Origin: an uncultured cyanobacterium
Lineage (GTDB): Bacteria > Cyanobacteriota > Cyanobacteriia > Cyanobacteriales > CAWCAG01
Assembly (NCBI GenBank): GCA_963803805.1
Contig: CAWDOD010000006.1
Coordinates: 96,001-160,000, forward strand
Direction of reading: 5' to 3'
DNA: 64,000 bases
The notes under the pieces are model-generated. The model had not been told where the DNA came from and searched no databases. It saw nothing but the letters and a program-made list of their open reading frames with translations. Below are positions 1 to 64,000 of this stretch, one piece after another (within the stretch, counting starts at the first letter, position 1; the number at the start of each line of letters is the position of its first letter). Position numbers and translations under genes: made by a program.

Positions 1-42
1 ACAAGCTATATCACTTTATCACTTCAAAGGTATGTTTTACTT

Positions 43-936
43 TTATATTGATATTACCCATTGCCTAATTAAACTATTAACTTGTTCTGGTACTTCATCG
101 TGGGGGCAATGACCTGCTTGTAAATAATATTCGGTTAAATTAGGATAATATTGGCGGAATGTAGCACTTCTTTCTCGACAGTTCATCCAAGGATCTCCTT
201 CTCCCCATAATATTAATAAAGGACATTGCAACTGTTGTAATAAAACGTCATTCTTTTCCCCTTCGGGAGTTTTAAATACAGAAGCAAAGACATCCACAGC
301 ACCTTGATCTAAGGAAGGACGATAGATTTCTTCTACTAAACGATCTGTTACCGCACTTTTATCTAAATAAACCTTTTCTAGAGTTTTGCGAATAGTTGCA
401 GGGCGTTGTACATATTTAAAAAGTAGATAATTAGCCCAAGGTTGTAGCAAAATAAAACGACTAAACTTGCTAATCAATTCACGGGCAAAGCTCGATTTAG
501 CGGGAATTTTGCTATTAGTAAAAGAACCAGCACTATTGAGTAAAATTAACCCTTGAGCAGATTTAGGACATTGAGATGCGACACACAAAGCGGTATAACC
601 GCCGATGGAATTTCCCACTAAAATAACTGGTTGACCAATAACTTCTTGAATAAAATCATTGAGTTGCTCTCGCCATAAATCTCCAGTGTAAGGAATATCA
701 GGTTTAGCAGAACGTCCAAAACCTAAAAGATCGATTGCCCAGACTGCAAAATCTTCTTTAAGTTCAGTAATATTTTTGCGCCAATGGTCAGTAGAAGCAC
801 CGAAACCATGAATCAATAATAAGGGAGGATAGTTGTTTTTTTGTTTTCCAGCTTTAACATAATAAATAGTATGACCTTGCCATTGCCAATAGTGACCAGG
901 AATTGCGGGGCTTAAGTTACCTTGTTCTGTTTGCAT
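43..936 (-). CDS. Alpha/beta fold hydrolase
   Basis: HGFGAS oxyanion motif, GNSIGG nucleophile elbow, GHCPHDE catalytic His. ATG at 936 preferred over the ORF-track start at 1005. Confidence 0.9.
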   Translation of the reverse strand: MQTEQGNLSPAIPGHYWQWQGHTIYYVKAGKQKNNYPPLLLIHGFGASTDHWRKNITELKEDFAVWAIDLLGFGRSAKPDIPYTGDLWREQLNDFIQEVIGQPVILVGNSIGGYTALCVASQCPKSAQGLILLNSAGSFTNSKIPAKSSFARELISKFSRFILLQPWANYLLFKYVQRPATIRKTLEKVYLDKSAVTDRLVEEIYRPSLDQGAVDVFASVFKTPEGEKNDVLLQQLQCPLLILWGEGDPWMNCRERSATFRQYYPNLTEYYLQAGHCPHDEVPEQVNSLIRQWVISI

Positions 937-1064
937 AATGATAGTTTTGTTAATTAAAGTTAATATTAAGTATTTTATCGCTATTCCTTGGTGAACTTTC
1001 CTCAATATTTTTCAAAATTAAGGTATAAGAAAGCAACGGTATTTATTTGCACCCTCTCCTCCCT

Positions 1065-4000
1065 ATGCGAACTACTAGACAAATTAAGGCGGAGATTGAA
1101 GCTCAACTGGGGCTTTTTCCTCCTTTCTTTGCTCCAGCCCTAGACAATCCAGAAATTTTGGCTAGTTTAAGGCAGCAAACTTTATCTGCTTATGTTGAGA
1201 ATCCTTTACCAGATTTGTTGAAGGAGAAATTTTGTACTTATTTGTCTCGTTATTGTTCTGTTTCTTCTTGTTTGATTTTCCACTGTAGTGTTCTTAATTC
1301 CTTGGGTATGTCTCCCCAAGAGATTCTCCAGTTTATCTTAGAACCTGCTCCCAGTAATTTAGCTACCTTACAAGCCAATTTGCTTCTACTCGAAAAATAT
1401 TCCCCTTCTCAACTCCCTGAAACTAATTCTGAGTGGGAAAGTAGCTTACTACGGGTAGGCATATTTATGTTTCTTTATCCTTACCAAGGTTCAGAATGTG
1501 CCAGTGCTTTGCGTCGCTCTTTAGGAGAAGAGAAGTATCTTCATTTGGTTAACCTTTTTGCTTTTATTAAACTTTGCCATCAATGGGCTAGCAACTATCC
1601 TGAATTAGCTTCAGAGATGAAAAACCATCCTCAAATTAGTTCAGCCCGCCGGCAATTGCTCCAAGAGGAGCCTCAATTAGGAGAGTTTTGGGAGAGTTAT
1701 CAACAAATAGTATTAGAAGAGTTATATCCTACTCAAAATAATACTGAATTAGAACAGCAACTACAACACAGAACAGCCAATCTTGCTGCTGCTAACCAAC
1801 TATTAAGAGAAGAAATTGAACATCGGTTTGATGCCGAAGCTTCCCTGAAAGAGAGTCAAAGAGTTTTAAGCACTCTGATGAGTAACCTTCCTGGTATGGC
1901 TTACCGTTGTCGTAATGATCAAGAATTGACTATGGAGTTTGTCAGTGATGGTTGTTTAGCACTAACAGGCTATCAACCAGAAGATTTTGTTGATCATAAA
2001 ATCAGGTCTTATCAACAAGTAATTCACCCTGAAGATAGAGACTCAATTCAGCGAGAAATACGAGGGGCGATCGCAAGCAAAAAACAATATCAACTTACCT
2101 ATCGCTTAATTACTTTTTCTGGGGAAGAAAAATGGGTTTGGGAACAAGGGCAAGGAGTCTTTACTTCTCAAGGTGAATTGATGAGAGTAGAAGGTTTAAT
2201 TACTGATATTACTGAACGCAAACGGGTAGAGGAAGAATTAAGAACTAATGAGAAAAAATATCGTACCTTAATAGAAATTATGAACGAAGGGCTATCTTTG
2301 AGCAATCAACAAGGAAAGCTCTATTTTGTTAACAGACGTTATTGTGAAATTCTTGGTTACTTTTCAGAAGAATTAATTGGCAAACAGGAAGAAGATTTAT
2401 TAGCTAACCCAGAAGATAGCAACCTCGTTAAGCAGAAAAGACAACAATCACAATTGGGCATCTCACAACAGTACGAAATCCAAGTTAAGCGCAAATCAGG
2501 AACCAAGTTGTGGTGGCTAGTTAGTCGAACCCCCACCAATGATGGCTCCATGGAAATCATCACCGACATTACCCAACGCAAACAAGCAGAAGAGGCCCTA
2601 CAAGAAAGCCAACAACGCCTACATAGTATTCTCGCTTCCTTAGAAGATGTGGTTTGGTCAGCTTCAGCCCAAACTTTCCAACTCCTTTACCTTAACCCTG
2701 CTGCTGAGGAAGTCTACGGTAGGCCTATTGCTGATTTAGTTAACAACGCCAATTTAGGTATAGAGATAGTTTACCAAGAAGATAGACAAGCCGTTAGAAC
2801 CGCTTTGCAATCTTTGCACCAACAAGGCAGCATGAACGTAGAATACAGAATTGTACGTCCCAATGGAGAAATACGTTGGCTTCGTGATCGCACTCATTTG
2901 ATTTATAGCAATGATGGTACTCCAGTGCGAATCGACGGTATCGCCACAGATATTACTGAACACAAGCAAACAGGGCAAGCTTTAAGGGAGGCAGAAGAAA
3001 AGTATCGTAGTATTTTTGAAAATGCTATTGAAGGGATTTTCCGTACCACTCCCGATGGTTTTTATCTTGATGTCAATCCTGCTTTTGCTCGGATGTTAGG
3101 CTATACTTCCCCTCAAGAACTAATGACAACAATTAAAAATATTGGCCGTCAACTTTATGTTAATCCTCAAAAACGAGAGGAATTTATCGCTTTGATGGCG
3201 AAAAATGATTCCATTACCAATTTTGAGTTTGAAGCCTATTGTCGAGATGGTAGTAAAATTTGGATCTCAGAAAATGTTCGCAACGTTAAGGATAGTGAGG
3301 GAAATCTCCTTTATTACGAAGGCACTTTTGAAGATATTACTAACCGCAAAGAGATAGAAGAACAGTTACTACGCAATGCTTTTTATGATCCCCTCACTGG
3401 TATTGCTAATCGTTCTTTATTCCTTGATAGACTACAAAGTAAGCTAATTCATTCTCAACGTAAGGCAGGTACAATCTTTGCTGTACTCTTTATTGATCTA
3501 GACCATTTTAAAGCTGTCAATGATAGTTTAGGGCATTTAGTGGGAGATCAGCTCTTAATCGGTATTAGTCAACGCCTAGAAGCCTGTATCGATAGTAAAG
3601 ATACCGTTGCTCGCTTAAGTGGAGATGAATTCGCCATTCTCTTAGACAAAATCTCTCAAGTAGAAGATGCTACTCAGGTGGCTGATCGTATTCAAAAACA
3701 GTTGAGTTTACCTTTTCATTTACAAGGAAACGAGGTTTTTGCTAGTGCCAGTATTGGTATTGCCCTCAGTCAAAATAGTGCAACAGGTAAGCCCTATAAA
3801 GAACCAAAAGATTTACTCAAAGACGCGGATCGGGCGATGTACCAAGCTAAACACTTAGGCAAAGCTCGTTACGAAATTTTTGATAATTCCATGGAAACAA
3901 ATCTCCTTAGTAGCTTAGAGTTAGAAACAGATTTGCGCAGAGCCATTGATAGGCAGGAGTTACAACTACATTATCAGCCGATTGTTTCTTTGAAATCAGG

Positions 4001-4694
4001 TAAAGTTACTAGCCTGGAAGTTTTAGTGCGCTGGCAACATAGTCAGAGGGGTTTAATTTATCCCCAGGATTTTCTTCCTCTAGCAGAAGATACAGGCTTA
4101 ATTATCAAGATTGATAATTGGGTATTATGGTCAGCTTGTCAACAAATGTATCTTTGGCAACGCCAGGGGTTATTAGATGAACAGGTAACTATTAGCGTTA
4201 ATGTAACAGGCAAACAATTTGCTCAAAAAAACTTTGTCGAAGAGATTGAGCAAGCCCTACAAAGTTCTGGCTTAAAAGCCCATAATTTATGTTTGGAAAT
4301 TACGGAAAGCTTGATTATGGAAAATTTAGAATCTATTACTGCCAAACTTTTTTTGCTACAAAAATTAGGGGTGCAATTATCCATTGATGATTTTGGGACT
4401 GGCTATTCTAGCCTCAGTCGATTGAAGATTTTTCCGATTAATGCTCTTAAAATTGACCGTTCTTTTATCTCTCAATTACAGATAAGCTTGGAAAACAAAG
4501 AAATTGTTAAAACCATTATTAATCTGGGCTTAAATTTAAGTATGAAGGTGATAGCTGAGGGTATAGAAACTGAAGCACAACAGCAGCAATTGAAAGCTTT
4601 AGGTTGCCATTTTGGCCAAGGTTACTTATACTCTCAACCGACCGATAGTGAAGGAATTGCTAATTGGCTACAAAAACAAGGGGCGAGGGTTTGA
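1065..4694 (+). CDS. Multi-PAS diguanylate cyclase/phosphodiesterase (AhpD/CMD-like N-terminus, 4 PAS, GGDEF, EAL)
   Basis: Four PAS/PAC units ending in DIT(E/Q/N)xK; YDPLTGIANR, FIDLDHFK, SGDEF; EVLVRW, IDDFGTGYSSL, AEGIET. Confidence 0.92.
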   Translation: MRTTRQIKAEIEAQLGLFPPFFAPALDNPEILASLRQQTLSAYVENPLPDLLKEKFCTYLSRYCSVSSCLIFHCSVLNSLGMSPQEILQFILEPAPSNLATLQANLLLLEKYSPSQLPETNSEWESSLLRVGIFMFLYPYQGSECASALRRSLGEEKYLHLVNLFAFIKLCHQWASNYPELASEMKNHPQISSARRQLLQEEPQLGEFWESYQQIVLEELYPTQNNTELEQQLQHRTANLAAANQLLREEIEHRFDAEASLKESQRVLSTLMSNLPGMAYRCRNDQELTMEFVSDGCLALTGYQPEDFVDHKIRSYQQVIHPEDRDSIQREIRGAIASKKQYQLTYRLITFSGEEKWVWEQGQGVFTSQGELMRVEGLITDITERKRVEEELRTNEKKYRTLIEIMNEGLSLSNQQGKLYFVNRRYCEILGYFSEELIGKQEEDLLANPEDSNLVKQKRQQSQLGISQQYEIQVKRKSGTKLWWLVSRTPTNDGSMEIITDITQRKQAEEALQESQQRLHSILASLEDVVWSASAQTFQLLYLNPAAEEVYGRPIADLVNNANLGIEIVYQEDRQAVRTALQSLHQQGSMNVEYRIVRPNGEIRWLRDRTHLIYSNDGTPVRIDGIATDITEHKQTGQALREAEEKYRSIFENAIEGIFRTTPDGFYLDVNPAFARMLGYTSPQELMTTIKNIGRQLYVNPQKREEFIALMAKNDSITNFEFEAYCRDGSKIWISENVRNVKDSEGNLLYYEGTFEDITNRKEIEEQLLRNAFYDPLTGIANRSLFLDRLQSKLIHSQRKAGTIFAVLFIDLDHFKAVNDSLGHLVGDQLLIGISQRLEACIDSKDTVARLSGDEFAILLDKISQVEDATQVADRIQKQLSLPFHLQGNEVFASASIGIALSQNSATGKPYKEPKDLLKDADRAMYQAKHLGKARYEIFDNSMETNLLSSLELETDLRRAIDRQELQLHYQPIVSLKSGKVTSLEVLVRWQHSQRGLIYPQDFLPLAEDTGLIIKIDNWVLWSACQQMYLWQRQGLLDEQVTISVNVTGKQFAQKNFVEEIEQALQSSGLKAHNLCLEITESLIMENLESITAKLFLLQKLGVQLSIDDFGTGYSSLSRLKIFPINALKIDRSFISQLQISLENKEIVKTIINLGLNLSMKVIAEGIETEAQQQQLKALGCHFGQGYLYSQPTDSEGIANWLQKQGARV

Positions 4695-4803
4695 TTTATC
4701 TTTTTTTGGCATACTAAAATATTAAGTAACATAAAAGTCAGAATCTTGACTTTTAGTCACCGAGTAATACAGTAACAAAAATAACTACTATAAGGAGAAA
4801 AAA

Positions 4804-5109
4804 GTGTCCACAGAAACTATTGAGAAGCCTTCTACAACAACGGTAGAAAAAAATTCCACAGTTCGCAAACCGGCCCCACGCTATAAAGTATTACTCCATA
4901 ACGATGATTTTAATAGTATGGAACACGTAGTACAAACTCTGATCACAACTGTCGGAGGCATGACTCAGCCCCAAGCCGTAGATATTATGATGGAAGCTCA
5001 TACTAATGGTATAGCTTTGGTCATTACTTGTGCTTTAGAGCCGGCTGAATTTTATTGCGAAACTCTCAAAAATAGTGGCTTAATAAGCACTATTGAACCG
5101 GATGAATAA
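4804..5109 (+). CDS. clpS: ATP-dependent Clp protease adaptor ClpS
   Basis: YKVLLHNDDFNSMEHVV and MMEAHTNG motifs; AGGAG ribosome-binding site upstream of the GTG. Confidence 0.95.
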   Translation: MSTETIEKPSTTTVEKNSTVRKPAPRYKVLLHNDDFNSMEHVVQTLITTVGGMTQPQAVDIMMEAHTNGIALVITCALEPAEFYCETLKNSGLISTIEPDE

Positions 5110-5121
5110 GTGATTGCCTTA

Positions 5122-5174
5122 AAGGTTGCAAAGTTGGTTTTTCTACATCCCTAAAGAAAACAACTTTCAACCTT
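5122..5174. terminator. Long imperfect inverted repeat after clpS
   Basis: aaggttgcaaagttggtttttct ... agaaaacaactttcaacctt. Confidence 0.45.
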
Positions 5175-5285
5175 AAATTGGCGAAAGAAGAAGCCGGAAG
5201 TAAGGAAAAGAGATACTAATTTTTTGTTGTAAAAAACAACTACAGCGATCAACTATTAGCAATTAGTAATTAGCAACTATCAATT

Positions 5286-6113
5286 TTGTCTTTCAAATTA
5301 AACACTATTACCACCTACCCAGCACCAGTTAGGCTCATTCTTTTTCTCTTAACTTTACTAGTAATTTGGCTTCCTCTAGTTATACCTATTTACTTTACTC
5401 TAAACAGCGACCCCAACTTACTTACCATCGTAACAATGGCACTCTTGTTTATAGAATTTATTTTCTTGTTACGTTGGTGGGGGAAAAGGGTTTACCAGCG
5501 ATCGCAAATAATTAAAAGCTATGGTTTAGAGTTTACTAGAAGCAGCAGCATTCGTTTCCTTAAGGGCTTAAGTTTGGGCTTACTTTTAACCCTTAGTTTA
5601 TTTATATTAGAAGGAATATTCGGTTGGCTTAGGTTTAGCAATCCTACAGTATTTTTGTTGCGTATAGTTGCTGAAGGATTTTTAAGTGCTTTGGGAGTTG
5701 CTATAGCTGAAGAATTGGTTTTTCGAGGTTGGCTTTTAGGAGAGTTAGAGCAAGATTATAGCCCCCAACTTTCTCTTTGGCTTAATAGCATTCTCTTTGC
5801 TATCTTGCACTTTATCAAACCAATTCCAGAGGTTATTAGGACTTTCCCTCAATTTCCAGCCTTAATTTTATTGGGTTTAATTTTAGTTTGGGCAAAGCGA
5901 TCCCAAAAGGGCAAGTTAGGTTTGTCTATAGGGATTCATTCAGGTTTAATTTGGGGTTACTACATTATTAATGTTGGGGAATTAATTACCTACACTAATC
6001 AAGTTTCTCCTTGGATTACTGGAGTAGATAAAAACCCTCTCGCTGGGGGAATGGGCCTACTATTTCTAAGCATTCTGGCTTGGTATATCAGGAATAAAAA
6101 AATTAGAGAATAG
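5286..6113 (+). CDS. CPBP (CAAX/Abi) family intramembrane metalloprotease
   Basis: EELVFRG, FAILH and IGIHSG motifs; multiple transmembrane segments. Confidence 0.9.
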   Translation: MSFKLNTITTYPAPVRLILFLLTLLVIWLPLVIPIYFTLNSDPNLLTIVTMALLFIEFIFLLRWWGKRVYQRSQIIKSYGLEFTRSSSIRFLKGLSLGLLLTLSLFILEGIFGWLRFSNPTVFLLRIVAEGFLSALGVAIAEELVFRGWLLGELEQDYSPQLSLWLNSILFAILHFIKPIPEVIRTFPQFPALILLGLILVWAKRSQKGKLGLSIGIHSGLIWGYYIINVGELITYTNQVSPWITGVDKNPLAGGMGLLFLSILAWYIRNKKIRE

Positions 6114-6128
6114 TACTATTCTCTAATT
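6101..6128. terminator. Perfect 28-bp palindrome at the 3' end of the CPBP gene, in a convergent gene pair
   Basis: aattagagaatagtactattctctaatt. Confidence 0.5.
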
Positions 6129-6186
6129 AAGGCAGGTGGGAGATGCCCAGCTTTATTAAATATTCTGTTTCTGCAATTCCTACTTT

Positions 6187-6594
6187 CTAAGATTGGGGAG
6201 GTAGAGAATCTGTAGTTGTTTGACTTGTACCACCAAGATTTAACTGAGGATTTTTTTCGGCGAAATAAGTAAGAATGAAAGTATTAACAAAAGAAAGAAT
6301 AACTGGCCCAAGAACAATCCCTAAGATACCATGAACGGCAAAGCCTGGTACAAACAAAGAAGCTAGCCAAAAACAGATACCATTAACTACTAATGTGAAC
6401 GCACCAAAGCTAACAAAATTAAGGGGAAGGGATAGAGTTGATAATACTGGTTTAACTACAGCGTTAACTGCGCCCAAAGAAGCGGCGGCAATTAATGCTG
6501 CTGCGAAAGTCGCTATATTAACCCCTGGGACTGCCAAATCTACTACTAGTAAACTTAGGGCTGTAGCTAATAAAGTTAGAAAAGCTGCTAACAT
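6187..6594 (-). CDS. Phage holin family (YvlD/DUF360-like) 4-TM membrane protein
   Basis: VNAVVKPVLSTLSLPLNFVSFGAFTLVVNG signature. Confidence 0.85.
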   Translation of the reverse strand: MLAAFLTLLATALSLLVVDLAVPGVNIATFAAALIAAASLGAVNAVVKPVLSTLSLPLNFVSFGAFTLVVNGICFWLASLFVPGFAVHGILGIVLGPVILSFVNTFILTYFAEKNPQLNLGGTSQTTTDSLPPQS

Positions 6595-6885
6595 ATAATT
6601 TTTCCTCAATGAATATTTTTTTATAGGTTACAAACGTAAACAGATAGATTTAAGCTTAACTATCATGCTTTTCGTTGTTTTTTCTATTTATCTTCAATTT
6701 TAATAGCTAAAAAAACAACCTACCTCTCCAAGAAGAAAGATTTTTTTCCTTATTAATCTACTTCTTTCGTGAAATATACCTTTAAGTTTTAAGTTGATAA
6801 AATATTTCTCTAGAAAGAAGTCAATTAAGGTAGTTTAGAAGACAATAAAAGGTAAATGAAAGTTAGGATGAAATAAAATAATCTT

Positions 6886-7083
6886 ATGCCACTAATACTA
6901 CGAATTGTTTTAGGTATTCTTTTACCCCCTTTAGGTGTTTTCCTAACCACAGGAGTTAGTACACCTCTATTTATAAATATCTTATTAACTATACTTGGTT
7001 GGCTTCCCGGTTCTATCCACGCTGTCTGGGTTATTGTTAAGCAGGAAGAAAAAATGGCTCAAGATCCAAAGCCATATACATAA
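6886..7083 (+). CDS. YqaE/Pmp3 family small membrane protein
   Basis: ILLPPLGVFL and INILLTILGWLPGSIHAVW. Confidence 0.92.
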   Translation: MPLILRIVLGILLPPLGVFLTTGVSTPLFINILLTILGWLPGSIHAVWVIVKQEEKMAQDPKPYT

Positions 7084-7096
7084 CCAAAACAGATAC

Positions 7097-7135
7097 TTGA
7101 TATCCTCCCCGCTCTGAAGAGACGGGGATTCCTAA
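7097..7135. mobile_element. IS200/IS605-like end hairpin remnant, with no transposase or TnpB nearby
   Basis: atcctccccgctctgaagagacggggattcc resembles the subterminal hairpins of cyanobacterial IS605-family elements (recognised from memory). Confidence 0.5.
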
Positions 7136-7177
7136 TCTACCCAAACAACAACAGTTGAACAGGTTTGTAGAGAAAAG

Positions 7178-7207
7178 AAGGACAATCTTGAGAAGATTGT
7201 CCTTTTT
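7178..7207. terminator. Bidirectional intrinsic terminator
   Basis: aaggacaatctt-gag-aagattgtcctt followed by a T run, between convergent genes. Confidence 0.7.
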
Positions 7208-7223
7208 AAATTAGGTTGAAAAA

Positions 7224-7997
7224 CTACTTCTTCATCTGATCAGTTTCTGTTTCGGTAACTGAGCGCCAAAGTTCCTTTAAAATAATTTTAAGACGACGCT
7301 CCTTTTGTGCCAAAGCTGTACCTGCTTCTGCTAACTTACTTTCAAACTCGACACTTTTATCTTTCACTTTACCAGTGACTTCTTCAGCTTTAGGCTTGGC
7401 CTTTTCGTACCAACCTTTAGCTTCATCCAAATATTTTTTAACATCCTCATAACGTTCTCCATACCTAGCTGATAAATTAGCCTGTACAATCGCTAACTGA
7501 GCCTTGAGTTGAGCATAACGCTTCTGCATCAAAGCTACTTCTTCAGTATCTTTAACGCTATCAACAGCAAATTCTACAGCAGATTTAACCCCAGAAAGGT
7601 TGTCCTTTCCTGTCTCTTCTACCTCTGCTAAAGCACCATCAATTTCTGATTGCAACTCTTTTTCTTCAGCATCAACTTTTGCTTGTAGTTGTTCAATTTC
7701 TACTTGAGTTTTAGTAATAATTTCTCTTCTTTTGCTACTAACTCCTTCAATTGCCCCTTCTAAAGAAGCTGTGACATCTTCTTTAAGATCTTCTCCTTTG
7801 TCCTGTACATTTTCAATTACTGTAGCTACGGCATCTTTAACAAGAATACGAATCTCGCTTGCCCCTTCTTTAAGTTCAGAAGCAGCTTGAGAAACAGCCA
7901 TTTTGACAATTTCTCGAATACGTTCTGTTCTTAAAGTTCCTTCTTCTTTCGCTTGTTTCAAATCCTTAGTGATTTGGTCTTTAACAGAATTTGACAT
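7224..7997 (-). CDS. Conserved cyanobacterial coiled-coil hypothetical protein
   Basis: 257-aa ORF rich in E/K/A with helical character and no catalytic motifs. Confidence 0.75.
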   Translation of the reverse strand: MSNSVKDQITKDLKQAKEEGTLRTERIREIVKMAVSQAASELKEGASEIRILVKDAVATVIENVQDKGEDLKEDVTASLEGAIEGVSSKRREIITKTQVEIEQLQAKVDAEEKELQSEIDGALAEVEETGKDNLSGVKSAVEFAVDSVKDTEEVALMQKRYAQLKAQLAIVQANLSARYGERYEDVKKYLDEAKGWYEKAKPKAEEVTGKVKDKSVEFESKLAEAGTALAQKERRLKIILKELWRSVTETETDQMKK

Positions 7998-8083
7998 GAT
8001 TATTTCCTATGTAAAAATTTTAACTTTTATGATGGCAAACTAAAAACATCAGCAAAAGTTTCCCGTTTCCTGGGTTTTCTTGT

Positions 8084-9106
8084 TTAATCCGGGGAATCAT
8101 AAACTACAAAAAGGGCATCTTTTTCTCCTAAACAAGAATAAAGAGCTAACCCTTCTGCATGGTCAGAACCAATAGTAAAAGGAAGATTAAATAATAACTC
8201 TAACCTATCTGATTTTTGATGATGAATGCTATCTTCAGTGAGACTTAAAACTTCTTTTAAACGGAAAACTTCCATAACTCCTTCTAAGTCCATTGTCGGT
8301 CCCGCTAAAATAATTAAGTCTTCATTTTTAAAACATAATTCCCTAATCCCTAAACTATTAAGATAAACAAAGTGTTTTTTGTATTTTCTCCCCTCATTCC
8401 CAATTTCTTTAAGGACTAAAGTATCAGCTTCACTCTCTTCAACTTCGATTTCTAAAATAATGGCCCAACCTCTTAAAACTGGCCCTCGCAAACCCAAAAA
8501 TATTTTATCTCCTCGGACAGCCAAACCTTCTATATCCAAACCGTTATCTTTTGAAGGTATAGACGTAGCAATAAAAGGAGCTAAGTGAGGATCTTCTTTG
8601 AGTGCTTCGATGAGTAAGTTGCTATCACCAACCTTTTGCAAAGAAGCGGCTGAAACTTTCTCTTTTGAGTCATCTGATAGGCAATAAGACTTGACTAATT
8701 CGCCACCGATAACGGGGATACGACCTAATAAAAAGCGGTTAATATCCGTTTTAACTTGGGTTAATTTTTGAATATCTTTCTCAGGACTTTTATCTTTAGG
8801 TTTTTTACGTTTGTAACTATGAGAACCGGTAAACCAAAGATAGTCATTGGCATAGTCCATTCCTTCAATATCAATTTCATCCTCTGAGTTAAAAAGGTCA
8901 ATAAAGTCTCCTAAATGGAAATGTTTACCATCGCCATAAATATGAGAACCAATGGCAGAAAGACGTTCAACTCCAAGCAATTCATCTGAACCTACCCATA
9001 AACTACCATCAGGAGTGAAAGCTGCTGCTGATAATTCATCAATCAAGTCCTCATCTTCTTTGTTGAAACGAAGTAAAATACGACTGAGTAAAAATCCTTC
9101 CGGCAT
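8084..9106 (-). CDS. DUF3616-like protein, possibly truncated by a premature TAA
   Basis: EIDIEG, GSHS, DNGLDIEGLAV, LGLRGPVLRG and DHAEGL motifs; the reading frame continues past the stop to 8027. Confidence 0.8.
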   Translation of the reverse strand: MPEGFLLSRILLRFNKEDEDLIDELSAAAFTPDGSLWVGSDELLGVERLSAIGSHIYGDGKHFHLGDFIDLFNSEDEIDIEGMDYANDYLWFTGSHSYKRKKPKDKSPEKDIQKLTQVKTDINRFLLGRIPVIGGELVKSYCLSDDSKEKVSAASLQKVGDSNLLIEALKEDPHLAPFIATSIPSKDNGLDIEGLAVRGDKIFLGLRGPVLRGWAIILEIEVEESEADTLVLKEIGNEGRKYKKHFVYLNSLGIRELCFKNEDLIILAGPTMDLEGVMEVFRLKEVLSLTEDSIHHQKSDRLELLFNLPFTIGSDHAEGLALYSCLGEKDALFVVYDSPD

Positions 9107-9462
9107 AACTTTTGTTAGGTTTGTTAGGTCTGATAGCAATGGTTCTAACTTCAATTGTGAAGAATATTACTCAATTCTGCCTCTACCCTGAAGTAATGAT
9201 TTTTTCAGCCTTGAGAATGAGATTACCAAGCAAAACTGAAGGTTATAGAGGATATCTTATCTATCTTGGGAAGCGGTTGAAGCTAGCTTCTATTTCAGCC
9301 AAATGATATAAATATTCCTAAAACTTAAGTTATTTGGCTGAGAAACATCATTTTTTAAGCAAATACACAGTGAATATCAAAATAAATCGACTATACTAAT
9401 AGAGATTCTACTGAGTCAGCAAATCAGTAACCAAACTTAAGTTAATCTCTAGTATCAAAACT

Positions 9463-9981
9463 ATGAATACTCAAATTAGTTATGCAGTATTTCCGGAGCA
9501 AACAAGTATTCGCGGTATTGTACACAAAGCACTAGACACAGGGTATCTCAGCGTGGAAGCAGAAAATAATTTACGGGAACTCTTAAAACAGAATTACGAG
9601 CAAGAAGACTTTAATGCCTTCTTGAGGTTGCAGCAAGCAGCTATGGAAGGAGGTGTCAAACAAGAGTCCCGTGAATTAACGAAAACCCCTGCTTCTATTT
9701 ACTGTAATGCTTTAGAACCTCTGGTTAGGGAAGAAGTAGAAGAGCAAATCCAGAAGCTACCTGCTAAATTAGCTTTTTATATTAATCCTCATCAAGCCAT
9801 TGCCTATGCTCTCAATCGCTTGCCAGCGTTTTATGCTACTAGTGAAGAGGGTTGGCAGCGACAACAGCAGAAGGCGAAAGAAGAACTTGGTGATAAGATT
9901 CCCCTCGCAGCACGTTGGGGTATAAATGCTGTAATGCAAGATCCTTTGAGAGTTTTTACTCCCCTAAAGCTTTCTTCATAA
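9463..9981 (+). CDS. ComFB-family domain protein with an extra N-terminal domain
   Basis: C-terminal NALEPLV...AIAYALNRLPAFYATSEEGW...DPLR is ComFB-like. Confidence 0.8.
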   Translation: MNTQISYAVFPEQTSIRGIVHKALDTGYLSVEAENNLRELLKQNYEQEDFNAFLRLQQAAMEGGVKQESRELTKTPASIYCNALEPLVREEVEEQIQKLPAKLAFYINPHQAIAYALNRLPAFYATSEEGWQRQQQKAKEELGDKIPLAARWGINAVMQDPLRVFTPLKLSS

Positions 9982-10041
9982 AGGTCGATTCCAAATATCT
10001 AAAAAGGTATTTTCCATAACAACCAAATAGTTTTACCTGAT

Positions 10042-10287
10042 TTATGAAGCGACTGGCATTGGCTGGCGACTACCAAGCTTTCCCAAGGGATTGAGGCGGT
10101 TATAGGCTAACTCACGTGATTCCTGCTTGACTTTGCCTTCCATAGCTGCTTGCTGGAGAGACATAAAAGCAAGAAAATCTTGGTAGTCGTACTTCTGAGC
10201 TAAAAACTGTCTTAATCTATTCTCATCTTCTATGGTCAAATAACCGCTTTTTAGTGCTTTTTGGATTATTTCGCTCATTACACCCAT
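10042..10287 (-). CDS. Small conserved cyanobacterial protein, paralogous to the N-terminus of 9463..9981
   Basis: Shares the KALxxGYL...LQQAAMEGxVKQESREL motif; GAGGAG upstream. Confidence 0.8.
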   Translation of the reverse strand: MGVMSEIIQKALKSGYLTIEDENRLRQFLAQKYDYQDFLAFMSLQQAAMEGKVKQESRELAYNRLNPLGKLGSRQPMPVAS

Positions 10288-10661
10288 TACAATAAGGTCT
10301 CCTCAGTTGAAAGTTAAACAATTTTCCTACAGCACAAAGAAAGAAAAAACAAAATAGTCTTTAAGGATTCTAAAGATTTGAACCGTTTTTATCCTCTATC
10401 AAAGGAAATAAGTGCTGTACAGTTACAAATTATTAGAGATGACAGCCTTCACAGACTAGCTCAGAATCTTCTTTGTTCCGAGACTATTTTTCCAAGTTAA
10501 AGGTAGATTTGCTGCTACAATAATTAATCGCGATTTTCCGGAAAACTTTCTACTCTATGTAGCAAATACAGTTTTTTGCTCTGGATCGTATTTAATCGTA
10601 TAAGTTCAATTATTAAAAAAATTTTCTAAGCTGTCTGTAGCACTTGGGCATCTATAAAAAT

Positions 10662-11474
10662 ATGAAATCTTATTTAGCCGCCGCCATTCAAATGACAAGT
10701 AAACCAGATTTAGACAAAAATTTGGTTCAGGCAGAAGAATTAATAGAACTCGCTGTACGCCGTGGTGCTGAGTTGGTTGGTTTACCAGAAAATTTCTCTT
10801 TTCTCGGTACAGAAGCAAGTAAAATTGCTCAAGCACAGACGATCGCAGAAGCTACTGAGAAATTTCTCAAAACTATGGCTCAGCGTTTCCAAATCACTCT
10901 TCTCGGTGGTGGTTTCCCTGTCCCTGTGAATAGCAGCAAAGTTTACAATACCGCTTTGTTAATAGACTCTAGCGGTACAGAGTTGGCACGTTACGAAAAA
11001 GTCCATCTCTTTGATGTTAATTTACCCGACGGTAACACTTACCAAGAATCTAGTACCGTCATGGCTGGTAGTAAGCTACCTCCGGTATACCATTCCCCAG
11101 AGTTAGGTAACATTGGACTTTCTGTTTGCTACGATGTGCGCTTCCCCATGTTATATAGCCATTTAGCGAGCAAAGGTGCAGACTTAATGTTTATTCCTGC
11201 GGCTTTCACTGCCTACACTGGCAAAGATCACTGGCAAGTACTTCTCCAAGCAAGAGCAATTGAAAACACCTGTTATATAATCGCTCCAGCCCAAACTGGC
11301 ATCCACTACCAAATGCGCCAAACCCATGGTCATGCTCTGATTGTTGATCCCTGGGGTACTATTTTAGCCGATGCAGGGGAAAAACCAGGAGCGGCGATCG
11401 CCGAAATCAATCCTGAACGACTTCAACAAGTGAGGCGACAAATGCCTTGTTTAAACCATAGAGTATTTGCTTGA
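10662..11474 (+). CDS. Carbon-nitrogen hydrolase (Nit1-like, probable deaminated-glutathione amidase)
   Basis: LPENF, YEKVHLFDV and VCYDVRFP (E-K-C triad); ARAIEN. Confidence 0.9.
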   Translation: MKSYLAAAIQMTSKPDLDKNLVQAEELIELAVRRGAELVGLPENFSFLGTEASKIAQAQTIAEATEKFLKTMAQRFQITLLGGGFPVPVNSSKVYNTALLIDSSGTELARYEKVHLFDVNLPDGNTYQESSTVMAGSKLPPVYHSPELGNIGLSVCYDVRFPMLYSHLASKGADLMFIPAAFTAYTGKDHWQVLLQARAIENTCYIIAPAQTGIHYQMRQTHGHALIVDPWGTILADAGEKPGAAIAEINPERLQQVRRQMPCLNHRVFA

Positions 11475-11687
11475 ATTTAATGTCTATGTTGCTATATGTA
11501 AAGTTATACCTAGAGATGTCCAAAGTTTTGTAACTATCTCTAGACTAAGTTGTTGCTATTTTTATATATCTAAACTTCCTTTAAGGGCGAGGCCATAGTC
11601 CCTAAAAAATCGTTTTTAATGCCTACAAAGAGATTGGTTCACTTATTCAGTATCTTTTATACCTTAAGGTAGACAGGCATAATCTAA

Positions 11688-11948
11688 ATGGATAACGACC
11701 CAGAAACAGGCATTTTAACAAAAGCATTTCGTCAAGAGCGTTCCGTACGCCGTACTATGTCGCTTCTAGAAACAAAACGGCAGCGAATGCGAGACGACTT
11801 ACGACAAATGCTTTTACATATGAGTTTACTGATTCCTTCTGCCACAGCAGGAGAAATTGACTGGGAAGTATTGCAAGAAGCCTTGGGAAGGCTAGGTGAT
11901 GAACCTTTTGCTCAGTTGGCTTTACAGATTTTGCAAGAAATTCATTAA
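11688..11948 (+). CDS. Hypothetical protein
   Basis: 86-aa ORF with ATG start and plausible helical composition. Confidence 0.6.
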   Translation: MDNDPETGILTKAFRQERSVRRTMSLLETKRQRMRDDLRQMLLHMSLLIPSATAGEIDWEVLQEALGRLGDEPFAQLALQILQEIH

Positions 11949-12125
11949 TGTTTTTAGCTATTAGTTTTACTCTGTTGACTTGTTACGGTTCCTTTTTCTG
12001 TCAACCAACGTATCTACGACACAACTAAAGAAGAACAGTATTGGGTATATCTTGGCTTACCATTTCTCTCTTCATTTGTTTTTTAGAATGGGGAACCAAG
12101 ATTTTTTAAACAAATAATTATTTTC

Positions 12126-12141
12126 TGTATCTAAATATACA
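12126..12141. promoter_or_regulatory. NtcA-binding site
   Basis: TGTA-TCTAAATA-TACA is a perfect GTA-N8-TAC with flanking T/A, upstream of the DUF4278 genes. Confidence 0.65.
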
Positions 12142-12397
12142 TTTTTGCTGGCTCAAGTTAAGCTTTCTTGATAAATTAGTATCAGGTGAATAAACATAAA
12201 TCAACTCAATTCCCTGTCATGAAAAGGTTTTGAGGTTTGCCTACTCGCAAATGCTCAAATTTTCTAATTAGTTGCAGCTTTTTTGTAAAAATGTCACAAT
12301 AGATACAGAAATAAATTACGACAACAAGTAAAGAGCTTCTGGATTTACAAAAAGAAAAGAAAGCATTCCACAACAATAATATTTTTGGAGGGTACAA

Positions 12398-12577
12398 ATG
12401 AAACTTACTTATCGTGGTATCAATTATGAATCTCATCCCCATGACTTAGAAGTTGCAGAAGGGGAAATCGGGGGAAAATACCGTGGACGTGAATGGAGAG
12501 TACACCGCGTCAAAGGTGCTACTCGCAGTAAACCATCAGGTAAATTTACTTATCGCGGCATTACCTATACTCATTAA
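12398..12577 (+). CDS. DUF4278-family small protein (59 aa; not in ORF track)
   Basis: Manual translation MKLTYRGINYESHPHDLEVAEGEIGGKYRGREWRVHRVKGATRSKPSGKFTYRGITYTH*; GGAGG ribosome-binding site; YRG repeats. Confidence 0.88.
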   Translation: MKLTYRGINYESHPHDLEVAEGEIGGKYRGREWRVHRVKGATRSKPSGKFTYRGITYTH

Positions 12578-12613
12578 ATAAGCTTAATATCTATAGCATT
12601 TGGAGGTGAAGAA

Positions 12614-13027
12614 ATGAAATATTGCTATCGCGGTGTTAGTTATGAACGCGAACCTTTATCTTTGGAAGTAACTGAAGGAGAAATTGGCGGCAAGTATCGC
12701 GGCAAGGAATGGAAGCATCACTATCCCAAACACATTCCTCAACTCGCCCCTAAATCAAATTTGCAGTATCGTGGCATTCGCTACAACCGTTATCCTGCAA
12801 TCCAAACAGAAGCACGGAAAGCATTTGAATTAGCAGAACTTAGCCGTCAACAAATCAGAAGAAGAAAGAAGCCAACTCAAAGAACGGCTCAAGAATTAAC
12901 CAAAGCCCATTTAAAAAATATTCGCCATAACCTGGAACACAGGATTCAAGTTGCCAAATCTAATGGCGATGAAAACCTGGTTCGTATATTAGAAGAAGAA
13001 GGTAAGGAATTGACTTTATCCATGTAA
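12614..13027 (+). CDS. DUF4278-domain protein with a PirA-like C-terminal helical region
   Basis: YRGVSY, KYRG and QYRG repeats; C-terminal HLKNIRHNLEHRIQVAKSNGDENLVRILEEE; GGAGG ribosome-binding site. Confidence 0.82.
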   Translation: MKYCYRGVSYEREPLSLEVTEGEIGGKYRGKEWKHHYPKHIPQLAPKSNLQYRGIRYNRYPAIQTEARKAFELAELSRQQIRRRKKPTQRTAQELTKAHLKNIRHNLEHRIQVAKSNGDENLVRILEEEGKELTLSM

Positions 13028-13182
13028 GATTTAAAGTTAATAAAAGTTAGCCAAAAAGGAAAGGAGCGACTCTTTAGATAAGTTTCGCTCTTTTTTAGTT
13101 TCCGATGAACAGCAAAATAGTGCCAAATTTCGTAAATTGAGATATTTAAGCTGAAACCAGGTTTTAGAGGAGACAGAATTTA

Positions 13183-15786
13183 ATGCTCGAAAAATATCGC
13201 CAACAGGTTGCGGAAAGGGGTGCATTAGGAATTCCCCCTCTCCCTTTAGATGCTGAACAAACTGCCCAGTTATGCGAATTACTTAAAGATCCTCCGGCAA
13301 CAGAAGAGGAGGCACTTTTAGCTATGTTGCGCGATCGCGTTCCCCCTGGGGTGGATCAGGCAGCTTATGTTAAGGCTAGTTTCCTAACTTCTGTGGCTAA
13401 AGGGGAGGTGAAATGTCCTCTCATTGCTCCAACGGAAGCTGTGGAACTTTTAGGAACGATGGTAGGAGGTTATAATGTACAATCTTTGGTAGATTTACTT
13501 TCTGCTGAGGCTGAATTAGCGACGGTTGCGGCTCAAGCTTTGAGTAAAACTCTCTTAGTTTACGACTCTTTTCATGATGTTCTTGAACTGGCTGAAACTA
13601 ACTCCTATGCAAAACAGGTAGTTGATGCTTGGGCAAACGCGGAGTGGTTTACTACTCGCCCGGAACTACCAGAAGCAATTACTATCACAGTATTTAAAGT
13701 ACCTGGGGAAACCAACACCGATGATTTATCTCCTGCACCCCACGCCACTACCCGCCCGGATATTCCTCTTCATGCTTTGGTGATGCTGGAATCTAGTATG
13801 CCAGAAGGTCTTAACACCATTGCTAAATTAAAAGAAAAAGGACATCCTGTGGCTTATGTTGGGGATGTGGTTGGTACGGGTTCTTCTCGTAAATCTGCCA
13901 TTAACTCCGTACTTTGGCACTTAGGAGAGGATATTCCCTTTGTCCCTAATAAAAGGGCTGGAGGTTATATCTTAGGTGGTGCGATCGCGCCGATTTTTTT
14001 CAACACTGCTGAAGATTCTGGGGCTTTGCCCATTGAGTGCGATGTTACCAAGATGAATACCGGGGATGTAATTACTATTCATCCTTACAAAGGGGAAATC
14101 ACCAACGAAGCAGGGGAAGTTATTTCTACCTTTAAACTAAAACCGGAAACTATCACCGATGAAGTCAGGGCGGGAGGGCGCATTCCTCTATTAATTGGCC
14201 GTGGTTTAACAGATAAAACCCGCGCTGCATTAGGTTTAGAACCTAGCCCCCTCTTCATTCGCCCCACCCCTCCCCAAGACACAGGCAAAGGCTTCACCTT
14301 AGCACAAAAAATGGTTGGCAAAGCTTGTGGTGTTGCTGGGGTGCGTCCAGGACAAAGTTGTGAACCACTCATGACAACCGTTGGTTCCCAAGATACCACA
14401 GGACCGATGACTCGTGATGAATTGAAGGAGTTAGCCTGTTTAGGTTTCAGTGCCGATTTAGTCTTGCAAACCTTCTGTCATACTGCTGCTTATCCTAAAC
14501 CTGTTGATGTCACCACCCACAAAAACTTACCAGATTTCTTTGCTGTAAGGGGTGGAGTTGCTTTGCGTCCTGGAGATGGTATCATTCACTCTTGGTTAAA
14601 CCGGATGCTTTTACCAGACACTGTAGGTACTGGCGGAGATTCCCACACTCGCTTCCCCTTGGGTATTTCTTTCCCGGCTGGTTCTGGTTTAGTAGCTTTC
14701 GCTGCGGCATTGGGGGCTATGCCTTTGGATATGCCGGAGTCAGTGTTAGTACGCTTCACCGGGGATTTACAACCAGGAGTCACTTTACGGGACATTGTTA
14801 ACGCCATTCCCTATGTGGCCATGCAAGAAGGTAAATTAACCGTTGCTAAGGAGAACAAAAAAAATGTCTTCTCCGGCAGGGTAATGGAAATGGAAGGTTT
14901 GCCGGATCTCAAAGTAGAACAAGCTTTTGAACTTACTGATGCCACCGCCGAACGTTCCTGTTCTGGTTCTACTATTAAGTTAGGAGAAGAGACAGTGAAA
15001 GAGTATTTGCATTCTAACATTGCCCTCTTGAAAAACATGGCAGCGAGGGGTTACTCAGATGCCCGTACTTTAATGCGTCGGGTTGCCAAAATGGAACAAT
15101 GGCTAGCCAACCCTGAATTAATGTCTGCTGATGAGGATGCAGAGTATGCAGATGTAGTTGAAGTTAACTTAAATGAAATTAAAGAACCCATTGTTGCTGC
15201 CCCCAATGATCCCGACAATATTAAGTTAATGTCCGAATGCAGCGGAGATAAGATTGATGAAGTTTTCATCGGTTCTTGCATGACTAATATCGGTCATTAC
15301 CGCGCTGCTGCTAAGGTATTAGAAGCCGGTAAGGTTAAGGTACGCTTGTGGGTTTGTCCTCCTACCCGCATGGATGAGAAGCAGTTGCGAGAAGAAGGGA
15401 TTTATGGCGTGTTTGCTGCTGCTGGGGCCAGGACAGAAATGCCAGGTTGTTCTTTGTGTATGGGGAACCAAGCTAGGGTTGAAGACGGGGCTACAGTCTT
15501 TTCTACCTCCACCCGCAACTTCAACAACCGCATGGGTAAAGGGGCAAGGGTATACCTGGGTTCAGCGGAGTTGGCGGCTGTGTGTGCTTTGTTGGGGCGC
15601 ATCCCTTCTGTTGAGGAGTATTTAGAGATTGTCAAGGAAAAAATCGACCCCTTTGCCGGAGAGTTATACCGCTATCTTAACTTTGACCAAATTTCTGGCT
15701 TTGAAGATGAAGGTAGGGTAATTGCTTTAGAAGATATGCCTAAGATTGAAGATATTTTAGGTATGCCTGTGGGGAGTGGGAAGTAA
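13183..15786 (+). CDS. acnB: Aconitate hydratase B
   Basis: [58 protein letters not shown]. Confidence 0.98.
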
Positions 15787-15807
15787 GATTATTTAACCTC
15801 TCTCCCA

Positions 15808-15832
15808 GCCCCTCTCCTGACAGGAGAGGGGC
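15808..15832. repeat. GC-rich 12-bp inverted repeat (small dispersed repeat or terminator)
   Basis: gcccctctcctg-a-caggagaggggc directly after acnB. Confidence 0.7.
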
Positions 15833-15837
15833 GTTAG

Positions 15838-15914
15838 AGTTGCTAGTTGCTAGTTGCTAGTTGCTAGTTGCTAGTTGCTAGTTGCTAGTTGCTAGTTGCT
15901 AGTTGCTAGTTGCT
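15838..15914 (+). repeat. Heptamer tandem repeat (AGTTGCT)x11, STRR-type
   Basis: 11 perfect copies followed by degenerate aatggct and agtcgct. Confidence 0.95.
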
Positions 15915-15986
15915 AATGGCTAGTCGCTTGCCTATTGCCTTCAGGTTAATATTAATTACCCTACAGAGGACGGATTTGGTATAAGT

Positions 15987-18483
15987 ATGAAGCGAGATGA
16001 GTTGCTGCGGGTAATTGAAGAGGCGGCTAAGACGGGGGCCAAGGAGTTGGATCTGGCGGGGCATGATCTGACGGAGTTGCCAGCAGAAATAGTCCAACTC
16101 ACTAACCTCACTTCCCTTAACCTGACGAGTAACCAGCTAGGGGAACTACCAGCGGAAATAGGGCAACTCACTAACCTCACTTCCCTTTACCTGAGTTATA
16201 ACCAGCTAGGGGAACTACCAGCAGAAATAGTCCAACTCACTAACCTCACTTCCCTTTACCTGAGTGATAATCAGCTAGGGGAACTACCAGCAGAAATAGG
16301 GCAACTCACTAACCTCACCTCCCTTAACCTGAGTTATAACCAGCTAGGGGAACTACCAGCAGAAATAGGGCAACTCACTAACCTCACCTCCCTTAACCTG
16401 AGTTATAACCAGCTAGGGGAACTACCAGCAGAAATAGGGCAACTCACTAACCTCACCTCCCTTAACCTGAGTTATAACCAGCTAGGGGAACTACCAGCAG
16501 AAATAGTCCAACTCACTAACCTCACTTCCCTTTACCTGAGAAATAATCAGCTAGGGGAACTACCAGCAGAAATAGTCCAACTCACTAACCTCACTTCCCT
16601 TTACCTGAGAAATAATCAGCTAGGGGAACTACCAGCAGAAATTCGCCAACTGCCACAACTCGAAACACTCGACCTACGGGGCAATCCCTTGCCCATTGCT
16701 CCAGAAATACTTGGCCCCAAAGAAATATATAAAGATCCTGGCGACATCAACGCCATCCTTGACTTCTACTTCGCCACCCAAGACCCCAAGGCCACAGAAA
16801 AACTCTACGAAGCTAAATTTCTCATCGTTGGGGAAGGGGGGGCAGGGAAAACCTCCCTGGCTAAAAAGATCCAAGAATCCTGAATACCAACTCGACCCCG
16901 AAGAAGACTCTACCCACGGCATAGAAGTAATTGAGTGGCGCTTTCCCCTTGATGAGGGGCAAGAATTTCGTGCTAACCTCTGGGACTTTGGGGGGCAGGA
17001 AATTTACCACCAAACTCACCAGTTTTTCCTTACTGAACGCTCTCTCTATGCCCTGGTGGCGGACACTCGTAAGGAAAATACTGACTTTCCCTACTGGCTT
17101 AATTCCATTGAACTATTCGGGGGGGATAGCCCGGTACTTTTAATTAAAAACGAAAAAAATGACCGACCCTGCAATGTTAATGAGGGAAGGCTGCAAAGGG
17201 ACTTTCATTACATTAAAGAAATCTTACCCACCAACCTTAAAGATGGTCGCGGTTTAGAAGAGATTAAAACCGCCATCCGCTATCACATTAGCCGCCTGGA
17301 ATATGTGGGTACTCCCTTACCTAAAAAATGGGCGCGGGTGCGTTATGCCCTGGAAAATGATGCCCGCAACTATATTGAACAGAGTGATTACTTTGCCCTC
17401 TGCCTCCGTAATGGAGTGAGGGAGAGAGAAGAAATGCTGCAAATTAGTGACTTCCTCCATAAACTGGGCATCTGTCTCCACTTCCAACAAGACTCCACCC
17501 TGAAACATATCGTCATTCTCCGCCCAGAGTGGGCCACCAATGCCGTTTATGCGGTGGTTAAAAACAACAAAGTTGCGGCTGCAAAAGGTTTGTTTACTCG
17601 TTCTGACCTTAAAGAAATTTGGCAAGAGAGGCAATACGCCTACATGGAAGATGAACTGCTGCAACTAATGCAGAATTTCAAACTCTGTTACCCCATCCCC
17701 GGTTTACCACAACATTACATCGCCCCGCAATTACTGGAATTTGAACCACCGGATTATGATTGGGAAGAGAAAAACAATTTAATGCTGCGCTATGAATATG
17801 AGTTCATGCCCAAGGGCGTCATTACCCAACTTATCGTCCGGCTTTATCGCTGGATTGAACAACAGCAACTAGTTTGGCGTAGCGGTGTCGTCCTTAACAA
17901 TAGTCGCGCCCGCGCCGAAGTCATCGAAACCTACCGCCCCTACAAAGGGGAAATCTGCCTCCAGGTTTCCGGTATCCATAATAAAGAACTTCTCAGCGTG
18001 GTGGCTAACGAAATTGACCAAATAAATAGTTCTTTTGAAAGAATAGATGTTAGTAAAAAGATTCCCTGTAACTGTAAAGAATGCCAAAATGAGCCAGAAC
18101 CCTATTTCTTTAAGTTAGAAACCCTCTATCGCGCCCTTGATAAAAAGCGTTATATAATCGATTGCCACAAAAGCTTTGAAGATGTCAATGTTCGCAGCTT
18201 AACGGCTGTGGTAGAAGGTGATTTATTTTCAGGGGAAGAGAAAAAACAATTCCAGCAAGCAAGGTTTGAACGCTTAAAAGAGCGGCATACTGAATATTAT
18301 CAACCTAATTCTAAAACCATGAGTTCTAAATTCCACATCAGCGCCGATAATGTGCAAATTGTTGAAAATATCGCTCAGGGGGATGCTGTCATTCACAAAT
18401 ACGCTAACAACCCCGAAGTCAAGACAGCCCTCGATGACTTATTAAAATTCCTCAAAGACTTACAACAGAATCCCTTCCCTTAA
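15987..18483 (+). pseudogene. LRR-Roc-COR (Roco) GTPase, split by a frameshift near 16875 and apparently truncated at the C-terminus
   Basis: ORF 15987..16883 has the LRRs and P-loop GEGGAGKTS; the frame of 16696..18483 continues with STHGI (G2), WDFGGQ (G3), NEKND (G4) and a COR region with IPCNC. Confidence 0.8.
16080..16631 (+). repeat. Eight near-identical 69-bp tandem repeats encoding 23-aa LRRs
   Basis: Units start ccagc(a/g)gaaatag at 16080, 16149, 16218, 16287, 16356, 16425, 16494 and 16563. Confidence 0.93.
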
Positions 18484-18870
18484 GCAATAACGTTCAATTA
18501 ATAAAATCGCCACAATATCATCTACCGGACGAGGAGGCAAGCGCATCCCTTGGGGAATCAAGCGTTTTAGCCCTTGGGGAGGATACATTTCCCAATAGCG
18601 ATCGCGGGCTTCCAAGGTAGAGTACCTCTCATCTACCATCACTATTGATACATCAGTAGTTAGTTTTTCTGCTAGTTTTTGTTTCCATTGTTTAGAAGTG
18701 GTTTGATTCCCCATAACTAAAAGCTTCACACCATATTTATGACACAAAGTATTAATAGAAGTGATCGCTTCTGATGAGGCGACAACCTCATGGTAAAGTA
18801 ATTCGCCGGGTTCTTTTTTAACAGCAACACCACATTTATCTTTTCCTGGATCAAAACCTAAAATAGCCAC
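18460..18870 (-). CDS. yqgF: YqgF/RuvX-like RNase H-fold nuclease (pre-16S rRNA processing family)
   Basis: ILGFDPGKDKCGVAV, VDERYSTLEAR, VDDIVA. Confidence 0.85.
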   Translation of the reverse strand: MAILGFDPGKDKCGVAVKKEPGELLYHEVVASSEAITSINTLCHKYGVKLLVMGNQTTSKQWKQKLAEKLTTDVSIVMVDERYSTLEARDRYWEMYPPQGLKRLIPQGMRLPPRPVDDIVAILLIERYCLREGILL

Positions 18871-19190
18871 GACTTAATTATTCATATAATTGTTTATACC
18901 CAATGTACCTAATGTAATCGGGGTTGCGATCGCCGTCTTATTCTCTTCAAAATAAATCCCTAAATTGCCTAAGTACTTCGGTTTAATAAGGGCGATCGCC
19001 TAATAATACAAGTTTCGTTATGAGGTTTAATCACCTGAAACCAATAAATATGTACTAATAAAAAACAGTTTTAATCAGAAACAAACCAGCAATTACTATG
19101 CTTTAGGTATTAGGCTTCCCGAAACATCCGGTGCTAGGATGAAATGACTTTTAATAGCTATTATCTAATTGGCTTAGAGTTAATTTAAGA

Positions 19191-19706
19191 ATGTCTTTTG
19201 TACCCCATTCCTTTGACGATCGTCCTCGTCGTAAACTACAGCAAGTACCGACGAATTATCGGGACACTAATAGTCCTTTAAAAAAGGAAACTCCTTCGGA
19301 TCGTCTTGCCACAAACTCCAGAGTAGAAAAACTCCCCCTTCGAGTTAACAAAGTTCCTGGTTGGTTAAAAGCGCTATTTTTTATTCAGAAAAGCTCTTCC
19401 CTAACCGCTTTTGCCTTAGTAAGCTTAACCTTAGTTGTTTATGCTTGGACTGTATACACTCAACAACTTTGGAGTAAGGAATACAAAAAACTAGAATATT
19501 TGCAAAGCATAGAAAGACAATTAGTCAAAGCCTTAACAGGCATGGAAAACTATCATGCTCAACAAGCAGAAAAACCTGAAAGTGGTTTAAGACATTCTCG
19601 CCCCTTAGTGTTGCCTCCATCTTCAGAAGAACCAACTATCCGCCCCTCCGAAGAGCCTATTTCTCAACAAGTACTGCAAGATAATACGCCACCTTTGGGA
19701 TACTAA
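19191..19706 (+). CDS. Single-TM coiled-coil protein upstream of ftsI (FtsL-like candidate)
   Basis: Cytoplasmic N-terminus, one TM (LTAFALVSLTLVVYAW), then a heptad coil; gene position. Confidence 0.6.
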   Translation: MSFVPHSFDDRPRRKLQQVPTNYRDTNSPLKKETPSDRLATNSRVEKLPLRVNKVPGWLKALFFIQKSSSLTAFALVSLTLVVYAWTVYTQQLWSKEYKKLEYLQSIERQLVKALTGMENYHAQQAEKPESGLRHSRPLVLPPSSEEPTIRPSEEPISQQVLQDNTPPLGY

Positions 19707-19865
19707 AAACAATTCCTCAGTTTACTTAATGGCTAACTCCAAATTGCGTAGTTTCCCCCCAGAAAAAAGCGCCAACCTCAACCAGAATCACCTTCGGCTA
19801 ATCGAGAAACTACGCCAACCCCAGAAAAATCCCGTCTTTTCTCTAGCCAAAAAACTCGGTTACTA

Positions 19866-21557
19866 ATGGTCTGGGGATTTCTTTGTGCTGGCGCTATCGG
19901 ATTGGGCTTAAATTTGTATCGGCTGCAAATTCTTCGCGCCCTGAGTTTAGCAGGAAAAGCCCAACAACAACAGATGGTTTATCTGCGCCCTTACATACCC
20001 AGGCGGGAAATAATTGACCGCACAGGTAAGGTTTTGGCGACAGATCAACTAGTCTATAATCTTTATGTTCACCCCAAATTATTTACTACTTCTAAAGAGG
20101 ATGTTGCTAGTAAATTAGCGGAAGTTTTACCAAATACAACCCCAGAAGGGTTGCTAGAAAAGTTTAACCAAAAAGACACAGGGATTCGCCTCTCCAACTC
20201 TTTAAGCGAGGATGTTGCTGACCGCATTTTTGCTTTATCCACCGACGGTTTAGAATTAATTCGCCAATATTCTCGCCTCTACCCCCACAAAGAAATGGCC
20301 TCGGAGGTAGTGGGTTATACAGATTTAGACCATCAAGGGCAAGCCGGAATTGAATATAGTCAACAAAAACTTTTAGAAAGATCTGTACGCACTCTACGTC
20401 TTAGTCGGGCTGGTAACGGCGCACTTATGCCTTCCTATGTACCAGAAGGATTTCTCCATTTTGATGATTTGGAATTGCGGTTAACCATCGATTTACGCTT
20501 ACAAAGGGCAGCCCGTTTAGCCCTTAAACAAAAGATGGAGCAGTTTAATGCTAAAAGGGGTACTGTTATTGTTATGGATGCCCGTGATGGTTCCCTGTTG
20601 TCCTTAGTTTGCGAACCTACCTACGACCCTAATAAGTATTACAACTTTGATGTCCAACTATTTAAAAATTGGGCGGTTACAGATCTTTATGAACCAGGTT
20701 CTACTTTTAAGCCCATTAATGTCGCTGTGGCTTTAGAAGCTAATGCTATTGAAGCCGATAGTTCTTTTAATGATCCTGGTTTAATTTACGTTGATACTTG
20801 GCCTATTTCCAACTTTGATTACGAAAGTCGAGGAGGGCGGGGCTATGTTAGCGTGACAGAAATTTTACGAGATTCTAGTAATGTGGGCATGGTGCAAATC
20901 ATTCGCCAAATGTCCCCTAGAGCTTATTATGGGGCTTTGGAAAGATTGGGGATGGGAGAAAGGGTTGGGGTAGATTTGATGGGGGAAGCCAAAGGACAAC
21001 TGAAGAATGAAAAGGAGTTTTTGGGTTCTCCGGTGGAAGCAGCAACCACATCTTTTGGTCAAGGTTTTTCCCTGACTCCAATTAAATTGGCACAACTCAA
21101 CGCCTTACTGGCCAATGGTGGTAAGTTGGTAACACCCCATGTGGTGAGGGGATTGGTTGATAGGGAAGGACAATATCATTGGCGACCTCGTTTTGCTGAA
21201 TCCCGTGTTTTCTCTCCAGAAACTAGCCGAGAGGTTTTGGAGATGATGGAAACTGTGGTGTCAGAAGGGACAGGAAGAAATGCGCAAATTCCCGGTTATC
21301 GCATTGCTGGGAAGACAGGTACGGCACAAAAAGCTAGTCCCACCGGGGGATATTATGCCAATGCCAAGATAACAAGTTTTGTAGGGATTTTTCCTGTTGA
21401 TAATCCTCGTTATGTGGTTTTGGCAGTGGTTGATGAACCTAAAGGTGATGCTTTTGGTTCAACTGTGGCAGCTCCTGTGGTTAAGTCAGTGATGGAAGCT
21501 TTGATTTCTATCGAGAATATTCCCCCCTCTGAGACGGATGATGAAGTTACCAGGTAA
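19866..21557 (+). CDS. ftsI: Class B penicillin-binding protein (FtsI/PBP3 family); true start probably at 19729 across a 1-nt indel
   Basis: EPGSTFK (SxxK), SSNVG (SxN), GKTGTAQK (KTG); RREIIDRTG dimerisation domain. Confidence 0.85.
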   Translation: MVWGFLCAGAIGLGLNLYRLQILRALSLAGKAQQQQMVYLRPYIPRREIIDRTGKVLATDQLVYNLYVHPKLFTTSKEDVASKLAEVLPNTTPEGLLEKFNQKDTGIRLSNSLSEDVADRIFALSTDGLELIRQYSRLYPHKEMASEVVGYTDLDHQGQAGIEYSQQKLLERSVRTLRLSRAGNGALMPSYVPEGFLHFDDLELRLTIDLRLQRAARLALKQKMEQFNAKRGTVIVMDARDGSLLSLVCEPTYDPNKYYNFDVQLFKNWAVTDLYEPGSTFKPINVAVALEANAIEADSSFNDPGLIYVDTWPISNFDYESRGGRGYVSVTEILRDSSNVGMVQIIRQMSPRAYYGALERLGMGERVGVDLMGEAKGQLKNEKEFLGSPVEAATTSFGQGFSLTPIKLAQLNALLANGGKLVTPHVVRGLVDREGQYHWRPRFAESRVFSPETSREVLEMMETVVSEGTGRNAQIPGYRIAGKTGTAQKASPTGGYYANAKITSFVGIFPVDNPRYVVLAVVDEPKGDAFGSTVAAPVVKSVMEALISIENIPPSETDDEVTR

Positions 21558-21633
21558 TTAAGGCGGTTGAAAAAGAATAACCTTCACCAGGAAAGAAAAG
21601 AAGGCAGGAGGAGTAGCCAAGAATTGCTCTATT

Positions 21634-22038
21634 TCATTTCTTTTGAGCGCAACCTACAGGATAAGCAGATTGATAAGTAGAAGAACGCTTACCAAAGCAA
21701 CTATAACGATTATCCCGCACCTGTTCATAAGCGCGATCGCCTAAAGATTTCATCCCAGGAAGAGAACGATAAGCATTAATAAATAACTCTCCTGCGGGTA
21801 AAAGATTAGCGATTTCTTCGGCGGCGTTGCTACCTTGCCAGCGTCGAGAAAGATTGTTGCCATCAACCAGAATCATACCCATTTCACAGTCTTGAGAAGT
21901 AACATTAAACTCCCTTAAACCCACTTCATCTTGCATAGGTAAATAATCAAATATTTTTCCTTGATCCAACTTTTCTAAAACCTGCACTAAGTTGCTACAA
22001 AGGTTACAGTTGCCATCATAAATTACGTGATATTTCAT
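21634..22038 (-). CDS. DCC1-like thiol-disulfide oxidoreductase (DUF393)
   Basis: N-terminal YDGNCNLC; YEQVRDNRY. Confidence 0.9.
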   Translation of the reverse strand: MKYHVIYDGNCNLCSNLVQVLEKLDQGKIFDYLPMQDEVGLREFNVTSQDCEMGMILVDGNNLSRRWQGSNAAEEIANLLPAGELFINAYRSLPGMKSLGDRAYEQVRDNRYSCFGKRSSTYQSAYPVGCAQKK

Positions 22039-22071
22039 AAGCTGTTTACTATCTAAATCATTTATTATTAC

Positions 22072-23844
22072 TTAATTCCTAATTCCGGTTTGTACTCGCC
22101 AGAAATTAGCATAAATACCTTGATATTGTAACAACTCCTCATGGTGTCCTTGTTCTACAAGTTTGCCTTTTTCCATCACATAAATAGTATCGGCGTTACG
22201 TATGGTGGAAAGACGGTGGGCGATCGCAATAGTTGTGCGGTTTTGAGTGATCTTTTCTAAGGAACGTTGAATGGCGGCTTCGGTTTCGTTATCTACCGCA
22301 GATGTGGCTTCATCAAGGATAAGAATGGGGGGATTTTTTAAGACGGCACGGGCGATGGCAATTCTCTGCCTTTGTCCCCCCGATAGCTTTTGTCCCCTTT
22401 CACCAACGATGGTGTCGTAGCCTTGGGGTAATTGTTGGATAAATTCTTCTGCTTCAGCAATTTTAGCTGCGGCGACAACTTCTTCTAAAGTGGCCTCTCC
22501 GAAGCCATAGGCGATGTTTTCCCTAACCGTGCCGTGGAAAAGAAAGACATCCTGACTTACTAAACCAATGGCGCGACGTAAGTCCTTTAAACGCAAGTCT
22601 TTAACATCAATGCCATCTAAAGTAATTTTTCCCTTTTGCACTTCGTACAGTCGCAACAAAAGCTTAACTAGAGTACTTTTACCCGAACCTGTAGCCCCTA
22701 CAATAGCAATGGTTTTCCCGGCGGGAATCAAGAGGGAAAGATGGGCAATAACAGCTTCTCTTTCGTGATAGGCGAAGGTAATATCTTCTAATTCTACTTC
22801 TCCTTTTACCAAACTAATGGGTAAAGCAATGTTACCGGAGGGAATGTTAATGGGAGTATCAAGAAGATTCATAATTCTATTAGTAGAAGCCATGGCCCTT
22901 TGATATAAATCTAAGGTTCTACCCAAGTAAGTAAGGGGCCAAAGTAAGCGTTGTGTCATGAAGACTAAAACACTATAGGTTCCTACCGCTAAAGCACCAT
23001 TAACAGCAGCTACCCCACCAAAAAGTAAGGTAGTAATAAAACCAATTAAAATAACCAAACGAATCAAAGGAATAAAAGCTGCACTAACTGCGATTGCTTG
23101 ACGATTACTTTGGCGATAAGCTTCACTATCCTGTCGCAAGCGCTCAATTTCATAGTCTTCGGTGGTAAAACTTTTAATGGTAGTAATGCCACTCAAATTG
23201 TTAGCTAAACGGCTATTAAGAGAACCAACTTTTTCTCGCACGTTGGCATAAAGAGGTTCTAAACGCTTTTGAAAATAAATTGAACCCCAAACAATTAAAG
23301 GAATGGGGATCATGGCCATCCAAGCAATACTAGGGGCGAGAATAAAGAAGACAATACTAATAATAATTACAGCAGTACTAACTTGAATGATATCGTTTGC
23401 GCCAACATCAAGAAATCTTTCTAGTTGGTTAACATCATCGTTAATAATTGCTAGTAAATCTCCCGTACTCCTTTCTTCAAAGTAAGCCAATTCCAAGTCT
23501 TGAACATGGCTATAGGCATCTAAACGCATTTCGTGCTGCATATTTTGCGCTAAGTTGCGCCATAACTGGGCATAAGCATATTCAAAAACAGATTCTAAAC
23601 TCCAAACAATGAAACTTAAGATAGAAAGAATTAATAGTTGTGCAAAAGTACCCTTGATGCCAAAACTAGCTACCAGAGAATCTTGTTGTTCCACCACTAC
23701 GTCTACCGCCATACCAATTAATACTGGCGGTGTGAGATCAAAAAGTTTATTAAGTATGGAACAAATAGCAGCTTGCCAAATTAAAGGGCGATGTTTACGG
23801 CTATATTTTAATAAGCGTTGCAGAGGTGGTTTAGGCATTTTCAT
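22072..23844 (-). CDS. ABC exporter, fused permease/ATP-binding protein
   Basis: N-terminal membrane domain; [33 protein letters not shown]. Confidence 0.95.
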
Positions 23845-24249
23845 TTATCATTTCTCATCAGACATTTACCTGTAGGGACAACCCGTTTACCAAATATTAG
23901 CAACGAGCAAGGGTTTAGATTGGTTAGCCCACTTATTATCTAGCAGTGTTATAACTCGACAATGCTAACTATAATAGTTTAGTTCGTTTGTAAAAGGACT
24001 ACAGCAATTCTACGACTTATGAGCTAGAGCATAGATTCTGGTTTTTGCTAATAGCTAGTGGTTGGTAGAAATATGGAAATAGACTAAATGTACCTCATGA
24101 ATTTGAGAACTTCTATCTAACAAATAAAGAGATTAACAAAATTCATAAAAAAGTTATTTTTCTAATAGGAAAGAAAGCTTGAGATGTGGTTTTGAGATAT
24201 ATAGTTTATATTACTATGAAGTTTAGCGAATCTCTCTTATTTTAAGGCA

Positions 24250-24612
24250 ATGAAAGCAGAAAAAAAAGAAGTTTTCCTCGAACTAAAAAAGATATTACAA
24301 ACCTATGAATCAAAACTACAACTAATTGAAGATACTGAAGAAGAATATTATTTAGATACTGATTACATTATGAAAAATAAAAAGCGCCTCTCTTTCGGCT
24401 CAGTATCCATTAAAAAAAGTTACGTCAGCTTCCATTTAATGCCTGTATATGAAAATCCAACCTTATTAAACAATCTTTCTCCTCAACTACAAAGAAGAAT
24501 GCAAGGAAAATCCTGCTTTAACTTCTTGGAAATTAACCAGCCTCTGTTTGAAGAATTAAAAACCTTGACTCAAATAGGTTTTGAATCTTACCAATCTAAA
24601 GGCTACCTATAG
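24250..24612 (+). CDS. Hypothetical protein, possibly YdhG/DUF1801-like
   Basis: KKSYVSFHLMPVY and QGKSCFNF motifs. Confidence 0.6.
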   Translation: MKAEKKEVFLELKKILQTYESKLQLIEDTEEEYYLDTDYIMKNKKRLSFGSVSIKKSYVSFHLMPVYENPTLLNNLSPQLQRRMQGKSCFNFLEINQPLFEELKTLTQIGFESYQSKGYL

Positions 24613-24623
24613 TGATTAAGTAT

Positions 24624-24786
24624 GGTGTGTTAGCAGATGATAATACTTGTCAAAAATACTTTAATTTTGTTTCTGCATAACGCATCATCCCTAGACATTG
24701 AATTGACAGAAGTCGGTGCGTTACGGCGGTATTAAACATTTTTATTAAGCTACTATTTTGATAATATCCGCCTAACAACACCCTAC
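24624..24786. repeat. Two tandem REP-like hairpin elements (GGTG(C/T)GTTA...TAAC-C(A/T)C type)
   Basis: ggtgtgttagcaga...tctgcataacgcatc (24624-24686) and ggtgcgttacggcgg...ccgcctaacaacaccctac (24715-24786). Confidence 0.6.
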
Positions 24787-24868
24787 TATAACGACTTATT
24801 GCCATTACCCCTTTCCGGCTGTTGGAAGATGCTTAAAAAGGGTTGCTAATCAACCTAAGCATATTACT

Positions 24869-25636
24869 TTAGTTGAATAAATTAAATCTTTTTAGCAAAC
24901 TTTCTAAAGTAGTTGGTAGAGTTTGGCTTAACTCTTGACTATCTCGAAAGGTTAATTGCTGGCGATTAGGTAAATCAAAAGGATAATTACCAGAAAATTC
25001 TGGACGTTGTTGTTGGCTTAAAAGAACTTGGCCCGATTTTTTACTGTGAATAGCATAGCCAATTTCTATGCAAACATTAGCACTAGGAATCAATTGCTGG
25101 TTCTTTTCCCCACCTTTAGTAATAATAGTTCCGTCAGCAACAAAAAGTAAGCTTTTACGAATTTTACGTAACTGCGTACTACTTAATCTTACAGGACCTT
25201 CTGAGGGAAATAGAGACTCTTCTAAACGTAAAGGAAGGCGCGATCGCTCATTCAATTTATCCAATGCAGCGATTAAGTTTTCTCGTAGGATAGCACTAGA
25301 ATGGGGATATTCTTTTTGGCAACTAAAATAAATAATCGGTTCTAGGTTAGCACTTAGGTCTTGTTTCGTAAAATAGATTTCTTGGGAAATAAGATCAATA
25401 TTAGAAATGCCATAGCCGCCACTACCTTCAATATAAAATTCTACAGTTTCTCCTTCTAAATAGCGCTCGAACCAATCAGAAGTTTGCACCTCTTGAGTCT
25501 CGTTCAAGAAATCTGCCCGCAATCCTGATTTAAGCAGGCTATTTCTACTCAAACGCAAATCATGAGGTCGTTTAATTACCTGTTTAATCGGTTCGTAGTC
25601 TTCAATATACCAAGCTTTCAAAGCTATAATCGCCAT
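24869..25636 (-). CDS. Conserved cyanobacterial hypothetical protein
   Basis: MAIIALKAWY start with a purine-rich RBS; C-terminal NVCIEIGYA...PFDL. Confidence 0.75.
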   Translation of the reverse strand: MAIIALKAWYIEDYEPIKQVIKRPHDLRLSRNSLLKSGLRADFLNETQEVQTSDWFERYLEGETVEFYIEGSGGYGISNIDLISQEIYFTKQDLSANLEPIIYFSCQKEYPHSSAILRENLIAALDKLNERSRLPLRLEESLFPSEGPVRLSSTQLRKIRKSLLFVADGTIITKGGEKNQQLIPSANVCIEIGYAIHSKKSGQVLLSQQQRPEFSGNYPFDLPNRQQLTFRDSQELSQTLPTTLESLLKRFNLFN

Positions 25637-25696
25637 GATACCTTCCCCTCTTTGTTTCAAGTTATTATTATGACTTAACCAATTTTTGACCACCAA

Positions 25697-26329
25697 ATGC
25701 TCTATCTTGATTCAGCACTAATCGAAGAAGCGAAGACAGCTACAGAAATGGGCTGGGTAAAAGGAATTACCACAAACCCCACTCTTTTAGCTAAAAGCAG
25801 TTTGGGAGTAGCAGAAACCCTCACTGAATTAGCGACAATTAGCCCTGGGGAACTTTATTATCAGCTTACGGCTTCAGACTTCTCAAACATGGTGGCAGAA
25901 GGGAGGAAAGCATTTGAGATTATTGGACAAAAAACTGTTTTAAAAATTCCTGCCACAGAAGTTGGTTTTCGCGTTGCAGCTTATTTAGCCCCAGAAATTA
26001 CCTGTTCTGTCACTGCTATTTATAGCCCAGCCCAAGCTGCTGTTGCAAGAGAAGCAGGTGTAAAATATGCAATCGCCTATGTTAATCGGGCGACGCGATT
26101 GTTGGGTGATGGTTTAGCTTTAGTTACAGGAATGGCTAAGGTATTGCAGGGTAGCAAAACAGAGATTTTAGCTGCTAGCATCAAATCCCCAGAAGAAGCT
26201 GTCGCTGCCTTACAAGCCGGGGCCCATCATCTTACTCTTCCTTTACCAATTTTACAGTCTTTAACCACCCATGAACTATCAGAACAAACGGTAACTGAAT
26301 TTGCTGAAAATGGTTGGGGTTTGTTATAG
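25697..26329 (+). CDS. Transaldolase / fructose-6-phosphate aldolase family protein
   Basis: YLDSA, GITTNPTLL, LKIP, ILAASIKS. Confidence 0.9.
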   Translation: MLYLDSALIEEAKTATEMGWVKGITTNPTLLAKSSLGVAETLTELATISPGELYYQLTASDFSNMVAEGRKAFEIIGQKTVLKIPATEVGFRVAAYLAPEITCSVTAIYSPAQAAVAREAGVKYAIAYVNRATRLLGDGLALVTGMAKVLQGSKTEILAASIKSPEEAVAALQAGAHHLTLPLPILQSLTTHELSEQTVTEFAENGWGLL

Positions 26330-26473
26330 CAACATTATGGTTTCTATACCAATGCGAGAGTTTTTGATTCTAATGTCATTAGGACTTAGAAAGTCGAAAT
26401 AATCTTCAAGTTGCATAAGGCAATTTTCCTACTAATAACTAATGCCTAATGGCCAAGGCCAGCTATACATTGC

Positions 26474-28147
26474 TCATTGTTCGGCTTTGCCGTTGCCGCT
26501 AGGCATCATTGACAAGCGTGCGTGTTGCAAACGCAACGCCAACATATGTTCGCATGGTCCTTTATAAAGTTTGTTTTGTTGATACCAGTTGCAACTACAT
26601 TCTGCTTGTAACAACCGTTCGTCACCATCTATAGTTAAAGAAGGACTGTGAATTTTATCACCATCTTCAACTCTACCTTGCAGAAGATAAGTTCCTTTGG
26701 CATCCTCAGTAACAGAAGCAATCCTTGCTGCATTGTTAGTTAAAAAACGATTTGCTTGTTCTTCCCTTTCATTAGCGAAGCGCAACCTCTCTAAAGGTAA
26801 GGGTTCTTGGGTCAATTCCCTAACTCGATAAACTTGCTTATTCAAGTCGTAAATTGCCCTTCCTGCTTGAGTATAAGCGCTTAAAGCCCCTAACACAACA
26901 GCCCGGTCAAGATTGAGACGTTGTGCTAAAGAGTCGGGGGTTTCTGCCCAATTTTTCTTCAGTTCATCAAAAATATGGCGCTTCGTCCAACGGTCAATGT
27001 CGGCACGGGGGGCCATCAAATCAAAGTTACCAGATTGTGACCAGTCATTGGCTGTCCAACCTGATAAACCAAGGGTAAAAGACATATCTCCTAAGTCTGC
27101 CACATAAAAAGAAGGCATTCCTGTACCCAAAAGATGAACAGTAAATTTCTTGGCTACAGGGATAAGGCGTTCTAAAATATGGAGGCGGCGACGACCCCAA
27201 ACCCGAATTACTTCTGCTGTTGAACCTGTATAAAGGGAACGAGGACAAATAAGTTCCTGTTCCCACGGTTCAAATACTACCTTAATTGGTTCCCCTGGTT
27301 TGAGATGATAACGCATTCCCCTGGGCCCTTTCTTTTCCTTACGGCGACGTAGAATGAAGCAGATGTTTTGAATATCGACAGGATGCAACTCAAACCGGGT
27401 TGCAGGAAGAGACATAGCTGAACTAACTTGCAAAAAGCCTCTCACCCAACTGTCAGGGAGATCGATTTTAACTTCTTTATAAACCTCTTCGTGACTAGTT
27501 TCTACTTCAAAACCGGAAGGATCAATTTGGAATTGGGTTGTTTTGTAACTGCGGATTTTTTGAAATTCGTTATAAAGAGAAGCAGAATAGTCAATGTTGG
27601 TTGTGCCGCAAGAAAATTCGTTGATGTCTCTGAAGACTTCATAACTAGCCCCTAACCTGCCATAACTCGACTCATCTTGGCTGAAACATTCAAAAAACAC
27701 TTCGTCAGGATGAACAGTAATTACCGGATCAAGGACATACCAAAGGTCGTGGTTTTTTTTATACAGATAACTAAAATAGTTTCTTTGTGCCTGATAAAAA
27801 GGGCGGCGACGTTGATAACTATCGTTATTAAGGGCTTGAAGTTCTTTCTGTAACTGTTGCATTCTCGCAGCAACTTCCTGTTTTTCTACCGCAACCATTT
27901 GCCAATCAATGTCTAGTTGTTTAGCAGCCCATTCTTTATATTCCGTTTTATCTTTCGGCTGGAAACGCAAGTCAGAAACGACGACATTGTGTAAGGCACT
28001 GATAGCTTCACGAAAAGCAATGTGTTTACGAAGTTCACCAATAAAATAGGTAGGTTGACGCTTCGTATCAGGAGAAAAGGACATTTGGGTGTTGTTCCCC
28101 TTCTCCTGTACGGCGGTACTACCTTGATAGGCGTAATTAAATTCCAT
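26474..28147 (-). CDS. SWIM zinc-finger domain protein
   Basis: C-terminal AECSC...GPCEHMLAL (CxC...CxH); conserved DPVITV, FECFSQDESSY, TTNIDYS and LPDSWVRGFLQV. Confidence 0.85.
   Translation of the reverse strand: MEFNYAYQGSTAVQEKGNNTQMSFSPDTKRQPTYFIGELRKHIAFREAISALHNVVVSDLRFQPKDKTEYKEWAAKQLDIDWQMVAVEKQEVAARMQQLQKELQALNNDSYQRRRPFYQAQRNYFSYLYKKNHDLWYVLDPVITVHPDEVFFECFSQDESSYGRLGASYEVFRDINEFSCGTTNIDYSASLYNEFQKIRSYKTTQFQIDPSGFEVETSHEEVYKEVKIDLPDSWVRGFLQVSSAMSLPATRFELHPVDIQNICFILRRRKEKKGPRGMRYHLKPGEPIKVVFEPWEQELICPRSLYTGSTAEVIRVWGRRRLHILERLIPVAKKFTVHLLGTGMPSFYVADLGDMSFTLGLSGWTANDWSQSGNFDLMAPRADIDRWTKRHIFDELKKNWAETPDSLAQRLNLDRAVVLGALSAYTQAGRAIYDLNKQVYRVRELTQEPLPLERLRFANEREEQANRFLTNNAARIASVTEDAKGTYLLQGRVEDGDKIHSPSLTIDGDERLLQAECSCNWYQQNKLYKGPCEHMLALRLQHARLSMMPSGNGKAEQ
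26479..26507 (-). repeat. SDR5-like very small dispersed repeat inside the 3' end of the SWIM gene
   Basis: Minus strand gatgcc-tagc-ggcaa-cggc-aaa-gccgaac, a double mini-hairpin. Confidence 0.55.
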
Positions 28148-28190
28148 AGAACTTTACCGAGTTGTTGGTAAGAGGCTAGTAATTTATTTT

Positions 28191-28209
28191 ATTATAGTAT
28201 TTATGTACT
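28191..28209 (-). promoter_or_regulatory. LexA-like box abutting a TATAAT -10 element of the SWIM gene
   Basis: AGTATTTATGTACT (28196-28209) is one mismatch from the cyanobacterial consensus RGTAC-N3-DGTWCB; minus-strand TATAAT at 28191-28196. Confidence 0.6.
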
Positions 28210-28338
28210 ATTGAATTTGTTTATTAATCTTTAATATTAAAACTGCGATCGCAGTTGATTCTTTTCATGAGGGAAAAGGGAACAGGCAACAGGCAATACA
28301 ATATATTCTTTACCTATTGCCTATTGCCCAATTCTCAA

Positions 28339-28893
28339 CTATTTAGAACCATTTTGGACAAAACCTAGAGTTAAACTATCAGCAACTAAGAAGTGTTGGA
28401 GATGGTAGGCTCTTTCTTCGGTTTTTAGTAAAATCTGCTCATAAAGATAACGGGTAGCGCGATCGCCTAAACTTTCAGCTTGGGCGGCTTGACGGCGTAA
28501 GACTTTAATTACTTCCTGCTCAGCAGCTAAATCATGTTCTACCATGGAGCGGCAATCAAAAACTCCTTCTGATTCTGGTGCAAAGCAACACAACTCACCT
28601 AGTTTAGCAAAACCAGCCGCCGGAATACCCCCTAAGCCATTTAAACGCTCCCCTAATTCGTGGACGTGTCCTTGCACTTCGTCGTAGCCTTCTTGGAAAA
28701 ATTCGTGCAGAGAATAAAATTCTGAACCCTCAACTACAAAGTGATGCTTTTGGTACTGCAAGTATAAACCCTGAAAACTTGCTAGTAGTACATTCATACC
28801 TTCACAAACTGGCTCAGTTACGCTCTTCTCAAGCAAGATTGGATTATCTTCTACTTCACCGAAAGCTCTTAGTAAACCCTGAGTAATAGACAT
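28339..28893 (-). CDS. dps: Dps family DNA-protection / ferritin-like protein
   Basis: [33 protein letters not shown]. Confidence 0.92.
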
Positions 28894-29073
28894 TTAGTGT
28901 ATCCCCTTTCATTAAAGAAGTCTTATTGATAATACTAACTTTAGCAGAAATTAACCGATTGGAAACAAGTTTTATTATAAATTTTCCAAAACCTTCTAAT
29001 TCGCCTAGCCCTTATGAATTGTGGCTTTTAGCGTTTTCTTTTTAGTGAACTCTAGCCTTTTTTGTCAGGGTTA

Positions 29074-29092
29074 GTTGAGAATATTTAGCATT
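29074..29092. promoter_or_regulatory. Possible Fur-family box in the dps divergent promoter region
   Basis: GTTGAGAATATTTAGCATT partially matches TTGANAAT-N-ATTNTCAA; iron-related genes on both sides. Confidence 0.3.
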
Positions 29093-29214
29093 TAGAGTGT
29101 ATACTGATGATAATAAAATGAGCAGCTAAACCTTTAGGGTTTAGGCATTGCTTGTAAATCTAGAAAATCAAACTTTTCAATAGTATTGAAACTCTTTTTT
29201 GTTTGTGTGAGTGG

Positions 29215-29478
29215 ATGAATCCCCCAAATCAGAAAACAAAAACCAGCACCGTTGTAGAGGTAAACTGGGCCGATCGCTGGCAAGTTTATCATCGCTTACA
29301 AGAACTCCAAGTTCCCTGCCAATGCCTTACCAATCAGCCTTTACGAGTAGAAATTAATACTCCCTTGGCGACTATGCAACTATGGGGCATTTTGAGAAGA
29401 CTAAGGGCTTCTCGCTCAGAATCAGTTAATTGGTTAGAATGCTGTTGGCGAACAAAGAACTGTTCCCAAGGAAATTAA
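29215..29478 (+). CDS. Asr1405/Asl0597-family protein
   Basis: VNWADRWQVYHRLQELQVPC...WLECCW. Confidence 0.8.
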   Translation: MNPPNQKTKTSTVVEVNWADRWQVYHRLQELQVPCQCLTNQPLRVEINTPLATMQLWGILRRLRASRSESVNWLECCWRTKNCSQGN

Positions 29479-29496
29479 ATATAGGAAAAATTGATA

Positions 29497-30084
29497 ATGT
29501 CAAAATCCAAGCGCCGAGTTGAAGATTTTAATCTTGCCGGACAATTACTTGGTTTTGTAATTAAAGATGGTTATAAAGTAAAATACCTGCGGATGATTGT
29601 TAACGAGGTGGAATACTGGATTAAATTATCCAAAGAAATCCGCCGCAGTCTTGATCCGCGCATCTTTCCTGGCTGTTGGCTGGAGATAGAAGGAACTAAG
29701 GAGCTTAATGGCAAAAACGGCAAGGTTAAATATAAAGCAGATTCAGTTATCTTAAAAATAGAAACTGACACTGCCAAAGAAGCTATTGTCCCTATCAAAA
29801 CCAAGAAAGCTAAAAGTAAAGCCAAAGTTTTAATTTGTCAAAAATCAAGCTGTAAAAAAAGAGGGGCCAAAAAAGTTTGCGAAGCCCTAGAAAAGAATTT
29901 GCGAGATCGCGGCATCGCAGAAGAAGTCACGATTAAATCAGTAGGCTGTCTCAAAGAATGCAAAAAAGGCCCCAACTTGGTATTGATGCCTGATAAAGTC
30001 CGCTACAGTAAGGTAAATGCTCAAAAAGTACCTGATTTAATCGAAAAGCACTTAGCATCGCCGGTTAAGGACAATCAATCTTAA
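29497..30084 (+). CDS. Thioredoxin-like [2Fe-2S] ferredoxin domain protein
   Basis: ICQKSSCKKRG...GCLKECKKGPN cysteine pattern. Confidence 0.88.
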   Translation: MSKSKRRVEDFNLAGQLLGFVIKDGYKVKYLRMIVNEVEYWIKLSKEIRRSLDPRIFPGCWLEIEGTKELNGKNGKVKYKADSVILKIETDTAKEAIVPIKTKKAKSKAKVLICQKSSCKKRGAKKVCEALEKNLRDRGIAEEVTIKSVGCLKECKKGPNLVLMPDKVRYSKVNAQKVPDLIEKHLASPVKDNQS

Positions 30085-30110
30085 AGTAGATCCTAGATCC
30101 TCTGCGAATA

Positions 30111-30494
30111 TTAAGGTAAAAAGCGGTCTAGAGCCGCTTTTAACTCTTCAATTTCCAGATCAATATTGCCATCTTCCACAGCGCGAGTAATACATTCTGA
30201 TAAATGTTCGTCGAAAATTATTCTCGCCACCCGATCCAAAGCACCTCTAACAGCAGCAATTTGAATTAGTACTTCCGGACAAGGGCTACTTTCACTAACC
30301 ATAGTTTTCACCCCACGAATATGCCCTTCAATACGAGAGAGCCGATTAACAATTTTGCGGAGAGACTCTTCGCTATGAACGTGTTTATGGAGATGGGGCT
30401 TAGGTTCAGATTCTCTTAATTCAGAAGAGTCTCCAGGATGCTGTTTATTTTGTCTACGGACATTTTCGCTAGTAAAACTTTCAACTCTAGTCAT
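30111..30494 (-). CDS. CsoR/RcnR-family metal-sensing repressor (InrS-like)
   Basis: His-rich N-terminus; RLSRIEGHIRG, CPEVLIQIAAVRGAL, EHLSEC. Confidence 0.9.
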   Translation of the reverse strand: MTRVESFTSENVRRQNKQHPGDSSELRESEPKPHLHKHVHSEESLRKIVNRLSRIEGHIRGVKTMVSESSPCPEVLIQIAAVRGALDRVARIIFDEHLSECITRAVEDGNIDLEIEELKAALDRFLP

Positions 30495-30550
30495 TTGGTC
30501 AACTAAGACAATGTATCTACTATATCTTAGTCTAATCCTTTCAAAAGAAG

Positions 30551-30604
30551 GGGCGGGTTGATTGAGATTTTGGATAATGATATTGATTTAGCCAAGACCC
30601 GCCC
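30551..30604. repeat. REP-like inverted repeat (GGGCGGGT...ACCCGCCC)
   Basis: gggcgggt at 30551 and acccgccc at 30597 with an AT-rich spacer. Confidence 0.55.
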
Positions 30605-30616
30605 ATAAGCAACGCT

Positions 30617-30940
30617 TTACGATGCTAAAGCGATTTGCACCTTTTCTTGCAATTCTCCGCTTTGATACATTTCAATGAGGATATCAGAACCGCCTAAAAA
30701 CTCACCATCAATATAAACTTGGGGAATAGTTGGCCAGTCAGAATATTCCTTAACTCCTTGACGAATTTCTGGATCAGAAAGTACATCAAAAGTTTCGTAA
30801 GGAACCCCCAAAGTGTTAATAATTTGAACAACATTATTAGAAAAACCACACTGAGGCATCAGTTTATTGCCCTTCATGAAAATAAAAATCTTGCTGCTAT
30901 TGACTAGTTCTTCAATTCGTTGTTTAGCTTCTGTACTCAT
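30617..30940 (-). CDS. grxD: Monothiol glutaredoxin, Grx4 family
   Basis: PQCGFS, WPTIPQVY, GGSDI. Confidence 0.95.
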   Translation of the reverse strand: MSTEAKQRIEELVNSSKIFIFMKGNKLMPQCGFSNNVVQIINTLGVPYETFDVLSDPEIRQGVKEYSDWPTIPQVYIDGEFLGGSDILIEMYQSGELQEKVQIALAS

Positions 30941-30998
30941 GAATTAATTCTCCCTATGGTTTTGCTAATTTTTTGACTGAAAAGTGGAAACTAATCGC

Positions 30999-31250
30999 CT
31001 ATGTTTGAGTTTCCCAAGCTTCAGGGGTATAAGTTTTCAACGCTAAGGCATGAATTGCTTCAGAAGCCATTGCTTCTTTTAAAGCGCCATAGACAAGCTG
31101 ATGCTGCTTGACTCTATTTTTACCAGCGAACTCAGAAGATACTACAGTAGCTTGGAGGTGATCACCGCCCCCTGTTAAATCTTCAACCATTACCTGAGCA
31201 TCAGGTATTTTCGCTTTGATCATTGCTTGAACTTGCTCTTGGCTAACCAT
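30999..31250 (-). CDS. bolA: BolA family protein
   Basis: [30 protein letters not shown]; adjacent to grxD. Confidence 0.93.
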
Positions 31251-31323
31251 GAAAGCTTCCCCAATATTCGCACTTTATCATCCACTCTTAATATAAGCCT
31301 TCTCATTGCCCTGTTAAAACTGA

Positions 31324-32355
31324 TCATTGCTCATTGATAACTGAATCATTGATAGGTGGATAAGGAGCATCAACAAAACCTAACTCTAACAATTGCTGAT
31401 AAGCATCTTGTCCCAATTGAGATGTAGGATTTTGGGAACGGACAATTTGGATAAACAAAGGAACCGCTAATTCTGGTTGCTGGTTGCTTTTATGTGCCAA
31501 AGCTAATCTATAAGTAGCATCGTCACGTTTTTGGGCTGCCCTAAAAGCTTTAGCCCTCAAACTATCAGAAACTTCTGTATCAATGCCAGTAAAGCCACTA
31601 GATAACTGCTGATAGAAATTAGTAAGCTGGTTGAATACTTGGCGAGATTCTTGGAATTTTTTGGTAGCGAGGCTATAGTCTTGGCTGTTTGAAGCGTTGA
31701 TTGCTTCGGACATTAAGCGATCGCCTCCCAACAAACTCAAAAAACTATCGGATTGTTTCAGGGGACGGAGTTCATTATTTAAACTAGGATCACCCGCAGG
31801 AAAAGCTATATCTACAAACCCTAATTCATATAGCTGTCGATAAGCTTTAGAACCTAATTCTGTAGTAGGATTTTGGGAGCGAATAATCTGGGCAAGCAAA
31901 GGTACAGCTAATTCTGGTTGGTTATTAGAACGATGTACTAAAGCTAATTTGTAGGTAGCTTCGTCCCGTTTTTGGGCAGCAGCTAGGGCGCTACCTTTTT
32001 GCGATTCAGAAACAGGTTGATAGATACCAGAAAAACTATTTGATAGTTGCTGATAAAAATTAGTAAGCTGGTTAAAAATTTGGCGGGCTTCCTGAAGCTT
32101 TTTTGCCGCTAGAGTATAATCTCGATTATCGATGGCTACAATAGATTCTGCCATCAACCTCTCTCCTCCTTGCAAGCTGAGTAAGCTATCAGACTCAGTT
32201 AAGGGGCGGACATTGCCAGGATCACTCAAGTCCTCTCTAGGAGATTCTAGGGTATCTTGAGCTAACCCTGAAGGTATTCCCCCTAAGCTAAAGGAGAAGG
32301 GGATAGAACAAAGGCCAATTAAGCACAAGCGTCGAAAGTTTAAGGGAATCAACAT
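31324..32355 (-). CDS. Exported TPR-like protein with two tandem copies of one domain
   Basis: Signal-peptide-like N-terminus; two copies of FNQLTNFYQQLS...QPELAVPL...RSQNPT...ELGFVD. Confidence 0.8.
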   Translation of the reverse strand: MLIPLNFRRLCLIGLCSIPFSFSLGGIPSGLAQDTLESPREDLSDPGNVRPLTESDSLLSLQGGERLMAESIVAIDNRDYTLAAKKLQEARQIFNQLTNFYQQLSNSFSGIYQPVSESQKGSALAAAQKRDEATYKLALVHRSNNQPELAVPLLAQIIRSQNPTTELGSKAYRQLYELGFVDIAFPAGDPSLNNELRPLKQSDSFLSLLGGDRLMSEAINASNSQDYSLATKKFQESRQVFNQLTNFYQQLSSGFTGIDTEVSDSLRAKAFRAAQKRDDATYRLALAHKSNQQPELAVPLFIQIVRSQNPTSQLGQDAYQQLLELGFVDAPYPPINDSVINEQ

Positions 32356-32546
32356 TGAGTATTTTTTAGAAGTTAATGGCTAAGTAATACAATTTATTTA
32401 GACTTCAGGTATCTTACAACGATTAGTTATCTAATGATATTTGTGGTAACAGCATAAATTTACAATTTTAGGGACGAGGCTAGAATTAAAAATGTATTTT
32501 TAATTTTTATATTTTTAATTCTAGTAAACACAGGAGAGTAAAAATA

Positions 32547-34619
32547 ATGGCCAATAATCCTGATCTGGGTGTTCCTGAAAAAAGTGTAGGGTTGATTTTA
32601 CAACGAGGGGGTGAAGAACTAAATCTTTTTAAGGCTGAAGATCGTTTCACCGTTGCCCTCAACTCTGAGGTTAATTTAACCGAGGAGATACCTGCTGTTG
32701 CTCAATATACCCTTCCCCTTAATTCTATTGATGAAATCAGAGTAGAACCTGGGGCTATAGAAGAGGCTATGGAAACAGTTAGGGATCTAGAAACCGTTGC
32801 CTATGCTAGTCATGTTTACCAGCTAGAAGATAACCCTGAAGCCCTGATTTACCTTACAGACGAATTAACTGTCCAATTTGGTTCCAACTTATCTCCTCAA
32901 GAAAGAGAAGCTATTACTTCTACCTATGGTTTGGCATTTGTGAAGGAAATAGAGGAACTTGATAATACTTTCGTTTATCGAGTTACAGCAGAAGCGACAG
33001 AAAATCCGGTTAAAATTGCTAATCGCTTGCTGGGAAATCCTCAAGTTTTAACCGCAGAAGCGAATATTCTCATTCAACAAGATTCTTACTATCGCCCTCA
33101 AGATACCTATTATGGGCAGCAGTGGTATCTTAACCACAATGGTGGCTCTTTTTTGGCGACAAATTCCCACATTGATGCTGAAAAAGCTTGGGAAATTACT
33201 AAAGGAGAACGTTCTGTTGTAGTGGCGATTACCGATGATGCCATAGATATTAACCATCCTGATTTTCAGGGGTTAGGGAAAATAGTTGCCCCGAAAGATT
33301 TTAAGGATCAAGATTTGATTCCTCTTCCTGAATCTTCCCAAGAAAGCCATGGTACTGCCTGTGCTGGGGTAGCTGTAGCGGAGGAGACAGGGGATGGAGT
33401 AGTGGGTGTGGCCCCTGGTTGTGCTTTGATGCCTCTACGTACTACAGGTTTTCTGGATGATAATTCCATTGAAAAACTTTTTAGTTGGGCGGTGGATAAT
33501 GGGGCTAGCGTTATTTCCTGTAGTTGGGGGGCAGCCGCAGTACGTTTTCCCCTTTCCCTGCGTCAAAAAGCAGCTATTAACCGTGCTGCTGTGAGGGGAA
33601 GGGATGGCAAAGGTTGTGTAGTGGTTTTTGCTGCTGGTAATGCTAATCGCCCGGTTAATGGCACTATTTACGAACGTAACTGGCAAGAAAATCTTTTAAA
33701 TGGTCCCACAGAATGGTTAAGCGGTTTTGCCGCCCATCCTGATGTGATTAGTGTTTCCGCCTGTACAAGTTTAGGGCAGAAGTCTGCCTATAGTAACTGG
33801 GGAACTAATATTGCCGTTTGCGCCCCCAGTAATAACGCACCACCGGGAATGTGGTTTCAAAAGACAGGTTATATTAGTACTGGCCCCAGGGTTACTTCTT
33901 CTTTACCAGGGCTAGGAATTTTTACCACGGATTTATTAGGGCAATTAGGTTATCATGGCAGCAACTTCACCCATACTTTTGGTGGTACATCTAGTGCTTG
34001 TCCGGTAGTGGCTGGGGTTGCGGCTTTAGTTCTTTCTGTTAATCCTAATCTTACCGCTCAGCAAGTTAGGCAAATTCTGCAACAAAGCGCTGATAAAATA
34101 GTTGATACAAACCCCGATCCTCAATTGGGTTTGCGCATGGGAACCTATGATAATAATGGTTTTTGCCAATGGTTTGGTTATGGTAAGGTGAACGCTTTCA
34201 AAGCAGTAAAAGCCGCTCAAGTTACTTTGAAAACTCAATCTGCCTCTCGTACTCTACAAAAAAGTAATGATTCCCCCATCGCAATTCCTGATAATAGTTG
34301 GCAAGGCATCAATAGTAATTTACGCATTGGTGAGGCAGGAATAGTTAAAGATATTCAAGTGACAGTAAATATAACTCATCAATTTTTAGGGGATTTAGAA
34401 ATTAATTTAGTTTCTCCTACTGGGCAAAGCGTGTTGCTCCAAAGTCGAACTTTAGGTGCGAAGACTAAGTTACAAAAAAACTATAACCTAGAAACTGCTC
34501 CTATCCTTAAAGAAATGCTTGAACAACCAGCTAAAGGCACTTGGCAGTTAAAAGTTATTGATTCTGTGGTAGAGGATAAAGGGAGTTTGGATAGTTGGGA
34601 GTTGAGGTTAAAGGTTTGA
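32547..34619 (+). CDS. S8 subtilisin-like serine protease with C-terminal proprotein-convertase P domain
   Basis: ITDDAID (Asp), HGTACAG (His), FAAGN, GGTSSACP (Ser); P domain ITH...GDL...GTWQL. Confidence 0.92.
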   Translation: MANNPDLGVPEKSVGLILQRGGEELNLFKAEDRFTVALNSEVNLTEEIPAVAQYTLPLNSIDEIRVEPGAIEEAMETVRDLETVAYASHVYQLEDNPEALIYLTDELTVQFGSNLSPQEREAITSTYGLAFVKEIEELDNTFVYRVTAEATENPVKIANRLLGNPQVLTAEANILIQQDSYYRPQDTYYGQQWYLNHNGGSFLATNSHIDAEKAWEITKGERSVVVAITDDAIDINHPDFQGLGKIVAPKDFKDQDLIPLPESSQESHGTACAGVAVAEETGDGVVGVAPGCALMPLRTTGFLDDNSIEKLFSWAVDNGASVISCSWGAAAVRFPLSLRQKAAINRAAVRGRDGKGCVVVFAAGNANRPVNGTIYERNWQENLLNGPTEWLSGFAAHPDVISVSACTSLGQKSAYSNWGTNIAVCAPSNNAPPGMWFQKTGYISTGPRVTSSLPGLGIFTTDLLGQLGYHGSNFTHTFGGTSSACPVVAGVAALVLSVNPNLTAQQVRQILQQSADKIVDTNPDPQLGLRMGTYDNNGFCQWFGYGKVNAFKAVKAAQVTLKTQSASRTLQKSNDSPIAIPDNSWQGINSNLRIGEAGIVKDIQVTVNITHQFLGDLEINLVSPTGQSVLLQSRTLGAKTKLQKNYNLETAPILKEMLEQPAKGTWQLKVIDSVVEDKGSLDSWELRLKV

Positions 34620-34760
34620 TTTGTTTACTATTCTGGGGAAGTTTGATATCATTTATCTAACTTTATTGTTTATTTTTATTGCCTAATTTTACTAATTTGG
34701 ATACCATTTTATCCTCTCTTTACTATTATTCAATACTTCTGATTTCCTATTTCCTATTAC

Positions 34761-36551
34761 TTACAAACCATAAATCCAAATAATTAGTAAAGGCGTAACA
34801 ATAGTCAGCAATGAATTAAGGCCAACTCCAAAACGGGTAAAGTCCAGAAATTTATAATTTCCTGGTCCGTAAACCATAGTATTTGTTTGATAACCGATGG
34901 GTGTCATAAAGCTAGTTGAGGCAGCAAAAGTGACTGCAAACATGAAAGCAAAGGGATTAAGTTCTAAGGTTTTAGCTACTTCAACGGCAATAGGAAGCAT
35001 TAACACTACCGAAGCATTATTAGAGAGAATTTCTGTTAATAAAGAAGTAGTTAAATAGAAAAAAGTTAAAATCCAATAGCCAGATAAATTCCCTCCTAAA
35101 ATAACCAAATTATCAGCCAACCAAGCTGTTGCCCCAGAATTATCCATAGCAATTCCTAAAGGAATTAACCCAGCTAAAAGGAAAATAACATCCCAACGTA
35201 CAGCGCTATAAATTTCTCCTGGTTTAAGACAGCCTGTAATAATCATTAAAACTACTCCAGCCAAAGCACTAACTAAAATTGGCATTAAATTAGTGGCAGC
35301 TAAACTGATGACGGCGATGATGATAAAAATAGCAATAGGTGCTTTATCAGTACGTAAAGTTTCTAAATCTCCTTGTTCAATTACTAGTAATTCTTTGGTG
35401 GTTTGCAAACCTAAAAAGCTTTGTCTTGGGGCTTGAATCAGTAATAAGTCACCAAAACGTAAAGGTACTCTTCCTAGTCTTTTACGAACAAATTCTTGTC
35501 CTCTGCGGATGGCGATAACTGTAGCATTATAACGTTGCCGAAAACGTAAATCTTTGAGGGTAGAACCGATTAAATGGGAGTTGGATAGAATTAAAACCTC
35601 CCCAACTTTTTCCTCGCCAGAAGTGAGTTCTACTTCTAAAGAACCTTGACCAAATTCTACATCCGGCAGTATATCAATTCCTCTTTCATCTTTAATACTT
35701 AATAAGTCTTCCCGACTTCCCCTAACTATTAAAATATCTCCACCAGAAAGAACTTTATCACCTAGAGGTTGAGGGAAACGGTTATCATCGTGGATAATTT
35801 CTAAGATGTCTAAATCAAACTTACGCTGAATTTGACTTTGGCTTAAAGTTTGACCAATTAAACTAGAACGGGGTAAAATGACTACCTCACTAACATAATC
35901 TTTCAAGCCATATTCTTGCCCTACTAAATCACTATTCGCTTTCTTACGATCTGGCAAAAATCTTGGGGCGGCTAAAGCAAGATAAGCTAAACCAACACAG
36001 AAAGTGAGGATGCCTAAAGGGGTAAATTGAAAAATACTAAATTCTCCATATCCTAACTGTTTTGATAAACCACTAGCGAGGATATTAGTAGAAGTACCAA
36101 TGACAGTAATCATGCCTCCTAAGATAGAAATATAGGAAAGAGGAATCAAAAGTTTAGAAACAGAAATTCCTTGCTTTTTTCCCCATTCTTCAACAATGGG
36201 TAAAAACACAGCCACCACAGCCGTATTATTGATTAAAGCAGAAATGGGACCAACAATAGCACCCATTACAAAAATTTGTTGAGTGGGGTTTTCTCCTCCA
36301 AATTTTGTCAGCCAATCTCGAATCACCTGAACTACCCCTGTACGAGTAACTCCGGCACTAAGAATAAACATTGCCATTACTGTAATGGTGGCAGCATTAC
36401 CAAAACCAGAAATACCTTCTTCTGGTTCGACTAACCCTAGTAACATCAAAATGACTGTTACTAAAATAGCGGTAATATCTACAGGTAGCCACTCAGTGAT
36501 AAACAGTACTAAAGCTAGAACTAAGACGCTGAGGGTAAGAAGAATTGTCAT
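34761..36551 (-). CDS. SLC13/CitMHS-family permease with TrkA-C domains
   Basis: SALINNTAVV, IGTSTN, LSNNAS, TPIGYQTN; two soluble TrkA-C repeats. Confidence 0.9.
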   Translation of the reverse strand: MTILLTLSVLVLALVLFITEWLPVDITAILVTVILMLLGLVEPEEGISGFGNAATITVMAMFILSAGVTRTGVVQVIRDWLTKFGGENPTQQIFVMGAIVGPISALINNTAVVAVFLPIVEEWGKKQGISVSKLLIPLSYISILGGMITVIGTSTNILASGLSKQLGYGEFSIFQFTPLGILTFCVGLAYLALAAPRFLPDRKKANSDLVGQEYGLKDYVSEVVILPRSSLIGQTLSQSQIQRKFDLDILEIIHDDNRFPQPLGDKVLSGGDILIVRGSREDLLSIKDERGIDILPDVEFGQGSLEVELTSGEEKVGEVLILSNSHLIGSTLKDLRFRQRYNATVIAIRRGQEFVRKRLGRVPLRFGDLLLIQAPRQSFLGLQTTKELLVIEQGDLETLRTDKAPIAIFIIIAVISLAATNLMPILVSALAGVVLMIITGCLKPGEIYSAVRWDVIFLLAGLIPLGIAMDNSGATAWLADNLVILGGNLSGYWILTFFYLTTSLLTEILSNNASVVLMLPIAVEVAKTLELNPFAFMFAVTFAASTSFMTPIGYQTNTMVYGPGNYKFLDFTRFGVGLNSLLTIVTPLLIIWIYGL

Positions 36552-36769
36552 GCTAAGGGGAAAAAGAATATAGTGTTTCGTTGAGGTTTTTAATTAACTT
36601 GTTTGAACTTGAGAAAGTATATATCTTTCAATCCAAAATAGCGACTATATTTAGTTAGTCAATAGTTCCCATTTCCCTCCCTAACTCCTGAAGTGATAGA
36701 TTTGTGCTATAAATGCAGCTTTTTGTCTTAAGAGTCAACTAAATTAAAGCTGTAAGGGAGTAAGATTTT

Positions 36770-37729
36770 ATGTCTGAAGAACGTCAAGAACAAACATCCT
36801 CAACCGTTAAGGCAGCTAATCAATCTTTTCTGAAAGCCCAAACTATCAAAACTCTGCGGGGAACGATTAATGTTCTAGAAGGAGTAGTAGATAAGCTAGA
36901 AGCTGAACCTGAAACACGAATTGCTACTACGATTAGTAGCGAAGAAGTTGGGGAAATTACAGAAGAGTTTAACCAAGAAGTTACTACTTTCCCGACACCA
37001 GAACCGATAGAAGAAGTTCCGACACAATTAGTTGAAGCGGAAACAACAGAAGTTAAACAAGAAACTCCCCCTGGTAAAACCAGATTTTTCGATAAAATTT
37101 TGCCCAATTTCCCGACAGTAGAAACTTGGTGGGATGATAATTTGGATAAAATCCGTTCTTTGTTACCGACATCAGTAAGCGAGAAGCTTTCTGATTGGGG
37201 TTTGACAGGAATTTTAGTGACAATTGTGGTGATTATGTTGTGGACTGGGGTGGCTTTATTGCCTCAAAGAGATGTTCAAATAGCCCAGGAACAAGAAACC
37301 TTACCTCCTTTGATAGAAGCACCTCAAGAATTAAGCGCCCCCCAAGAACCCCAACCTATACAAGAACTTCCTCCCCCTCCTCCTCCAGAACCAAAATTAA
37401 CCCCAGAACAGGGCTTGATTGCAGCAATTCAAAAACAAACAGCAGAAATTACTAATCAATATGCAGAAGGTTTGGTTAACTCCATTGAAGCAGATTTTGT
37501 TGGTAGTAATTTAACAGTTAAAGTCAGTGATGATTGGTATGAATTAACTCCTTCTCGCCAATCTAAGCTAGCTAATAAAATGTTAGCTAAGGCTCAAAAA
37601 TTAGATTTTCGTAAGTTGAAAATCACTAATATAGAAGGAAAACTTTTAGCCCGTAGTCCGGTTGTTGGTTCGGAGATGATTGTTTTGCAAGATAGTTCAA
37701 CAATTGATAATTCCCAATTACCAAACTGA
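36770..37729 (+). CDS. Conserved cyanobacterial single-TM hypothetical protein with Pro-rich linker
   Basis: One TM, PPPPPPEP linker, C-terminal LTPEQ...WY...LLARSPVVG. Confidence 0.7.
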   Translation: MSEERQEQTSSTVKAANQSFLKAQTIKTLRGTINVLEGVVDKLEAEPETRIATTISSEEVGEITEEFNQEVTTFPTPEPIEEVPTQLVEAETTEVKQETPPGKTRFFDKILPNFPTVETWWDDNLDKIRSLLPTSVSEKLSDWGLTGILVTIVVIMLWTGVALLPQRDVQIAQEQETLPPLIEAPQELSAPQEPQPIQELPPPPPPEPKLTPEQGLIAAIQKQTAEITNQYAEGLVNSIEADFVGSNLTVKVSDDWYELTPSRQSKLANKMLAKAQKLDFRKLKITNIEGKLLARSPVVGSEMIVLQDSSTIDNSQLPN

Positions 37730-37895
37730 GTCAATAGAGGAAAAAATATGGATTCGAGTAGTCTGCAATAAGGCGATCGCAGTCTAATTTATACCAATTA
37801 AATAGAGAAATAATTACTTTTAGCTATTTATGACAATACAGATAGTGGTTTAGCATAGGTTTTAAGCAAGGGGCATTCTTGTTAAAATATAGTAA

Positions 37896-38666
37896 TTAAC
37901 CCAAAGGATTTAACCAACGAGAAATTTCTTGATTAAGACGTTTGACATCTCGCAATGCCCCTTGTTTTACCCACTGCCCAATGGCATCAAAAGGAGTAAA
38001 ATCTGTTCCTGTTTGCCAGTTAATTTCTTGTCCTAAAGGGGTTAAATGATTGCCGGGAAGAGTTTGGGCAGCAACTAAGTTAGGAAAACGCTCTTGTAAT
38101 ACAGGAGTTAAACTTACAGTTTGGTCTATATTATCTTGGGTAAACTTAATTAATAAGTTGCGCCGGACACGATAATTTTTAGCAATAATAGCCGTGGTTT
38201 CTTCAGGAGATGGGGTAAATTCAACGTTAAAAGTTTGAGGTATAGCAAACTGATCCAGGAAAGGAATTGCCCGGCGCACAGGATAATTGTTGTAGGAGAT
38301 GAGGATATTTCCTGCTCTTTTTACGGTGTATAAACTGCCGATTAATAGGTGGAGTTTACAACCCATACTATGACCAATACCATAAATAGGTAAGTAGCCT
38401 TTGGTGAGAATAGCTTGATTTTCTAAGCGTTCAATAATTGTCTCAAATCGATTAAGTACACTTCTGGCGATCGCACCATGATCTAACGACGTATTCAAAA
38501 AAGGAGTGGCGATCGCAACGTAACCCTGTTTTCCTAACTGTTCTAATAACCAGCGATAAGTTACATGAGGGGCGCTAGCCACAAAAGCACCTCCTAAAAA
38601 ATGTACAATACCAATCGGCTGACGAGGAATTAATACCCAGCCACCATAAATTTCTTGCCAGTCCAT
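37896..38666 (-). CDS. DUF1350 family alpha/beta hydrolase-like protein
   Basis: HFLGGAFV, GHSMGCKLH, GNHLTP. Confidence 0.88.
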   Translation of the reverse strand: MDWQEIYGGWVLIPRQPIGIVHFLGGAFVASAPHVTYRWLLEQLGKQGYVAIATPFLNTSLDHGAIARSVLNRFETIIERLENQAILTKGYLPIYGIGHSMGCKLHLLIGSLYTVKRAGNILISYNNYPVRRAIPFLDQFAIPQTFNVEFTPSPEETTAIIAKNYRVRRNLLIKFTQDNIDQTVSLTPVLQERFPNLVAAQTLPGNHLTPLGQEINWQTGTDFTPFDAIGQWVKQGALRDVKRLNQEISRWLNPLG

Positions 38667-38741
38667 AGTTTAAGTAATAAGTAATAAGTGAGGGGAGAAA
38701 GAAGAAAGGGTAAGGGGTAAAATCATTTTTCCGATTAGCAA

Positions 38742-39533
38742 TTAACCAACTACACCACTTCCTGTACCTTGGAACATTAAATAAGACAATAAAAAATTGG
38801 TAATAAAGATTGCTAGTAAAGCTGTTACCACCGCAGTTGTAGTAGATTGTCCTACTCCTTTAGCACCTCCAGTAGTTGTCAATCCCCAGCTACAGCCAAT
38901 TATGGCGATTAGCCCACCAAAAATGATGCCTTTAATAGCAGCACTAAATAAATCCCAAACTCCGAGAAAGCTATTAGCTGAGTCCAAAAAAACTTTAGGA
39001 GCAATATCATACAAATTAGTAGCAATCATCAGCCCCCCAGCCATACCAATAATTAAAGAAAGAATAGTCAACAAAGGTAACATCAAGCAACAAGCAACAA
39101 CCCTTGGTATCACCAAATAGTCAATAGGGTCAGTTTTCAGCATTAACAAAGCATCAATTTGCTCTGTTACTCGCATTGTACCTATTTCCGCCGCAAAAGC
39201 AGAACCTACTCTTCCTGCTAAGACAACCGCAGTTAGTACCGGAGCCAATTCCCGTGATAAAGCCAAAGAAAGAACCCCCCCCACAGCAGTTCCTGCCCCA
39301 AGATAAATAAATTCCCTAGCTACTTGAATTGTAAATACCATACCGACAAAACCAGCAGTAATTAGAGCAATACTTAAAGATTCTGGCCCCACTGCTGCCA
39401 TTTGTTCCATAGTGTTGCGGCGGTGAATTTTACTTTTGAGCAAATGAACTATAACTTGTCCTGCCAAAAGGGCTGCTGCTAATAAGCGATCTAACCAAAT
39501 TCCTATACCCGTTTGTCGTTTGTCAACCGCCAA
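38742..39533 (-). CDS. mlaE: MlaE/Ycf63 lipid ABC transporter permease
   Basis: RELAPVLTA, GRVGSAFAAEIGTMRVTEQIDAL, GGAKGVG. Confidence 0.92.
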   Translation of the reverse strand: MAVDKRQTGIGIWLDRLLAAALLAGQVIVHLLKSKIHRRNTMEQMAAVGPESLSIALITAGFVGMVFTIQVAREFIYLGAGTAVGGVLSLALSRELAPVLTAVVLAGRVGSAFAAEIGTMRVTEQIDALLMLKTDPIDYLVIPRVVACCLMLPLLTILSLIIGMAGGLMIATNLYDIAPKVFLDSANSFLGVWDLFSAAIKGIIFGGLIAIIGCSWGLTTTGGAKGVGQSTTTAVVTALLAIFITNFLLSYLMFQGTGSGVVG

Positions 39534-39639
39534 CTTTTCTACTCCTTTGGTTTTACACTTTGTAGCTTAATTTATAAGCCATTAGCCATTAGCCAAAGCA
39601 CAAAAATCAGAGTGTTAGCTATTGACTACCAATTAAATT

Positions 39640-42543
39640 TTATTTATCATCAGTAGCTTCTACCCGGAAGCGTTCTACCCCAGATAATAAGTCTCTAGCA
39701 ATGGTAACTAAATTTTGCAGAGCAGAAGAAACTCGTTGGGATTCTTGAGAAGTTTCTTGGGCGGTTAGTTCCACAGATTGCATAACCTGAGCAACAGCTT
39801 TAGATGTTTCCGTTTGTTCTACGGTATCTGCGGCGATAGAGCGTACTAAAGCATCAATACGGTTGGATACTTGGACAATATCTTCTAGGGAGCGCTTAGC
39901 TTGCTCTGCACGCTTTGTACCATCAATAACTTGTTGTGTACCTTCTTCCATTGCTGTCATCACAGAGCTAGTTTCTCCTTGGATTTGCAGCACAATTTGT
40001 TCAATTTCTTTTAAGGCTTTAGCGGATTTATCAGCTAACTGCCGTACTTCATCAGCAACAATAGCAAAACCTTTACCCGCTTCTCCAGCCCTAGCTGCTT
40101 CAATGGAAGCATTAAGAGCAAGTAAGTTTGTTCTAGCGGCAATTTGAGCAATTACTTGGACAATTTGACCAATTTTCTGGGATGACTCTCCTAAACGTTT
40201 AACCTTACGGGTAGTTTCGGCTACAGTTTCCCTAATTTGTAAAATACCAGCAACAGTATGTTCTACCGCTTCCCCACCTTTAAGAGCCGTAGAAGAGGCA
40301 GAACGAGCCACATCCTCAGCTTCACGGGCATTTTCTGCTACCCGTTGAATTGAGTCAGTCATCATTTGTACTGAATTTAGGGTGACAGCTAACTCTTCTG
40401 CTTGGCGCAAAGCATCACTAGATAAACCACGGGCAAAAGATTCACTATCGGTAGAATTTTTATTAACTTGCCTTGCGGCTTGTTTAACCTGTTGGACAAT
40501 TTCTCTCAGGTTTTGGATCGTTAAGTTAAAAGCATCAGCTACAGCTCCTAATACATCTGCTGTAACTTCTGCTTGAACAGTTAAATCTCCCCTAGCTGCC
40601 CCTTCTACATCATCTAGCAAGCGAATAACTTGCCTTTGTAAATCTTCCTTTTGTTGCTCTTGTTCATCTGCTTTACGCTGGGCTTCGCTGGTAGTGGTTA
40701 AAATCACCCTAGCCATTTGGTTAAAACCTGCGGCTAAGCGCCCAAACTCATCTTCAGTGTAAACTGTCGCTTTGGCATTAAGATTACCTTGGCACACCGA
40801 ATCAAATTGCCCTTGTAGATTATTGGTAGCTCTTTTAACTTGCTTAGCGGTTTTTTGACCTAAAAACCAAGTTGTACCAAAACTAGCCGCCCCAGCAATA
40901 AGAGTAGTTATAAACCCAGCTCCTCTTAGGTAGGGAATTACTGCTGCTTTACTCTCTTCAGGAGCAAGATTAGAAGCCCCAAAACTAACCGTAGCTACAG
41001 CAATCATGGAAACGCCCCCAGCAATTAAAGCTTGAAGCAAATTCTTCTTTTCTAGAGGAGCATTTTCATAAAACCCAAGTACTCCTTGTTCTCCTTGAAC
41101 ACTAGGTTCCACCTCAAGCTCTGTAGGGCTAGTAAAATTAGTAGCTACACTAGCTGGACTATCAGTAATACCAAAGCCTTCACCACTAGCAATATTTTCT
41201 TTGCTAGTAGGGATTTTAGAAGAAGCTAGATTCGGTTGGCTATCAAAACCAAAACTTGAATCAGCTAAATCACTACTACTACCAATACTACTGCTATCAA
41301 CTTCTGGCATATCAAAAGGAACACTACCAAGATCATCGTTGAAGACATCAAATTCTTCTAGAAAACCTCCACCTTCACTCTGCTCGTCAGCAATATTTCC
41401 CGAAACGAAGCCATTTTCTTGCTCTACGGAGAAAGAGTCATCGCCAAAAGCACTATCAAAGTCTTGGAAACTATCAAAGTCCTCTTGGGAACTAGCACCA
41501 TTTTCTTGTGAATTATTGTAAGAGTCCTCTAAAAATTGCTCTGCTTGGTTCAATTCTTGGTCATCGAAATAACCTAAATTTTCTCCTTCTTGATCCAAGG
41601 TATCTTGTAACTCTCCAGAGGACATGAGGAGGGTTTCTTGAAAATCTTGAGGTTGAGAGCTTTGAGAAGGAGTTTGTTCGGCGGCAATATCTTCAAAGGT
41701 TTCTTCTGTTTGGGCATCAAATTCTTGAGGAAAATCTTCTAAGCCAGAGTTTTGCTCAAAACTACCGTTAGGAGGGATAACGAAGGTTGCACCTAGATTA
41801 TCTTCAGGAAGTTCATCAAAAATGCTATCTTCTGCCTCTAGAGGGCTATTATTAAGACTTTCATCAAGGGAGAAAGCATTGTCAAAAGGCGTTTCCTCTC
41901 CATCTTGTGACCAATTTTCATCTACTAATTCTTCAGAAGCAAAAGGGTTACTTGTGTCTTCTAAGTTTTCATAGTCGTCCCTAGAGTTACTGAAGTTATT
42001 AGCTTCAGTATTTCCAAAAGGGCTAGAAGACTGTTGTGATTCTGAGGGTAAATCCCCTAAAGAACCTGCGCTCAAGCTATCATCATCGAAATTAAAGTTA
42101 CCAAGATCGAAGTCCCCTTCAGCACTGAGTTGTTCATCTCCTTCTGCTTGTAGATATTGATAGTCTTCTAGAGAGTACTCATTTTCCATCTCAGAAGTGT
42201 CAGTGTCTGAGGGGGCAGCCGTATCTACGACCATACCGTTATTATCAAGAAAGTCCTCTTCTTCTTGGGCTTGAATACTGCCTATAGACTCTAAGCCATT
42301 ACTGGCGTATTCTATGTATTCTTGTTCTTCACTGAGCTGGAGAACTAATTCATACTGTTCTTTCGCCACATCATACTGTTGTAAAGCATAGTAAGTATGA
42401 CCTCTCAGTAAAGCGGCGCTCGCTTCTTCTGGAAAATCTGCTGCTACACGGTCAATCATTGCTGCAGCTTCTTCATATTTGCCTAGAGCGTACGCTTTTG
42501 CGGCTTGCCCGTATTCGTTTTCGTAGTCCGTACTTGAGCGCAT
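39640..42543 (-). CDS. pilJ: Methyl-accepting chemotaxis protein (PilJ/HmpD type): TPR, acidic linker, 2 TM, HAMP, MA domain
   Basis: [31 protein letters not shown]; operon context. Confidence 0.9.
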
Positions 42544-42721
42544 TTACCTTATCCTCATCCGCTGAGCCTTTATCTGTGTACCAGTCGTCAGTTGTTATTC
42601 ATTCCGTCTATTCTAGGGCTTTTGCCACTGACTTCAATAATTACTGGCTACAGACAAATCCTAGAAGCACATGAAATTAAGTTTATTTTAAATATCAAGA
42701 TGCTGATAAATATGCTATGTT

Positions 42722-43255
42722 TCACGCTGCCCATCTTGCAGAGCGTAGGATCGCTATCTGGTTGAGTAGCCCTAAAGTCTGTTGGGAATTTTCATTTAAA
42801 ACCCATTCTCTAGGAATGAAGGGAACCATACTATCCGGGACATTTGTTGGCATCTGGGTTTGCTCAATATCTAGCCAATCCATACAGTTAATTTCGTCGA
42901 TGGCTAATCCGAGAATACTTTCTTGGTCTTCAATGGCAATAACCATTATTTCTGGTCGCTCAGTGTTAAGGGTGGTTGTATCCCCTAAAAATTGACCGAG
43001 ATCAGCAACCCAAATTACCTGTCCCCTTAAATTTATCGTTCCCAGTAATAGAGGAGAAGTATTCGGAATGGGAGTAACCCAATCAAGAGGTTGGGCAATT
43101 ACTTCTTTGATCCCCATAGCAGGTAAGGCAAACTCTTGACCCGAAGCAATATAAAATCTTAGGTGCAGTTCTCCTTCAGGAGTTTCTAGTTCCTGAATAT
43201 CTTGGGTAATATCCTGTTGCCCGCTATCAGTTAAAAAGTCTGGATTGCCAACCAT
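42722..43255 (-). CDS. pilI: CheW-like protein (PilI/HmpC)
   Basis: TPIPNTSPLLLGTINLRGQVIWVADL; operon context. Confidence 0.9.
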   Translation of the reverse strand: MVGNPDFLTDSGQQDITQDIQELETPEGELHLRFYIASGQEFALPAMGIKEVIAQPLDWVTPIPNTSPLLLGTINLRGQVIWVADLGQFLGDTTTLNTERPEIMVIAIEDQESILGLAIDEINCMDWLDIEQTQMPTNVPDSMVPFIPREWVLNENSQQTLGLLNQIAILRSARWAA

Positions 43256-43276
43256 ATTTCCTTTCCTTTGTTGTTT

Positions 43277-43642
43277 TTATCCTCGGAGCAGTTGTTTAAC
43301 TGTACCAATCAACTCTGTTGGCTGAAAAGGTTTGGCTATATAAGCATCAGCTCCTTGCTTCATGCCCCAATAGCGATCAAATTCTTCACCTTTGGAAGAA
43401 CACATTACCACTGGTACATCCTGGGTTTTCGGGTCGGCTTTGAGTCGTCGGCAGACTTCATAACCGTTCATCCGAGGCATGACAATATCCAAAACTACCA
43501 GGTCAGGACTAATTTGTTGAATCTGCTCTAAGGCTTCCACGCCATCACTGGCCACAGTGACATTTAAACCACTGCCTTTCAGGAGGTCTGAGATCATTTG
43601 TCGCTGGGCAAGGCTGTCTTCTACAACCAAAACTTTACTCAT
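43277..43642 (-). CDS. pilH: CheY-like response regulator (PilH/HmpB)
   Basis: VVEDS, LDIVMP, AKPF; single receiver domain. Confidence 0.92.
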   Translation of the reverse strand: MSKVLVVEDSLAQRQMISDLLKGSGLNVTVASDGVEALEQIQQISPDLVVLDIVMPRMNGYEVCRRLKADPKTQDVPVVMCSSKGEEFDRYWGMKQGADAYIAKPFQPTELIGTVKQLLRG

Positions 43643-43816
43643 AACTCCCTACCCGATTTGTCGGTTAGCGTTGGTGTAAATGGAACCCACATTTTATTAC
43701 TCGCACTTAATTTTATGATGATTTTTGTAATATGTATGTCTTTGTTTAGAAGCCACCTAAATCAAATTCTGGTGTCTCCTTATAATATTATTATCTCTTG
43801 CTATTTAACTGTTTTT

Positions 43817-45034
43817 TTAGGGTTTTGCTGAGTCTTTTATCGTGCCAAAACCGATATATTTCTCCAATAAAGTTAGTAACTCACTTTTACCGAAAGGTTT
43901 AGTTAAGTAATCCGTTGACCCTACCATCCGCGCTCTAACTCGGTCAATAAAACCTTCTTTTCCTGTCAGCATAATAATTGGTGTTTGTCTGAAAGCAGTG
44001 GATTTACGCAACATTGCACAAATTTCGTAACCATCTAATTCTGGCATGGCAATATCGCACAAAATCAAGTTGGGTTTGACTTGAAAAGCGATACTAAGAG
44101 CTTGAATAGGATTATTAGTGATAGTTGATTGTAAACTTTGAGCTTTTAGAATCTGCTCAATAGTTTTGCCTACAGTTAGATCATCGTCAATACAAAGAAT
44201 ATGAGGAGCTTTACAAGAGTCGTCCTTATTAGTATTTGCTGGAGTAGTATCTGAAGTATCCAAACTATTTAGCTGTACCCAGCCCTTTTTGACATAGGGA
44301 TAAATTGCTTTAGCAATAGTAAGGATATCTCTGTTAAGGTAGCGAGAAATCTTGCGTAAGGTGGTTTTCCCATCGGCCAAGTGACCCAAATTTTGGTAAG
44401 TTGCTTGGGGTAGAGCTTCTTTTAAGGAGGGCTTGGCTGTAATGATTGGACATTGATCCGGGGATTGGATATGGGGATGAAACTGTTTCCACTGCTGTAC
44501 TTGTTTTATAACCGTCTTGATTAAAGGAGCAGTTTCTAGAGTTGTCAGTTGAGGTGCTAAGGCAGGACCAGTTTCAAAGACAAAAGAACCTTGATGAAGA
44601 CTTAAAAGATCAAAAAGGGTTTCTTGGGCGATGTGGCGAATAATACTACGGCCCTGGGCAGGGGAGAGAACGTGATTTTCTAAAAGTAACCAAAGACAAG
44701 CGTACTCTGGAGCGTTGTTTGAAGCTATAGATTGGCTATATTCTTGCAAAGGGAGACTCTTTTCAACCTTGTAACGATGCAAATAATCTCGCAAGCGTAA
44801 CAAACCGCCACTACTACTATCAGCCCCATAGGTGATTTGTCCATTTAAGAAAAAAACAAACCAAAAGGGGCGGGCTAATTTGAATTTACTTACCAGTAAA
44901 GGCTCAGCGCCATCAGTGGTTTGAGGACAAGGAGAAGAGTTGTAAGTTTCTACAAATAACTCCCCTGTCCGCTGACCTAGTTCGATCAGTTGCAGTATGC
45001 TACGAATATCAATTTCACTTAAAGTTCCCTGCAT
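43817..45034 (-). CDS. pilG: PatA-type response regulator (PilG/HmpA)
   Basis: N-terminal MQGTLSEIDIRSILQLIELGQRTGEL (DUF4388/PATAN) and C-terminal receiver domain. Confidence 0.88.
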   Translation of the reverse strand: MQGTLSEIDIRSILQLIELGQRTGELFVETYNSSPCPQTTDGAEPLLVSKFKLARPFWFVFFLNGQITYGADSSSGGLLRLRDYLHRYKVEKSLPLQEYSQSIASNNAPEYACLWLLLENHVLSPAQGRSIIRHIAQETLFDLLSLHQGSFVFETGPALAPQLTTLETAPLIKTVIKQVQQWKQFHPHIQSPDQCPIITAKPSLKEALPQATYQNLGHLADGKTTLRKISRYLNRDILTIAKAIYPYVKKGWVQLNSLDTSDTTPANTNKDDSCKAPHILCIDDDLTVGKTIEQILKAQSLQSTITNNPIQALSIAFQVKPNLILCDIAMPELDGYEICAMLRKSTAFRQTPIIMLTGKEGFIDRVRARMVGSTDYLTKPFGKSELLTLLEKYIGFGTIKDSAKP

Positions 45035-45401
45035 ATAGGAAAAGTCTGCTCCTTGAAGAGTGAAAAAGTGCTAAATTTACAGTGCAATTTATATATCAAA
45101 ATAAATGAAGCAATTTTGAAGTTAAGTCTTGGATCTTAGCCAATTACTTACCAGAAAAGTCAAATACTAACACCAATTTTGCCTACCATATGTTATTTAG
45201 TTTAGTTTAAGGTCTTGTCCGAGAACAGCAAGGAAAGTCTAGAATGACATCTAAAATCAAGTAACTTTTTGTAAAACTTGACTATTTATAGCTAGTGTCA
45301 TAACTAAAATTCCGTAGTTGAATTAGACTAAATAAATTATCAAAGGACAGTTTTCCTTTCAAGTAATTTAACGCACAACAAGTATCGAGAGGAACATCAG
45401 C

Positions 45402-47174
45402 GTGCTGTATCTTGCAGAAGTTAAAAAGCAAAAAGGCGGGTTCATGGGAGGAGCCAAGACTGAACTCAAGCTCTTAGCTTGTCAGCGCAAGGATATTTGG
45501 AGCGCTGTAGCCGGTGAAGAACTGGTTCCTGCCGAAGAAGCCGGTAACTTTAATGAAGGGGCTTTAATTGTCCTTGAACTAGGAAACAATAAGCAAATTC
45601 AAGGTAATATTGAACCAGCCGGACCAAGGATTATTTCCTTGATGCAACAGTTTGGTCGTCTTCTTGAAAAATCTTCAGACCAAGAAAAAGAAATTGAGGA
45701 GTGGCGAGAATCTTTACAAGCTCAAATGGAAGCGATCCAACAAAAGGAAGAGGAAATGTATACTCAGTTGGATCAAATTGATGAGGCTAAAGAGGATTTA
45801 GAGCGTTTAGAAGCGCAAAAAGAAGAAGTTGAAAAAGCTAGGCAAGAATCTGAACAGTACAAGGAAGAAGCAGACAAACTAAGAGAAGAATTTGAGCGCA
45901 AAAGCCAAGAGCTTGAAGGTGCTTGGGAACATCTACGGGGAGAACAGCGCAAGCTAGAAGATTTGCAAAATGAAGTTCAGCCTGCTGGAGTTGGTTTAGA
46001 GGAAGAACAAGCAGGGAGAATGAAAGAGTTGGTAGAATATCTTTCGTCTACGGTGATTCCCATAGAATCTTTGCAGGAAGATTTAAACCAAGTCCTCGAA
46101 GTTGCTAACGAGCAACAAACTAATTTCGGCAATCACTGGCAAAGCTTAGAACAGCAAAGAGGAGAGGTTCAGCAAAAGCAAGAGGAAATAGACCAAAAGC
46201 AAGAAGAAATTCGTAACAAGCAACAGGAGTTTCAGGAACTACTGGTGAAATTAGAGGATAAAAAGCAGGCTTTCCTAGCTCAGCAAAAGATATTGGAGAG
46301 AAAGGAAGAATCGCTGACGAGGCTTAAAAATCAACTCCAGAGCCAAGAAGAACTTTATACTCAACTTTCCAAACTGGCCCAGGGGGAAGTTGTAGAATCT
46401 GAGGAGCAAGGGATAAATATTGAAGAATTGGAAAATAAGCCTATTGAAGAGCTACAAGCAATAGTCGATGAGCTACAGCAAGATTTTGATCGCCGGGAAA
46501 GAGGGGTTCAAGATCAAGAAGAAGAGCTAAAATTACAGCGTCAAGACGTAGAACAATTACAAGACAAACTTGAAGCAGCTAATGCTCTTGATAAGACAGC
46601 TATAGAAGAAGAACTAGCTGATGCTCAAGAAGCAAAAAAAATGCTAGACGAGAGCTTTGTGGGAACATTACGCAATCTTAAGGAGCGAGAATCTGTTTTA
46701 AATAAACATATTAAGGTTTTGCGTCGTCGCCAAGGAATTATGGATAATGAGGCAGGAGAGCAAAATATCGATTTGCAACCTGTTTTAAGTAAGCTTGAAA
46801 AGCAAAAACAGGAGCAGCAACAAGAACTACAGGCTCTTGAAGAAGAAATGCAGCTTGTTGAGACTGGGACACAACAACTAGAAGAAGAAGTTAAGCAACT
46901 AACAGAAGATAAGCAAGCACAACAAGCAAGCTTGCAAGAATTAGAATCTGTTTTTGGGCAAGAGCAAATAGCTTTAGCTCAGCTTGGGGGTAAACTTAGC
47001 CTTTATGAAGAAGCTTTACAACCTTTTCAAGATAACCTTGATCGTACCAAAGAAAAATTAGAAAGTATTTCTGAGTTAGTTACCCAATTCCAACAAACGG
47101 GAGAATATCAACTCCAGGCTGTTGGCGATTTACGTCAAATTATTGAAGATTTGGGTGGAACGAACCAACAATGA
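45402..47174 (+). CDS. hmpF: Pilus motility/taxis coiled-coil protein HmpF
   Basis: MLYLAEVKKQKGGFMGG N-terminus, long coiled coil, divergent from the pilG-J cluster. Confidence 0.85.
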   Translation: MLYLAEVKKQKGGFMGGAKTELKLLACQRKDIWSAVAGEELVPAEEAGNFNEGALIVLELGNNKQIQGNIEPAGPRIISLMQQFGRLLEKSSDQEKEIEEWRESLQAQMEAIQQKEEEMYTQLDQIDEAKEDLERLEAQKEEVEKARQESEQYKEEADKLREEFERKSQELEGAWEHLRGEQRKLEDLQNEVQPAGVGLEEEQAGRMKELVEYLSSTVIPIESLQEDLNQVLEVANEQQTNFGNHWQSLEQQRGEVQQKQEEIDQKQEEIRNKQQEFQELLVKLEDKKQAFLAQQKILERKEESLTRLKNQLQSQEELYTQLSKLAQGEVVESEEQGINIEELENKPIEELQAIVDELQQDFDRRERGVQDQEEELKLQRQDVEQLQDKLEAANALDKTAIEEELADAQEAKKMLDESFVGTLRNLKERESVLNKHIKVLRRRQGIMDNEAGEQNIDLQPVLSKLEKQKQEQQQELQALEEEMQLVETGTQQLEEEVKQLTEDKQAQQASLQELESVFGQEQIALAQLGGKLSLYEEALQPFQDNLDRTKEKLESISELVTQFQQTGEYQLQAVGDLRQIIEDLGGTNQQ

Positions 47175-47208
47175 ATCAATGTTTAATAATAAATAAATGG
47201 TATAAACT

Positions 47209-47598
47209 GTGACAACTGCTGAATTTTCTGCTGCCAAAAAACAAACTATCAAACTCAAACCTAGCTACGTCTTGCCTTTAGTGCTGACATTGGGTTCAAT
47301 TCCTTTACTACTAGTCCAACCTTGGGTCGCAGGAGCAATTTCGCTGTTTGGACTTTTTCTGCTTTTTCAAACAGTTACCATTAACTTACAGTTTACCGCC
47401 ACCGCATTAGAAGTATATCGCTCAGAAAAGCTAATTCGCTCTTTTCCTTACTCAGAGTGGCAAAATTGGCGTATTTTCTGGACTAGAGTCCCGATTTTGT
47501 TTTATTTCAAAGAAGTTAATAGTATTCATTTTTTGCCGATTATCTTTGATCCTAAAACTCTCAAAGCTTGCCTTGAAAAACACTGTCCCAGAAACTAG
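47209..47598 (+). CDS. DUF3119 family membrane protein
   Basis: FPYSEWQNWRIFW, YFKEVNSIHFLPI. Confidence 0.85.
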   Translation: MTTAEFSAAKKQTIKLKPSYVLPLVLTLGSIPLLLVQPWVAGAISLFGLFLLFQTVTINLQFTATALEVYRSEKLIRSFPYSEWQNWRIFWTRVPILFYFKEVNSIHFLPIIFDPKTLKACLEKHCPRN

Positions 47599-47617
47599 TC
47601 TAACTATTTTTAACTAA

Positions 47618-48772
47618 ATGAATTCAGACGAATCTCAAGTCCCAGAAACCGGAAAAGATGTTCCTCAAACCTCTGATAAGTTAGAGGCTCTTTTGATAGA
47701 ACCGAAACCAGAAGAGCAAGGGCAAGAAGGAAAGATAGAGCAAAGTGATCCTCAGCAAGATTCTCAAGTTACTGAAGCGGTTAATTCAGAAGTAGATGTA
47801 GATGATCTCAGCCAAGCAGTAATAGAATTACAACAACAAAAACAGTCCTTAGAGCAAGAAATTATTAGCCTCCAAGAGCAGAAGAATCAGTTAATCGCAG
47901 AGCAAACAGCAGCAGTAAAAGCTGATTTAGGGCAGATTGTTAAAGATGGTTTAAAGGAATTGCAAAAGCGACAACAAGCACTACAAGTTAATGTAGAACA
48001 GCTAGAACGTCGCCGCGATCGCATCAGAGAAGAAATGCGTACGACTTTTGCTGGTGTTTCTCAAGATTTAGCTGTTAGGGTACAGGGTTTTAAAGATTAT
48101 CTAGTGGGCAGTTTACAAGATTTGACCGTAGCAGCAGAACAATTAGAACTGTCAGGGTATGATGAGTGGGAAACGGCTCCGCAGCCTGAAATCACAAGAG
48201 CTAAAGAATCTCAAATAGAGCCTCAGTTTGCTGAACAAACTTTCCAGGATCGAGTAAGACAGATTCGTGAGATTCTTGATCAATACCGTACTGTCCCCGA
48301 TTATTATGGCCCTCCTTGGCAACTCCGCCGCACTTTTGAACCCATTCATGCTGAAAGGGTTCGGGGTTGGTTTTTTACCCAAGGAGGTAGAGGGGCAATC
48401 AAATCTATGGGCAGTCGGTTACAGAATATTTTAATTGCTTCAGCGATAATGTCTGTATTGAAAAAACTATACGGTAATCGCTCCCGTACTTTGGTTTTAG
48501 CTAATACTCCAGAAAGGTTAGGAGAATGGCGACGCAGCTTACAAGACTGCTTAGGCATTTCCCGAAGCGATTTTGGTCCGGAGAGGGGAGTTACTCTTTT
48601 TGAGTCTCCTGATGCCCTTGTAATGAAGGCTGAGCGACTTTTGGATGATAAATTTTTGCCCTTGATTATTATTGATGAAACAGAAGAGCAAATCGATTTA
48701 TCTTTACTTCAGTTTCCTCTTTGGCTAGCTTTTGCCCCAGAACCTCAGCAAAATTCAAGTTATATGTATTAA
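47618..48772 (+). CDS. DUF3086 family protein
   Basis: Coiled coil followed by RVQGFKDYLVGSLQDL and PDYYGPPWQLRR. Confidence 0.85.
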   Translation: MNSDESQVPETGKDVPQTSDKLEALLIEPKPEEQGQEGKIEQSDPQQDSQVTEAVNSEVDVDDLSQAVIELQQQKQSLEQEIISLQEQKNQLIAEQTAAVKADLGQIVKDGLKELQKRQQALQVNVEQLERRRDRIREEMRTTFAGVSQDLAVRVQGFKDYLVGSLQDLTVAAEQLELSGYDEWETAPQPEITRAKESQIEPQFAEQTFQDRVRQIREILDQYRTVPDYYGPPWQLRRTFEPIHAERVRGWFFTQGGRGAIKSMGSRLQNILIASAIMSVLKKLYGNRSRTLVLANTPERLGEWRRSLQDCLGISRSDFGPERGVTLFESPDALVMKAERLLDDKFLPLIIIDETEEQIDLSLLQFPLWLAFAPEPQQNSSYMY

Positions 48773-48860
48773 TAATGCTAATGGCTAATTGCTAATGGCT
48801 AATTGCTTTAAACTTTTGGTAATTTACCATTAGACTTGACCTGGAAAACAGGTGTGTGAT

Positions 48861-49511
48861 ATGCCCGACAGTTTATCTTTATTAATAAGTTTAATATTCG
48901 TCATCTTTGCTTACTTGTTAGGTTCTCTTCCCAATGGCTATTTGTTGGGACGCTATTTAGAAGGAATTGATATTCGTGAACATGGTTCCGGTTCTACTGG
49001 GGCCACTAATGTTTTTAGAACTTTAGGTAAAAAGGCTGGTATAGCTGTATTAATAGCTGATTTGCTCAAAGGAGTTGTTGCGGTGGGGGCAGTGAAAGGA
49101 TTTTTTGCTTTTACTGCTCAATCCTTTCTTCCTTTAAACTGGGAACCCTGGTTAGTTACCTTGGCAGCGATCGCAGTAGTTGTTGGCCATAGTAAATCTA
49201 TTTGGCTCAATTTTACTGGAGGAAAATCTGTGGCTACTAGTTTAGGGGTTTTGTTAGTGATGAGTCCTATTGTTGCCTTGGGAACTGTAGCTGCCTTTGC
49301 TTTAGTGTTTGGGGTTTGGCGTATTGTTTCTCTTGGTTCTATTTGTGGGGCGATCGCGGTTAATCTATTGATGGTGGCTTTACATCAACCTCCACCTTAC
49401 ATTGTTTTTGCTGCCATCACCGGAGTTTACGTTATTTGGCGACATCAAAGTAATATCCAACGTCTGTTTGCGGGTACAGAACCAAAGTTAGGAGAAAAGT
49501 TAAGTCAGTAA
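48861..49511 (+). CDS. plsY: Glycerol-3-phosphate acyltransferase PlsY
   Basis: YLLGS, DIREHGSGSTGATNVFR, GGKSVAT, RHQSNIQRL. Confidence 0.95.
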   Translation: MPDSLSLLISLIFVIFAYLLGSLPNGYLLGRYLEGIDIREHGSGSTGATNVFRTLGKKAGIAVLIADLLKGVVAVGAVKGFFAFTAQSFLPLNWEPWLVTLAAIAVVVGHSKSIWLNFTGGKSVATSLGVLLVMSPIVALGTVAAFALVFGVWRIVSLGSICGAIAVNLLMVALHQPPPYIVFAAITGVYVIWRHQSNIQRLFAGTEPKLGEKLSQ

Positions 49512-49576
49512 CTTTTGATAAACCTAGATTTCCCAATTGGTATCAGTTACTATTGGTTTGTGTATTTGTGTGGTTG

Positions 49577-49637
49577 AAGGCACAGGCGCGATTCTCCTAG
49601 GGAGACGCTTCGCGAACGCGATTCCAGTGCCTTTTTT
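49577..49637 (+). terminator. Terminator hairpin after plsY, carrying an SDR5-like insertion
   Basis: aaggcac...gtgcctt plus a T tract; the loop region contains GCGAT[24 nt]CGC. Confidence 0.6.
49588..49619 (+). repeat. SDR5-like element interrupting a HIP1 site
   Basis: GCGAT + tctcctagggagacgcttcgcgaa + CGC. Confidence 0.65.
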
Positions 49638-49827
49638 CTTGAGCAATTTTCGAGAAATAGAAGAATTGCCAATCTCTCTCATCAATAATTAATAATCTAT
49701 AGTTATTGTTATAGTATTGATGTTAGTCTATGCTGTCAGTAGTCTATCAACAAGTAGTGAGGTGATTTTTAAACCAATAACTGCTGCAAAGCTAGCACAT
49801 TTATAGCTTAGAGAGGAAGAACAATCT

Positions 49828-50757
49828 TTGATTCAGTCTACACTACATCAACTCGAAGTTTTTGAAGCTGTTGCTCGGCACGGTAGTTTTACCAGGGCAG
49901 CAGAGGAGTTATTAATAACTCAACCCACTGTCTCCAGTCAAGTTAAGCAACTCTCTAAAGCTATTGGTCTACCATTATACGAACAAATCGGTAAACAACT
50001 TTATCTTACTGAAGCAGGGAAAGAATTATTATCTACCTGTCAGCAAGTTTTTAATAAGCTAGAAAACTTTGAGATGAAAGTTGCTGATTTAAAGGGAACG
50101 AAACAGGGGCGTTTGAACTTAACGGTAGTTACCACCGCTAAATACTTTGTGCCACGCATTCTTGGTTCCTTTTGTCGAGAACATCCAGGCATTGATGTCT
50201 CCCTTCAGGTGATTAATCACCAGCAAATTCAAGAGCGAATGACTCATAATAAAGACGATCTCTATATTATGAGTCAACCTCCTCAAGAAGTGGATCTTTA
50301 TGCCCAGCCCTTCTTAGCTAATCCTTTGGTAGTTTTGGCTCCGGCAGATCATCCTTTAGCTAAAGAAAAGACTATTCCCCTCAAATCTCTCAACAACGAG
50401 TCTTTTATTATGAGGGAACCTGGTTCGGGTACTCGCCAAGCAGTGCAACAAGTATTTACCAAACATAAAATCATGGTTAGGGTTCGTTTGGAATTAGGGA
50501 GCAATGAAGCGATTAAACAAGCAGTGGTGGGTGGTTTAGGGATTTCTGTCCTCTCGCAACATAGCCTTGCTACAGAAATTTCTACTGGAGAATTAGCAAT
50601 TTTAGATGTGGAACATTTTCCTCTGCAACATCGTTGGTATGTTACCTATTTAGCTGGTAAAAAGCTTTCTGTGGTGGCAGAAACCTTTTTAGAGTATTTA
50701 TTGCAAGAAAGCAAAAAGTTTTCTTTAGAAAAAACTCCAGAACTGTTACAAGCGTAA
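49828..50757 (+). CDS. ndhR: LysR-type regulator of inorganic carbon uptake (NdhR/CcmR-like)
   Basis: TLHQLEVFEAVARHGSFTRAAEEL HTH; TTAKYF, REPGSGTR, ELGSNEAIKQA. CbbR subfamily; closest recalled match is NdhR, CmpR not excluded. Confidence 0.75.
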   Translation: MIQSTLHQLEVFEAVARHGSFTRAAEELLITQPTVSSQVKQLSKAIGLPLYEQIGKQLYLTEAGKELLSTCQQVFNKLENFEMKVADLKGTKQGRLNLTVVTTAKYFVPRILGSFCREHPGIDVSLQVINHQQIQERMTHNKDDLYIMSQPPQEVDLYAQPFLANPLVVLAPADHPLAKEKTIPLKSLNNESFIMREPGSGTRQAVQQVFTKHKIMVRVRLELGSNEAIKQAVVGGLGISVLSQHSLATEISTGELAILDVEHFPLQHRWYVTYLAGKKLSVVAETFLEYLLQESKKFSLEKTPELLQA

Positions 50758-50804
50758 TATTAAGATCTCACCTTTACAAAGCTGCTAATATTGTGGTTTG
50801 AGGG

Positions 50805-50830
50805 GTCGCTTAGCGTTGCCGTAAGGCTAT
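50805..50830 (-). repeat. SDR5-like very small dispersed repeat
   Basis: Minus strand atagcc-ttac-ggcaa-cgct-a-agcgac has the same double mini-hairpin layout. Confidence 0.5.
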
Positions 50831-51005
50831 AGGGAATAGTCCCTCTTCCAATGTCAATCTTGCTTTTAGAACTTTCCCTATTCAATCCTCACCCCTTTTA
50901 TTCTCTTATCCGTAGCAAACATTTGCCTATTTCATATAAACATCATTTTTGTAGGGGGTGAGGAATTAAATTATCATGGAAGTACTGTAGTAAGCCTCAT
51001 AATTT

Positions 51006-52856
51006 ATGGTTAGTCAACTAACGAAGTCTCAATCAGAGAATAGTCAATCCGTAGGAGATCCTCAAAAGCTAGAGCGCATTCGTCACACTTGCGCCCACGT
51101 TCTTGCTATGGCTGTACAAAATCTCTTTCCAGAAACTAAAGTTACTATAGGCCCTACTACAGCTACAGGTTTTTACTACGATTTTGATCGCCAGGAACCT
51201 TTCACTCCTGAAGATTTACAGCGTATTTCTGCTCGGATGCGTAAGCTTATTAAAGCTAACTTGCCAGTTATTCGGCAAGAAGTTAGTCGCGAAGAGATGA
51301 AAGCAGAAATTGATAAATTAGCAGAACCCTACAAGCAAGAAATTCTTGATGGTATTCCTTCAGGAGATGTGATTACTCGTTATTTTATCGGTGATCCTGA
51401 TGCTGATGAGAAAACGAAGAAATACTATAAAAAGCTGAAGTTACCTCCAGAAGGTTATTGGTGGGATCTTTGTGCTGGGCCTCATTTAACCTTGACTGGA
51501 GAGGTTGATCCTAATGCTTTTGTCCTAGAAAGTGTTGCGGGTGCTTATTGGCGCGGTGATGAGAAAAAAGCGCAATTACAACGAATTTATGGCACTGCTT
51601 GGGAAACCCCGGAACAGTTACAGGCATATTTAAAACAGAAAGAAGAAGCTTTACGGCGAGATCATCGTAAGTTAGGACAACAGCTTAAACTATTTAGCAT
51701 TCAAGAAGATGCTGGTGGTGGTTTGGTTTTTTGGCATCCTCGTGGGGCAACTATACGTCGTCTGATCGAAGATTATTGGCGCAATGCTCATGTGAAAGGT
51801 GGTTATGATTTACTTTATACTCCCCATATCGCCAACTTAAATCTGTGGAAAACTTCAGGACACGTTGATTTTTATCGAGAGAGTATGTTTGACTCGATGG
51901 AAATTGAGGAACAGGCTTATCAAATTAAGCCGATGAATTGTCCTTTCCATATTCTCACCTATAAAAATGAGCTACATTCCTATCGGGAATTGCCCCTAAG
52001 ATGGGCAGAATTAGGGACGGTTTACCGTTATGAACGTTCTGGCACTCTCCACGGTTTGATGCGAGTACGGGGCTTTACCCAAGATGATGCTCATATTTTC
52101 TGCTTGCCAGAACAAATGTCTGTAGAGATTCTGGGAGTGTTGAATTTGATGGAGAAGATGCTTTCGGATTTTGGCTTTGATAAGTACGAAGTTAATCTTT
52201 CTACCCGCCCAGAAAAATATGTTGGGGAAGATGAAGTTTGGGATCTGGCTACCGAGGCTTTGAAAGATGCCCTTAATACCAAAGGTTGGGAATATTTGAT
52301 TGATGAAGGTGGTGGGGCTTTCTACGGGCCAAAAATTGATATCAAAATCGAGGATGCTATTGGCAGGATGTGGCAATGTTCCACTATCCAAGTAGATTTT
52401 AACTTGCCGGAACGCTTTCAAATGGAATATGTGGCTGCTGATGGTACAAGGAAGCAACCAATTATGATTCACCGGGCTATTTTTGGTTCTTTAGAGCGCT
52501 TTTTTGGTATTTTAATTGAAAACTATACGGGGGATTTCCCTTTGTGGTTAGCACCTGTGCAGTTACGTTTGTTACCTGTAAGTGATGTACATAGAGATTA
52601 TGCCAAGTCTGTAGCCGGGAAGTTATCACAAGCTGGTTATCGGGTTGAAGTGGATGCTAGTGGAGAACGTTTGGGTAAGCAGATTCGCAATGGTGAGTTG
52701 GAGAAAATCCCCTTGGTGGCCATTGTTGGCGATCGCGAGGTAGAAAACAATAGTCTCAGTATTCGCACTAGGCAAGCTGGGGATATTGGTTCTTTGACTT
52801 TAGAAGAGTTAAAAGAGCGTATGGAAGAGGTGATCGCTAACAAAGAGCAAATTTAA
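51006..52856 (+). CDS. thrS: Threonine--tRNA ligase
   Basis: WWDLCAGPH, RDHRKLG, KPMNCP, RVRGFTQDDAH, FYGPKID, HRAIFGSLERF. Confidence 0.97.
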   Translation: MVSQLTKSQSENSQSVGDPQKLERIRHTCAHVLAMAVQNLFPETKVTIGPTTATGFYYDFDRQEPFTPEDLQRISARMRKLIKANLPVIRQEVSREEMKAEIDKLAEPYKQEILDGIPSGDVITRYFIGDPDADEKTKKYYKKLKLPPEGYWWDLCAGPHLTLTGEVDPNAFVLESVAGAYWRGDEKKAQLQRIYGTAWETPEQLQAYLKQKEEALRRDHRKLGQQLKLFSIQEDAGGGLVFWHPRGATIRRLIEDYWRNAHVKGGYDLLYTPHIANLNLWKTSGHVDFYRESMFDSMEIEEQAYQIKPMNCPFHILTYKNELHSYRELPLRWAELGTVYRYERSGTLHGLMRVRGFTQDDAHIFCLPEQMSVEILGVLNLMEKMLSDFGFDKYEVNLSTRPEKYVGEDEVWDLATEALKDALNTKGWEYLIDEGGGAFYGPKIDIKIEDAIGRMWQCSTIQVDFNLPERFQMEYVAADGTRKQPIMIHRAIFGSLERFFGILIENYTGDFPLWLAPVQLRLLPVSDVHRDYAKSVAGKLSQAGYRVEVDASGERLGKQIRNGELEKIPLVAIVGDREVENNSLSIRTRQAGDIGSLTLEELKERMEEVIANKEQI

Positions 52857-52857
52857 C

Positions 52858-52893
52858 TTTTAAGAATCCCTTGTTCAAGGGATTCTTAAAAAA
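52858..52893. terminator. Intrinsic terminator after thrS
   Basis: ttaagaatcccttg-tt-caagggattcttaa flanked by T and A runs. Confidence 0.8.
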
Positions 52894-52916
52894 TATCAGG
52901 GTTATTTTAAAAATTT

Positions 52917-52989
52917 ATTGATAATAATGTTCAACAAACCATGAATATGGCTTACACTAACAAAAAGCTTATTGCTAATAATTGTTATT
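52917..52989. promoter_or_regulatory. Two Fur-like boxes upstream of feoA
   Basis: ATTGATAATAATGTTCAAC (52917-52935) and ATTGCTAATAATTGTTATT (52971-52989) resemble the 19-bp Fur palindrome. Confidence 0.55.
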
Positions 52990-53087
52990 AATTTTTTTTG
53001 CAGATGTTTTCTAATTTAGCCTTAAGAAAGACTAGTGAAAGCCAGCTCCTCCTGGGGAGAAAACCTTTGACATTGCCAAATCAGATC

Positions 53088-53333
53088 ATGGAAAAAATAT
53101 CAACACACCTGCGAGATATGGAAGTAGGTTCTGTGGTTACGATAGTTGGTTATGACCAAGCCTACGGAGGTTATAAAGGGAAACTAACTTCAATCGGCTT
53201 AACTCCGAATACAGAGTTGATTTTACTCCATCTTGGCTTTCCTGATGCTCCTATTGAGGTTAAGGTTGGTAATTCTCGTTTAAGCCTTTCGCAACAAGAG
53301 GCGGATGCGCTTTTGGTTGAAGAAGCAGAATAA
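53088..53333 (+). CDS. feoA: FeoA family protein
   Basis: LTSIGLTPNTEL...APIEVKVGNSRLSLSQQEA; ATG at 53088 preferred. Confidence 0.85.
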   Translation: MEKISTHLRDMEVGSVVTIVGYDQAYGGYKGKLTSIGLTPNTELILLHLGFPDAPIEVKVGNSRLSLSQQEADALLVEEAE

Positions 53334-53344
53334 AACCTTCAAAC

Positions 53345-53403
53345 CTTGTTCTCTTAAGTAAACTCCACGGTTAAGCTGTTCGGTTTCCCGATCACTGCAC
53401 CAC
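53345..53403 (-). ncRNA. Candidate Yfr2-like small RNA
   Basis: Minus strand GTGGTGCAGTGATCGGGAAACCGA forms a hairpin with a GGAAAC loop, as in Yfr2/Cyano-1 RNAs; no second GGAAAC loop is evident. Confidence 0.35.
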
Positions 53404-53501
53404 CTCCTTTTCTAGTCTTTCTTAAGATAGATTAAGAAGTATCTAGAGATACCAAAATTCGTTAAAGTTTTATCTAGGTGGAGCTAATTAGGATTTCATA
53501 T

Positions 53502-54473
53502 ATGCGTAAAAAAATACTCTCTAAAATTAAACCTCTCGTTAAATCTCTCTTCATCTTTGGTTTAGTCGCCATGCTAGCCTTCGGTAATGCTAGCGAAGCC
53601 TTAGCAGCCAGAAGTGGAGGGAGAATTGGCGGTGGTTCTTTCCGTAGCGCACCTCGCAGCCGTACCTATTCTGCTCCCAGAGGGGGAGGCTACGGTGGTC
53701 CCAGAGGTGGCTATGGCTATGGTTATGGGGGAGGATTTGGTTTTCCTTTCTTACTACCATTCTTCGGCTTTGGAGGCTTTGGTAGCCTGTTCTCTATCCT
53801 CATCTTTATTGCGATCGCTAACTTCTTAGTTAAAGCTCTTCGTGGTGGATTTAGCGGTGGCGATGGCGATGGTATTGGCTCTACACTAGGTAGCAGCAAA
53901 ATTTCTGTGGGTAAAGTACAAGTAGGCTTACTAGCTAACGCCCGCGGTTTACAACAGGAACTAGATAAACTAGCCCAAACAGCCGATACTGGTTCGGCCG
54001 CAGGACGTGCTTTAGTTGTTCAAGAAGCAACTCTTTCTTTGTTACGCCATCCGGAATATTGGGTTTATGGTTCCACCCAATCTCAACAAGCTGGTTTAGA
54101 TGCCGCCGAAGCCAAATTTAACCAACTAGCCTTAGCAGAAAGAAGTAAGTTTACAGAAGAAACTATCTCTAATGTTAATGCTCAACTACGCTCAAGCAGT
54201 ACTTCTAACCAAGAAGGAGGCAAGTTGGTTAAGCATGAAGGACAAGACTCTGGGGAATACATTATCGTTACTATTATTGTTGGTGCAGAAGGCAAACTTG
54301 AGCTACCCAAAATTAATAGCAGCGACGATCTACAACAGGCTTTGCGTCAAATCGGAGGTTTAGGTGGCGATCGCCTCTTAGCAGTGGAAGTTCTCTGGAC
54401 TCCCCAAGCTAAAGGAGATACCCTTTCTACCGATGACATCTTAGCTGAGTATCCCGACTTAAAGTTGGTTTAG
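53502..54473 (+). CDS. DUF1517 family membrane protein (FLAP1-like)
   Basis: ARSGGRIGGGSF, Gly-rich tract, LLRHPEYW, ERSKF, VEVLWTP. Confidence 0.9.
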   Translation: MRKKILSKIKPLVKSLFIFGLVAMLAFGNASEALAARSGGRIGGGSFRSAPRSRTYSAPRGGGYGGPRGGYGYGYGGGFGFPFLLPFFGFGGFGSLFSILIFIAIANFLVKALRGGFSGGDGDGIGSTLGSSKISVGKVQVGLLANARGLQQELDKLAQTADTGSAAGRALVVQEATLSLLRHPEYWVYGSTQSQQAGLDAAEAKFNQLALAERSKFTEETISNVNAQLRSSSTSNQEGGKLVKHEGQDSGEYIIVTIIVGAEGKLELPKINSSDDLQQALRQIGGLGGDRLLAVEVLWTPQAKGDTLSTDDILAEYPDLKLV

Positions 54474-54496
54474 GTGAAACAAACATAACTAATTTT

Positions 54497-54536
54497 AGCG
54501 ATCACATTTTTATTGAGAGGTGTGATCGCTTCTTCT
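54497..54536 (+). terminator. Hairpin terminator after the DUF1517 gene
   Basis: agcgatcaca...tgtgatcgct followed by tcttctt. Confidence 0.55.
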
Positions 54537-54640
54537 TATCCAATAGAGAACAGGGAACAGTGTATCCTTTACCTATCACCTATTACCAGAAGTATTGAAT
54601 GATAGTAAAAAAAGGAATAGTTTTTTACTGATTACTTATC

Positions 54641-55561
54641 ATGAAAAAAATCCCCCCAAGAGGTCACCTCTTAACAGAACAGAATAATCCTCAAAGCCAC
54701 AATCTAGACCAACTTACTTCTTTAGAAATAGTAGACCTTTTTAATCAAGAAGATCAACAGACTATCGAAGCGATCGCTCAAAGTCGGACTCAGTTGGCAG
54801 AAACTATAGACATCACCGCAAAGGCTTTAAGAAAAGGAGGGAGGCTATTTTACGTTGGGGCTGGTACTAGTGGGCGTTTAGGGGTCTTAGACGCAGCAGA
54901 ATGCCCCCCCACCTTTTGTACTCCCCCAGAAATGGTACAAGGGATTATTGCTGGAGGTGCGGCTGCTTTGGTACGTAGTTCCGAAGCCCTTGAAGATAAA
55001 CCGCAGGATGGGGCAGAAGCGATCGCTCGTTGTCAGGTAAATGAATTAGATGTTGTTATTGGTATAACGGCTGGGGGAACAACTCCTTATGTTCATGGTG
55101 CTTTGCAAGCAGCCAAAGAAAGGGGGGCCGCAAGTATTTTTATTGCTTGTGTTCCGGCAAATCAAGTTTCTAGTGATGCCAATATCGATATTCGCCTTTT
55201 AGTTGGTCCAGAAATTTTAGCAGGTTCAACGCGACTAAAAGCAGGAACCGTCACCAAAATGGCTCTAAACATCATCTCTACGGGGGTAATGGTTAAGTTA
55301 GGGAAAGTTTACGGCAATCGCATGGTAGATGTATCTGTAACTAATAGTAAACTCCTCGACCGTTCCCTACGCATTATCCAAGACTTAACAGACTTAACCA
55401 CTGAAGAAGCCTATAACTTACTAGAAGATAGCGAAAAACAAGTTAAATTAGCTTTGCTTAGGCATTGGACTAGGTTAAAAAAGGAAGAAGGGAAGATTTT
55501 ACTAGAACAAAATCAAGGTAATCTGAGAGCAGCATTAAACTCTTCAACCTCAAAATCCTAA
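54641..55561 (+). CDS. murQ: N-acetylmuramic acid 6-phosphate etherase
   Basis: GAGTSGRLGVLDAAECPPTF, GPEILAGSTRLKAGT, YGNRMVDV. Confidence 0.96.
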   Translation: MKKIPPRGHLLTEQNNPQSHNLDQLTSLEIVDLFNQEDQQTIEAIAQSRTQLAETIDITAKALRKGGRLFYVGAGTSGRLGVLDAAECPPTFCTPPEMVQGIIAGGAAALVRSSEALEDKPQDGAEAIARCQVNELDVVIGITAGGTTPYVHGALQAAKERGAASIFIACVPANQVSSDANIDIRLLVGPEILAGSTRLKAGTVTKMALNIISTGVMVKLGKVYGNRMVDVSVTNSKLLDRSLRIIQDLTDLTTEEAYNLLEDSEKQVKLALLRHWTRLKKEEGKILLEQNQGNLRAALNSSTSKS

Positions 55562-55586
55562 AAAAACGGCACTAAAATCACCAACC

Positions 55587-57110
55587 ATGTTTACTGCATC
55601 TGATACCACAGCAACGTTTCTCATTGTCCTCTTTGCCTTGGGTATTTTGGCTTGGGGATATAATAGGGCTAGACCTTATGGCAAATTAGGGGTAATTGCC
55701 TGGTTACAGTCAGTGATACTCATGGCTCCTTGGCTAATTTTTTTCAGCTTATTTGCGGCGGGGATTTATCTCAACATTGTTGCTATTCTGCTTCTACTAT
55801 TTATATCTGTAGGAATTTATATCTATTTAGGCAGAAAGTTAAGGGCAGAAGGTCAAGAAGCGATGTTGCGAGAACGAGCTTCTCGGAGATTAAAAGAACA
55901 AGAAGAAGTCACCTCAACCCCACAACCTACTGATACCTTCTCGGCTGCAAAAGAGTCCACAGAAGGGGAGTTCACTCCAGAAATCATTCCCATCCCGGAA
56001 GAGGATCTCAACATTATTAGAGGCATTTTCGGCATTGATACTTTCTTCGCTACAGAAACAATTCCTTACCAAGAAGGGGCTATTTTCAAAGGAAATTTAC
56101 GAGGAGAACCAGAAGAAGCCCATTCTCGCTTATCTACTAACTTAAAAAACTTGCTGGGAGATAAATATCGCCTCTTTTTAGTAGAAAGTCCTGAAGGTAA
56201 ACCAACAATTATTGTTCTGCCTAGCAGCAATGATCCTCAACCCAGTACCACAGCCCAAAAATTTCTCGCTTTAGCGCTTTTTATTGTTACCATCGCCACT
56301 ACTTTAGAAGCCGCAGGCTTACTATTGAGTTTCGACTTATTTAGCAATATAAGCCGCCTGGGAGAAGCCTTACCCTTAAGCCTGGGGATTTTAGGATTAC
56401 TTGCAGCCCATGAAATTGGTCATCTCGTTGCGGCTAGACGTTACAACGTGCGGCTTAGTTTCCCTTTTTTGATTCCTAGCTGGCAAATTGGTTCTTTTGG
56501 GGCAATTACTCGTTTTGAATCTTTACTGGCCAATCGTACAGTTCTTTTTGACATTGCCTTAGCTGGACCAGCCACTGGGGGGATAGTTTCTTTACTAATG
56601 TTAGTCACTGGTTTAATTCTTTCCCATCCCGGCAGTCTTTTCCAGCTACCTAGCCAATTTTTTCAACAATCGGTATTGGTAGGAACTTTAGCCAAAGCTA
56701 TTTTAGGTTCAGCATTACAAGAACCTTTAGTTGATATTCATCCCTTAACTATAATTGGTTGGCTAGGCTTGGTGATTACAGCCTTGAATTTAATACCTGC
56801 TGGACAGTTAGACGGGGGCAGGATTGTTCAAGCAATTTATGGTCGCAAAATAGCAAGGCGTACCACCATCGCCGCTTTAGTTATTTTGGGCATAGTCGCT
56901 TTAGTTAATCCTGTGAATCCTATTCCTCTGTATTGGGCAATTTTAATTCTGTTTTTACAACGAGATTTAGAACGTCCTAGTCTCAATGAATTAACTGAAC
57001 CAGACGACGCTAGGGCAGCATTAGGCTTACTAGCTTTGTTTTTGATGTTAACTGCTTTGATTCCTTTAACTCCTAGTTTGGCAGGAGGTTTGGGAATTGG
57101 TGGATTTTGA
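55587..57110 (+). CDS. Site-2 protease (M50) family protein
   Basis: HEIGH, IALAGP, LNLIPAGQLDGG. Confidence 0.93.
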   Translation: MFTASDTTATFLIVLFALGILAWGYNRARPYGKLGVIAWLQSVILMAPWLIFFSLFAAGIYLNIVAILLLLFISVGIYIYLGRKLRAEGQEAMLRERASRRLKEQEEVTSTPQPTDTFSAAKESTEGEFTPEIIPIPEEDLNIIRGIFGIDTFFATETIPYQEGAIFKGNLRGEPEEAHSRLSTNLKNLLGDKYRLFLVESPEGKPTIIVLPSSNDPQPSTTAQKFLALALFIVTIATTLEAAGLLLSFDLFSNISRLGEALPLSLGILGLLAAHEIGHLVAARRYNVRLSFPFLIPSWQIGSFGAITRFESLLANRTVLFDIALAGPATGGIVSLLMLVTGLILSHPGSLFQLPSQFFQQSVLVGTLAKAILGSALQEPLVDIHPLTIIGWLGLVITALNLIPAGQLDGGRIVQAIYGRKIARRTTIAALVILGIVALVNPVNPIPLYWAILILFLQRDLERPSLNELTEPDDARAALGLLALFLMLTALIPLTPSLAGGLGIGGF

Positions 57111-57264
57111 TTTTAAGTTTACAAAGCCTTTTTAACTATTAATACCTCTATCTTGAGTTATGATTTTTAACGAAAGTGCGATTACCTAAATGACTCATAG
57201 ATCATTTCAAGTTCGCTCTTGTCGCTCACAACTTGATTTAAAGTAGTACGGAGCGTAGAAAGTT

Positions 57265-59250
57265 ATAGACTACTCAAGCTGGAATGATTCAATTGCTAAG
57301 CATTTCTTTAACTCAGAAATGCCTGATTCTACTGTTCATTTATACGTGACAGAAGAACTAATTAACGACCTTGGTAAAGAACAAGAAGTTGACTGTCAAA
57401 ATTTTATTAAGACTATTAAAAGGTCTGTCGGGGAAAGAGGAATCTGCCAAAAAGCTTTAGATAGTTGGGATGATTGGAAATACAGACAATCAAGACGAGG
57501 ATATCCTCCCTATATCGGCTATTTATCACTATTTGTACTTGCAGCAGGAATTGAGGGAGAAGAGTTTGCAGAGAATGCCTATTATCCTCGTTTGAGAGAA
57601 CTTTTAGGAGAAGAAGCCAAGACAGGGCAGTATCCTCATTTTGATGAAATGCGTCAACTATGGGAAGATTTGGAAAGGTGGTCAAGGGAAGATAAAAACG
57701 GCAAGTGGGGAATTTTCAATTGCTTAACAGTTGGCAAAAATCATCATATAGGTTTACCATTAGCGCAAACATTACTTTCTGAAAAAGAACGCAAATGCCT
57801 ACCTAATTTTTTTGCGGAAGCAGGCTTAGATTCAGATAGTTCTGTTTCAGAACAAGCAATAACGTTTTTACTATTAAAACACGGTAAAAGTTTTCTTCGC
57901 CAGTGTAATCAAAGGCTTTTAGAAAATAATAAACATGAAGATTTACGCCAAGCTTTAATAGAAAGGGTAGTTGAAGAGTTAGAAGTTTGGGATGGTACTT
58001 TCCAAGAAACTGAAGCAGAAGAAAGGAAATATTCAGGAACATTAAGGCTATGTTTTCAACTGGATACAGTAGCACAAAAAGTTAGCATGAACCTCCGTTG
58101 CTACACTAAATCTGAATTTCCTGAAGAGGGGTTACAGTTAAAAATAGATGACCAACCTCAAAAATTTGACTGTGAAGAATATGACAGTGAATGGTCTTCA
58201 GTAATTCAAAATATTAATACTACTGACCTAAATTGGGAACAAGATTTAAGAATGCAATCAAGGGATGGTAAATGGCAATTTAGGCTAAAACCATCACCAA
58301 TTCGTTTTTTTGTTAGTGGAGAAGCACAGGGATTACCCGGGTTAATTGAAATCTCTCAAATTCCTCAGAATCAGTCTTTTTATATTACCGCTAAAGCTGA
58401 AGAAACTGAATTAATAGAAGAGTGGGGAAAATCTCAATGTCAAGGTTACGAAGAACTCTTTGATTTTCAAGGTTTACCAAAAAGTTGGCATTTATTTAAG
58501 GTTAATTTAGCTCAAAGTGATGAGTTATTGAGTAAGACTCATCCATCTTTATCGTGGACAAAAAAGGTTAGGCTCAACTTTGTGGGAGGTTTACGTTTAG
58601 GAAAAGGTAATAAATTCTTTGATTTTGCCCCTCCTCAACTTAGATTAGAAGGTAATACTAATTCCCGACAAATTTTAGTTGATAGTCAATCTTTACATAA
58701 AAAGAAGTTTGGATTGTATCAACTTCCAGGGGAATTACCGAAAAATACTAAAATTAACATAGGAGTTTGTCAGGATAATGAGATTATCAAAACTAAATCG
58801 TTAACTTTACTAGAAAGTTACATCTTGCCTCATAATTATGATTTGAAACTAGATTGCTTGGGTAACGAAGCTGACAAAGCTGAATATGTGAATGGGGCTA
58901 TTGTAAAAAAAATAAATATTCCTCCGTTTAATTTTAATACCTTACTTCCTGTACAAGGAAAACAAAGAATTACTTTACTTGGTTCTGAAGTAGGACAAAT
59001 TGCTAATGCAACGGAAGAGATTGATTGGTCGCCTGTCTGGGCTGTTGCTATATCCCGCAAAGGTCAAGCTATATTTTGTGGTGATAAGATCAAAAATTCT
59101 CAACCCATAACTCATACTTGCACAAATAAAAAACAAAGAAAACAATGGAAAGATATTTTATGGACTAAACGCAAAAGAATTACACCTCCTCACAATCGTA
59201 AACAAAGAGAACTTTGGTATCAATATCAACAGGAAGCTAAGGGTGTTTAA
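57265..59250 (+). CDS. Uncharacterised protein, first gene of a helicase cassette (DruF-like candidate); open frame extends 18 codons upstream of ATG 57319 to an ATA
   Basis: In-frame IDYSSWNDSIAKHFFNSE precedes MPDS; motifs PPYIGYLSLFVLAA, YYPRLRELL, LWEDLERWS, IGLPLAQTLL. Confidence 0.7.
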   Translation: MDYSSWNDSIAKHFFNSEMPDSTVHLYVTEELINDLGKEQEVDCQNFIKTIKRSVGERGICQKALDSWDDWKYRQSRRGYPPYIGYLSLFVLAAGIEGEEFAENAYYPRLRELLGEEAKTGQYPHFDEMRQLWEDLERWSREDKNGKWGIFNCLTVGKNHHIGLPLAQTLLSEKERKCLPNFFAEAGLDSDSSVSEQAITFLLLKHGKSFLRQCNQRLLENNKHEDLRQALIERVVEELEVWDGTFQETEAEERKYSGTLRLCFQLDTVAQKVSMNLRCYTKSEFPEEGLQLKIDDQPQKFDCEEYDSEWSSVIQNINTTDLNWEQDLRMQSRDGKWQFRLKPSPIRFFVSGEAQGLPGLIEISQIPQNQSFYITAKAEETELIEEWGKSQCQGYEELFDFQGLPKSWHLFKVNLAQSDELLSKTHPSLSWTKKVRLNFVGGLRLGKGNKFFDFAPPQLRLEGNTNSRQILVDSQSLHKKKFGLYQLPGELPKNTKINIGVCQDNEIIKTKSLTLLESYILPHNYDLKLDCLGNEADKAEYVNGAIVKKINIPPFNFNTLLPVQGKQRITLLGSEVGQIANATEEIDWSPVWAVAISRKGQAIFCGDKIKNSQPITHTCTNKKQRKQWKDILWTKRKRITPPHNRKQRELWYQYQQEAKGV

Positions 59251-60235
59251 TCATAGCGATATTTTACTTTACGCAGTATCTACCAAGCAGGCAATGTCTT
59301 GGTCTTCTTTTAAAAAAGCATTCAGCGAACTATCAAAACAAAATATAGATAGTAGTCGTTTAGAGTCGGAAGAAGTAGGAAAATCTAGAAATCAAACTAG
59401 ACGTTACTTAAGTGCCTTGGCACACTGCGAATTTATCTTTAATAATGATGGTAAGGGTCAAGTTTATGGTTGTTCTCCAACTTTAGCGAGAATACCTTCT
59501 TTGGGCTTTCCTCAAGCTATTTTAACAGGAGTGCGATCGCAACAAACTCTAAAACAGTTACAACAGATTTGCAAATCTAAAAATATTCATCTAGAACAAA
59601 CAAAACAGCCAGGTAAATTGCCATTAATTCCTACTCGTATAGCCGTACAAGCAGAAGATATCAGCGAATTGCAACAACTAGCTGATTCTCTCAGATTTAC
59701 TTTTTTAGAAAATCCTCCTGCTTGGTCAATTAGTTACTTTTCTGCCTCTCTACAAGATTATCAACAAAGTTTAACTTGGTTACAACCAACAGAACTTGAT
59801 CAGGAAAAACAGATATTTAATCTTAAAAACCTTAAATTTCAAAGTAATTCAGCAAATAGTCGTATTTCTCTAAGACAATATACTCATCCCAAAAAGAACA
59901 CTAAAGTTTACTATTTATGGCAAGGGCAAAAAAATGTAGAAGTAGACTTGGCATGGGGGAGATATATTTTTCTTAAGGAAACTAATAAAAATCTTCTTAC
60001 CTACGATGCTAAAAAATTCCTGCTTGCAGTTCCAGTAGCAGCAAAACTTCCCAAACTTTTTGATCGGGCATTAACTCTGTGTTCAGGCTATATTCCTAGA
60101 TTCGTTGAAAAAATACCCAAAATTGACAAAAATATTTACGGCTTTGATTTATATCAATCTGTACCACCGCAAATTGCTCAAATGATTGCCCAAAAACTAG
60201 GTCAAACTCTCAACTCAAAATCTCTAACCATCTAA
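59243..60235 (+). CDS. Uncharacterised protein, second gene of the helicase cassette (DruG-like candidate)
   Basis: Overlaps the upstream stop by 8 nt; LSALAHCEF, LTGVRS, LPKLFDRALTLCSG. Confidence 0.75.
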   Translation: MFNHSDILLYAVSTKQAMSWSSFKKAFSELSKQNIDSSRLESEEVGKSRNQTRRYLSALAHCEFIFNNDGKGQVYGCSPTLARIPSLGFPQAILTGVRSQQTLKQLQQICKSKNIHLEQTKQPGKLPLIPTRIAVQAEDISELQQLADSLRFTFLENPPAWSISYFSASLQDYQQSLTWLQPTELDQEKQIFNLKNLKFQSNSANSRISLRQYTHPKKNTKVYYLWQGQKNVEVDLAWGRYIFLKETNKNLLTYDAKKFLLAVPVAAKLPKLFDRALTLCSGYIPRFVEKIPKIDKNIYGFDLYQSVPPQIAQMIAQKLGQTLNSKSLTI

Positions 60236-60244
60236 AACTAAATT

Positions 60245-63200
60245 ATGTATGACCCCATCGGCGCATTTGAAACTATCCGCGATAATTTTTTGCTGTACAT
60301 CAAAACAGCTTTTGGTACGAGGTTTCCTGAGATAGAAGAGGAAAGGGAAAAGCTGCTACGGGAACCAGGAGAGTTGAATAAACCGGGAGTATTTCATCAG
60401 GAACCTTGGATAGAACCATTGCCACAATACGAAACTTCGGGGAAGAAAATTCAGCAGTTAACTATTAAAAATACTCCAAAGTTGGATGAGGAAACTTTAA
60501 AAGAGTTTCAAGAATTAGCAGCTTGTGGCTTGATGGGAAACTATCAATTATATACGCACCAATTAGAAATGTTGCGTAAAAGTTTATCTGGGCAAGATGT
60601 GGTTGTAACTGCGGGTACTGGTTCGGGTAAAACGGAATCTTTCCTCTTACCTTTGTTTGCCTATCTAACTAAAGAATCTCAAAATTGGCAGCCTCCAAGG
60701 GAAGAAGATCCCCATCTTAATGATTGGTGGAGTAATCAAGATTGGCAAGATAAATGCAATCCAAAAGTGAACACAAGGCATTCATTTAAGCGTTCTTATC
60801 GAGTATCTCAAAGAGGACATGAAACTAGAGATGCTGCTGTTAGGGCGATAATTTTGTATCCCATGAATGCTTTAGTAGAAGATCAACTTACGCGACTACG
60901 CAAGGCTTTAGATTCTCCTCAAGCTAGGGAATGGTTAAGAAAAAATAGAACAGGAAACCGTATTTATTTTGGTCGATATAACGGCGTGACTCCTGTACCA
61001 GGACATGAAAACAAAGAAACTGGTAAATCAAATAAAAAAAAGAAACCAGATAAAAAAAAGATAGACAACCTTTTAAAAGCGATGCAGCAGATGGAAGAGT
61101 CTGCAAATGCTGCTGAACAATATGGAGAAGAAAAAGGTGATAAGGAAGTTAGGTTTTTCTTCCCTCGCTTGGATGGCTCAGAAATGCGCTGCCGTTGGGA
61201 TATGCAAGATGCACCCCCCGATATTCTCATTACTAACTACAGTATGTTGAGTATCATGCTGATGCGAGATGTAGATAAAGAAATATTCGCCAAGACAAAA
61301 GCATGGTTAGAAAAGCCTGAGAGTATTTTCCATCTTATTGTTGATGAACTACACCTTTATCGAGGTACTCAAGGTACAGAAGTTGCCTATTTACTAAGAC
61401 TTTTTCTGCAACGTTTAGGTCTTTATCCTGGTCATCCCAAATTAAGGGTATTAGCTTCTAGTGCTTCTCTTGAACCTGATGATGAGCAAAGTTTAAAGTT
61501 TTTATCAGAGTTTTTTGGTACTAACTGGAAGCCGGAACAAATTATACCAGGCAAACAGAAAGAGATCCCCGCTATTCAAGAACAAGATGTCTTAGATAGT
61601 CAAATTTTTATTGATTTAGTTGAGGAAAAAGAACGAAGTAGTAATTTAGAAGAGTTAAAAGCATCGCCTCAATATAAAAAGTGTGCAGAGTTTGTTGAAT
61701 CTCACCAAGATAACGTGATTGCAAGAATGTTGAATGCTTGCCGCGATAAAGAGAAGAATCAAACTCGCGCTGTATCTTTTACTCAATTTGCTAAAGGCAT
61801 ATTCACTCAAGAATTGGAAACTGAGAAAATCAAAAAAGCAGCAAGAGGACTATTAATTACCAGAGGTATATCAGCAAGTAATCTTTTACCCTCTTTTCGA
61901 TTACATTTATTCTTCCGCAACATTGAAGGCTTGTGGGCTTGTCCCCAGCCCTGTGAAGAAAGTGAAGTAAATCAAAAAGCCCCTGTAAGTGAACTTTTTG
62001 TTAAAAATCCTCCCATACGTCATGATAACAATCGTGTCTTAGAACTGTTATTGTGCGAACAATGTGGCACAGTTTTTTTTGGCGGCAGTCGTCTTGAGTT
62101 AGAAAACAACCAAGGTTGGGAACTATTACCTGTAGAACCAAATATTGAAGTCATACCAGATAGGCAAGTTGGTAGATTTTTAGAACAAAGAACTTATCAA
62201 GAATACGCTATTTTTTGGCCCTACAGAAATATTCATACAGAAGCTAAAAAAGAATGGAAACAACCCAATAGTCAAGTAAAAGTAAGTTGGAAAAAAGCTT
62301 ACTTAGATGTAAATAGTAGTGAAGTAAAATTAGGTAATCCAGAAGATAGGCAAAACAATACAATTAAAGGTTATATATTTAATGCCAAGAAAGAAGCAAA
62401 CATAAGCGCACAGCCTTCAATTTGTCCTTGTTGTGCTGTAAATTATGGAAAACGTACATATTTAAAATCTTCTATTCGGGGTTTTCGTACAGGTTTTTCT
62501 AAGGTTAGCCAGTTATTTTCTAAAGAACTTTTTTATCAGTTACCTGAAGGTGAAGAAAGCCGTAAATTAGTAGTATTTTCTGATAGTAGGGAAAATGCAG
62601 CTTCTTTATCTAACGGCATGGAAAGAAGTCACTATAGTGATTTGATTCGTGAAGCAATATTTTATGAACTAGAACAGTTAGCTATAGGGCAGCCAAGTCT
62701 ATTAGAAGATATTAAACAGTATGGCGAACCTAAAACTGCCGAAGCATTTGAATTTGCGAAACTTTATCCTGATATCCCTAAAAAAATTGAAAAGAATTTA
62801 AAGCGTATATCTCGACCTTTACCAGAAGGTTTAGACCCTGAAGAATTAGAAGATTTACGTGAACTAAAAAACCGATCGCAAAATTTTATCAGAAATATAG
62901 AAAAAATAGGCGAAACTCATACAGTTCCCCTTAAAGTCATGCTGGAAGGAAATAAGGAAGTCCCTGGACAGCTAATTCAAAGATTAGTAAATTTAGGCGT
63001 TAATCCTGCTGGTTATGACCTTTACTCCCAAGAATATAAATATGAAGGCAGAACTTATAACTGGACTCATTTCTTTGACTTTGATTCTAATTCTTTGCAA
63101 TGGAAAGATTTATCTAGTCAAGAATTAGATATTCGCGACAGAAAAATACTAGAAAAGCTTAAATCTGAAGTATGTTCAATCTTTTTTAGTCGCTTGTTTT

Positions 63201-64000
63201 ATAGCATAGAATCGTCAGGATTAGGTTATCCTTGCTTACAACCAGAAGAGACAGAAAAGCTTGCTGAAAGTCTAAAAATAAACACTACTATTTTTGCTGA
63301 TATAGCTAATAGTTGCTTGAGAATCATTGGAGATTCCTATCGCTACCCTAACGAATATAAAGTTGATGACTGGAGTAATTGGGAAGATGCCAATCCCAGA
63401 CTAAAAAACTATGTTACTAAGTGCGCCCATCATAACCAACTTGATGAAACACAATTAAAACAAGCTTTGTGGTCAGCCATTTGTGACCAGGGAAAACACT
63501 ATTGGCTAAAAATTAGTCCCCTACATTTATATTTCAAAGTAGCAACCAAAGATAACCCTGTTTGGCAATGTACCTCCTGTAGTCGCCCTCATCTCCATCA
63601 CTCAGGAGGGATTTGTACCAATTGTAATGAAGTTTTGCCTAGGGAACCTAACAAGACTTGTACTGATTTGTATAGTCGTAATTACTACTCTACAGAAGCA
63701 GTAAATAAACGTCAGCCGATTAGATTTCATTGTGAAGAACTAACTGGACAAACAGATAATCAAGGGGAAAGACAAAGACACTTTCGCAACATTGTTATTA
63801 ATACAGGTAAAGAAGACCGTCCATTTATTCCTAAAGTAGACACAATTGACCTCCTTAGTGTTACTACAACTATGGAAGTTGGGGTTGATATTGGTAACTT
63901 GATGGCTGTGGTTTTAGCTAATATGCCACCTATGCGTTTTAATTATCAACAACGTGCCGGACGTGCCGGTCGTCGCGGTCAAGCTTTTGCAATTAATTTA
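60245..64000 (+). CDS. Large SF2 DEAD/DEAH-box helicase, DruE-like; open to the window end and not in ORF track
   Basis: Motifs checked in one frame from ATG 60245: TAGTGSGKTE, YPMNAL, PPDILITNYSML, DELH, ASSAS, RLHLFFR, CEQC, CPCC, FSDSR, CTSC, EELTGQ, TTTMEVGVDIG, QQRAGRAGRR. Confidence 0.92.
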   Translation, partial: MYDPIGAFETIRDNFLLYIKTAFGTRFPEIEEEREKLLREPGELNKPGVFHQEPWIEPLPQYETSGKKIQQLTIKNTPKLDEETLKEFQELAACGLMGNYQLYTHQLEMLRKSLSGQDVVVTAGTGSGKTESFLLPLFAYLTKESQNWQPPREEDPHLNDWWSNQDWQDKCNPKVNTRHSFKRSYRVSQRGHETRDAAVRAIILYPMNALVEDQLTRLRKALDSPQAREWLRKNRTGNRIYFGRYNGVTPVPGHENKETGKSNKKKKPDKKKIDNLLKAMQQMEESANAAEQYGEEKGDKEVRFFFPRLDGSEMRCRWDMQDAPPDILITNYSMLSIMLMRDVDKEIFAKTKAWLEKPESIFHLIVDELHLYRGTQGTEVAYLLRLFLQRLGLYPGHPKLRVLASSASLEPDDEQSLKFLSEFFGTNWKPEQIIPGKQKEIPAIQEQDVLDSQIFIDLVEEKERSSNLEELKASPQYKKCAEFVESHQDNVIARMLNACRDKEKNQTRAVSFTQFAKGIFTQELETEKIKKAARGLLITRGISASNLLPSFRLHLFFRNIEGLWACPQPCEESEVNQKAPVSELFVKNPPIRHDNNRVLELLLCEQCGTVFFGGSRLELENNQGWELLPVEPNIEVIPDRQVGRFLEQRTYQEYAIFWPYRNIHTEAKKEWKQPNSQVKVSWKKAYLDVNSSEVKLGNPEDRQNNTIKGYIFNAKKEANISAQPSICPCCAVNYGKRTYLKSSIRGFRTGFSKVSQLFSKELFYQLPEGEESRKLVVFSDSRENAASLSNGMERSHYSDLIREAIFYELEQLAIGQPSLLEDIKQYGEPKTAEAFEFAKLYPDIPKKIEKNLKRISRPLPEGLDPEELEDLRELKNRSQNFIRNIEKIGETHTVPLKVMLEGNKEVPGQLIQRLVNLGVNPAGYDLYSQEYKYEGRTYNWTHFFDFDSNSLQWKDLSSQELDIRDRKILEKLKSEVCSIFFSRLFYSIESSGLGYPCLQPEETEKLAESLKINTTIFADIANSCLRIIGDSYRYPNEYKVDDWSNWEDANPRLKNYVTKCAHHNQLDETQLKQALWSAICDQGKHYWLKISPLHLYFKVATKDNPVWQCTSCSRPHLHHSGGICTNCNEVLPREPNKTCTDLYSRNYYSTEAVNKRQPIRFHCEELTGQTDNQGERQRHFRNIVINTGKEDRPFIPKVDTIDLLSVTTTMEVGVDIGNLMAVVLANMPPMRFNYQQRAGRAGRRGQAFAINL

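Follow-up and report, generated by a model that had tools for sequence, protein, structure and literature searches.

We identified a block of three genes at the end of the window (the whole 64,000-nucleotide stretch of uncultured cyanobacterial DNA analysed here) that, at a probability we put at roughly 85%, is a complete Druantia type IV cassette, druF-druL-druE, standing as a single copy between core genes (Table 1). Druantia type IV consists of DruE, DruF and DruL without DruM and DruG, and a separate DruL gene is its defining feature in the description of Payne et al. (2021); a 2026 preprint counts the type as 18% of 566 Druantia loci. The find itself is ordinary: the cassette is a copy of an already catalogued type rather than an undescribed system, and existing HMMs for defence systems would assign it immediately. 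What it offers is a compact natural example, with three genes, one copy and no accessory genes, of a type that nobody has tested. We found no experiment on any type IV system in print and infer the anti-phage activity of the cassette from family membership.

Table 1. Positions of the cassette genes and of conserved DruE elements in the window.
Feature	Position	Strand	Remarks
druF (type IV DruF)	57265..59250	+	661 aa from ATA 57265, 643 aa from ATG 57319
druF ATA codon	57265..57267	+	in the column of the family's ATG start; likely non-AUG start
druL	59243..60235	+	330 aa, GTG start, 8-nt overlap with druF
druE, first 1252 of 1914 codons	60245..64000	+	YprA-like SF2 helicase; open at window end
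DruE helicase motif I, GSGKT, residues 126-130	60620..60634	+	K and T conserved in 35/35 full-length DruE
DruE helicase motif II, DELH, residues 367-370	61343..61354	+	kept among full-length DruE
DruE four-cysteine set 1: C604, C607, C727, C730	62054..62434	+	putative zinc-binding insertion; each 35/35
DruE four-cysteine set 2: C1109, C1112, C1124, C1127	63569..63625	+	putative zinc ribbon; each 35/35
DruE helicase motif VI, QRAGRAGR, residues 1236-1243	63950..63973	+	kept among full-length DruE

The three genes are co-directional, and their arrangement is as the initial annotation had described it, with an 8-nt overlap between druF and druL and a 9-nt gap between druL and druE. The helicase of more than 1250 aa that it described begins at 60245 and is 1252 aa long within the window and 1914 aa long when followed into the genome contig, where it stops at window-equivalent position 65989 (L002:3246-8990), and the several CxxC pairs noticed in it are the four of Table 1. 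All three reading frames are intact and have full family length.

Each of the three proteins is matched by PADLOC models. DruF matches DruF4 (PDLC00054; E 9.2e-188, residues 4-643) and DruL matches DruL4 (PDLC00056; E 2.1e-86, residues 6-329 on model positions 3-325 of 330), while DruE matches both DruE2 (PDLC00014) and DruE4 (PDLC00051) end to end (residues 1-1912 overall, 2-1911 for DruE4). Types II and IV cannot be told apart by the DruE score (1911.6 vs 1889.5 bits); the type call rests on DruL and gene content, and on these sequence matches we consider type IV identity very probable. The claim that the two smaller proteins have no recognisable domain thus holds for Pfam and NCBIfam (0 families in DruF and in DruL) but not for PADLOC. 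The PADLOC matches and the co-occurrence of the genes elsewhere agree with the initial proposal of a Druantia-family defence cassette built on DruE; the further suggestion of an undescribed variant with novel partners falls away, as DruF, DruL and DruE together already constitute type IV as given by Payne et al. (2021).

DruE carries Pfam DEAD and Helicase_C domains. Its helicase motifs (I, II and VI) and 15 of its cysteines, which fall into four clusters, are each retained by 32-35 of the 35 full-length DruE proteins. These cysteines include C1772, C1776 and C1779 (32-35/35); a possible 16th, C1666, is conserved in just 26. The DUF1998 domain expected of the helicase most likely is present in diverged form, to judge from the sequence: a MZB/DUF1998-like zinc module lies near the C-terminus, but the Pfam MZB score for residues 1686-1780 is 20.5 bits with the whole protein and 24.0 bits with the C-terminal piece, just under the cut-off of 24.2. 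The same region aligns to the zinc module of PDB 9wae_A ('Helicase', 1970 aa, 7 entries), the closest solved structure to DruE (E 2.1e-227); a literature search found no paper citing this entry. Pfam gave no match to the PLD nuclease domain in DruE, nor to the Vsr nuclease domain at E up to 5. The DruE proteins of Druantia types I and II are described as having an inactivated Vsr-like C-terminal nuclease domain (PMC12458937).

We used a DruF alignment to fetch 48 related loci (26 cyanobacterial and 22 non-cyanobacterial), which come from at least seven phyla (cyanobacteria, Acidobacteriota, Actinomycetota, Chloroflexota, Planctomycetota, Latescibacterota and Firmicutes). The order F-L-E is detectable in 47 of them; a lack of co-occurrence of the three genes elsewhere had been named beforehand as evidence against the proposed cassette. 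The exception (L003) consists of fragments of F and E only. Elsewhere the cassette occurs in other contexts, where its neighbours include methylases and nucleases as well as a TIR protein and insertion sequences. A C5 methylase (DruM-like) lies near 22 of the 48 loci, 17/22 non-cyanobacterial vs 5/26 cyanobacterial, and a DruK nuclease near 6 of the 22 non-cyanobacterial ones. Since a C5 methylase is the rule, and DruK an occasional addition, in relatives from other phyla, the three-gene form could be a reduced version that is less capable or dependent on factors acting in trans. The host genome has four PF00145 C5 methylase genes, which lie on other contigs or otherwise away from the cassette; none could be named as a trans-acting DruM, all being 29-35% identical to the linked methylases of relatives.

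The start of druF is unusual. An in-frame TAG at 57256 is followed only by AAA GTT ATA, and no ATG, GTG or TTG occurs between this TAG and the ATG at 57319. The 18 codons before that ATG nevertheless encode the family N-terminus, in which Y3, W6, N7, F14 and F15 are nearly invariant; with this extension residue 1 of DruF falls on position 1 of the DruF4 model, and DruF homologues (194, mostly 660-690 aa) begin M-D/N-Y at the ATA column. Both the TAG and the ATA recur in a sister species, whose extension matches at 53 of 54 nt, the lone change being synonymous. This degree of conservation is equalled by 85 of the 8618 54-nt windows of the cassette, which overall is 86% identical. These observations suggest that translation of druF probably begins at the ATA, so that the start at 57265, giving about 660 aa, was probably right as first annotated. 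Truncated or low-level DruF is possible because the family start position lacks a canonical start codon.

The AlphaFold model of DruF (pLDDT 81) suggests a helical N-domain (about residues 1-241) followed by beta-sandwich domains and a C-terminal helical pair. A Foldseek search of DruF against the PDB returned only matches to multi-Ig proteins at a TM of about 0.1, and a wide VIA search returned one Ig-like domain (433-520, Z 7.8), which lies within the tool's stated noise range. DruL (747 homologue cluster representatives at E ≤ 1e-3) is modelled with a pLDDT of 95 and a pTM of 0.93; its residues 1-105 have a winged-helix-like topology (VIA rows Z 5-6) and the remainder has no recognised fold. 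The best winged-helix match (Z 6.0, rmsd 2.9, 78 aligned residues) lies in a range that the tool calls common for unrelated models. Foldseek found nothing for DruL at E ≤ 0.001, and the best score in a protein atlas was an uninformative 0.76. Fold and family searches gave no clue to a catalytic activity of DruF or DruL, and a PDB sequence search with both profiles found no solved relatives.

Several lines of evidence connect the two smaller proteins. Besides DruL4, DruL finds a match within the long DruF2 model PDLC00023, at positions 749-1007 in its C-terminal part, and in the long DruF2 models generally the N-terminal part matches DruF and the C-terminal part DruL. Three natural fusions (P0104, P0130 and P0133; 1006-1099 aa) align as DruF followed by DruL, and the 8-nt druF/druL overlap recurs in 20 of the 26 cyanobacterial loci. 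DruL thus appears to be a detached piece of a long DruF that is seen as one protein elsewhere. Prediction of a DruF-DruL complex scored 0.81, a value that expresses the model's confidence rather than a measurement, compared with 0.00 for the best of three controls; of the 157 solved complexes 116 attain that mark, compared with 2 of the 215 mismatched pairs. The prediction used input alignments made in the present analysis; at least 79% of contacts are common to its runs, and the partner pLDDT is at least 82. DruF and DruL have no solved relative and the prediction therefore does not come from a memorised structure. The predicted interface uses DruF residues 516-561, a segment that is disordered in the monomer model; DruF 540-557 and DruL H61, W161 and R275 belong to it. 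On the strength of this evidence we think it likely that DruF and DruL form a complex.

The cassette is flanked upstream by an M50 peptidase gene and downstream, on the opposite strand, by an isochorismate synthase gene. No methylase adjoins it, consistent with the initial observation that the block begins abruptly after core genes with no methylase upstream. The ORFs upstream are housekeeping genes by Pfam, and a PADLOC scan of the three cassette proteins and eight downstream ORFs gave no match to DruG or DruM models. Extension of the contig had been proposed as a way to find a methylase or nuclease gene downstream; the flanking gene on that side is the one for isochorismate synthase.

The initial annotation counted a single HIP1 site (59533) in 57265-64000, which is correct but not significantly few (2.94 expected from the 25 sites in the first 57264 bases of the window; P = 0.21), and we reject HIP1 depletion as a sign of foreign origin. 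The G+C of the cassette is 0.363 vs 0.399 in the rest of the window and lies below that of all 195 equal-sized upstream windows (minimum 0.368); this carries little weight, since equally low values are seen in the core genes downstream (0.346-0.393). We found no flanking direct repeats or integrase at the cassette edges and no tRNA there, the nearest being a tRNA-Thr 7.7 kb downstream. A promoter/terminator scan gave no excess over shuffles (21 vs 26.2; 7 vs 7.1). The proposed horizontal acquisition gains from the patchy distribution of the cassette, DruL being strongly matched in 3 of 40 relatives, which do not include the other member of the same family, but in a sister species the cassette occupies the same site, diverged to a similar degree as its neighbours (86% vs 85-94% nt). 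Horizontal acquisition is thus plausible only as an old event.

We considered whether the locus might be something other than a working type IV cassette. If the change from ATG to ATA had crippled DruF, the cassette would be a decaying or silenced copy heading for loss, as the lack of an alternative start upstream of ATG 57319 and the visibly broken state of other family members (L003, L025 with an insertion sequence inside druL, L048, L049 and L050) would allow. We judge this improbable, given that the three frames and the DruE motifs are intact and that the sister species retains the ATA; the near-identity of the next 54 nt, with its one synonymous change, fits continued translation from the ATA. 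A type II remnant that has lost druM and druG seems very unlikely. Such an origin is suggested by the slightly better score of DruE on the DruE2 model, by matches of DruF to DruF2 models (E 3.4e-160) and by the DruM-like methylases near some related loci. The unmatched DruG model in the scanned proteins, the separate DruL gene that defines type IV according to Payne et al. (2021), and an F-L-E order conserved across phyla, unlike a remnant, all point the other way. The first reading of the locus as a type II system without druM upstream is set aside on the same grounds, DruM being unmatched as well in the scanned proteins.

Little more can be said for DruF and DruL as the two parts of a split and diverged DruH in a type III-like system, an alternative also raised at the outset. 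A language-model look-up of DruF 1-245 placed it nearest the STY4851/ECs_5259 (YjiT_N) family (0.89, 179/256 features), and DruH has been assigned to the YjiT family (10.64898/2026.05.12.724681), but that score is below the tool's 0.9 line on a scale not calibrated for protein parts. No DruH model matched at E up to 10, and hhalign of DruF and DruL, at whole length and as N-domains alone, gave probabilities of 0.1-0.3% against a DruH alignment of 24 sequences built from DruH (ECs_5259) of E. coli Sakai and its relatives. Precomputed Pfam lists PF27201 for DruH relatives and nothing for DruF relatives, and the DruE3 models score 366 bits, far below the DruE2 and DruE4 models. A DNA-repair helicase of the housekeeping YprA/MrfA-like kind, accompanied by two accessory proteins, might be expected in a locus that sits among core genes, is common to the sister species and is bordered by neither an integrase nor a tRNA nor flanking repeats. 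That the similarity of DruE to YprA itself is limited to about 75 residues (E 1.5e-11), that the distribution among relatives is patchy and that the cassette elsewhere lies in other contexts, beside the varied neighbours noted above for related loci, makes this reading negligible next to Druantia type IV.

Beyond the identity and architecture described above, we infer a mechanism for the type IV cassette largely by analogy. Coupled translation of druF and druL would yield a heterodimer equivalent to the two halves of the long DruF of other lineages. The pair could serve as a sensing or adaptor module, in the role of DruH in type III, with the winged-helix-like N-domain of DruL as a possible DNA contact. 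DruE would be a YprA-like SF2 helicase that is driven by ATP and has a DUF1998/MZB module in addition to three conserved zinc modules; it would load onto phage replication intermediates that contain single-stranded DNA, and unwind or strip these. Because the present copy has no methylase, self/non-self discrimination would probably depend on DNA structure and not on methylation; because it has no recognisable nuclease gene, any destruction of phage DNA would have to come from the C-terminal domain of DruE itself or from a nuclease of the host. The steps beyond the heterodimer (a sensor/adaptor pair, DruE loading and methylation-free discrimination) have, in our estimate, somewhat less than even odds.

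A bolder and rather doubtful proposal is that cyanobacterial type IV is a minimal form without a methylase or nuclease gene, in which the DruF-DruL heterodimer senses DNA structure and licenses a helicase-only DruE and in which the conserved AUA start throttles druF. If so, the methylase, HhH-GPD and DruK of other phyla would be add-ons, and the core activity of Druantia would need neither methylation marks nor a dedicated nuclease. The cassette offers handles for a first mechanistic study in DruL as a piece of DruF, the predicted DruF-DruL interface, the conserved non-AUG start and the lineage-dependent methylase linkage, and these side results are relevant to the question of whether Druantia requires any DNA methylation.

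A comparison with known systems places the cassette squarely within Druantia type IV: its three proteins match the models end to end, in the same order and on one strand, without DruM or DruG. We see no essential difference, the ATA at the druF start being a local oddity, though many non-cyanobacterial type IV members have C5 methylase, HhH-GPD and DruK neighbours that are absent here. Druantia type II (DruM-DruF-DruG-DruE) has homologous DruE and DruF, and its long DruF2 models cover DruF and DruL, whereas the present locus lacks DruM and DruG and has DruF split into two genes. Druantia type III (DruH-DruE) resembles it in having a large YprA-like DruE with a partner gene just upstream and, as the only type with mechanistic data, provides the working model; there DruE is reported to work on ssDNA or forked DNA as a helicase or a helicase-nuclease, and DruH to be a sensor or processing partner (10.64898/2026.05.13.724313; 10.64898/2026.05.12.724681; 10.64898/2026.05.12.722862). 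The present DruE matches DruE3 only partially, however, and its partners have no detectable DruH homology. Within the YprA-family framework outlined in PMC12458937, other defence helicases (DISARM DrmA, Dpd DpdJ and ARMADA) have an SF2 core and a C-terminal zinc module in common with DruE; DpdJ and DrmA give weak partial PADLOC matches to it (77 bits or less), and the partner genes of DISARM, Dpd and ARMADA are absent from the locus. PDB 9wae_A, the closest solved structure, aligns with DruE over the N-terminal 806 and the C-terminal 654 residues, zinc module included in the latter.

Three reading frames run in one direction from 57.3 kb to the end of the window, as the initial annotation saw, and its assignment of this block to the Druantia defence systems holds, since PADLOC-DB names all three proteins. 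Pfam and NCBIfam recognise zero families in either of the small proteins; in PADLOC-DB, one matches DruF4 (PDLC00054, E 9.2e-188) and the other DruL4 (PDLC00056, E 2.1e-86). The helicase is matched end to end by DruE2 (PDLC00014, 1911.6 bits) and DruE4 (PDLC00051, 1889.5 bits). In Payne et al. (2021, PMC8565338), Druantia type IV consists of DruE, DruF and the hypothetical protein DruL without the type II proteins DruM and DruG, and is counted in 168 RefSeq instances across 11 phyla. A 2026 preprint (10.64898/2026.05.13.724313) recovers four DruE clades and assigns 18% of 566 loci to type IV. The cassette is thus an already known type, Druantia type IV, and the earlier suggestion of an undescribed system was mistaken. 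The flanking ORFs include no methylase or nuclease gene adjoining the cassette; the missing methylase, which the initial annotation noted as absent upstream, is no anomaly but part of a definition that excludes DruM.

Coordinates of the cassette and of features in the host and related loci (L002, host contig running past the window end; G000, host genome; C, its contigs; the window corresponds to G000:C6:96001-160000; other L numbers, loci of related genomes)
Feature	Location	Strand	Remark
druF	57319-59250	+	643 aa counted from first ATG
druL	59243-60235	+	330 aa
druE	60245-64000, open at window end; full gene to window-equivalent 65989 (window numbering continued on L002)	+	1914 aa
Phylloquinone/menaquinone-like set	L002:9149-15571 (window-equivalent 66148-72570)		downstream flank
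tRNA-Thr (tgt), IS200-like Y1 transposase	L002:16694-18112		7.7-9 kb 3' of druE
C5 cytosine methylase genes	G000, C2:1315903-1317180; C2:465804-466751; C10:82644-83726; C1:110442-111443		unlinked to cassette
Insertion sequence in druL	L025:12397-13380		Pseudanabaena
C5 methylase and HhH-GPD/EndoIII-like protein	L030:8085-9981; L044:8192-9995		PADLOC 'Type II nicking endonuclease'
DruK	L032:18805-19905		overlaps druE end, as in five other loci
Insert between druF and druL	L026:12334-15641		Acidobacteriaceae
TIR-domain protein	L035:18910-19917		Dehalococcoidia; 335 aa
XRE-HTH/M78 fusion	L036:6923-8140		Micromonosporaceae

The cassette lies between genes for ThrRS, FeoA, a DUF1517 protein, a SIS-domain protein and an M50 peptidase upstream and an isochorismate synthase on the opposite strand downstream. 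Beyond the latter are UbiA-, ABC-, hydrolase- and MenD-like genes, a dehydrogenase, a LuxR-type response regulator and an IS200-like transposase. The isochorismate synthase, UbiA-type prenyltransferase and MenD-like TPP enzyme resemble a phylloquinone/menaquinone set whose G+C is as low as the cassette's, and the transposase and a tRNA-Thr stand away from the cassette border.

In the sister species (G001) the cassette occupies the same position, with collinearity extending over 16 kb, and the three genes are 86% identical in nucleotides to those of the host, against 85-94% for the neighbours. The shared site and the neighbour-like divergence indicate that the cassette is older than the divergence of these two species. 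Of 40 relatives searched, only G001, G021 and G022 gave strong DruL matches, and the other member of the same family gave none; G021 and G022 have their isochorismate synthase on contigs other than the cassette's. The cassette's composition deviates only weakly, and its single HIP1 site (59533), previously taken as a sign of foreign origin, is a non-significant count (P = 0.21). Window positions 1-57264 hold 25 HIP1 octamers (GCGATCGC), a density over these 57 kb of roughly one per 2.3 kb, which fits a cyanobacterial genome.

The three genes recur together well beyond this lineage. We retrieved 48 loci from species-representative genomes with a DruF alignment (A1) and scored gene order by scripted ORF calling and phmmer with DruF, DruL and DruE. 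The order F, L, E was found in 47 of the 48, the sole exception (L003) having fragments of F and E only; L048, L049 and L050 are in pieces, and druL of L025 is broken by an insertion sequence (HTH_38 and rve integrase core). DruE is a single ORF of 1880-2010 aa in 34 loci. Cyanobacteria account for 26 loci, and Acidobacteriota, Actinomycetota, Chloroflexota, Planctomycetota, Latescibacterota and Firmicutes for the other 22. The nearest DruF relative that carries a name, at 79% identity, comes from a Spirulinaceae MAG, and a DruL search of the full library returned 747 cluster representatives at E <= 1e-3.

Neighbouring genes were compared by clustering the ORFs that lie within 4 kb upstream or about 3.3 kb downstream, the downstream limit being set by the fetched flank, and by Pfam and PADLOC scans. 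A C5 cytosine methylase (PF00145, DruM2-like) lies near 22 of 48 loci, namely 5/26 cyanobacterial and 17/22 others (4/14 vs 13/16 where both flanks reach at least 2 kb), and DruK, a PD-(D/E)xK Cas4-like gene directly after druE, near 0/26 vs 6/22; these lineage comparisons are description rather than a test, because kin loci are non-independent. The linked methylases are diverse (23-63% identity between lineages), and the four PF00145 genes elsewhere in the host genome are 29-35% identical to them. In other phyla the methylase is usually paired or fused with an HhH-GPD/EndoIII-like protein, which may be its T:G mismatch repair partner: Pfam places this gene beside the methylase in L030 and L044, clustering alone does so in L033 and L049, and the two are fused in L037, L038, L041 and L042. 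Elsewhere, a TIR-domain protein follows druE by 122 nt, and an XRE-HTH fused to an M78 (ImmA/IrrE-like) peptidase, which may be a regulator, lies just 5' of druF. In two Acidobacteriaceae loci (L026 and L028), about 3.4 kb inserted between druF and druL encodes a 436-aa coiled-coil-like protein with a weak match to CENP-F, a 475-aa protein resembling Hsp70 (PF00012, E 5.7e-37) and an ORF of 161 aa, recalling the CoCoNuT link proposed for Druantia I/II in PMC12458937.

Several lines of evidence point the same way in suggesting that DruF and DruL belong together. The 8-nt overlap of their genes is seen again in 20 of the 26 loci from cyanobacteria. Three natural proteins, 1006-1099 aa long, match DruF in the earlier part of their length and DruL after it. 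These fusions could be artefacts of a single indel in the overlap; the long PADLOC models of DruF2 (1011 and 1030 positions), with an N-terminal part matching DruF and a C-terminal part matching DruL, argue that fused forms are common. The predicted DruF-DruL complex scored 0.81 (best of three controls, 0.00); in the benchmark, 116 of the 157 solved complexes and 2 of the 215 mismatched pairs attained this mark. The runs had no fewer than 79% of contacts in common, with partner pLDDT of at least 82. A PDB sequence search found no solved relative of either chain, so this pass is not explained by memory of a known complex. The predicted interface involves DruF 516-561, exactly the stretch disordered in the monomer model.

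In the DruF model (pLDDT 81), beta-sandwich domains come after a helical N-domain; fold searches with it gave a generic Ig-like match only. A language-model look-up placed the N-domain nearest the YjiT_N (DruH) family (0.89); hhalign against a DruH alignment lent this no support. DruL (pLDDT 95) opens with a helix-strand-helix-helix-strand-strand unit whose modelled resemblance to winged-helix proteins (MukF, MarR, TubR; Z 5-6 only) is a lead rather than a finding. A catalytic-looking set of conserved residues is absent from both alignments.

The start of druF admits two readings. Homologues begin M-D/N-Y-L-x-W-N, and the frame 5' of ATG 57319 reads I-D-Y-S-S-W-N-D-S-I-A-K-H-F-F-N after a TAG at 57256, with only the codons AAA, GTT and ATA between; the ATA, at 57265, aligns to the column of the family's ATG. 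Both TAG and ATA are present in the sister species, and the 54 nt after ATA are identical at 53 positions, the single change being synonymous; mean cassette identity is 86.0%, and just 85 of 8618 windows of 54 nt are equally conserved. Initiation at AUA is the simplest reading; translation may instead begin at M19, behind a conserved leader.

DruE contains DEAD and Helicase_C domains (Pfam). In an alignment of the host protein with 34 full-length relatives from the fetched loci, the motifs GSGKT (126), DELH (367) and QRAGRAGR (1236) are kept, and three four-cysteine sets (604/607/727/730, 1109/1112/1124/1127 and 1491/1494/1509/1512) each occur in 35/35 proteins. C-terminal C1772/C1776/C1779, kept in 32-35 of 35, fall inside a borderline Pfam MZB (DUF1998) match (24.0 bits vs a cut-off of 24.2); the refuting condition named in the initial annotation, a helicase without DUF1998, therefore probably does not apply. 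The nearest solved structure, 9wae_A 'Helicase' (1970 aa, E 2.1e-227), aligns over both halves, and a literature search found no papers citing it. DruE of types I and II has an inactivated Vsr-like C-terminal domain, according to PMC12458937.

By analogy with type III, a DruF-DruL heterodimer would sense or mark phage DNA and recruit or release DruE, whose ATPase would power unwinding, acting by helicase activity alone or together with host nucleases. Because the host cassette has no methylase or nuclease gene, self/non-self discrimination would most likely be by DNA structure. In three preprints on type III (10.64898/2026.05.13.724313, 10.64898/2026.05.12.724681, 10.64898/2026.05.12.722862), DruE works as a helicase, or as a helicase-nuclease, on intermediates that are forked or contain ssDNA, and DruH is a sensor, ssDNA binder or exonuclease.
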